DNA of 33,618 nucleotides from Octopus sinensis (taxonomy: Eukaryota): positions 1-33,618 of the forward strand of contig NW_021831718.1 in the NCBI RefSeq assembly GCF_006345805.1. The letters are read 5' to 3'. The translations under genes were made by a program, and so were the position numbers. Under the pieces are notes generated by a model, which had not been told where the DNA came from, made no database searches, and saw only the letters and a program-made list of their open reading frames with translations. Numbering within the stretch: position 1 is the stretch's first letter; every line of letters begins with the position of its first letter. Shown in pieces: positions 1-33,618 of the stretch.

Positions 1-303
1 GCTTCTGAGATTTTATTATGTAAAACGACTATTTGATTTTTAAGTTGTTTATTTGTCTCCTGTTGAGCTTCGTACATTTTTTTCCACCGATTTTCTATTT
101 TTTGTTATTCAAAACGTTTACCGCCATCTGCATCTGATTCAATGTCATCTTGAATTTTGTTTATTTTAATTTTCAAGGCCTTTATTGAATTATCGATGAC
201 TTTTCTTGTTGTTTTAATTAAAAATATAAAAATTATTATCAATATACTTCATTTCCTCTTCCTCAGCTATTTTTTGCTTCAATTCTTTCGATTTTTCCGA
301 CAT
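1..303 (-). CDS. CCDC169: CCDC169-like coiled-coil protein, 5' part (runs off window start)
   Basis: Removing introns 205-247 (43 nt) and 95-121 (27 nt) gives MSEKSKKLKQKIAEEEEMKKVIDNSIKALKIKINKIQDDIESDADGENRWKKMYEAQQETNKQLKNQIVVLHNKI. This aligns from memory with CCDC169 (LKQQLLEE...[29 protein letters not shown]). Confidence 0.6.
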
Positions 304-803
304 TACAAACAAATATCAATAATTAGAAGATTTAGGGCTACTATGCAACATTTCTTTATTTTTAAATTAAGCTAACCAGTTATTAACATAAAAATATTTA
401 ATATATTATTACAAATATTACCTATACCTCAATAATATTTTATTAGTAAGGTTTATTTAGTACATAAGAAAATTGAAAAAATATTTTAATTTAATTTTTA
501 AGGTTCTCTGTAATCTTAAATGTATATCTAAATTTAAAAATTAGTATTTAAGGCACGTTCCTGACTATTTAAATGCAAACAAACTACAAAAAACTCTAGA
601 TATTGATAAGAATAAGAATATGATTACTAGGGCGATTTTTTAACATAAAAAATAAAAACTAAACTTTATTAATCAAAAAACTAAAAAAATTACCCCACAA
701 ATTTAACTTTATAACTTTAATAAAAGGACTAGAGAAAAAAGGTCATTGGCGGATAGCCAGAGTATTGCCTCTGACTATGGCTATGGATATTCGTTCGGTT
801 AAA

Positions 804-842
804 TACCGGTGCTCACACGGGTCGCCGGTAACCCTTTCTACT
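804..842 (+). mobile_element. possible Helitron-like 3' terminus (GC-rich hairpin followed by CTAC-T)
   Basis: TACCGG (804-809) pairs with CCGGTA (825-830), followed 7 nt later by CTAC then T. The canonical end is CTRR, so the match is imperfect. Confidence 0.25.
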
Positions 843-903
843 TTATAACTAAACAATAAATATACTAAAACTGCTTGCTACACATACAATACTTTTCTTA
901 ATG

Positions 904-1480
904 TCACCATCCATTAATTTTTTCCTCATGATTTATATTTTCATTATTTTTATCTTTAATGTTTCCGCCATTGTCCATCTCTTCTATTGTATCATTTTCT
1001 GCATATTCATATGCAAGAAATTCTTCAATATCCAACGGATCAAAAATATCTGTCCTTTCTATTGGTATACTATTATTATTTAGAATTAAGAAACAATTTG
1101 AAATGGTATGTTGCGATACATCTTTCCATGCCATTTTAACAAATATCACAACATTCTTTAATGTGAGCTTTCTACATGAACTATAAACAAATATTTCTTG
1201 ATGTTCTAACAAATCCGTTAAATATGCAAGTTTGTGCTTATTGAAATGCGTTTTGAAATTTTTTATAACTCCCAGGTCCATTGACTGGACCAAGCCTGTA
1301 GTATTTCGCGGTATAAACATGATTTCAATATTAGACAAATTTTCTGGTATGTAATGGGAAGGACAGTTATCCAAAATAAGCAAAATTTGTTTTCTCTAAT
1401 TTTAAATTCAAATCAAAGTTTAGAGCTATAAAATTTGTGGCCAATTTGAGAATTCCTCAATTCCCCATTTAGCCTAATTT
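904..1480 (-). mobile_element. pogo/Tigger DDE_1 transposase fragment (C-terminal half)
   Basis: ORF 904-1383 has LILDNCPSH...LVQSMDLGVIKNFK...AWKDVSQHTISNCF, with 30 residues between the 2nd and 3rd catalytic Asp. Upstream frames are broken. Confidence 0.85.
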
Positions 1481-1814
1481 AATATAACTTATGCGGTGCT
1501 TACACAATTGTGTCTAAATATTACAAAATTTAAATAAGATCGCTTAAAGAAATCCTTTATTTTGTCAATTGTGCTTAGAACATATCGGAGAGTATGCTAA
1601 TAGAAAAAATAAATTTTGATTACAAATAAATAGCAAAAAATACTAACAATTAATAAATTGATTAGTTTTAAAGTAGAATTAAAGATCAAACAATAATAAA
1701 ATCAAAAAATTATTTAATTGAGTCCATATTAACTTGAATTTGGACACTAGTTCTATTACCCGTAGGATAAACAATTTTAGTGCCTCTTTCTAAATAGTTA
1801 AACCAAAACAACAT

Positions 1815-3177
1815 CTAACGAATATCCGCAGACGGATGGAGATCAAAATACTCTGCAGTCGTCATAGATTGGCTGTCTGCTTTTTTATCCGTCCCACTGT
1901 CACTATCAATTCGAATTCGCTTCGAAGTTGAATATAACGGCTTCACTCTCTACAAAAATTCACAAAATCACTACAACCTTTGCCTGTTTTTTGCCAGTCT
2001 TTACATTTGAGGCCAACAAACCCCTCAGAGCCTCATAATTTGGTTTTTCGTCATATTCAAGAGCAGCAACCTGCTCAACAAATCCCAAAAGTCCAGGTGG
2101 TGGTTTAGAAGTAGAAAAACACGTTTTTATAAACTTTTTTGGGTTTTTTAAATGTCTAAATAATAATTATATTCCTGTGATACTCGTCTTTTAATTTGGC
2201 GACAGAACTCGCGTCTGATGTGACGGCATCCCACGGAAGAAAACCACACAACCAGCGAATAAGACAAAATACAAGTATTTCAAAGTCTCCTCTCCTCGAA
2301 GGATCAGCACCCATGTGTGAATCTCTGCTGGTGAACTCGATAGTTCCATTATGACACTTTTTTGGCTTTGGAGTATATTTTTTATGAACTCCATTGGCAG
2401 TATACCGATATGACAATCCAAAATCTGCCAAAACATACTAAATCAATTCACCCACACCAACAAACCCTATCTCTGAAGTTTTTTGCTAAAGAACTCAGCA
2501 AATTGGAAGCTTTGATGTCAGCATGGACATACTCATGTTCGTGTAAGTATTCCAAAGCGTTAACCTGCAGTAATAAAATGAAAAATTAACAATGTCAATA
2601 GAAATCTGATATGCCTCATTGACGGTGAGTTTATAATTCTTGCAGGACATGATCTTTGATTGAAGGTCATCTCCAAATCTGTCCATAACAAGAAACCGAT
2701 ATTTTCTTCCTCCATAATTATGAAGTCCAAATCCGACATAACGCGGGAGACCAATAAAGGATAAATTGTGATCAATACACCACTTACTCACTATTTTAAA
2801 TTAAATTCGACTTTATACAATTGTTTTCGTTTAATGCTCGAATATAAACTTGTTTTTCACAGAAGAGAGGACCGCTTTCGTTGGCTTCCAATTTAATGAC
2901 ATATTTCGCTTGAGAATACGAATTGTTAAGCAATCCGACATTCATATGAGCTAATATAATTATTGATTTATTTAAAAATAAATTATATGTTTGTGATATT
3001 TTATGGTTAACCTGTATGGATAAATCCAAACCCGCCTTTTGCAAAAAGAGGGCCAAGACACCAGCTCACATTAGAAGCGTCGGTAAGGATCTCTCCTATT
3101 TCCATTTCATCAACTGACTTATCAACTATAAAGGCATTATTTTTAATATAAATACCTTTTCTTTTAGAACGAGGCAT
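1815..3177 (-). CDS. VRK1: vaccinia-related kinase (VRK1/ballchen-like), about 7 introns, mostly 26-30 nt
   Basis: The spliced product has [86 protein letters not shown] and YDEKPNY, which are VRK-specific CK1-group motifs. The exact last exon is uncertain. Confidence 0.9.
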
Positions 3178-3982
3178 ATTATTTAACAATAAAAATCGCA
3201 GCACCACAAAAGCAAATAAGCGGCAAAAGATCTATTGTTAATTAATTTGAAATATTATATTAAATTAACTTAATTTATTTAAATTCGACATCGAGAGTTA
3301 TTCTTGACTTTTACCGATTCTAAACAAACATAGCTTACTAAAACATACTAAAAATTGAATAACTTCTATTATAGACAAAGAAAAGTATTTTAGTGTAAAA
3401 CAATGGCAGGTGTCAATACACTGAAATCTGTCATAAGTCGCCATAAATAATTATTTATGTTAAAATAATTACGTTACCATAATGGCTCATACCCAGGTAC
3501 AAATGATGCAAAGTACAATTTACTGAAATCCATCTTTGAATGGCAAAACCGGGGATAGTTTGAAAGTTAGAAAGTTCTGACTAAAAGAGAAAGCTGCAAA
3601 TTTTTTTTTTTATTGAGGGAAAGCTATATCAGCAAAATACCAATCGAGTTCACAAGCTCGCTTTAATAATCACAAAAGAACAAAATCATTGATCAAGAAA
3701 TCTACGTAACAAATCATTATGGGCATAATCTTCTGATGCACTTTGCACAAAGAAATTTTTTGTAATCAATTAACACATCATTCGTCAAGTCGTAAGTGAG
3801 TGTAATATATGGAAATTTGCTGTGATACTACAAAAGTATGACGATTCGGCCCACATTATCGCTGATTTACCTAACGACAAGTTTTGAGTCGATTTGATAA
3901 ATTTTAAAAGGTTTAAAGTTTATTAGTTATTATTGTAGATTTGAAAATACAAATGATCTTTTTTCTTTGTTATTTTGTATTA

Positions 3983-4078
3983 GCGCTCGGAATAAAGACA
4001 GGGATATATTCAAAATATGCATGTATCAAAATTCATCAAGAAAAATTTGGATGCGCTCGGAATGGAGACAGGGATATA
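3983..4078. repeat. two 26-bp direct repeats, 70-bp period
   Basis: GCGCTCGGAATAAAGACAGGGATATA at 3983-4008 and GCGCTCGGAATGGAGACAGGGATATA at 4053-4078 (2 mismatches). Confidence 0.85.
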
Positions 4079-4379
4079 CCTATGACAATCAAAAAGGTCT
4101 TCACCACAACTAACACTGGGATAATATTTTTTAACCCGGTTAAAAAATCCCATCAATTTTTGTGGTGTTAATTTTTTTTGCGTCTACTTCAATTTCTTTG
4201 AACAGTCTTAGCCTATATTTAGAAATCGGAGAATTATCCGGAGTTTTGTTATAGTTGAGAATTATTGACATCTTTTCTATTTTTCTGTATCAAGCCAATT
4301 TTGTACCGTTGTAAGAGACACGAATATTGAATAATTAGGAGATTTGTTTATTACGAAGAATTCGGTCAAGTGTTCGAAA

Positions 4380-4815
4380 GCTTCATGGACGGGAAGCCGA
4401 CTCAAGGATTAGAGCGTACTATCGCAATGGATATCCGCTCGAAAAACCATCTTGATTCGCGGGCGTCGCCTGTGATAGCAGACATGCGGGACCCGATCTC
4501 CTGAACGAAGCTGATTGCCTTACTGCCCAAGGAACCGGAAGTCTCAACCGCGAATGGATAGAATTGGAACTTCTCCGTAAGTGAGGAGTACTTCCGCATC
4601 TTTTTGCATTCCGCGGTTGTGACAATAGATCCAGGGTCGGATGCGGACATCAGCAGGTTCTGAGGCGATAAAGAGTCCACACACGTGGCATCCCAGGTAA
4701 GAGACTTCCCCCTGTTGAGGGGAAACACAGTGATCCCGTCAGGCCTTTTTCCGTCCCCCCGATCGATCCCAGAAAGTTCAAGCAGTGAGGGAATTCCGGC
4801 GACAAAGAATGTGCG
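4380..4815 (-). mobile_element. CRE-like RLE non-LTR retrotransposon, 3' fragment (copy A)
   Basis: GIDRGDGKRPDGITVFPLNRGKSLTWDATCVD...ECKKMRKY...FYPFAVETSG...TGDARESRWFFERISIAIVR is a PD-(D/E)xK restriction-like endonuclease of CRE-type elements. The patch is GC-richer than its flanks. Confidence 0.8.
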
Positions 4816-4834
4816 TAGAAATTAAGAAATAATT

Positions 4835-5097
4835 GAATAATTATTCTTTCAAAGTGATCTGAGGATCAGCTTCAATGCAACTGATTAATTCATTTATAAT
4901 TATTTGACTTTTTTGAATGTTTATTACCTCCTTTTTGATGTCTTTCATTATTTTTATTTTCAATCCAATTATAAGCTGTTTTCAAATTCACTCCAAGAGA
5001 AGAAGATAGAGACTTTAAATCTCCAAAACGTTCAGTGTTTCAATTATTATTTTTTTGTTTCATCACTATATTGGCGATATCTTGTTTTTACAGTCAT
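4835..5097 (-). mobile_element. Tc1/IS630-like transposase N-terminal HTH relic
   Basis: Frameshifted MTVKTRYRQYSDETK...LGVNLKTAYNWI...KGGNKHSK...ISCIEADPQITLKE. Confidence 0.5.
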
Positions 5098-5150
5098 CAA
5101 CCTTTTCAACAACTCTTATAGTTTAGAAATGTTTTTCTTTATAAAAATAG

Positions 5151-5570
5151 TTTGTGAAGTGGAAGAAGTTATTTTGATCACCAATTTGAACATCAATCAA
5201 TTTGAACATTGTTCTGTCGTAATTGGAAGCATTTTCATAATGCCACACTAGTACTTGATTGCAAATCCCTATAATTAGAGAAATTCCAAATGAGAACTTT
5301 AAATATCTAAGTTCGGTTCAGGCGCTGACAGGATTTGTCATGATCTCCGTTCCTGCTAAATTAAAAAATCTTAATTTTCTCAAAAATTTGGAGTATATTG
5401 GCGGAGACAGACTGTATTTGCATTGACTAAGATATTTTAGGTTCGGACCCGATTCAGTTATTATATTTGGAAATTTATATTCGCAAATAACAGAATTAGG
5501 ATTTAAAAAATTTGTAAGAGTCGATAACCTTAGTCGAATTAAAAACTACCATGAGGACCAAAAAACATAA
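5151..5570 (+). pseudogene. receptor L-domain (EGFR/insulin-receptor-like) fragment, probably pseudogenic
   Basis: CEVEEVILITNLNINQFEHCSVVIGSIFI / NFKYLSSVQALTGFVMI...LNFLKNLEYIGGDRL / FGPDSVIIFGN...ELGF, joined by 27-28 nt GT-AG introns. The first splice creates an in-frame TAA. Confidence 0.6.
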
Positions 5571-5582
5571 AAACCAAACGTT

Positions 5583-6196
5583 TATACTTCTCCTTTAGCA
5601 TTTTTTATCTATAATGGGAGATTATTATAGTTCATGTTTTCCCCTCTTTAATGATTTCGAGCTTTGATATCAGGTGAACCATTAATTGTCTTTAAAAGCA
5701 ATTTTTTGCTGAAACGACACGCTTTATTTTTTGTTGAAGTCGTTTTAGAAATTCGGATTTAGAATGCTTTTTGCGTGCCTATTGACTCTACAAAATAGAA
5801 AATTAACGCGAATAAACAAAAATTAAAACAAAGAAACTTCTCAAATATAGAAATCGTCTTCTTATCATTTTTTAATAAAATCTTAAATTATTTCAGGGAA
5901 AATTACAAATAATGCTTTTGGACACCTTTAGAAACGACTGTTTTTAATAGAAAAGGGAGGCCAAAAAAGCTATTTGATTTCGTTGAAATATTTTTATTTC
6001 TCCGTTGAACGAGACCAACAACATTAAAACCAAAGCAGATAATTTTCGAATACATAATGGATGGCCGATTACATTTTATATTGTAAAATCTTAATTTAAG
6101 TTTGAACAAATCATAATATTTTTATCATTGATTAACTTAGAAGAATAATTTATTTTAAAGAAAAATACTTGGACCCTCTATACTTCTCCTTTAGCA
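5583..6196. repeat. 18-bp exact direct repeats flanking about 580 bp
   Basis: TATACTTCTCCTTTAGCA at 5583-5600 and 6179-6196. Confidence 0.8.
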
Positions 6197-6470
6197 CATT
6201 TTAATGAAGACTAGAATTTATCCAGTCGCAATGAGAGGTTCGTTCCATAATGTTTGTATTAACTCAAACCTATTTATAATTTTTTATGTAAACTTTATCT
6301 CCAAAACAAAATTCGTATGTACTATTGTGAACATTCATTTTCCTATTCATTGTCTTATAGTAGGCTGAGTTTCCATCAATCGGTTTATATTAAATTTGAT
6401 TTTTTAGATAATAATGTGTTTATAACTATATGTTATTAATGTATTTAATAAATTAAAAAATATAATTTAA

Positions 6471-7589
6471 ATGGCCATTCAATGTTCTCTCACATGTGTG
6501 TCCTTGTTTTTCTTTATATGTATTTTGTTTTTTTAAATAAATATAGTTTTGGCTATAATTATAGAGATTTCCGATTTTCAGTTATTCTCAGCTAATGAGA
6601 TAACCCAAGCCATTGAGTATAGCCGTTGGCTAATAGGCATGGAAAACTGTCATAATGGATGGACCAAGGCCAATATAACTGGACTTAACGAGTTTATGTC
6701 TTCCAATTTGTTTGGCCAGCCATTTGTACATTCCATCGTAATAAGATCACTCCACAATCATTTATTGGATTTAACATCACAAAAACCTCTTGTTTTATCA
6801 TTCCACGGACCTACAGGAACAGGGAAAAATTTTGTTGCCAAAAACATTGCAAAATATGTAATGGGAAAAAATAAAAGCAGATTTGTACATACTTTTATAT
6901 CAACATTGCATTTTCCGAGTCAAAATTTGATTGAGGAATACAAATCTCAGTTGGCTGCTTGGATTACTGGGAATCTCACTATTTGTCCTTATTCAATTTT
7001 TATTTTTGACGAAATTGAACGAATGCCGCCAACATTGTTAGATTCGGTTACGGGATTTATGGATTATTCTGGAGTTGTTAATAATGTCGACTATGGAAAG
7101 GCAATTTATTTACTTTTAAGGTTTTAATTTACAATAAAAACTTTCAAAAGCAATTCTGGGTCAGGCTTTATCATAAATCGGACCGTTGAACTGTTTATTC
7201 AAGGATATAGTCGAAATTCAATCAAATTTTCTCAAATTGAGAACTTTGTAATGTCCACAATTTATAACGAAAATAGTATTTGTTTGTTTTTGTATATTCT
7301 AGGCGGATATAAGCATAGTTTGTTGATCCAGAAGGCAGTTGTGAGTCACTTTGTTCCATTTTTGCCACTTGAACGTTCCCAATTAGAGGATTGTGCAAGA
7401 CGGGAAATTGAACTAAGTGGTTTAGTGATCTCTTTTGAGAAAGTTGAGGAGATTGTTGGGTCGGTTATAAATCATATGAGTTTTTATCCTCCGAATATGC
7501 CATTTTTCTCAAAAAGTGGATGCAAACGTATTAAGGAAAAGGTGTATTTACATTTTGAATTGGATGGTGGATATGATTTGGATATATAA
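6471..7589 (+). CDS. TOR1: torsin AAA+ ATPase (TOR1A/B-like), 3 short introns
   Basis: Hydrophobic N-terminus, NLFGQ, KPLVLSFHGPTGTGKNFV (torsin Walker A GKN), TLHFP, SIFIFDEIERM (Walker B), FVPFLPLER and SKSGCK (sensor-2). Confidence 0.92.
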
Positions 7590-7829
7590 TTGTTTTTATT
7601 TTGAATAAATGTCTTTTGATTAATGATTGATACTTTTTTTGAAATACCATAATAATAAAATATATAGAAAAACAATCGATTTAAGCTACAACTTTTGAAA
7701 CTGTTTGCTTTTTTCCATTTAATTGAATTTGAATTGAATTATTTTTATTGTTCAAGAAAAAAAACCTAAAGAACAAGAAAAAAGAATAAACAATAAGGCA
7801 CCGAAGTATCTCTTTCTATGCTAACCCCA

Positions 7830-8110
7830 ATTATAATTACTCAACACAGCTCTTCTCCAAGACCATCCCGATCGTAGGCACAGAGAATTCTTTCTAGCCT
7901 TCCGTCAAGTTTTACTCCGTAAGCCAGTTTTAATGCGGAACGTATCGTCTTTTCTAACTGTTCAATAAGGTAGTCACTCTTCTCCGAATCGAACCAGTCT
8001 AGTAACCATATGTGAGGGCTAGGTGTACAGATTTATGTTTCCGAACCCAGATGGAATCTGATGGAACACTCCTTTTCCTCAGATTTGCTACGCGGTCGGC
8101 TTACGGGATA
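7830..8110 (-). mobile_element. decayed R2/NeSL-like non-LTR RT thumb-region fragment
   Basis: The broken frame IRFHL...IEQLEKTIRSALKL...LCAYDRDGLG resembles the IRxAxR/K...YAPxxDGGLG segment of RLE-type RTs. It contains stops. Confidence 0.35.
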
Positions 8111-8149
8111 CGAAAAGTAACAATTAGTTTAAGGCAGCGTTCAGACTAT

Positions 8150-8452
8150 CTGTATTATCAGAGTGGCCGCGAACGTTTGTGTCTTAATAAATTGACAGGT
8201 TTTAATGAATTGTTTCCAAGTAAACATCGCACAACATACACTGCGCCTTATCCACATTGTCTGTTCCAAAAGATTTGGTGAATCCATATTGCATATATGA
8301 GTCATCCCATTTACGCGTTTTATTAACCATAACGAAAAACAAATGAACCATGCTATCAAAATCGATTAAATTATTAAAATCATCTTAATAATAACAAATT
8401 AAAAAATGTTCCGCGTACCCCTAGGGACATGTACCCCCGTTTAAGAAACCTG
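8150..8452 (-). mobile_element. hAT (Buster/Charlie/ZBED5-like) transposon 5' end with TIR and zinc-finger start
   Basis: The minus strand begins CAGGTTTCTTAAACGGGGGTACATGTCCCTAGGGGTAC, then encodes MVNKTRKWDDSYMQYGFT...DKAQCMLC...KPVNLLRH (frameshifted). Confidence 0.7.
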
Positions 8453-8662
8453 GTTTAAGGTATTGTAAATTTTTTTTAAGTCAAACAAAATCACCGTCTT
8501 AACCATTAACTAACACGTTCAGGTGACTAACACACATTCAAACTTTTGGAGAGATCCATAGCATTTTTCATTTAAAAAAGCAAAGAAATCTTAGTAAAAA
8601 ACCTTAATTATAAAAAATAAAATATTTAAATAATTTTAATCCTTGTTAAGACTCGTGTTGTA

Positions 8663-11516
8663 ATGGGAAAATCTTCTAAAGATAGACGAGACATATATTA
8701 GATTTGCCAAAGAACAAGCATGGAGAGCGAGAAGTGCCTTTAAGCTCATACAAGTAGATGATCATTCAATCTTCTTAACAGTAATCTTACTCATAACAAA
8801 TCAGATTGCAAGTACGTCGTGGATCTCTGTGCCGCACCAGGAAGCTGGACCCAAGTAATAACAAAACGACTGCGGTACAATAATTTAACTATCTCAGAGA
8901 CATACACAATGACTCCAATCAGTTCAAAGTAGTGTCAGTGGACGTTCAGGAGATACAGCCACTGCAAGATGCTATTACACTGCAATGTGACATTACAGAT
9001 GTTTATACAGTAGACTATCCATTTAACGAAAAAAAATTTAACGAAAATATTCATTTTACGAAAATCAAAATATTTTTTTACGTTGTTCCTTAGATAAATT
9101 CAAAAATAAAATTTTTTTTCTTTGTATTAGTGAATATTTAAATATATTTAACGAATATTTAAATAACGAAAATTAAAATTTTTGATAAAATTTTAAAATA
9201 ATTTTTCCTCGCTATTTCTTTGTAGTAAACCATGTGTGCAAGGGTGAACAATGAAGAAAAAAAGAAAAACTTATCAAATTCAACAAAAACTGGAAGTTAT
9301 TGATTTCAAGAAAAATAATCCTGATGTTACTCAAGAAAATTTGGCTCAGCGGTTTAATATGCCTATTGGAGTGATCAATTCAACGTTGAAGAAAATGCAA
9401 TTGTATGGATCAAGGCGTCACAAACAAAAAAAGAATATTACATTTAAAAGTTGTACTGATAAGATATATGACCATGGATTCAGAACAAACGTTTCTGTAA
9501 TCACACCATAACTAATGAAATGGTACGCGAAATGGCACTCAAAATTGCTCAACGATTTTATATTGAAAATTTCAAAGCATCTCACCCATGGATTTCACGC
9601 TTTAAGGAAGAGTATAAAATAAAAACACTCACGATTTCTGGAGAACAATTAGTGGATCCCGTTTTGCTTATAGATTCATATGAACGCTTTGCAGCCATGT
9701 TAAAAAATATGGATCGAAAAATTTTTACAACTGCGATGAAACTGCCCTTTTTTTCAAATGTACTCCAAAAAAACATTAGTTCTTGACTCCGAATCAAGGG
9801 CTTCAGGAAAATTTTTTAAAGAACGAATAACACTGTTATTATGCACAAATATGGAAGGAGATAAAGAGCATCCGTTGGTAATCGGAAAATTCAAAAATCC
9901 TCATGGTTTTAAAAATATTAATATGAATAATCTTGGGATTCAATATGCAAATAGCAATAAATCTTGGATGACCAGTTAATTTTTAAAAACTGGGTTGAAC
10001 GGTTAAATTCCAAAATGAGTGTGGAAAATAGAAAGATTTTGCTTCTTTTAGATAATGCGCCAGTTCACTATTTTGATGGCGAATTCAGTAATATCGAATT
10101 GTATTTTCTTCTTCCAAAGACAACATCTAAGATTCAACCAATTGATCAAGGGATTGTGCATTCATTTAAATTGTTGTATAAAAAAGGAATCACTAGAAAT
10201 TTGAGTATGGGAACAAATATAGGAACATTGTCATATACAGATGAACTTACCAAATTCAAATTAGTGAATGCTCTACCTTTAATTATTGAGGCTTGGAACG
10301 AAGTCACAGTGGACACTATCAAAAATTGCTTTAACAAGGCATATAATTTGTTTAGTGAATCATTTTTCAACTGAAAGAAAAAAAAATTAAATAATTGGGC
10401 GAAGATCGATGAAAAAATACTTGAAGAATCCACTGACGAAAAAGGTATTAAATTTAAATCACCTTACAATTAAAGATAATAAAAGTGAAATTATGATTGA
10501 GTTTCCTGTCTGTGCACCTGTCGTCTGCGAAGAAAACGCGTATCTTGATACAATACAATGTGAGGAAGAAAATGAGCATGAAGAAATAGATAGCACAAAT
10601 GACAATCCCATTGGTTATGCAGATGCACTTAAATATTTGGAAAATATTGAAAAATATTTTTTGCAAGAATCTGGTGAACATATTCACCTAATTACAAATT
10701 TGAGAAATATATTGGCAAAAATTAAAAAGAAGGAACCTAAAATTACCGATTACATGACACATTTTTAATTAAACAATTTTTTTCGTTAAATTCATTTAAC
10801 GAATGCTCAATTTTCATTTTCGTTAAATGAATAGTCTACTGTATTTATTTTAATACTGTTAGAGCAAAACAGTCGATTTGATTATTCAGAATTTGGATGG
10901 AAATTTGGCCGACCTCGTTGTATGTGATGGAGCCCCCGATGGTTGTCCGTTTATTATTTTATTTAGTCACGGGACTGCATGACATGGACGAGTACATGCA
11001 AGCTCAACTTGTGCTTTCAGTAAGTTTATTAATATTTTTACAAGGCACTTAAAATATCCGTTAAATTGTTGAAGAAAGGAGGGTCTTTTATGTCTAAAGT
11101 GAGAAATTCAAATTGTTCTTAGATTTTTCGAGCTAAAAATTCTGATCTACTATTTTCCCAATTGAGATTGTTTTTTGAGGACCTTTCTGTTGCTAAGCCT
11201 GCCAGCAGTCGAAATTCGAGTGCAGAAGCGTTTGTAGTTTGCAGAGGATTTTGTGGCGCGGAAAAGGCACCAGAAAATTCATTTTTATTGTTTAAACATC
11301 AAAATTCTTTCCGTCCAGAATTTCTTTTTTGTGGAGATCTGAATTCATTGGATTCAGATAAAACTTATATGTTAGAAGTAGTATTTATACTTTCATTAAT
11401 GTCAGTTTGGAGAGGAGGAGTATGTATACCGCGAACCTATTCAGCCTCCTATTAATCCACCATATAAGGAGGCTTGTCAACTTAAAAAATGTGATAAACC
11501 AAGTCGTTTTTTATGA
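8663..11516 (+). CDS. FTSJ1: tRNA (cytidine32/guanosine34-2'-O)-methyltransferase FTSJ1/TRM7; two frameshifts in exon 1 as assembled
   Basis: MGKSSKDRRDIY, WRARSAFKL, VDLCAAPGSW, VVCDGAPDVTGLHDMDEY, KIFR, KPASSRNSSAEAF and LDSDKTY are present, with the K-D-K-E tetrad intact. Introns: 8781-8804, 8875-8897, 9001-10862, 10942-10966, 11020-11044, 11099-11122, 11378-11405. Confidence 0.92.
9008..10841 (+). mobile_element. full-length pogo/Tigger DNA transposon
   Basis: 25-bp TIRs CAGTAGACTAT(C/T)CATTTAACGAAAA with 1 mismatch; TA duplication at 9006-9007 and 10842-10843; repeated TTTAACGAA subterminal motifs. Confidence 0.95.
9251..10768 (+). pseudogene. Tigger transposase (HTH_psq/CENP-B HTH + DDE_1), split into about 5 frames
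   Basis: KLEVIDF..., FKASHPWISRFK, NCDETALFF, KERITLLLCTNMEG, KSWMT, LLLLDNAPVH, IQPIDQGIV and AWNEVTVDTIKNCF. Confidence 0.9.
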
Positions 11517-11555
11517 TTTTTTAATTAATAAAATTTTTGTATGTTATTTACATAG

Positions 11556-11875
11556 GTAAAATAGTTCATGTACTTGATAGTCGAATCTGGCGATGTTTGA
11601 TAAAGTTATTTAGTTATTTATAGAGGTTTAGATAAATTGGTCGCAAATTTAATGCCAGGAAAATTCCCGGTAATTTTCAAGAACATTTTCCAAAGCTGAT
11701 ACAAGACTTGGTTGCTCCTTCGATTATAGAAGAGAATAAAGTTTTCTCAGAGGTTTTAAGACTGGCTTCTCCGAATGTGCAGTTGTGGACACATTTGACA
11801 TAATAGACAATATTTTGGTGCAGATTGTTGGGCGGAAACATGCTGTGCTGTTCCTATCTCCAAGACGCAGTGAAT
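11556..11875 (+). pseudogene. TYW5: TYW5 (tRNA wybutosine hydroxylase, JmjC) internal fragment
   Basis: ARKIPGNFQEHFPKL...FSEVLRLASPNVQLWTH/DIIDNILVQIVGRKHAVLF.SPR matches TYW5 (PRKDVADIRKQFP...[40 protein letters not shown]). There is an in-frame TAA at 11633-11635 and a 1-nt deletion near 11795. It is truncated by a CRE-like fragment. Confidence 0.75.
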
Positions 11876-11889
11876 TTTTTTAATATCTA

Positions 11890-12660
11890 CCCAAATAACA
11901 ATATATTAATTCAAGGCGATAAATTCGAAAACGCTTTTGTCTTAAATGATTGATCGTTAGTAAATTTCGAAGATGAAAAAAAGTTAATTAGATTAATTTT
12001 CAAAAGGAATTCACATATGGTACATCCCAAACGAGATATTTGGCATTCCGACAAACGTGTCAATCCGCCAGAACGTTTCAAGTCTTCGCAATCAAGCCCC
12101 ATGTGCTCTCAAATAGAAAAAAATTTTCTGAGTTCAGAACTTTTTTAATAATGTCGTTTAACGTTAAGTGCCTGGTAAATCTATCTTCACCCAGTTTGCA
12201 AGAAAAATAATTAAGTCCCTTAAAATCGAAAACTTTCAAACATCGATCGCAACTGAAAAGCAAATTTAGAAATAAAAAGATCGTTGTTGATAAGCTAAAA
12301 GATCAAATGAGCCTTTAGAGACGCGATTTCAATCTTATTGTGTATACAATCAAGCACGACTTTCTTTTCTGTAAGGGCTTTTTTTTGATTCAGCTGGGTA
12401 TATTGGGGAACCAAAATACTTAATTTCTATAACTAAGAGGTCTTTGATGTTTCTCTTTTAGAAGAAAAAGATCTGTTGAAATTGGGAATGTCTGCCGACT
12501 GAGAGAGTTTATTATGGATAATCCTCTAAGGAGTGTCCAAAAACTCTGGATTTTGTGGTTTAATTTATAGTTTGCTCGAGAATTTAATAAAGGAAGAGCT
12601 CGAGAAAGGAAGGGTTTTAACAATAGGGAAAGACTACAAAGGCAAAGCAAAGATTGTACA
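11890..12660 (-). mobile_element. CRE-like RLE retrotransposon 3' fragment (copy B, heavily decayed)
   Basis: CDRC...FSCKLGEDRFTRHLTLNDIIKKVL (zinc knuckle plus RH..LND) followed by GLDCEDLKRSGGLT (degenerate GL.R.DGKRPDG.T). Confidence 0.65.
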
Positions 12661-12772
12661 AATAAGCTTTTGAGTCAGAAGATAGGACGGATTTAACTGA
12701 ATAAGATAGTGAGTGAATTCAATTGACAATAATCCTAACTGATTTTGGAATACGACTTATAATTTTGGCCAA

Positions 12773-13390
12773 ATGCCAGTGCAAAGAAAGGAATATCAAA
12801 AAGTTGTGAATTCCGTCTGTGAGTAGAAAGTTTTAGTCGGGGATAAACATTGGCTATTATTCTTTCAAAAAAACTAAAATGATAGAAATTCCCAAATCGA
12901 CTGTGAGATTTGCGAGAATAAAATTGTTCAAAGACGGCACAAAAATGCGAAAATTAAATATAGATTTTTTTAGCAAAACCGTCGTCAAATCAAAAAACAT
13001 ATTACAATTGATCTCGAGGAATGAACCATCAATTTACGCTGTGTATCTTGCTCAAATAATCGAATTTAAATTTAATGTTGACGTATCTCCCAAACATTTG
13101 GTCCAATACTGAATTCATTTGGGTTATATTTCCGAGTAGCAAAACATAAACTTCTTTTTAGATGGGAAAATATCAAATTCAGATGGTTAATTTCGAGATA
13201 TTTTTCATATAAAGGAGTGAATAATCTTGTAATTATGAATAAAAAATAAACCGTGGGAAATCTTTAAACATTTTATAAAATAATCTTGAGCAATCGGCGT
13301 TAAAAATGGAGTTAAACTCATTTATTTTCAACAAGGAATATTTCATATTAATTTGTTATTAAAATACAAAAAATCTTTTTGTGTCCAGGT
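12773..13390 (+). mobile_element. decayed Tc1/IS630-like transposase relic
   Basis: IPKSTVR (HTH) and ISRNEPSIY...FKFNVDVSPKHL..Y..HLGY resemble the winged-HTH segment. Multiple stops. Confidence 0.35.
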
Positions 13391-13400
13391 AATTAATATA

Positions 13401-14667
13401 CAGTGAATCCTCGAAAATTGGCCAAAATTTTTTGAATTTATTTTTTTAATTAGAAAATAAACTATTTTTTAATGACATGTCTTATAAAATTTACTCGTGG
13501 ACGTTATACTCGCTGACTTTTCATGAAAAAACTCAAATTATAAACTACAAGGTAGAAAATGATAGTGTTTTGTGTCAGCTTTTGGCTGACAGATTCTCAC
13601 ATCTATTCAGCAAGACGATCTCGAGAAAAATGATTAATAATCCACTGCTTAATAAGGATTATTTGATTTGAAAATCTATTAAATTTTTTAAAACTGCTCA
13701 CAAACCTTAATTTCCTATGCTTGAAGAAAAATTGGTAGAATGGATGGATACAATAGAGTCTAAAGATATTAATTGAAAATTAATTTCTAGGCGGTTTTTT
13801 GGAATGATTCCTTAATACCTTGTAAGGCTGCGCATTTTGCCGAAAAGTTAAAACTTGATAATTTTAAAATTTTACCGGATTTTTGGAAAAATTCAAAAAG
13901 AGGTATGATTTTAAAATGCCAAAATTATATCGAGAGATTTGGACTGATAAAGTAGTTGACATTAATTCGTTTCGTCAATTATTTAAAGAAATTGCTAAAT
14001 CTATAATCTGGATGAAACTACAAACTTATTCAGCGAAAAAAATATGCAAAAACCGATTCCAAGGATACAAATATTATATAGACCGTGTGTATATTATGCT
14101 TTGTTCAAATATGACCGGAAATCATAAATAAAAACCAGTTATGATTGGAAAACCGAAAATGCTTAGATGCATTAGAAATGTCAACTATGGATTTCTAGTC
14201 TCATATTATAGCTCACAGAAAGCTTGGATGACTGCATCTATATTTATTGATTGGATTATCAGTTTTGACCTGTAGCTTAAAATTAGAAAGAAAATTTTAT
14301 TTCTAATAGACCACTGTCCTGCACATTGTATCCCTAAAAATTTAATAATTGAACACTATGATAGTGATAATTGAACACTATGATACAAAAATCACATATC
14401 AACTTGATGGAAAAAACATAGAATTTAGATTAACCGGAATAGAAAGGGAACTTGACTATAGTGCAGAAAAAAATGAAAATGATGTTTTGCCCATTACTAC
14501 AATAAAAAAAAGCAAACCTAAAACGGGAAAGTAAAAAGAAATTAGGGATTAAATTTTATTTTAATTAAATTTAAACGTGTCTGTTTTAATTTCTAAAGTA
14601 TTGATTATTTCAAATTGGCCATAAAATTTTCATGTCCTAAAAATAGCCAAATTGCGAGGATTCACTG
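13401..14667 (+). mobile_element. pogo/Tigger element, internally decayed, TIR-bounded
   Basis: TIRs CAGTGAATCCTCGAAAATTGGCCA / CAGTGAATCCTCGCAATTTGGCTA; TA at 13399-13400 and 14668-14669; remnants FPMLEEKLVEW, MLCSNMTG, KAWMTASIF and IDHCPAH. Confidence 0.9.
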
Positions 14668-14884
14668 TATTTTACGTTAAAATACAAAAAACAAAAATAA
14701 ATTTAAATATTAAAAAAATAATGGTATTGAGAGAAAGAATGATTTTAAAACATTAAACTATCATTTTTAAGAAAAAATTTGATTTTTGGCAAATCCAATC
14801 CCTTTTGTGGGGCATTCTAAGTCCTCAAGTAGCAAATAAGACAAAACAAAATATTGACAACAAAAAAAAGAAAAATTTAATTTA

Positions 14885-15400
14885 TATTAGTCGCTGAGCG
14901 GATGGACAAGCAATTTCCACGTAATATCTCGACAGATTCTGCTTGAAAATCTACATCGTTTCACGACTGTTGTAACTCCTCTTCGATTTGATTAAACCAA
15001 TCTCTGAGAAGAATTTAAGAGCTTTTTGGCCAATCACCCCACTGTTTTCAAAGCCCGGGGAACGAAGCAACAAGTTTTGACCAAGGGAGCATACTTTGCG
15101 ATTTCTTTTGGTTTTAGCCATAGCACAGGCAAATCTATGGCTAAAACATAGTCTATGACCACTGATGACGAAAACGAGTCGACATATGTTACATCCCATA
15201 GGAGGGAAAGTCCCATTTTGAACTGGAATAAAGTAGACCTGTCAGGACGCTTTCCGATTCCACGGTCTAGCCCAACTGGTTCCAGTACTGAAGGAAATCC
15301 AGTGGCGCTAAGCGAACGTCAAAACACAATTCAGTGAAGAGTGCTTTAGAATCCTCCTGGCACTGAGACAAAACATGAATATTGTTCGTGAATGAATGTG
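14885..15400 (-). mobile_element. CRE-like RLE retrotransposon 3' fragment (copy C)
   Basis: GFPSVLEPVGLDRGIGKRPDRSTLF...LLWDVTYVDSF...AKYAPL...ENSGVIGQKALKFFSEIG, with frameshifts. Confidence 0.8.
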
Positions 15401-15829
15401 CTTTAGAATCCTCGTTGGTTAAATTCACGGAGTCTATAAATGGCGAAAAGAATCCACAGAACATGAAAATTAGACTTGCTTCCATTTTTTAAATTATTTT
15501 TACCTTTTTTTAAATTTCTTTAATGTCGGCGGATTTTCAAGCCGAAAAAAATCGTCATTGGTGGACGAAATAATGAGATTTCCATTCAAAAATATTACCA
15601 AAAATTAAAAAAAATGTTTGTTGTGATTTAATAATTATTTAGTGGAGATACTGATAATTAAGAATTTTCCTGTAAGCGGAAAAACGACAAGAAATGGACA
15701 AAAAAGTCAGGTCAGCAAAAAAGTTATAGAGAGCTGAACTCTTCCGCCAAAGGTAAGTCTGTTTGGCAAAAGGTTTGTAAAAAATAAGAACAAAAAACTA
15801 TACCTGAACAGTGTAAATGAAAAAGACGA

Positions 15830-16050
15830 CGTCATTTCTCAGAAAAATGAGCCAGGGATGAGATTATTGTATCTTTACTTCATGAAGAGGCTTGTTAAGG
15901 AATCAATAAGATTCAGCATCTATGCAGTCGTTATTACTTTGGAGTCAAGAGTCGAATCATCAAGAACGTGATATCAAATTGTTCTAAATGCATATTCTTA
16001 GTTCCAGTAAAAATTTACATTGATTTATTTATTAAAGACTGGTAGTCCAG
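15830..16050 (+). mobile_element. integrase H2C2 zinc-binding relic (Ginger/KRBA2-like or gypsy integrase)
   Basis: IIVSLLHEEAC*GINKIQHLCSRYYFGVKSRIIKNVISNCSKC is the H..H/G.N...C..C integrase N-terminal pattern. Confidence 0.45.
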
Positions 16051-16084
16051 AACATCACGTATTTGACTTCTATGCCAAATAAGA

Positions 16085-16620
16085 GATATCAATTTCGTCG
16101 AACGGATTGCACGCCTTGTCGTGAAAGAAAAATGTTGCTAGAATTCTTTGTCACACTCGACTTAACGAAGTCGTCAAAAGAGCTTTAGATAAATGAGGTT
16201 TTCCTTTCACTTTATAGTCAGTTGGTCTCTGCCGGAGTGACGGAAACCGTTCCGACGGGATGACTTTTTTTTTAGAGAATGCAAATCTTTAAAAATCTCT
16301 GATTTCGGAAGCCACCTGTGTTGACTTGTTTTCTGCAACGCTTATACCAGAGATAGTTAACAACCAGAGTTCCGCTAGTATTCAGACTGAAGGAGTCAAA
16401 AAGACAAAACAAGGCTGCATTTTGGACGCTCTAAAGTTTATCTCCATTGCCTTTGAAATCTTTGGAATCTCAACAAGAGTGCGATTCAACTTCTTTAAGA
16501 CATTGGCTGAGAAAATTTTGACGAAAAATTGCGACCGGAAGGAGACTAGCTGACTTTTTCAGCAAATCTCAGTCGCTAAGGTCCGCAAACCTGCCACTTA
16601 ACATGCAGAGTCATTAAGCT
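16085..16620 (+). mobile_element. CRE-like RLE retrotransposon 3' fragment (copy D)
   Basis: GLHALS*...RLNEVVKRAL..GFP...VGLCRSDGNRSDGMT...EATCVD...FISIAFEIFG...DRKETS*LFQQISVA. Confidence 0.75.
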
Positions 16621-16856
16621 GACACTTAGGCTCTTGACTATCGTTTGAGTTATTTTTCTGTTATCACTTTGTCAATTTTTTACAAAAAATTAAATTATTA
16701 TCTTTAAAAGGGATCCTAGCTTTGCGGATCATAAAACGTAAAACACTATTTCGATTATTCTATAATATTTTAACAAAAAATCAATAAGTCGTTTATTCAA
16801 TAAATAAACAAATAAATAGTTCACAAGCATTCAAAAGCATCATTCATCCCAATGTA

Positions 16857-18444
16857 CTAAATGACCTTCTCTAGCCTCATTAAAACCAATAAATTATACT
16901 TTCATGTCTGTAAAGAATAATAAATGCCCAAACAGCCACAACAGATATGACAACAAGCACAATAACACGATCTTGCTTCCGCGACTACAAATAATTCTCA
17001 ATATATACATTTCGTTCCAAATCATCGGTCAATCTTGTATAGTATGAAACATTACTCTCCAATTCAAACAATCTTTTTTGCAACAAATACAAATGATTGT
17101 GCAAAAATCGAACCTTATCCAATTTTAAACTAACAAAACTACTTTATTCATTGTCATTGTATTTTCGTCAGCCAAAGTATCCAGTCTAGCATTCAACTCA
17201 GATATCTTCCGATTATAATATAAACTCATTTCATCCAAATATCTTAAAAATATAATTTATAAATACTTTTCGCTTAAAATTGCAGATTTTTGTAAATCTT
17301 TAATATTTCCGCTTAATTTCAAAAGGGAAGCCATTTCCTTTTGCTGGGAAGTGGACGTGGAATTTTCATTTCGTTTCTTTTCCTCGTCCACTAAGCCTGA
17401 TAATCCCACTTTCGAATCATTTTTATCTTTCGCAGAATGCTTAAAGTCGTCGACTGGACAAAAAACTTGATCTTCCATAAACAAACTCCAAGTTATCAGA
17501 TTTATTCCACCCAAACAATATCCTGAACTTCAAATTTGATAGAAAACCATCAAGGGAATCAATTTCCGTGATTTCTGGGACAGGAGGTGTAACGGAATCA
17601 TGATTATTTGTGTACATAAAAAGCAATTCCTCTTCTGTCAGTCCATAGAACCTAAAATATAATTTTGTAACAAACCGAAAATAAGTCAGAGGGCAGAAAT
17701 GATGCTTTCCTTCATGTTCGACATAGTCAATTCGGATAAATCGAATTAAAAGGTCACTTTCGATCAAAAATTGCCATTCACTAGCCTTTGGAGATTCGGG
17801 TGGAGGGACTGATAACTCTGCAAATGTCCTCCACCCGTCAGTAGGTGGATAACTAATTTAAATAATGTAATAAAATTACTTTTTGTTGTGGATAGCCTAA
17901 TATATTTTGGATGTGACGAAAATAGTTCTAAATTCGCAAATTTGACAGATGTTACATCGATGGAGTCACACAGCTTGATCACAAACCTAAAAAATAATTA
18001 AATATATTAAAAAACCATTTTTTAGCCTCACATGGATTATTTGTATAAAAATCTTTATCATCTGATAGAATTGCCTGTGAATTATGACACTCAGAGTTCG
18101 TTTCGAGTACTTTAGCCCCACAAGAATGTGAAGCGTAGTTTTTATTGATTATATCGTCTTTAAACCCACTTAAATGCCCATTAGTCCCGCCTGAGTATTA
18201 ATAAGTTAATATTTTTTACTATTTGGGTGGTTATTTGTGACATTTGACGGATTGTCATGAGCTTTCCAATCAGAAAATTTCTTTAAATATGTTTCGCTGG
18301 TTATTTCTGTTTTGTTATTTTCATTAGCGTTGTTTATTAAAGAAACACTGTTTTTAGACTATTAATATTATGTGGTTATGATTGAACAATTACATTTTCT
18401 AGTGATACTTTAAATAAGGCAATAATGACCACAACAACAAGCAT
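16857..18444 (-). CDS. SUCO: SUN domain-containing ossification factor / Slp1 (mid-SUN ER membrane protein)
   Basis: Signal peptide, NYASHSCGAKVL, NPCEAKKWFVIKLCDSI, ANLELFSSHPK, HFCPLTYFRFYG, LSEKYLDEMS (coiled coil) and a C-terminal TM helix, with 24-30 nt introns. One frame junction near 17460-17515 is ambiguous. Confidence 0.85.
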
Positions 18445-18614
18445 GCAAAATCGTTATAATTGGAATCAAAAGTTTATTTCATAAATATTATTTTAATAAT
18501 AAGTTGAAATAATTTAACCAGAAAATATTTTTATTTACTTGTTAGTTTATTGTTAATTAGAAACCAATAATGAAGATGTTAGTTTTTTATTAATTAAATT
18601 TTTATAGCTAATCA

Positions 18615-20078
18615 TCAATTTATAACATTCACTCTTCTCCATAAGTGATAGAGGTCATTTCTAATAACTATTTCCATGATCCTAAAGTCGGGAAAAACCT
18701 GATTATAAAATATAGGAGAAACTTTCTTCTTTAACAATATTTTGCATTTTAGTATTTCGCTTCCAATAAAAGATGTGCTATTCGAAAGCCCATACATCAT
18801 TCTACAAATAATAAATTTCTTATTACTGAAGGTCGGGGAAAATGGGTTCAATAGAATCCAAGAATTTTGAATATTCTTGTAACCCCAACATCATAATGGC
18901 CTTGAGATAGTTTAATTGAATATATAAAATGTTTGTCTTTGGGATATGTCTTTTCCATTTATTTAAAGTGAAATTAATTTTATTTACCATTTTACTCGAA
19001 CCACGTTTATTCTCACTAATAAATTATTCGAATATTAAAATAGACATTATATAAATCAAATCTGTGAATTCCAAAATCATTTGAGCTCGTTTTTTGACAT
19101 AATCATCGTCAACCATGTTTAGACAATTATCACATTTGTTAGAATCGTCAACTTTTCCTGTGGAGCATAAAACACAGTTTGTGGATGTTATACGCGCCTC
19201 AAAAGAATCATCCAAACACCGTGGACACTTACAAATAATACCGAAATCCAAAAGAGCCTTTTGTCTAGCAGCTCTATTCCTACACTGATCAATATGACAA
19301 ACAGTAATTTCCTAAATAAATGAATTCTGAAATTAAAACTTCGGAAATTGAAATAAATTTGACAGCGGCCAAAACTAGATTGATTCCACTGTACCGATAT
19401 ATAGAATTCGGGACACAGGATTGTTCAAATTGGCTAAATTATGACGTGATAACAATACTATAAATAAACCCCGACTCCAATAATTGTTCCACTTTCATGT
19501 TTAATGTATACTGCGGAAGCTTGCATTTTTGTGAATATTTCAAAACCAAATGCGGATGGGGGCAATTCAACATACGTGTGGCAATATTTGTAAGCCTCAA
19601 TAAAAATTGGGAGCAATTTTTTCATTAGTTTTTTATCACAATCTTAAATTGTGCATTAGAGTCGATACCCATATGCATATCTTCAAAGCTTTTTCCTGTT
19701 ATTTTGTCGGGAATGTGAAAAAGGCATAAATGTAACTATAATAAGTCAAAAGTTTCAACCTTCACAATGAGATGAAAATACAATCTAATTATATCAAGAG
19801 GAACATATCCTAGTTTAAGTCTTGGACATTCGTATTTGTGCACAGTCCAGGCTTTTCTCTAATTTAATAAAATCAGCAACTTTTAACCTGGCATTCTATA
19901 TTGCAAAATCTAACGGCATTACATCCTGTGCATCTTTTTAATTTTCTATTATTTTAATATAATATAAAAACTCGTTCATCGAAAAGCACCATGAACAACG
20001 TATAGACAAACAATTTATATTCAAAACATGTACAAATGGCGATATTATTTTTACGGTGTCTCCTGGTTTTAAAGCCAT
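18615..20078 (-). CDS. SMYD: SMYD-family SET and MYND domain protein (SMYD2/3-like) with degenerate catalytic motifs
   Basis: MYND CSWC/CTGC/CNIEC/HKYEC, IIGVGVY, EQSCVPN, EEITVCH, post-SET CKCPRC and a helical C-terminal region. About 9 short introns. Confidence 0.88.
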
Positions 20079-20365
20079 CAAAACTGCAAGAAAGAAATAA
20101 ACCACAATATTAATTACAAAATTCTATAATTTTCTAATGTGTTTGTTAAACAGAATAATATTATATAAGAATTTTAACAAAAAAAGTGAAATCTATAATG
20201 CAATTATTTATTGATGTACAACTATTTCATGACATCGGAAGTAGGTTTTTGTAGTCGTCCACGTATCAATCTTCCTAAAATCTCCGCTTATCAAAAAATC
20301 TCTGAGGGAGGGTAACGATCTCTTAAATCTTGAAAGTTTAATCGATGGAAAATTAGATTAGCATA

Positions 20366-22337
20366 AAGTTAAGTTAAGCCATATTCAGCTGATTCCGACC
20401 ATTGGCGATTCTGTAAGACAGGTCCCTCCACGAAACTCTATCCCCACCAGCTCTGCTATTTCCGACAAATGATGTCCGGTAAGTTTCACTACTTCAGATG
20501 TCCAGTTTAGTTTCGGTCTACCCTGCTTCCTTTTTCCAGCGAACGAAGACAGCAGGATTCTTTTCCTATACCATACTCCCGAAGCACGTGCCCCAAATAT
20601 GATAATTGTTGCTTCCAAACTTTCGCACAAGCGACAGTGTAGGTTTAATCCTTTCGAGAACAACGACATTTGACACTTTGTCGTACCAATTTGTGTTCAA
20701 AAGTTTGCGCCAGCACCATAATTCCAGTGAGTCCACTCTTTTGCTGTGAGCTTTGGACAGTGTCCAAGATTCACAGCCATAGAGAAAAACGGGAAACACA
20801 ATCGCGTTGACTAGTCCTATCTTTGTCTTGAGAGAAACATCCTTGCTACTCCAGATCCGATTCAGTTTTATCATCGTACTCCTGCACATAGCCATCCGTC
20901 TATTAATTTCTGAGACACAGCCACCATCTCTGGTTATTAGACTTCCAAGAAAGATATAACTTTCAACATGTTCTATTTCTTCGTCGTCGACGATGACACT
21001 AATTTTTCCAGACAGTGAAGTTGTCATTATTTTGGTTTTTTTCACATTTAGGAATAGGCCAAAAGAGGCACTGTTGTCTTTGACTCTCGTAATTAATTGC
21101 CTCAAGCCATCCTCTGTTTCAGACAGCAAAGTAGTATCATCTGCATAACGGAGATTATTTATGTTGAGGCCACCAATTTTGACTCCGATATCATTTTCGC
21201 AATTTAACACCTCCATGACTTTCTCCGTGTAAATATTAAACAGTAGCGACGATAGAATACAGCCTTGTCGGACGCCGCGCCCAATACCGAAACAGTCTGT
21301 GTCTCCATAAGGAGTCCGCACAAAACCCTCTTGGTCAGTATAAAGAGATTTTATTAACGATATGAGATGATGAGGAATTCCAAATTCTTCCAGGACTGAC
21401 CAAAGTTTCACGTGAGATACGCAATCAAAAGCCTTGCGATAGTCAATGAAACACATGAAAAGAGGCTTCTGGGATCCACGGGATTTTTCCAAAATCCATC
21501 GAAGGCTGGAGATGTTATCTCTCGTACCACGACCACGTCTAAAACCAGCTTGATAATTTGAAAGAATCTTTTCTGAGATTGGAGATAGACGTTGTTTTAT
21601 TATCGACAGGAGTATTTTGCTAACATGAGATATGAGAGCAATTGTGCGGTAATTCGAGCAGACTTTGCTGTCGCCCATTTTAGGCAACAGAATAAATATT
21701 CTTCCAATCAGAAGGCCAAATACCAGTTTTCCAAATATTCTTGCAAAGAGTTGTGATTGCTGATAAAGGAATGGCCTTAAGCATCTCGCTTGAAATATCG
21801 TCCGGCCCAGGCGCCTTGTTGCAAGGCAATTCATTCACGGCCCATGTAACATCACTTTCTCGGATATCATCTTCGGGGTTCGGAAAAATAATGAGCGATC
21901 CATGATAAGGTGCTGAAGTTTTGTATTCAGGAGAATAAAGTTCTTCCACGAACTCCCTCCATCTGTTTCGGATGCTGTGACTGCTGAATAACTCTCTGCC
22001 ATCCCTGTCGTTGACTTTTCCTTTCCGAGCAGTAAAAGGAGTATGTGATTTTCTCACTTGTGTAAAAGCATTCCTGAAATGCCCTTTCTTAAAGTCATTC
22101 TCCAACTGAGTGCAACACTTTTGCCAGTACTCATTTTTGTTCTTCCTGACTGCATGACGGAATTTGGCATTTAAAGAGACGACATCCTTTTTCCTGCCAG
22201 TAGCCTTTGCTTCTCTACGACAGAGGGCAATTTTAATAGTATCTTCTGATAGCCAATCGCATTTAGAGTCAGATTTTTTGATGGACAGATGTTTTTCTGC
22301 CGCAGTGTTGATGATCGACTGTTTAAAACGGATGTTG
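20366..22337 (-). mobile_element. 5'-truncated RTE-clade LINE with 10-bp target-site duplication
   Basis: RT motifs KAPGPDDI, NYRTIALISHVSK, QAGFRRGRGTRD, FIDYRKAFD, GVRQGCILS, LRYADDT, YIFLGS and GKRKQGRP; (CTTAA)n-type 3' tail; GATTAGCATA at 20356-20365 and 22338-22347. A few frameshifts. Confidence 0.95.
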
Positions 22338-23634
22338 GATTAGCATATTTTTTAAAAAAGATCGTCTTTGTGGGGGATGTATGGGAATGCAATTTACTCA
22401 TCATGTTTATCGCGCAAAAACCACAGTTGTGCTAACATGAAACGGAATTGTCATAGATTACTACAAAAGTGACCTAGACTCTCATAAAATAAATAACCAA
22501 AGCATATATCTAGTTGGTCGTTCTTGAGAAGACGTTAAGGACCATGCACGTGAAAAAAACATGAATTTTTGATACGTTCCTATAAAGAGAAGCCTAAAGT
22601 CAAACCCCATATGTTAATATATCCGTTTAAACAGCATATTTCCAAAAAAACATTTTAAATTGCTGATCTCTGAAATCGAGATTCGCTTCAAAATCAAAAA
22701 ATGAAAGCTTCAAGATGGAAGAATCTTATAAAAACAAAATTGATTTGATTCACTATGCATTTAAACTTCCTAATATAAATTTATAAGTAAACCTTTGAAA
22801 CATTACCAACTTTGTAAATCCTAAGTATAAATTTGTAAATGGTATTAGTTTAGCAATTATTTTTGTAGCTGAACTTTTTAATGAAGTGAATTTGCGCGCA
22901 AAAACTATGTACTAATAGTAATTCATCAATGTCGAATAGAGAAATCCATCAATGCCAAATTATTAAAATTAAAGTTTCTCGCTTTAGATGATCACAGCTA
23001 AGTTATATGGAATCCAGGTGCTTTTATATCATAAATAATATTTTTTCAGAAATCTGTATTTACTCTCATGTTATTCAATATTTTAATTTTGACTCGTGTC
23101 ATACAATAAAAAAAGTCGAAATAGTCGTTTATAAAAATATTCCTTTATAGATAAATGGAAAGGAATCTTTTACATTTTTGTTGCAATGACAGTCAACTGG
23201 TGTTCAAGCCGTTTGGAAAAAATTATATTTTTATATGAGACCGATGATCTAAAGATTTTATTCTTAGTTATGTTTATGTTATGATTTATACATTATTGAG
23301 ATTTTATAAACTAGGTATATTGTATTTTGTTATTTTTTTTACAGATGGCTTAAGATATAAAATGAATCAAAATAATAAAAACTATTAAAAAACTATCATA
23401 TAAATTAATTCAGTTAAATAAAAAATTTCTGAAACATTTTCGATGTCTTTTTCAATAAGGGGAAAGCAAAGAAACTGCATAATATTGTAATTTTCTTGAA
23501 ATCTATGTTTAAACTCGTTTAGTATATTTTTTAGTATTATTGAAAATACATATAAATAAGGATTTTTATCGGAGGGTTTTAATCCTCAATGTTAGAAAAT
23601 GGGTAAAATAACAGTGAATATAATAATAATCAAT

Positions 23635-23915
23635 ACAGCCGTTCCGCGAGATCGCAACTTAATGTGAAATCTCGCACTGGCCAGCCACATAAGATCAAGA
23701 TAGAAAGAGAGAACATGTTATTAGGAACTAACTAATCCAAACGAACGAATCCAAACGAGCTGTCCCCCCGCATCTATTTTTCTCTCGTGCTGTGGCTGAT
23801 GTAGACATCCGGTTCCGCAGTGAAATCACTGATGACGGCGTCACTCGTCAATCCAGGGTGCATGTAATATGCATGGAACCTTCGGCCGGAATGATAGCAG
23901 TGAGATTCGACAGTG
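23635..23915. mobile_element. GC-richer non-coding patch, possible non-autonomous element
   Basis: Imperfect internal inverted repeat (CAGCCAC...AGA(A)AGAGAG vs CTCTCGTGCTGTGGCTG) and a compositional contrast with the flanks. Ends not defined. Confidence 0.3.
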
Positions 23916-24052
23916 AATATGTGCTTCTTTTTTGATTAGTAATGTTTATCTTATTTAATATTGATTAAATATTTGATTGTTCTTCGTTAATCTTTTTAGT
24001 ATGAGGCTTCTCTATTTTTAAAACAATTTATTTCGATTATGCAATGGTTTAT

Positions 24053-27000
24053 TTATTTAACCGCCAAGACCACAGTAAGAGTCAAAACAAAAGTCACGTG
24101 ATCCACGGTTAAATAGATGAAATAACAGCAAAGACATTTATTCTCTGACAAAGTATTAGTAATAGCAATTTTGTAAAATAACAGTGAAGTGAAATCATTT
24201 CTGTTCCTTCCCAGGACAGAGACGTTAATTACAGATACCACATTAAGCTTTTGGAACTGTTATAGATTACATAAGAAAACAAGAAAATATTATTGTGAAA
24301 CAATCATTAATTAAAAGAAGTGATAATAGGAAATAAAATACAGGGAATGATAATCACTAAATTGATACAGATAATGACTCCACAAATTTAATTAGCCGAT
24401 ATAAATCAGCCCGTTTATTGTCGAATAAATTATTTACAAACTCCTTTTCTTCTTCTACAATATTTTTCTGTAAATTTCTAAAACAGGCAGCATTTTTTAC
24501 ATCATCACAATCAGTAAACTAAATAAATTAGCATAAAAATACATTCATATATTCAATGATGTCAAAGTGAGATAATATACTGTACGAGTTAGTCAAATAT
24601 CCGTCTGTGGTCGAATTCGAAGTACATTGATTGTAAAGAAATGTACAAACTGATTTCACTTGTTCAAAAACTGAATTTAAACATAAAGGAAACTGATAAT
24701 AATAACAATGAATTACTTTTATTTTTCTTTCGGAATTGTGCTTAATCTCCTCAATTCTGACAATAACTGCAAGAAACATTGATATAACTTTGAATATCTT
24801 AAATAATATATATTATTAATTACTACTTGAATTTGAACATTAAGCAGAGACTTTGATAATGGGAACACATCTACAAGTGTTGTATTTCTTTCATTTATTT
24901 TTCCTAATATAAATTGGAATGTTAATAATAACCTATCAGGAGTTTTAAATCATCACATGCAGAAATAAAAGAATCTATAAATATAATATAAAAATATAAA
25001 CCTGATTTGAATTCGTTTGAATAAACTGAAAAAAGTATTGCTACAAGAGAATGAATTATTTCTCCGAATTTATAATAATGGTAATGTCGATATGGACTTT
25101 CAACAAAATAAGAACTCTACATTTGTTAAGATCTACTTAATTAATTAAATACATTCAATTTTTCGAATTGTTCTTGTGGAGGGCAATCAACAAAATATTG
25201 ATAAATCAGATATGAAAATTCACAACATTTATCCAAATATTTGTCACGAGAAAGCAAACAAAACTCGGGAATAGAAAAAGTGATTAATTCCCTCATTAGA
25301 CAACTTAGCAGAATGCGGAATCGAAGATAAATTTCCTACAATATACAAATACGACCAACTTGCTCATTAATTGACAATATGGATACTTTCTCTATAAATT
25401 TACTAAAATATAAATCCAGATCAATACCGAGATCTATTAGAAATCAATTCGAACGAAAAATAGTCGCGATTATTTGTGAATAAATCACTATAAGAATATT
25501 TCAAAGATGTTCCAAAATAATACAAATCAGGAAGTATTGACTTAAAGTTAAAAAATCTAAAATTAGTTGAAATAATTCTTACGTTGTCAGCGAATCAAAA
25601 ATATTGCAAAAATAGGATTCTGTGAATATCAAAGCTCCCTGTTGTGATTTGGATACAGATTTACAAAGTTCGACCGCCTCTGGAAGCTACAAATAAATTT
25701 GGATAATATAAACGTTATTAAAATGAAGATTTTTCAAAGATAAAATAAAAATTTCAGCAGTCTATTGAAAGATAAATTATTATACTAACCTGGTTTAATG
25801 TGCTGGCGTAAAATGTATTAAATTTTGAGAATAAAGATGAAGAACAACCCTCAAGTAAAATCAAATTTATAAAATGAAATCTATTAAATATAATTTATTG
25901 GATAAAATAGATTACCCGATACTTTCAAATTGAAGATTTTTTATTTCAAGTTTTTTATAAATACATTCATGATAAAATGGGAATCCTATTTATAAAATAT
26001 TCTACATGTCAAACCAATCATGTTATAAACACGAAGAACAAAAAACCAAAATTTATAGTTTAATGGAAAATTTCTTGTGGCATAAATACATAGAATTCTT
26101 AATGCCAACAATATATTAATATGATATTGATTCATCACATCTACACTCTAAAACCGATAAAACCAGTGGATTCAACAATGTCAAGCATCAATGCCAATCC
26201 AATTTCCAAATATATTTCTTAAATAATTATCAAACAAATCCACCTTTCTTCAATGAGAGTTTAATAATATTGAGAGCAAATTCTAGTGAATCCTCATTGT
26301 AATATCTTCCAGTCACATATTGAAATTTCACTGCATTATATGACTAAAAACATCAGCATTTCAATTTTATACAAAACAATCATCACATAGAAACAGAGCA
26401 TATTTATCACTAGTATCAAATATTTCATAGACCTATTAATAATATAAACAAGTTAAAACAGAATCGAGACAATCCAATTCAAAATGCGACACATAATAAT
26501 TCAAATCAGCCCAACATGAAGGTCTTTGATGACCCAATACACGGAAATACTCAATCATTATAGAGTAGCAAATATCTTTACAAAAAATTGTAGGACATGC
26601 CCGAAATAATTCCAACTTCCATAACAGTAATCCTATTAATTAAAAACCAACAAAATTGCCGGTTTTTGATTTCCCGTGTAGATCAAACAGTCTATTTTGA
26701 AGTTTGGACGATTCTAAATCCACGTTCGATACATCCACGAGCCCGCTACTTTTATAACAAATAAAATACTTATTGTCGGTCCATAGAGCTGATAGACTCT
26801 CAAAATAATAACGAATAATATCCATATCGTCCACACTGTGTAAATTTATTAAACAACCTTTGGATCAAAGCAGATTCGCAAAGATTTTGTAGTTCTTCCC
26901 ACTTTTTGAGTTCCCGGTAAATTTTACAGCGAGTTAGCCTCTGGTCAATTTTTCTCGTTTCTTTAAAATCAAATACTAAAAATATAAACCAATATGGTTC

Positions 27001-27728
27001 GCCATTTCTAAATAATTTTTTTGAAATTTAAGAATATTCCAAATTATTTCAGAGGCAAAGGAAATGTTTTTATCTCTTTCAGCCATTTTAACACAAAGTG
27101 TAAAAAGTTTTGCGCTTTTCGACAAATCGATACAATCAATGGCCTGTTAATATAAATAAACAGATTACTTGAAAATAAATAAATACAAGCTTCCAAGAGT
27201 TGTATAAATTATTTGGCCACTTTTTATACATTTGACTCAGCAGAGCTCCACAGTCTGGCAAAATACCAGACCAAAGATAATGAGAAACATAAGAGAATAA
27301 TATAGCTAAGTACTGACTCTCGGAATCAACTCCATTTTCTAAAATTTTGTTTGTGTATTCAAAAATTAAATCATCTAAGAACTTTATTTTTGATTTTTTA
27401 CATCTTTGAATATATTTATAATTGTCAATCATAATTCGATAAAGTTGTTCTTCATTAGAGAAATGTTGGTGAACAAAAGTTATTAATTTCATCCCTTCAG
27501 CTCTTTTTCCTATTTTATAAAATGTAAACCCTCTTATAGCCTAAAATATTTTAAAATCAGTAATTCTTACTTTAGCCTTTAAATTGTAGCGAAATTCAGA
27601 TATGAATTTTTGAGTTTCATTGATAACCCTTTTAAATTTGTTATTTATAAAATCATCTAAAATAATAAAGATCGAAAATAAATACAAATAATTTCATTGA
27701 GTTTACGAGCCTCGCGAGATTCCATCAT
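24053..27728 (-). CDS. NAA25: N-alpha-acetyltransferase 25, NatB auxiliary subunit (MDM20), more than 20 micro-introns; 3' end approximate
   Basis: RKLNEIIYDFINNK, KAIRGFTFYKIGK, MYKKWPNNLYNSW, KIYRELKKWEE...SVDDMDIIRYYFES, GLLLWKLEL, IMIEYFRVLG..PSCWADL, NYKFWFFVLRVYNMIG, LEIKNLQFESIG and TNNRDY are collinear with human NAA25 as recalled. Confidence 0.85.
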
Positions 27729-27819
27729 AAAAATTCCACACCGACTCTATATCAGTTTTAAATATATTAAATATTTAAATTATTAAGATAAAAAATAATA
27801 TAATTTTATAAGGTCAAAA

Positions 27820-28845
27820 ATTAATATATTGTGTTGGATAAATCTGAGTCACTCCGATAGCCCATCTGAGTGAAACGTGAGCCTGACATAAAAGCAATGG
27901 TGCCCGAATTCTACCTCTTTTATAAAAGTTAGCCTGTGTTGATAGCCACAATGGACTCTTCCTACTAAGAAACTGCTCTACTGATTTTTTATTTGGAGGG
28001 ATCGTTCTCGGTCCTCTTGTCAAGAGACCATTTCTAGCGATATTTCTTGTTTTTTGATTATTAGAATCTTTTTATTCATCCTTTTATAATAAACAGAAGT
28101 CAGGTCTACCAAAAGAAAATCAAATTTGTACTCACCTTTTGTAAAATAATAAAGTTTTATTACATGTTTCGGGAATGTCTTTACCGTCTAGCTCTGTTGA
28201 TTCAGCAATATTATGCACACTTTCTAGGTTATCTTCACCGTCTGTCACGGTTACAGTATTTTTCTTAATGGTATTGTAGCCCGGAATTCCTTGATATTTC
28301 TTGAGGTGGCTTAGAGCATGAGAAAAAGTCATCTTGATGCCCTATGCGAACTCTTGATAGGTGTAAACGGATTTTCCTGCTTAGCAATGATTCGAATTAA
28401 TTGATAAGGGGAGGTGCGTTTTACTGAAAGGTTTTGTAGTGCACTTTCTGTTTCCATTTGATAGGCAGCCCATCGTACTCGTTTGTAGTTAATAATTGAT
28501 TTACAGTTGTTGTCCCTTGGAGAGAGGAGGTCGATATTGGTTAGAACCTATTAATAGTCAGATGGAAGGCCGTAGATTACTATTTATGACGTGATATTGC
28601 ACGAGATCAAATCGTAGGTGAACATAGTGTAAAGTCGGGTGATGTGTTTTAATCATTTGGCTTTAATCTGCATCTCATATAAAGGCGGGAGTTGTTCAAA
28701 ATCAAGAGATCTTCCTTTTGGGTCCATAGTTGTATACCTCTTTGATCTGCGGTTTAGCCGGTGAGCCAAATTGAATCCTTTGTATTTAGGTCTTCACAAA
28801 TTATGGTTTTGTTGATTGATAGGATATTCGTTAGAAATGGCGTGT
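27820..28845 (-). mobile_element. highly decayed APE-type LINE (I/R1/Loa-like) endonuclease and RT remnants
   Basis: IICEDLNTKDSIW...DQRGIQL...LLILN...TSPDFTLCS (APE), NYKRVRW, and QANFYKRGR (resembles QAGFRxGR). Many stops. Confidence 0.55.
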
Positions 28846-28849
28846 AGCG

Positions 28850-28975
28850 TTAGACTCAAAAGTGTTTGTTTAGTAGTAAATATATTTTCTGCAACTGGAG
28901 TTAGGTATTTTTTGACAAATTCGCTGTCTGTAAATGGCTTCATTTGTTTTGCAATTATTTTTGAAATTTAGGAAC
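28850..28975 (-). mobile_element. hAT (SPIN/GTF2IRD2-like) transposase fragment
   Basis: SKIIAKQMKPFTDSEFVKKYL..VAENIF. Confidence 0.55.
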
Positions 28976-30105
28976 TAGTACATACGATATTATTTTTAAA
29001 GCTAAAATTATTTTAAAAAATGTTTTTCATTATTCTCTATATAAGATAGTCCTAAGTCAAATCTGCATTAAATTACGAGCTTGAAAATCTTTTGAGTCAC
29101 AATAAATACAAAAATAATTCACTAATGTCCCACGGGGCAGTAAATTTGTTTTCGGGCCAATTTCCTTTAGTATTATAAAATTTGTTAGCGAGGCATTTCT
29201 AATTGGCCGCCCCAGTTTAGAGCAATTAAGAGAATCCAAAATGGATAATTGTCTTTAATTATATATCAGACTCTAAAATAGAAATCTCCTGAAGCACGAC
29301 CGACTGTATGTCGGCTGCTATTTAAAAAATATTTTCACTCTCCTATCACATTAAACGAGAATTAGAAATAAATGAAAAGACTGCAAGAGTCTATAATTGA
29401 AAACAACCAATGAAGCAACTCCAAAGTGGTAACAAATAATATAAAGCGGAATATAGACCTAAACATTATTGATCCTTCTGAGAAGCAGGGATTATTATTA
29501 TCGGTACTAGGCGATGTTATCAGTCATGACAAAGCATGTGCGGCACAATAAGTCAGATCCCTGAGCAGCTTTCTTTATTTAATTCTATTCCAAGCCGCGT
29601 GGCATAAAGTGTAGAGATCCTTTCCATCTTAAGGCGCTTCCCAGTGATTTTGAGGTCATCCTCAAGGGTGACATAGCTTCTTGTCCTTGGTGGTCAAGAT
29701 AGTTTAATTTTTATTTTTAAACTATATTAAGGTTTATCATGCGTTTTAAAATTTTGTTTTATGCATTTGTAAAATTTTAAATGATTTAATACAATTTAAA
29801 TACCACGAAATATTAGTCATGCTTTGTCATAACCATCCGTCTAATATTAATTTTATATAACCACAATAAATTTATTCTTTTGAATGATTTTTCGAATTTA
29901 AGTAACGTCATCAGAGTTAAAGTGTAACTAGTTTAAAACAGAAATACATTTTTTGTAAATCAATAAAGTTAAGATATGCATATTTAAATAACATCGAGTA
30001 ACGTTCTCTGTAAAAAAGTTACAGTTTTTAGAAAAATCTCGTTAACCACATATTAAGATAAAAATTAATATGCGATATAAAAGCGTGTAAAACAGCACAA
30101 TTTAA

Positions 30106-31977
30106 ATGGTTTTTGGGACTGTAGATATAGTTATATTTACCTTGATTCCGTTATTATCAATAGTCTTCTCTATTGTCATTTGGTACTCTAAGAGAAATGT
30201 GAAAGTAATTTAAGTTTAACTAATTGGTTAAAATAGAATAAACTTGAGGAATATTTAGTTGGAAGTAGAAATATGAATGTTATAGCATGCAGCTTATCAT
30301 TGGTTGCCAACTTTCAATCAGCAATATTCATAACCGGAGTTACATATGAATATATTCCGGGGGGCTTTCGTACTTTTGGTTAGCAGTTGGATATTTACCG
30401 GGGACTCTTATAACTGCACATTTGATTATCCCACATTTAATGGAAAATAATCTTATCAACGGATATCAAGTATGACTTATATAATGAAATAATTTCAGAT
30501 TTTAACTAATAGATATAAATCAGATAAAATGGAAAAGCTATGTTCCCTAATTTATATAATACAAACTGTAAACGATTTTTTTGATATTTTTTCATTTTAG
30601 ACTGCATCCCTGTCTGTCGTTTTATATTTGCCCGCAAAACTATTACACATCAGTTATATATTAAAAGCAACTAATATTAATAGTTACTGGATGGCCGGTT
30701 TGGGCGTCGATACTAATAATTTCAGTTATTGTGACGATTTATACAACAATAGTACATATTGTTTATAACTTAAAGGGTGGCATTAGCGGTGTTGTTTGGA
30801 CAGACATGTTACAAATGATTTTCATTGCAATTGGCCTAATATCCATTTTAATTCTTACTTCAAGGCAACCAGGAGCAGACATTATACAAGAATTTAAAAA
30901 AACAGCGGCAACTGAAACCATTCATCCGAAAAGGTTTTATAAAAATCTTGTTAATTGAAGATTATTGAGCTACTTAATAGGCTCTATTATGTTAACATCA
31001 AGCATATATGGAACTAACCAAGCAATGATTTCAAGATATCTTGCACTTGGTACAACACGAAGGGCTCAAACGTTTATTTTATATTAATCTGAAAGAGCAC
31101 TTTACTGTCATCATATCGGGAATTGGATCTTCTTTACGTTATGTGCTTGTGCTGGGATTGCTGCCAAAATTGTCTTTCCAAAAGAAAAGCTAATTAAACT
31201 TGGATATGAAGAACGATATGTATACATTGCGGTCATATGTTAGATTTTATTTTATGTTGTAACCGATGTCCTTACTCAATATAAAGGTATTTCCGGCTTA
31301 TTTATGGCAACTTTATTCTCTGCTGCCATCAGGTTTGGAGATATATATCATATTAGCTCATTATCTTCTGGTATAAATGCAGTCTCTTCAGTTGCATATA
31401 AACCTTTTGTTGATCGACTAAAAAAGTCAATAACCGACGATGAGTATGAAAGAAAATCCTTTTTTGTTTCACGAATGATTTGTTTTCTTTATTTTTGTGA
31501 CTTTAAAGGTCTCGTATTTGGCCTCATAATCACAGGACTATCCTTTACTCCAATGTTGGACGATGCAGCAGAAATTGAAGTATTTAACATATCTAAACTA
31601 TATAGGTCGCGATTACAATTCTATCCTGCTTTGGGACACCAATTCTTGTCTGTTTTTTGACAGCAATTCATTTTAAAAGAATATCGCCGAATGTTAATTT
31701 TCATAAGTTTAACTTAGAACGCCATATTTGGTCTCATTATGGGTAGTGGATTAGCAATTTGGATAATAATTGATCAGGCTATTAAAAAAGAGCTTAGAAT
31801 GTAAAAAATGTTTTTAAATTGCCTAGATTTTCTAAAATCCCATATATGTTTTTAAGTTCCCTTCCACTTATTTGTTCAATTGTTTCTATTGGGATTTTCT
31901 TTTTTGGTGAAACATTTTATAATAAAGTTAAAAAATCGAAAATAAATTTCATGTCAATGAAAGAAACAAGGCTTTAG
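30106..31977 (+). CDS. SLC5A sodium:solute symporter (SMVT/SMCT/NIS subgroup-like); one frameshift as assembled
   Basis: EYLVGSRNM, SLSLVANFQSA, GGISGVVWTDMLQ, YGTNQAMISRYLA and GLFMATLFSAAISSLSSGINA, with about 12 short introns. A 1-nt deletion lies near 30350. Confidence 0.9.
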
Positions 31978-32029
31978 ATTATCACAGATTTATTACTTAA
32001 CACTTAAATACAAATAAATATTTAAAATC

Positions 32030-32546
32030 TTAACAATTTTTTAATTTAATTAGTTCTGAGTCCGTAGATTTATGGGTAGGAATATGCTGTAGATTTTCAA
32101 AAGAATAACAGGAGACATCCACTAAACTTTTAAAAGATAGTGGTTCATATATTGCTAAAGTAGAAAGTATTTTCCTATCTAAAAAAATATTTGACTAAAA
32201 ATATTAGTTCATAATTTCACCTGTGAAAGTCCTTCCAAAACATCAGAATGAGATAGACCAAATTCCGAACAGGCTCCAATGAGTCGAGTTTCAAACAACT
32301 TATAAATGAAAATATGCATTTTACCATTTTACTATTATTGGCCTTTTCCTTTCTAAGACGAGTAGAATTGACTAAAGCTTGTCTAGAAGTCATAATTTGT
32401 AATTTATGAATGTATCTATTTCTCTCATAGTATCGCTAATTTATTATTTAAGACATTTTTATTACCCATGTTTGCCTTTTGAGTTGTTCTCTCTTAAAAA
32501 ATTTTGTTGCATGTTTGACGCTTTTAGTGACACATGAAAAAGGCAT
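32030..32546 (-). CDS. MRPL20: mitochondrial ribosomal protein bL20m
   Basis: Three introns of 26-31 nt removed; TRLIGACSEFGL...LEGLSQSNIFLDRKILSTLAIYEPLSFKSL matches the L20 C-terminal signature. Confidence 0.85.
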
Positions 32547-32820
32547 ACAACAGCAGTTAATATTAAAATTTTATCTTCTACGTTTAATATAAAATAATTT
32601 ATTATAATTGAATAGTTTCATAAAATGAAAAATAATCGAATAGGTTATATCTTTTAATTTAAGAGTAGAAGTGCCTGGGATGTATTTTGCGAATTTTTAT
32701 TAAATCCGAATCTTAATCGTCTATTCCTAAACTTGAGAATAAAAATTATTAACGAAATTTACATAAAGTCTCTACTATTCTAGTCTTCAAGCTAAACTGC
32801 TTGGTAGTATCTATACTATT

Positions 32821-32966
32821 TGGGATTAACTCCAGAAAAAGTGTAATCAAGCACAAACTAAATAGGACTAGCAGAAAACTAAAAGAATTAACAGAAAATT
32901 AAGTGGGATTAATACGAAAAAATATGGGATTAATAGTAAACTAAATGGGATTAACACCAAAAAAAT
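32821..32966. repeat. degenerate 21-bp tandem repeat, about 7 units
   Basis: TGGGATTAA core at 32821, 32904, 32925 and 32946, with degenerate units in register between 32842 and 32903. Confidence 0.6.
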
Positions 32967-33099
32967 TATTGTCAAAAATTTAATTTTATCCATATTTTGT
33001 GTGTCAGGGATATTATTAAAAATTAAATAAATTTCTAAACTTGTTAATAAGTTTGTCTTGTGAATTTGAATTCCGAATTGTCCGAAAAGAATTAAAGAT

Positions 33100-33618
33100 T
33101 TTTAAACCCGTACGTTTAATCCAGATTGGACTCATGAATATTTCTTTATTGAGGATAATAGAAACCCTATATGCTTAATATGCTTCTAAAAAGTTGCTGT
33201 GCAAAAACTTTATAACATCAAGCGACATTGTAAAAAATTTAACAAGTTTTCAGGGGAATCTCGCTTAAAGGAAATTAAGAACCTCGAACAAAATCAAACA
33301 ACATTTTTTAAATAATTTGAGATGTAAAAAAGATGATATCACATGTACAAATTACGAAATTTCAAAGATAATTGCGAAACGAATGAAACCATTTTCAAAT
33401 CTCCCGCATTCAAAATTAGTTAGAATTACAACAGATAGGGGTCAATCTATGGTTGGAAACAAAAAGGGAACTATTACATTACTCCAAAATGAAATGGAAA
33501 AATTTGGAATTGAGTACAATTTGGCCAAGATTCACTGTATTATTTATCAAAAGGCGTTAGTTGCCAAATCAGTCAAATTACGCGAGACAATGGATGCTGT
33601 TGTTAACGCAGTAAATTT
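33100..33618 (+). mobile_element. internally deleted hAT (SPIN/GTF2IRD2-like) transposase, runs off window end
   Basis: TFNPDWTHEYFFIE...PICLIC...YNIKRH, IIAKRMKPFS joined directly to LPHSKLVRITTDRGQSMVG, then IHCIIYQKALVAK...MDAVVNAVNF. Confidence 0.85.

What the first reader, a model, noticed from the sequence alone, without database searches (positions are those of the whole stretch)
9001..10862. 1.83-kb Tigger inserted into a 26-nt micro-intron of FTSJ1
Removing 9008-10841 plus one TA restores GTTTATATTTATTTTAATACTGTTAG, a 26-nt intron like its 23-28 nt neighbours. It joins ...CDITD to SKTVDLIIQ...DLVVCDGAPD in frame. The insertion sits 7 nt from the donor and makes the intron 1862 nt, about 70-fold longer. 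This is a natural test of whether a micro-intron spliceosome can still splice a long intron, and of whether TEs can hide in such introns or instead kill the host gene.
Basis: partly seen in the sequence, partly recalled or inferred. Interest (0 to 1): 0.75.

Follow-up and report, generated by a model that had tools for sequence, protein, structure and literature searches.

The report
Dead Tigger transposon in FTSJ1 micro-intron
A broken 1.8-kb "cut-and-paste" transposon sits inside one of the tiny (about 26-base) introns of a tRNA-methyltransferase gene in an animal with miniature introns; the insertion is real, but the gene copy also has a frameshift near its start, so it may be a disabled copy, not proof that such introns can grow 70-fold.

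Summary
Window 9008-10841 is a 1,834-bp pogo/Tigger-type DNA transposon. It has 25-nt terminal inverted repeats (24/25 matching), TA on both sides, and Tc5-HTH and DDE_1 domains. It lies 7 nt into an intron of FTSJ1/TRM7. Removing it and one TA leaves a 26-nt GT-AG intron and an ungapped, in-frame junction. The annelid Capitella has a phase-0 intron at exactly this position, so the intron is ancestral.

- The transposase is dead: 5 frameshifts and 1 stop against an intact 501-aa relative.
- The host is an animal with micro-introns, probably a dicyemid. Published data show a tail of longer introns there, so a strictly short-only spliceosome is unlikely.
- FTSJ1 has a frameshift at codon 13, giving a TAG stop at 8699. 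No intron or alternative start can rescue it. As assembled, the gene cannot make the enzyme.

This is an ordinary intronic transposon insertion. Sequence alone cannot say whether the 1,862-nt intron is spliced or this is a null allele or young pseudogene. I lean slightly to the latter. Interest is modest; RNA-seq would settle it.

The parts
9008..10841 (+). Non-autonomous (dead) pogo/Tigger-type DNA transposon, 1,834 bp, with the transposase in the same orientation as FTSJ1
   Evidence: TIRs found. Pfam HTH_Tnp_Tc5 and DDE_1. tblastn of the intact 501-aa relative P0242 covers the element in frames 1>3>2>1>3>1.
9008..9032 (+). Left terminal inverted repeat CAGTAGACTATCCATTTAACGAAAA
   Evidence: 0 mismatches to the degenerate pattern; 0 chance matches expected.
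10817..10841 (-). Right terminal inverted repeat, 24/25 identical to the left one
9006..9007 (.). TA target-site duplication, left copy
   Evidence: Read directly from the sequence.
10842..10843 (.). TA target-site duplication, right copy
   Evidence: Read directly from the sequence.
9024..9172 (+). Left subterminal T(T/A)ACGAAA motifs (starts at 9024, 9039, 9056, 9164), probable transposase binding sites
   Evidence: Six motifs lie inside the element against 4 in the other 31.8 kb. The same motif lies next to the TIRs of the intact relatives L001-L003. The binding role is inferred.
10781..10826 (-). Right subterminal T(T/A)ACGAAA motifs (10781, 10818; inverted orientation)
9251..10765 (+). 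Remnant transposase coding region: N-terminal HTH, Tc5/CENP-B-type HTH, DDE_1 with DD30D residues, C-terminal ...KITDY tail. It is broken by 5 frameshifts (near 9475, 9700-9725, 9750-9770, 9976, 10375-10600) and a TGA at 10372.
9001..10862 (+). FTSJ1 intron 3 as it now stands (1,862 nt): native donor GTTTATA, then the element, then the native 3' part TTTATTTTAATACTGTTAG
   Evidence: A phase-0 intron at the same residue in Capitella teleta FTSJ1.
8663..11516 (+). FTSJ1/TRM7 gene. Exons: 8663-8780 (with the frameshift), 8813-8874, 8898-9000, 10863-10941, 10967-11019, 11045-11098, 11123-11377, 11406-11516 (TGA stop).
8696..8702 (+). Frameshift in exon 1: ...GAC ATA TAT TAG in the ATG frame, with AGA TTT GCC (RFA...) continuing at +1. 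One Y of the invariant D-I/V-Y-Y-R motif is missing, which looks like a 2-nt deletion.
   Evidence: No GT between 8663 and about 8735, so no intron can explain it.
10841..10862 (+). Potential cryptic 22-nt micro-intron (GTATTTATTTTAATACTGTTAG) formed by the last base of the element, the TA and the native 3' intron part
   Evidence: A prediction only, with no transcript data.

Best explanation
A pogo/Tigger-type cut-and-paste transposon integrated at a TA dinucleotide 5-6 nt into an ancestral, phase-0, 26-nt spliceosomal intron of FTSJ1/TRM7. It duplicated the TA. The host is an animal with miniature introns, most likely a dicyemid.

The copy is now dead: its transposase frame is broken in at least six places. 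It keeps both TIRs and the subterminal motifs, so it could move only if a working transposase were supplied in trans.

The insertion left every native core splice signal outside the element: GT plus 5 nt at the 5' end, and 19 nt with the A-rich stretch and AG at the 3' end. It moved them 1.86 kb apart.

Shown: the insertion, its boundaries, its family, its decay, the ancestral intron, and the exon-1 frameshift in the assembled sequence.

Inferred, and where I commit: this copy of FTSJ1 is more likely a disabled allele or very young pseudogene (transposon insertion plus frameshift) than a working gene with a 1.86-kb intron. The locus is therefore an ordinary example of a transposon landing in a gene, not evidence about the limits of micro-intron splicing.
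For: Insertion anatomy.

Ancestral intron.

Frameshift: the ATG frame reaches TAG after 12 codons, while the homology runs on in the +1 frame. The motif RDIYYR is reduced to RDIY-R. The +1 frame has a stop at 8661 and no ATG before 8700 (read).

The neighbouring VRK1-like gene (387 codons) and torsin gene (345 codons) read through without any frameshift using only GT-AG introns. Four more multi-exon genes can be closed the same way. The assembly is therefore not generally riddled with indels.

The indel density in the element (5 in about 1.5 kb) and in FTSJ1 (1 in 0.84 kb) is compatible with both having decayed neutrally since the insertion. This is my own Poisson estimate: P(<=1 | 2.8) is about 0.23.

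If the intron is retained, translation stops 30 codons after CDITD, before the catalytic D, K and E.
Against: All seven downstream exons (about 250 codons) have no stop or frameshift. All six other introns keep GT-AG and a micro-intron length. The SAM motif VDLCAAPGSW and the K-D-K-E residues are present. Identity to mollusc FTSJ1 is 54%. This is what selection on a working gene would give.

If the element's lesions arose in place, the insertion is old and the gene has survived it.

A single indel could be an assembly error. The published Dicyema assembly merged PacBio RSII and Illumina contigs (PMC6736024). Only about 2.2 kb of neighbouring coding sequence was checked by hand.

Longer introns exist in these genomes, so splicing of 1.86 kb is not excluded.
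Confidence: 0.5

Rival explanations
1. The gene works. The 1,862-nt intron is removed by the normal spliceosome from the native GT (9001) to the native AG (10862), and the exon-1 frameshift is an assembly error or a rare allele. Pairing of the two TIRs in the pre-mRNA may help by looping out the element, so that only about 22 unpaired nucleotides separate donor and acceptor.
For: Intact downstream exons, splice sites and catalytic residues. Native splice signals lie outside the element.

The minimum-free-energy fold of 8981-10882 pairs 9005-9032 with 10817-10844 (27 bp). The duplex alone is -35.4 kcal/mol.

The element is heavily decayed while the gene is not. A 61-nt intron in the same window and published tails of longer introns (PMC6543705, PMC6736024, PMC13644364) show the machinery is not strictly length-limited.
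Against: As assembled, no full-length protein can be made. The lesion looks like a 2-nt deletion in a non-homopolymer context, and it removes an invariant Tyr. That is not a typical long-read error.

The TIR stem would also sequester intron positions +5 to +7, and in the MFE +1 and +2 as well, which could hinder U1/U6 binding.

Four AATAAA signals lie on the sense strand inside the element. There are no transcript data.
Confidence: 0.38
2. The element is removed at the DNA level in somatic cells, by precise TA-to-TA excision or developmentally regulated DNA elimination into circles. The expressed gene copy would then carry the 26-nt intron, in the manner of ciliate internal eliminated sequences.
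For: TA boundaries and TACAGT ends resemble excision substrates. Dicyemids are reported to form extrachromosomal circular DNA during development (Noto et al. 2003, as cited in PMC6543705). The TIRs and subterminal motifs are intact.
Against: Nothing in the window points to this. pogo/Tc1-type excision normally leaves a footprint rather than a precise junction (general knowledge of the family). It would not cure the frameshift. The assignment of the organism to dicyemids is itself inferred.
Confidence: 0.04
3. Programmed +1 ribosomal frameshifting at UAU UAG A rescues exon 1, so the gene is intact and the only open issue is the long intron.
For: A 0-frame stop codon followed by the correct +1 frame is the layout of antizyme-type shift sites (general knowledge). 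The sequence is shown.
Against: The product would lack one residue of the invariant YY. No stimulatory element was sought or seen. I know of no precedent for FTSJ1.
Confidence: 0.03

Closest known systems
pogo/Tigger superfamily of IS630-Tc1-mariner DNA transposons (RepeatMasker class TcMar-Tigger/pogo)
   Same: TA target duplication. TIRs starting CAGT. Transposase with CENP-B/Tc5-type HTH (PF03221) and DDE_1 (PF03184), with a D,D,D triad and 30 residues between the 2nd and 3rd D. A C-terminal ...KITDY/F tail. Size about 1.8 kb.
   Different: This copy is dead. It belongs to an undescribed compact lineage whose nearest intact relatives (501 aa; per-piece identity 37-62%, 54% over the main DDE_1 piece) are unnamed metagenome or Logan contigs, plus one microsporidian protein. 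Its placement among the Tigger, pogoR and other clades was not tested.
Transposon insertions in introns of animal and plant genes (general phenomenon, including TIR/MITE elements)
   Same: An element sits between intact native splice sites, and its inverted ends are able to form a long stem in the pre-mRNA.
   Different: The recipient intron was only 26 nt, so the insertion changes intron length about 72-fold. It lies 7 nt from the donor and 21 nt from the acceptor.
Micro-introns of dicyemids and myxobolid myxozoans (Ogino et al. 2010 as cited in PMC6543705; PMC6736024; PMC13644364)
   Same: GT-AG introns of 22-32 nt at conserved animal intron positions, with a reduced 5' motif and A residues upstream of the AG.
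   Different: This one now measures 1,862 nt. Those papers, in the sections I read and searched, say nothing about transposons inside introns.
Ciliate TA-bounded internal eliminated sequences derived from Tc1/mariner elements
   Same: TA boundaries and TACAGT-like ends interrupting a gene in an AT-rich genome with about 25-nt introns. This was my first hypothesis.
   Different: The host genes are clearly animal. The standard genetic code applies: no in-frame TAA or TAG in the checked genes. There is no evidence of elimination. Rejected as a membership.

Membership tests
pogo/Tigger DNA transposon | TA target-site duplication | tested here: met
   TA at 9006-7 and 10842-3; removing one copy restores a 26-nt intron.
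pogo/Tigger DNA transposon | Terminal inverted repeats beginning CAG(T) | tested here: met
   25 nt, 24/25 matching; 0 chance matches in 100 shuffles.
pogo/Tigger DNA transposon | CENP-B/Tc5-type helix-turn-helix DNA-binding domain | tested here: met
   PF03221 HTH_Tnp_Tc5, E 2.5e-6, 27.8 bits against a cutoff of 22.2. The N-terminal HTH aligns to P0242 residues 9-55.
pogo/Tigger DNA transposon | DDE_1 catalytic domain with a D,D,D triad | tested here: met
   PF03184 in two pieces, E 1.3e-9 and 5e-21. NCDET, LLLDNAP and QPIDQG are present, with 30 residues between D2 and D3.
pogo/Tigger DNA transposon | Uninterrupted transposase ORF (defines an autonomous copy, not the family) | tested here: not met
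   5 frame changes and a TGA at 10372 relative to the intact 501-aa P0242.
pogo/Tigger DNA transposon | Phylogenetic placement inside the Tigger clade rather than another pogo clade | not tested
   Only best-hit evidence: one relative is named 'Tigger transposable element-derived protein 6' by NCBI.
FTSJ1/TRM7 tRNA 2'-O-methyltransferase | Full-length similarity to FtsJ-domain (PF01728) Trm7/FTSJ1 proteins | tested here: met
   Best hit E 3e-83, 54% identity, 98% coverage; all top hits carry PF01728.
FTSJ1/TRM7 tRNA 2'-O-methyltransferase | SAM-binding motif and K-D-K-E catalytic residues | tested here: met
   SAFKL, VDLCAAPGSW, VVCDGAPD, SKIFR and SSAEAF align with the homologues. The assignment of the tetrad rests on general knowledge of the RrmJ/FtsJ fold.
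FTSJ1/TRM7 tRNA 2'-O-methyltransferase | Translatable open reading frame from the start codon | tested here: not met
   TAG at 8699-8701 in the ATG frame; the rest of the protein is in the +1 frame.
Spliceosomal micro-intron | GT-AG boundaries, neighbour-like length once the insert is removed, and an in-frame exon junction | tested here: met
   26 nt against 23-32 nt for the six other FTSJ1 introns; ungapped alignment across the junction.
Spliceosomal micro-intron | Intron position shared with other animals | tested here: met
   Capitella teleta FTSJ1 has ...ACC AAG|GTGCTAGG...TTTTCAG|GTT AGC..., phase 0, at the same aligned residue.
Spliceosomal micro-intron | Removal from the transcript | not testable with these tools
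   No transcript data for this organism. Protein searches found no same-species sequence.

The most novel reading that the evidence does not exclude
The gene is functional, and a spliceosome tuned to about 26-nt introns removes a 1.86-kb transposon-filled intron. The element's own inverted repeats zip up in the pre-mRNA and restore a micro-intron-like distance (about 22 unpaired nt) between donor and acceptor. TIR elements could then be the one kind of transposon able to hide in micro-introns.
Probability: 0.12. Interest if true: 0.65.

Novelty: new member of a known kind. Interest (0 to 1): 0.3.

Why it matters
If transcripts show clean 9000/10863 splicing, this locus would be a concrete case of a micro-intron in one of the two animal lineages with sub-30-nt introns tolerating a 70-fold expansion. 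That would argue that intron miniaturisation there reflects deletion bias or selection for compactness, not a mechanical length limit.

If the copy is instead a null allele or pseudogene, it shows the opposite: insertions into micro-introns are purged or kill genes, which would help explain why the introns stay small in a genome that is half repeats.

Either answer is obtainable with existing RNA-seq and read data. On sequence alone it is an ordinary intronic transposon insertion.

Tried and rejected
1. Ciliate germline IES or Paramecium-type reading. I considered it because of the 25-nt introns, AT-richness, TGA stop and TACAGT ends. I rejected it because FTSJ1 and VRK1 have animal best hits and the checked genes need no TAA/TAG read-through.

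2. Euplotes-style +1 frameshifting: rejected for the same reason, and because a Tyr is missing.

3. A second frameshift near 8767: resolved as a 32-nt intron (8781-8812), which gives a better match to the homologues.

4. Micro-introns inside the transposase as an explanation for its frame changes. The spliced-ORF search proposed some, but the intact relative aligns straight through those points, so they are frameshifts.

5. Search for same-species FTSJ1 fragments or an empty allele. Three attempts found nothing: the protein search with the 97-aa exon ORF gave only one 38% hit, and the metagenome scans for the TIR and for the empty-site sequence were both empty. The organism is not represented in the collections.

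6. Rfam and tRNA scans of the window: no hits.

7. Other copies of the element in the window: none. The two other pogo-like pieces are only about 36% identical to P0242 and share no nucleotide similarity with this element.

8. Organism identity could not be proven. Dicyemid is favoured over myxobolid because the window is rich in transposons, because no Thelohanellus hit appeared in either search, and because spiralian hits lead for FTSJ1.

Full report
**1. The observation**

An inverted-repeat search finds arms 9005-9032 and 10817-10844 that are 96% complementary. The 25-nt core CAGTAGACTATYCATTTAACGAAAA occurs exactly twice in the window, once on each strand. Nothing was expected in 100 dinucleotide-preserving shuffles. 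TA lies immediately outside both ends.

The ORF pieces inside the element carry HTH_Tnp_Tc5 (E 2.5e-6) and DDE_1 (E 1.3e-9 and 5e-21). These are the domain pair of pogo/Tigger transposases.

Joining the flanks in a script, with one TA removed, gives GTTTATATTTATTTTAATACTGTTAG, 26 nt.

**2. The host gene**

Splicing the flanking exons gives a protein whose best matches are all animal tRNA (cytidine32/guanosine34)-2'-O-methyltransferases (FTSJ1/TRM7). Identity reaches 54% over 98% of the query.

A MAFFT alignment with seven of these proteins is ungapped across the junction: window ...LQCDITD|SKTVDLIIQN against ...IQGDITK|TSTADEIIGH.

The other introns of the gene are 32, 23, 25, 25, 24 and 28 nt.

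I fetched the Capitella teleta FTSJ1 locus. It has a phase-0 intron at exactly the same aligned residue: ACC AAG|GTGCTAGG...TTTTCAG|GTT AGC, that is GDITK|VST. It also shares the phase-1 intron after GAPD. The interrupted sequence is therefore a genuine, ancestral intron, not something created by the element.

**3. The organism**

My first thought was a ciliate germline genome, given the 25-nt introns, AT-richness and TA-bounded TACAGT ends. The evidence rejects this:
- FTSJ1 hits are led by molluscs and other animals.
- A VRK1-like neighbour hits vertebrate VRK1 at about 45%.
- The standard genetic code suffices for the genes I checked.

Only two animal groups are known to have introns under 30 nt: dicyemids and myxobolid myxozoans (PMC13644364).

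The window is crowded with mobile elements:
- three pogo-like pieces;
- a LINE reverse transcriptase;
- two stretches with a GKRPD...WD motif, of unidentified family but probably mobile-element remnants.

That fits Dicyema japonicum, which has 49% repeats and many LINE ORF2 copies (PMC6736024). It fits less well with myxozoans, described as having relatively few transposons (PMC13644364). No Thelohanellus protein appeared in either search. I therefore favour a dicyemid, as an inference of roughly 70%. No same-species sequence exists in the searchable collections.

**4. The element**

A whole-library HMMER search with the largest DDE piece found about 500-aa relatives at 51-53% identity.
- They are unnamed metagenome or Logan proteins, plus one 'Tigger transposable element-derived protein 6' from the microsporidian Dictyocoela muelleri.
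- The contigs that carry the best one (P0242, 501 aa, intact and intronless) are complete 1.7-kb elements. They have TA|CAGTCAAAG... ends and the same subterminal TTAACGAAAA/TTTACGAAA motifs as the window element.
- In the window those motifs occur six times inside the element and four times in the remaining 31.8 kb.

tblastn of P0242 against the element shows the homology jumping through frames 1>3>2>1>3>1, with a TGA at 10372. That makes five frameshifts and one stop. The catalytic D (NCDET), D (LLLDNAP) and D (QPIDQG, 30 residues after the second D) are still recognisable.

This is a dead copy that retains its ends. The two other pogo-like fragments in the window are different families.

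**5.

The ATG at 8663 opens MGKSSKDRRDIY and then meets TAG at 8699-8701. The conserved continuation RFAKEQAWRARSAFKLIQ... lies in the +1 frame.
- No GT lies between 8663 and about 8735, so no intron can bridge the shift.
- The +1 frame has a stop at 8661 and no ATG before 8700.
- In the alignment, one Tyr of the invariant D-(I/V)-Y-Y-R motif is missing. This looks like a 2-nt deletion: TATTATAGA became TATTAGA.

A second apparent shift near 8767 disappears if 8781-8812 is a 32-nt intron, which also fits the homologues better.

As assembled, the gene cannot produce the enzyme. Everything downstream is intact: about 250 codons with no stop, all GT-AG pairs, the SAM motif and the K-D-K-E residues.

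**6. Is the frameshift an assembly error?**

The VRK1-like gene (387 codons; introns 61, 28, 26, 28, 28, 28) and the torsin gene (345 codons; introns 27, 30, 27) read through cleanly under manual, homology-guided inspection.

A spliced-ORF dynamic programme closes four more Pfam-supported genes using only 22-36-nt introns: a Sad1/UNC gene, a MYND-finger gene, a NatB subunit gene and a solute symporter gene. That method could, however, hide a frameshift behind an invented intron.

The assembly is clearly not riddled with indels, but a single error cannot be excluded. The published Dicyema assembly merged PacBio RSII and Illumina contigs from pooled, 1.24%-heterozygous material (PMC6736024). A null haplotype is therefore also possible.

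**7. Consequences for splicing (inference)**

All native core signals lie outside the element. From the donor there is no AG between 14 and 92 nt downstream, so no micro-intron-sized partner exists. Read-through would stop translation 30 codons after CDITD.

Upstream of the native acceptor, the element's last base plus the TA creates GT at 10841. This gives a 22-nt GTATTT...TTAG unit. Another GT at 10834 gives a 29-nt unit. Either could be used as a cryptic micro-intron if the element is exonised.

The alternative is that the intron is removed whole. The minimum-free-energy fold of the whole intron pairs the two TIRs (27 bp, -35.4 kcal/mol for the duplex). That leaves 4 + 18 unpaired nucleotides between donor and acceptor. 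This geometry could mimic the original intron, although the stem also covers intron positions +5 to +7.

**8. Is a long intron remarkable here?**

Published numbers argue against a hard length limit:
- median 27 nt, but about one third of introns at or above 30 nt in Dicyema sp. (PMC6543705);
- mean 38 nt in D. japonicum (PMC6736024);
- introns over 100 nt analysed in myxobolids (PMC13644364);
- a 61-nt intron in this window.

In the window, the other mobile elements are intergenic, and about 55 modelled introns are micro-sized. The FTSJ1 case is therefore unusual but not inexplicable.

**9. Verdict**

The claim that it is a clean natural test of micro-intron splicing is premature, for three reasons: the gene copy is broken at codon 13, the element is a dead copy of unknown insertion age, and longer introns already exist in such genomes.

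I rate it a new member of a known kind with modest interest. Its value depends entirely on transcript and read-level data that the tools here cannot supply.

Noticed in passing
window 8696-8702: Frameshift in FTSJ1 exon 1: TAG stop after codon 12, homology continues at +1, and one Tyr of the invariant YY is missing. It decides whether the gene is alive.
   Followed up: yes
window 13400-14668: Second TIR-bounded, TA-flanked pogo-like element of about 1.27 kb: TA|CAGTGAATCCTCGAAAATTGGC ... GCCAAATTGCGAGGATTCACTG|TA, arms 90% complementary. It holds fragmented transposase pieces only about 36% identical to P0242. Its left flank reads CCAG|GTAATTAATA, but no coding exon was evident upstream. A similar TIR-like end (GCCAAGATTCACTGTA) lies at 33524-33540.
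   Followed up: partly
window 904-1392 (-): Third pogo-type DDE_1 fragment (Pfam E 1.1e-18), a C-terminal half only, downstream of the VRK1-like gene. It belongs to a different family from the FTSJ1 element.
   Followed up: partly
window 20385-22404 (-): Non-LTR retrotransposon with a 422-aa open RVT_1 reading frame (E 1.5e-37). GC is about 41% against about 30% in the surroundings. It sits between the MYND-finger gene and the next gene and may be a young LINE copy.
   Followed up: partly
window 4402-4728 (-) and 14951-15300 (-): Two related GC-richer stretches encoding a GKRPD(G/R)...(T/L)WD(A/V)T..VDSL motif with no Pfam hit. They are probably remnants of the same kind of mobile element; the family was not identified.
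   Followed up: no
window 2951-3011 (-): A 61-nt GT-AG intron in the VRK1-like gene, twice the usual size. It shows that the splicing machinery of this organism is not restricted to introns of about 26 nt.
   Followed up: partly
L001-L003 (metagenome 3300081876; SRR32618891; SRR32619173): Intact 1.7-kb relatives of the element with a 501-aa intronless transposase. They lie in three different flanking contexts, each bounded by TA, so this compact Tigger-like lineage appears to be currently active in some unidentified organism. The nearest named relative is in a microsporidian.
   Followed up: partly
window 8000-8480: A GC-richer block (about 36%) in the 1.07-kb spacer just upstream of the FTSJ1 start. 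It includes ...CCGCGTACCCCTAGGGACATGTACCCCCGTTTAAGAAACC... and has no ORF with a Pfam hit. It may be another repeat fragment lying in the FTSJ1 promoter region.
   Followed up: no
window 12879-13112 (+): A 77-aa ORF (MIEIPKSTVRFARIKLFKDGTKMRKLN...) next to the second pogo-like element. By eye it looks like a transposase helix-turn-helix, but it has no Pfam hit at E<0.01.
   Followed up: no

What the first reader, a model, noticed from the sequence alone, without database searches (positions are those of the whole stretch)
11499..11875. TRM7/FTSJ1 directly followed by TYW5: a tRNA-Phe anticodon-loop gene pair with a possible in-frame fusion splice
Established: TRM7 makes Cm32/Gm34 on tRNA-Phe, which promotes wybutosine formation at G37, and TYW5 hydroxylates the wybutosine intermediate. 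Seen: TYW5 similarity starts about 40 nt after the FTSJ1 stop on the same strand, with no room for its own promoter or first ~55 codons, behind an acceptor (CATAG, 11555). A GT at 11503 in the last FTSJ1 exon spliced to that acceptor (53 nt) would skip the stop and read ...DKPS-KIVHV in frame. I know of no described TRM7-TYW5 fusion or operon-like pair. Caveats: frame agreement has a 1-in-3 chance, an AATAAA lies at 11527, and the TYW5 part now has a stop, deletions and a retroelement truncation, so it may be a relic.
Basis: partly seen in the sequence, partly recalled or inferred. Interest (0 to 1): 0.72.

Follow-up and report, generated by a model that had tools for sequence, protein, structure and literature searches.

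The report
Dead TYW5 fragment behind FTSJ1 gene
A tRNA-methyltransferase gene (FTSJ1/TRM7) is followed by a short, broken leftover of the tRNA hydroxylase gene TYW5; it is a pseudogene relic, not a fusion or operon, and the scaffold is probably from a dicyemid parasite, not the octopus it is filed under.

Summary
The sequence features are real. FTSJ1/TRM7 ends at TGA 11514-11516, with AATAAA at 11527-11532. TYW5-like sequence follows on the same strand. The GT at 11503 and the CATAG acceptor at 11551-11555 exist, and the join is in frame.

The TYW5 part is only a fragment. It covers about 83 of 309 profile positions (window 11627-11881), plus a weak block at 11564-11617. It carries two in-frame stops and two frameshifts. 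It lacks the first ~55 codons, an internal stretch, and the whole C-terminal ~40%, which holds the third iron ligand and the dimerisation helices. None of these missing parts occurs anywhere in the 33.6-kb window.

The proposed 53-nt splice adds 22 codons and then hits TAG. Every other GT..AG pair that skips the stop adds at most 28 codons. Local introns are 23-30 nt. No FtsJ-TYW5 fusion or adjacency turned up in 150 TYW5 representatives, 120 FTSJ1 homologues, three animal FTSJ1 loci or 80 metagenomic TYW5 loci.

"Retroelement truncation" is not supported. FTSJ1 itself has two exon-1 frameshifts and a 1.8-kb pogo element in a 26-nt intron.

The window is contig VCDQ01012183.1 of the Octopus sinensis assembly, but it looks like dicyemid parasite DNA. 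Verdict: an ordinary pseudogene relic, of low interest.

The parts
8663..8874 (+). FTSJ1/TRM7 exon 1 (ATG 8663). Two frameshifts: an extra T or 2-nt loss in (TA)n at ~8699, and a 1-nt loss in a T-run at ~8765-8766. They throw the segment RFAKEQAWRARSAFKLIQVDD, which holds the catalytic Lys motif, out of frame.
   Evidence: Translations. tblastn with Mactra, Capitella and Lottia FTSJ1 shows stops in the ATG frame across this segment.
8898..9000 (+). FTSJ1 exon 2 (intron 1 = 8875-8897, 23 nt)
9005..10844 (+). Pogo/Tigger-like DNA transposon with 28-nt terminal inverted repeats and a TA target duplication. It sits inside FTSJ1 intron 2, which was originally 26 nt and is now 1862 nt (9001-10862). 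Its transposase ORF is broken into four or more pieces.
   Evidence: Inverted repeat I3. Pfam DDE_1 5e-21 and HTH_Tnp_Tc5. Flanks read.
10863..11380 (+). FTSJ1 exons 3-6: 10863-10941, 10967-11019, 11045-11098, 11123-11380. Introns are 25, 25 and 24 nt. All are open, with canonical GT..AG.
   Evidence: Pfam FtsJ 3.6e-50
11406..11516 (+). FTSJ1 last exon, ending ...PPYKEACQLKKCDKPSRFL-TGA. This is the natural C-terminus, as in homologues.
11527..11532 (+). AATAAA, the likely FTSJ1 poly(A) signal, 11 nt after the stop
   Evidence: sequence; function inferred
11503..11555 (+). It is about twice the length of the eight verified introns in the window (23-30 nt). Its product stops after 22 codons.
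11564..11617 (+). Weak TYW5-like block VHVLDSRIWRCLIKLFSY (about TYW5 residues 55-73), in the same frame as the main block
   Evidence: score 33 against shuffles 24.2 +/- 3.4, p~0.02. Not detected by the profile.
11621..11635 (+). Two in-frame stop codons (TAG 11621-23, TAA 11633-35) at the junction where about 25 TYW5 codons are missing
11627..11881 (+). Main TYW5 relic, profile positions 101-183 of 309. It includes the WTH-F-D motif (the first His and the Asp of the Fe(II) triad) and the DNILVQIVGRK strand. It needs frameshift corrections at the T-run 11794-96 and at ~11861-65. A possible weak extension runs to 11950 (GDKF..VLND), followed by TGA at 11951-53.
11951..13393 (.). Unidentified AT-rich DNA that replaces the missing C-terminal ~40% of TYW5. 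It has no Pfam domain in any frame and no repeat elsewhere in the window.
13394..14674 (.). Second pogo-like element (29-nt terminal inverted repeats, 90% complementary). It is the nearest recognisable mobile element downstream.
   Evidence: I5; I1

Best explanation
The 11556-11950 stretch is a non-functional remnant (pseudogene fragment) of a TYW5 (tRNA-yW hydroxylase, JmjC) gene. It lies directly downstream of a TRM7/FTSJ1 gene in what is most likely a dicyemid mesozoan genome.

FTSJ1 ends at its normal stop, 11 nt before an AATAAA; use of that signal is inferred. The TYW5 remnant keeps about 27-33% of the coding sequence. It has lost its first ~55 codons, about 25 internal codons and its last ~115-125 codons through deletions, and it has gained two stops and two frameshifts. 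It therefore makes no hydroxylase, either alone or as a fusion.

The most economical history (inferred) is that TYW5 once sat next to FTSJ1, was inactivated in this reduced parasite genome, and was then eroded by deletions up to the still-needed 3' end of FTSJ1.

Shown: the identity of both sequences, the lesions, the missing parts, and the early stop of every read-through splice. Inferred: decay in place, poly(A) use, and the dicyemid origin.
For: - TYW5 identity: the only PDB hit is human TYW5 3AL5, E=9e-17. The library search gives 386 hits, with the named best hits TYW5.
- Coverage: the profile of 309 positions matches only positions 101-183. tblastn and hmmsearch --max over all six frames of the window find no N- or C-terminal part.
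- Lesions: stops and frameshifts read directly.
- Missing essentials: the alignment shows H-x-D retained, but the region holding the third His and the C-terminal helices is absent. [quoted passage not shown]
- Splicing: every GT..AG pair that skips the stop gives at most 28 codons. Local introns are 23-30 nt.
- FTSJ1 identity and natural C-terminus.
- No fusion or adjacency elsewhere.
- Host: contig VCDQ01012183.1 of the O. sinensis assembly. Ultra-short introns in animals are known only from Dicyema and myxobolids (PMC13644364). D. japonicum was collected from O. sinensis (PMC6736024).
Against: - The retained block is well conserved: all 14 invariant alignment columns are kept. For an old pseudogene this is slightly unexpected and implies recent loss.
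- All four frameshifts (two in FTSJ1, two in the relic) are contractions in T-runs or dinucleotide repeats. Long-read consensus errors look the same, so some lesions may be assembly errors.
- No second dicyemid genome or transcriptome could be searched, so decay in place versus a relocated fragment is not settled.
- The functional link between the two neighbours (both act on the tRNA-Phe anticodon loop) is an unlikely coincidence if taken at face value.
Confidence: 0.85

Rival explanations
1. Functional FTSJ1-TYW5 fusion, or regulated read-through, by splicing 11503 to 11556. This would make a bifunctional tRNA-Phe anticodon-loop enzyme.
For: GT and AG are at the stated positions and the join is in frame with the TYW5-like frame. 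TYW5 domains are often fused to other wybutosine-pathway enzymes in other organisms.
Against: - The fused frame stops after 22 codons, with a second stop 4 codons later.
- A frameshift lies inside the H-x-D motif.
- About 70% of TYW5 is missing, including essential parts.
- The intron would be about twice the local norm.
- AATAAA lies inside the proposed intron.
- Frame agreement has a 1-in-3 chance.
- No FtsJ+Cupin_8 protein occurs among 150 TYW5 and 120 FTSJ1 relatives.
Confidence: 0.02
2. The TYW5 piece is not an in-place relic. It is a gene fragment moved here by duplication, transposon-mediated capture or repair. In that case the adjacency to FTSJ1 is accidental, and an intact TYW5 may exist elsewhere.
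For: - The fragment is short, sharply bounded and internally well conserved.
- The scaffold is packed with pogo, hAT-like and LINE elements.
- The sequence downstream of the fragment is unidentifiable.
- Adjacency is not seen in Capitella, Lottia, Styela or 80 metagenomic loci.
Against: - No terminal repeats, target duplication or transposon protein domain brackets the fragment.
- There is no second copy in the window.
- It has the same strand and collinear block order as a real gene.
Confidence: 0.12
3. Assembly artefact. The scaffold is low-coverage contaminant DNA in a long-read octopus assembly. The frameshifts, and possibly a collapsed join, would then make intact genes look broken.
For: All four frameshifts are contractions in homopolymers or dinucleotide repeats. 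The contig is an unplaced 33.6-kb piece of a foreign organism.
Against: - The torsin gene on the same scaffold is open over about 1 kb with clean tiny introns.
- The two in-frame stops are substitutions, not indels.
- Indel errors cannot remove about 200 codons.
- No TYW5 N- or C-terminal coding sequence exists anywhere on the scaffold.
Confidence: 0.05

Closest known systems
Human TYW5 (C2orf60; PDB 3AL5/3AL6), the JmjC Fe(II)/2-OG tRNA-yW hydroxylase
   Same: It is the best and only PDB match (E=9e-17). The relic retains the FSxVxRxxS...QLWTH-x-D-xxDNxLxQxxGxK core around the first two metal ligands.
   Different: Only about 83-105 of about 315 residues remain. His235-equivalent, the rest of the jellyroll, the C-terminal four-helix-bundle domain and the N-terminal ~55 residues are absent. 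The reading frame is broken.
Unitary or decaying pseudogene fragments in reduced parasite genomes
   Same: Stops, frameshifts and large deletions are present, there is no start codon, and the fragment sits next to retained genes in a repeat-rich region. Dicyema has about 5,000 genes and 49% repeats (PMC6736024).
   Different: There is nothing unusual. The only oddity is that the neighbour acts on the same tRNA anticodon loop.
Multi-domain wybutosine-pathway fusion proteins (TYW4/LCM-Kelch-TYW5, TYW2-TYW5, TYW3-Kelch-TYW2-TYW5)
   Same: They show that TYW5 does get fused to enzymes working on the same nucleotide.
   Different: The partners are TYW2, TYW3 and TYW4, never FtsJ/TRM7. Here there is no continuous ORF.
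TRM7/FTSJ1 tRNA C32/N34 2'-O-methyltransferase
   Same: The upstream gene has a full-length FtsJ domain, SAM motif DLCAAPGSW, the K-D-K-E residues and the FTSJ1-type C-terminal PPYxxACxLKK motif. It is 50-54% identical to animal FTSJ1.
   Different: Two frameshifts in exon 1 and a 1.8-kb pogo element in a normally 26-nt intron. This copy may be recently disabled, or those sites may be mis-assembled.

Membership tests
TYW5 (tRNA-yW hydroxylase, JmjC/Cupin_8) | Sequence matches TYW5 better than other JmjC proteins | tested here: met
   The only PDB hit at E<=1 is 3AL5. The named best library hits are TYW5. Pfam Cupin_8 scores 26.5 bits, just under the 27.4 cut-off, because the piece is short.
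TYW5 (tRNA-yW hydroxylase, JmjC/Cupin_8) | Complete Fe(II) triad His-x-Asp...His (human His160/Asp162/His235) | tested here: not met
   H-x-D is present only after correcting a frameshift inside the motif. The segment holding the distal His is absent from the whole window.
TYW5 (tRNA-yW hydroxylase, JmjC/Cupin_8) | C-terminal helix-bundle dimerisation domain needed for tRNA binding and activity | tested here: not met
   There is no match to profile positions 196-309 in any frame. The requirement comes from PMC3045595.
TYW5 (tRNA-yW hydroxylase, JmjC/Cupin_8) | Uninterrupted ORF with a start codon | tested here: not met
   Two in-frame stops, two frameshifts, and no Met in the main block.
TRM7/FTSJ1 | FtsJ domain, with best hits the tRNA C32/G34 2'-O-methyltransferases rather than FTSJ2/FTSJ3 | tested here: met
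   Pfam FtsJ 3.6e-50 over 181/181 profile positions. The 74 of the best 120 hits that carry a descriptive name are almost all named tRNA (cytidine32/guanosine34-2'-O)-methyltransferase or FTSJ1, and none is named FTSJ2 or FTSJ3.
TRM7/FTSJ1 | Catalytic K-D-K-E and SAM-binding motif present | tested here: met
   SAFK, DLCAAPGSW, CDGAPD, SKIFR and SAEAF were seen in the translation and tblastn alignments. The motif assignment rests on knowledge of RrmJ/FtsJ. The first Lys lies in the frameshifted segment.
TRM7/FTSJ1 | Intact reading frame and spliceable gene | tested here: inconclusive
   Two frameshifts in exon 1 and a pogo element in intron 2. The rest is clean. Real lesions cannot be told from long-read errors without reads.
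Gene fusion (Rosetta-stone) FTSJ1-TYW5 | A single ORF spans both domains after splicing | tested here: not met
   Every stop-skipping GT..AG pair gives at most 28 codons.
Gene fusion (Rosetta-stone) FTSJ1-TYW5 | The same architecture or adjacency recurs in other genomes | tested here: not met
   - 0 of 150 TYW5 representatives carry FtsJ, and 0 of 120 FTSJ1 homologues carry TYW5.
- The neighbours in Capitella, Lottia and Styela are unrelated genes.
- 0 of 80 metagenomic TYW5 loci (525 kb) carry FTSJ1.
- Closely related (dicyemid) genomes could not be searched.
Operon-like polycistron with a downstream trans-splice acceptor | The downstream cistron has its own start codon and open frame after the acceptor | tested here: not met
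   The first ATG after 11555 (11567) opens a 10-codon ORF. The TYW5 frame has no Met.
Operon-like polycistron with a downstream trans-splice acceptor | Spliced-leader trans-splicing exists in the source organism | not tested
   No transcript data were available and no literature check was made.

The most novel reading that the evidence does not exclude
In the dicyemid lineage FTSJ1 and TYW5 were true tandem neighbours and formed a co-regulated tRNA-Phe anticodon-loop module. This parasite is now dismantling the whole circuit. TYW5 is already a stump, and FTSJ1 is freshly hit by two frameshifts and a transposon. That would be an unusual loss of the near-universal Trm7 function in an animal.
Probability: 0.07. 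Interest if true: 0.5.

Novelty: new member of a known kind. Interest (0 to 1): 0.15.

Why it matters
As a fusion or operon it would have been a new link between two steps of tRNA-Phe anticodon-loop maturation, but the evidence does not support that. What remains is modest.

1. There is evidence that a dicyemid-like parasite has lost TYW5, the enzyme that makes OHyW. This fits its reduced gene set.
2. It is a practical warning. Contig VCDQ01012183.1 of the Octopus sinensis assembly looks like parasite DNA. Its public 'torsin-1A-like [Octopus sinensis]' protein is both mis-attributed and a chimera of a torsin and a transposon ORF.
3. It is an example of a 1.8-kb transposon sitting in a 26-nt intron of a genome where introns are almost all under 30 nt. 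That could be used to ask whether such genes are still spliced.

Tried and rejected
- The word-indexed homologue search with the TYW5 fragment found nothing because of a sensitivity limit. It was replaced by the exhaustive representative search.
- I looked for the missing TYW5 N- and C-terminal parts anywhere in the window, using tblastn with 14 TYW5 proteins at word size 2 and a profile with hmmsearch --max on six frames. Nothing was found beyond 11600-11929.
- I tested whether the in-frame stops could lie in a tiny intron.
- I looked for a retroelement or any transposon domain in 11880-13400 (Pfam, six frames, E<=1) and found none. I also looked for terminal repeats or duplicates of the region and found none.
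- Rfam at gathering thresholds and tRNA scans of the window gave no hits.
- I looked for FtsJ-TYW5 fusions or adjacency and found none.
- I considered a ciliate or other protist origin because of the ~25-nt introns. I rejected it because torsin, VRK-like and FTSJ1 are animal-type and standard stop codons are used.
- I considered true octopus origin and rejected it. No cephalopod homologue is closer than any other animal (Argonauta FTSJ1 is 53% identical), and the next-best torsin hit is 49%.
- The dicyemid genome and transcriptome could not be queried with the available collections.
Full report
**1. What the window is**

The window is AT-rich, at 31.5% GC. The torsin ORF at 6549-7127 is 100% identical to NCBI 'torsin-1A-like [Octopus sinensis]'. 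That protein's only contig is 33,618 bp long, exactly the window length. The contig is GCA_006345805.1:VCDQ01012183.1.

The genes on it do not look like octopus genes.
- All eight introns I could verify are 23-30 nt with GT..AG boundaries. Five FTSJ1 introns are 23, 25, 25, 24 and 25 nt. A sixth was 26 nt before a transposon landed in it. Two torsin introns are 30 and 27 nt.
- The next-best torsin hit is only 49% identical.
- The best FTSJ1 hits are 50-54% identical, and no cephalopod is closer than any other animal.

Among animals, introns under 30 nt are reported only for Dicyema japonicum and myxobolid myxozoans (PMC13644364). D. japonicum lives in the renal sacs of, and was collected from, Octopus sinensis. 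Its genome has a mean intron of 38 bp and 49% repeats, including many LINEs (PMC6736024). I therefore read the scaffold as dicyemid DNA carried into the octopus assembly. This is an inference, not proven.

**2. The upstream gene**

On the + strand there is a seven-exon TRM7/FTSJ1 gene:
- exon 1, 8663-8874
- exon 2, 8898-9000
- exon 3, 10863-10941
- exon 4, 10967-11019
- exon 5, 11045-11098
- exon 6, 11123-11380
- exon 7, 11406-11516

The conceptual protein matches Pfam FtsJ over the full profile at 3.6e-50. Its best hits that carry a name are the tRNA C32/G34 2'-O-methyltransferases. It ends ...PPYKEACQLKKCDKPSRFL-TGA (11514-11516), where homologues also approach their C-termini. AATAAA follows at 11527-11532.

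Two things are wrong with this copy.
- Exon 1 has two frameshifts, at ~8699 in a (TA)n run and at ~8765-66 in a T-run. Together they put the conserved segment RFAKEQAWRARSAFKLIQVDD out of frame, with stops in the ATG frame.
- Intron 2, originally 26 nt, holds a 1.84-kb pogo/Tigger-like transposon at 9005-10844. It has 28-nt terminal inverted repeats, a TA duplication, and DDE_1 and HTH_Tnp_Tc5 domains.

The rest of the gene is clean. I cannot tell whether the two frameshifts are recent mutations or long-read consensus errors. The neighbouring torsin gene is open over about 1 kb, which argues against a grossly error-ridden contig.

**3. The TYW5-like sequence**

I translated 11555-11950 with frameshifts bridged and searched the PDB. 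The single hit at E<=1 was human TYW5 (3AL5), at E=9e-17. An exhaustive search of 1.84 billion representatives gave 386 hits at E<=1e-3. The best were 42-53% identical. The named ones are TYW5, for example Ambystoma 'tRNA wybutosine-synthesizing protein 5'. So the fragment does hit TYW5 best, and far above chance.

It is only a fragment.
- A 309-position profile built from 14 TYW5 proteins matches positions 101-183 only, at window 11627-11881. The score is 102.9 bits once two frameshifts are bridged.
- The frameshifts are a one-base contraction of the T-run at 11794-96, inside the WTH-F-D metal-binding motif, and a second shift at about 11861-65.
- Two in-frame stops (TAG 11621-23, TAA 11633-35) lie at the upstream edge.
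In a local alignment, however, VHVLDSRIWRCLIKLFSY (11564-11617) matches TYW5 residues 55-73 of P0205 at 9/18 identities. The score is 33 against 24.2 +/- 3.4 for shuffles, p~0.02 before correcting for three frames. The block is collinear and in the same frame, so it is probably a second remnant separated by a deletion of about 25 codons.
- A weak tail (GDKF..VLND) may extend the relic to 11950.
- Nothing corresponding to TYW5 positions 1-55 or about 196-309 exists anywhere in the window on either strand.

The alignment shows all 14 invariant columns retained within the surviving block, but the part carrying the third metal ligand is gone. For human TYW5, His160/Asp162/His235 bind the metal. 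Deleting the C-terminal helix bundle abolishes dimerisation, tRNA binding and activity (PMC3045595). The fragment therefore cannot encode an active hydroxylase.

**4. The proposed fusion splice**

The joined frame reads KIVHVLDSRIWRCLIKLFSYL and then TAG, which is 22 codons.

I enumerated every GT..AG pair of up to 120 nt that removes the FTSJ1 stop. None adds more than 28 codons, none reaches the JmjC block in frame, and the shortest such intron is 50 nt, against a local norm of 23-30 nt. The AATAAA lies inside the proposed intron.

An operon-like reading fails too. The first ATG after the acceptor opens a 10-codon ORF, and the TYW5 frame has no Met.

**5. Is the pair or fusion seen elsewhere?**

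- None of the best 150 TYW5-like representatives contains an FtsJ domain. None of the best 120 FTSJ1 homologues contains a TYW5 domain.
- The longer TYW5-like proteins are fused instead to other wybutosine enzymes: LCM/TYW4-Kelch, TYW2, and TYW3-Kelch-TYW2. Pathway fusions involving TYW5 are therefore common, but not with TRM7.
- Within 10 kb on either side of FTSJ1 in Capitella, Lottia and Styela, no gene is TYW5 or Cupin_8, and tblastn finds no TYW5 in those loci.
- Eighty metagenomic contigs carrying TYW5 relatives (525 kb) contain no FTSJ1.
- From general knowledge, human FTSJ1 (X chromosome) and TYW5 (chromosome 2) are unlinked.
- Close relatives (other dicyemids, orthonectids) could not be searched.

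**6. What truncates the relic**

All six frames of 11880-13400 lack any Pfam match at E<=1. The region has no terminal repeats and no copy elsewhere in the window. The nearest identifiable elements are a second pogo-like element at 13394-14674 and an RVT_1 reverse-transcriptase ORF at 20566-21834 on the minus strand. The C-terminal part of TYW5 has been deleted or replaced by DNA I cannot identify.

**7. Interpretation**

The best-supported reading is an ordinary pseudogene stump.
- TYW5 was inactivated in a parasite with a strongly reduced gene set.
- It was then eroded by deletions, on the 5' side right up to the poly(A) region of FTSJ1.

The good conservation of the surviving block suggests the loss is not ancient.

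Rivals:
- A relocated or captured gene fragment, about 0.12. It is not excluded, because I could not see the rest of the genome.
- An assembly artefact, about 0.05. The stops and the roughly 200 missing codons cannot be indel errors.
- A functional fusion, about 0.02.

That the neighbour acts on the same anticodon loop (the Trm7-dependent circuit for yW formation, PMC4274638) is a curiosity that I cannot distinguish from coincidence.

**8. Verdict**

- Observation: mostly right.
- Fusion or operon interpretation: not supported.
- Novelty: a new instance of a known kind of thing (a decayed gene fragment).
- Interest: low.

The by-products are arguably more useful than the finding itself. These are the contaminant scaffold, the chimeric public gene model, and the transposon in a tiny intron.

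Noticed in passing
whole window (contig VCDQ01012183.1 of GCA_006345805.1): The scaffold is filed as Octopus sinensis, but it has 23-30-nt introns and no cephalopod-like protein identities. It is most likely DNA of a dicyemid renal-sac parasite (Dicyema) carried into the octopus assembly and its annotation.
   Followed up: partly
window 6549-7589 and 9287-9508: The public protein 'torsin-1A-like [Octopus sinensis]' (P0271, 283 aa) is a chimeric gene model. It joins torsin exons to the helix-turn-helix ORF of the pogo element, and the modelled intron jumps over FTSJ1 exons 1-2. The real torsin gene (6549-7589, two tiny introns) is intact.
   Followed up: yes
window 9001-10862: A 1.84-kb pogo/Tigger-like transposon with a decayed ORF sits in a 26-nt intron of FTSJ1, in a genome where introns are nearly all under 30 nt. 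Whether the gene can still be spliced is an open question.
   Followed up: partly
window 8694-8699 and 8763-8767: There are two frameshifts 67 nt apart in FTSJ1 exon 1. They restore the frame overall but scramble the catalytic-Lys segment. Both are repeat contractions, as are the two frameshifts in the TYW5 relic. They are either recent inactivation or long-read consensus errors.
   Followed up: partly
proteins P0127, P0132, P0164, P0180, P0220, P0238 (library hits): TYW5-type JmjC domains are widely fused to other wybutosine-pathway enzymes: TYW4/LCM-Kelch, TYW2, and a 1627-aa TYW3-Kelch-TYW2-TYW5 protein. P0141 joins pogo DNA-binding domains to a TYW5-like domain and is probably another model chimera.
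   Followed up: partly
window 8202-8351 (- strand): A short ORF, 'WDDSYMQYGFTKSFGTDNVDKAQCMLC', resembles the N-terminal zinc-finger region of hAT/ZBED-type transposases. It lies in a GC-richer patch between torsin and FTSJ1. This was judged by eye only; there was no Pfam hit.
   Followed up: no
window 904-1383 (-), 13394-14674, 20385-22105 (-): Further mobile elements: a second DDE_1 pogo fragment, a pogo-like element with 29-nt inverted repeats, and a LINE-type reverse transcriptase (RVT_1, 1.5e-37) split over three overlapping ORFs.
   Followed up: partly
window 2156-3056 (-) and 17257-19625 (-): There are probable host genes on the minus strand: a VRK-like kinase with tiny introns and a SET/MYND-like gene. 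Both were identified by eye only. The individual ORFs from the kinase region and two from 17257-17767 gave no Pfam hit.
   Followed up: no
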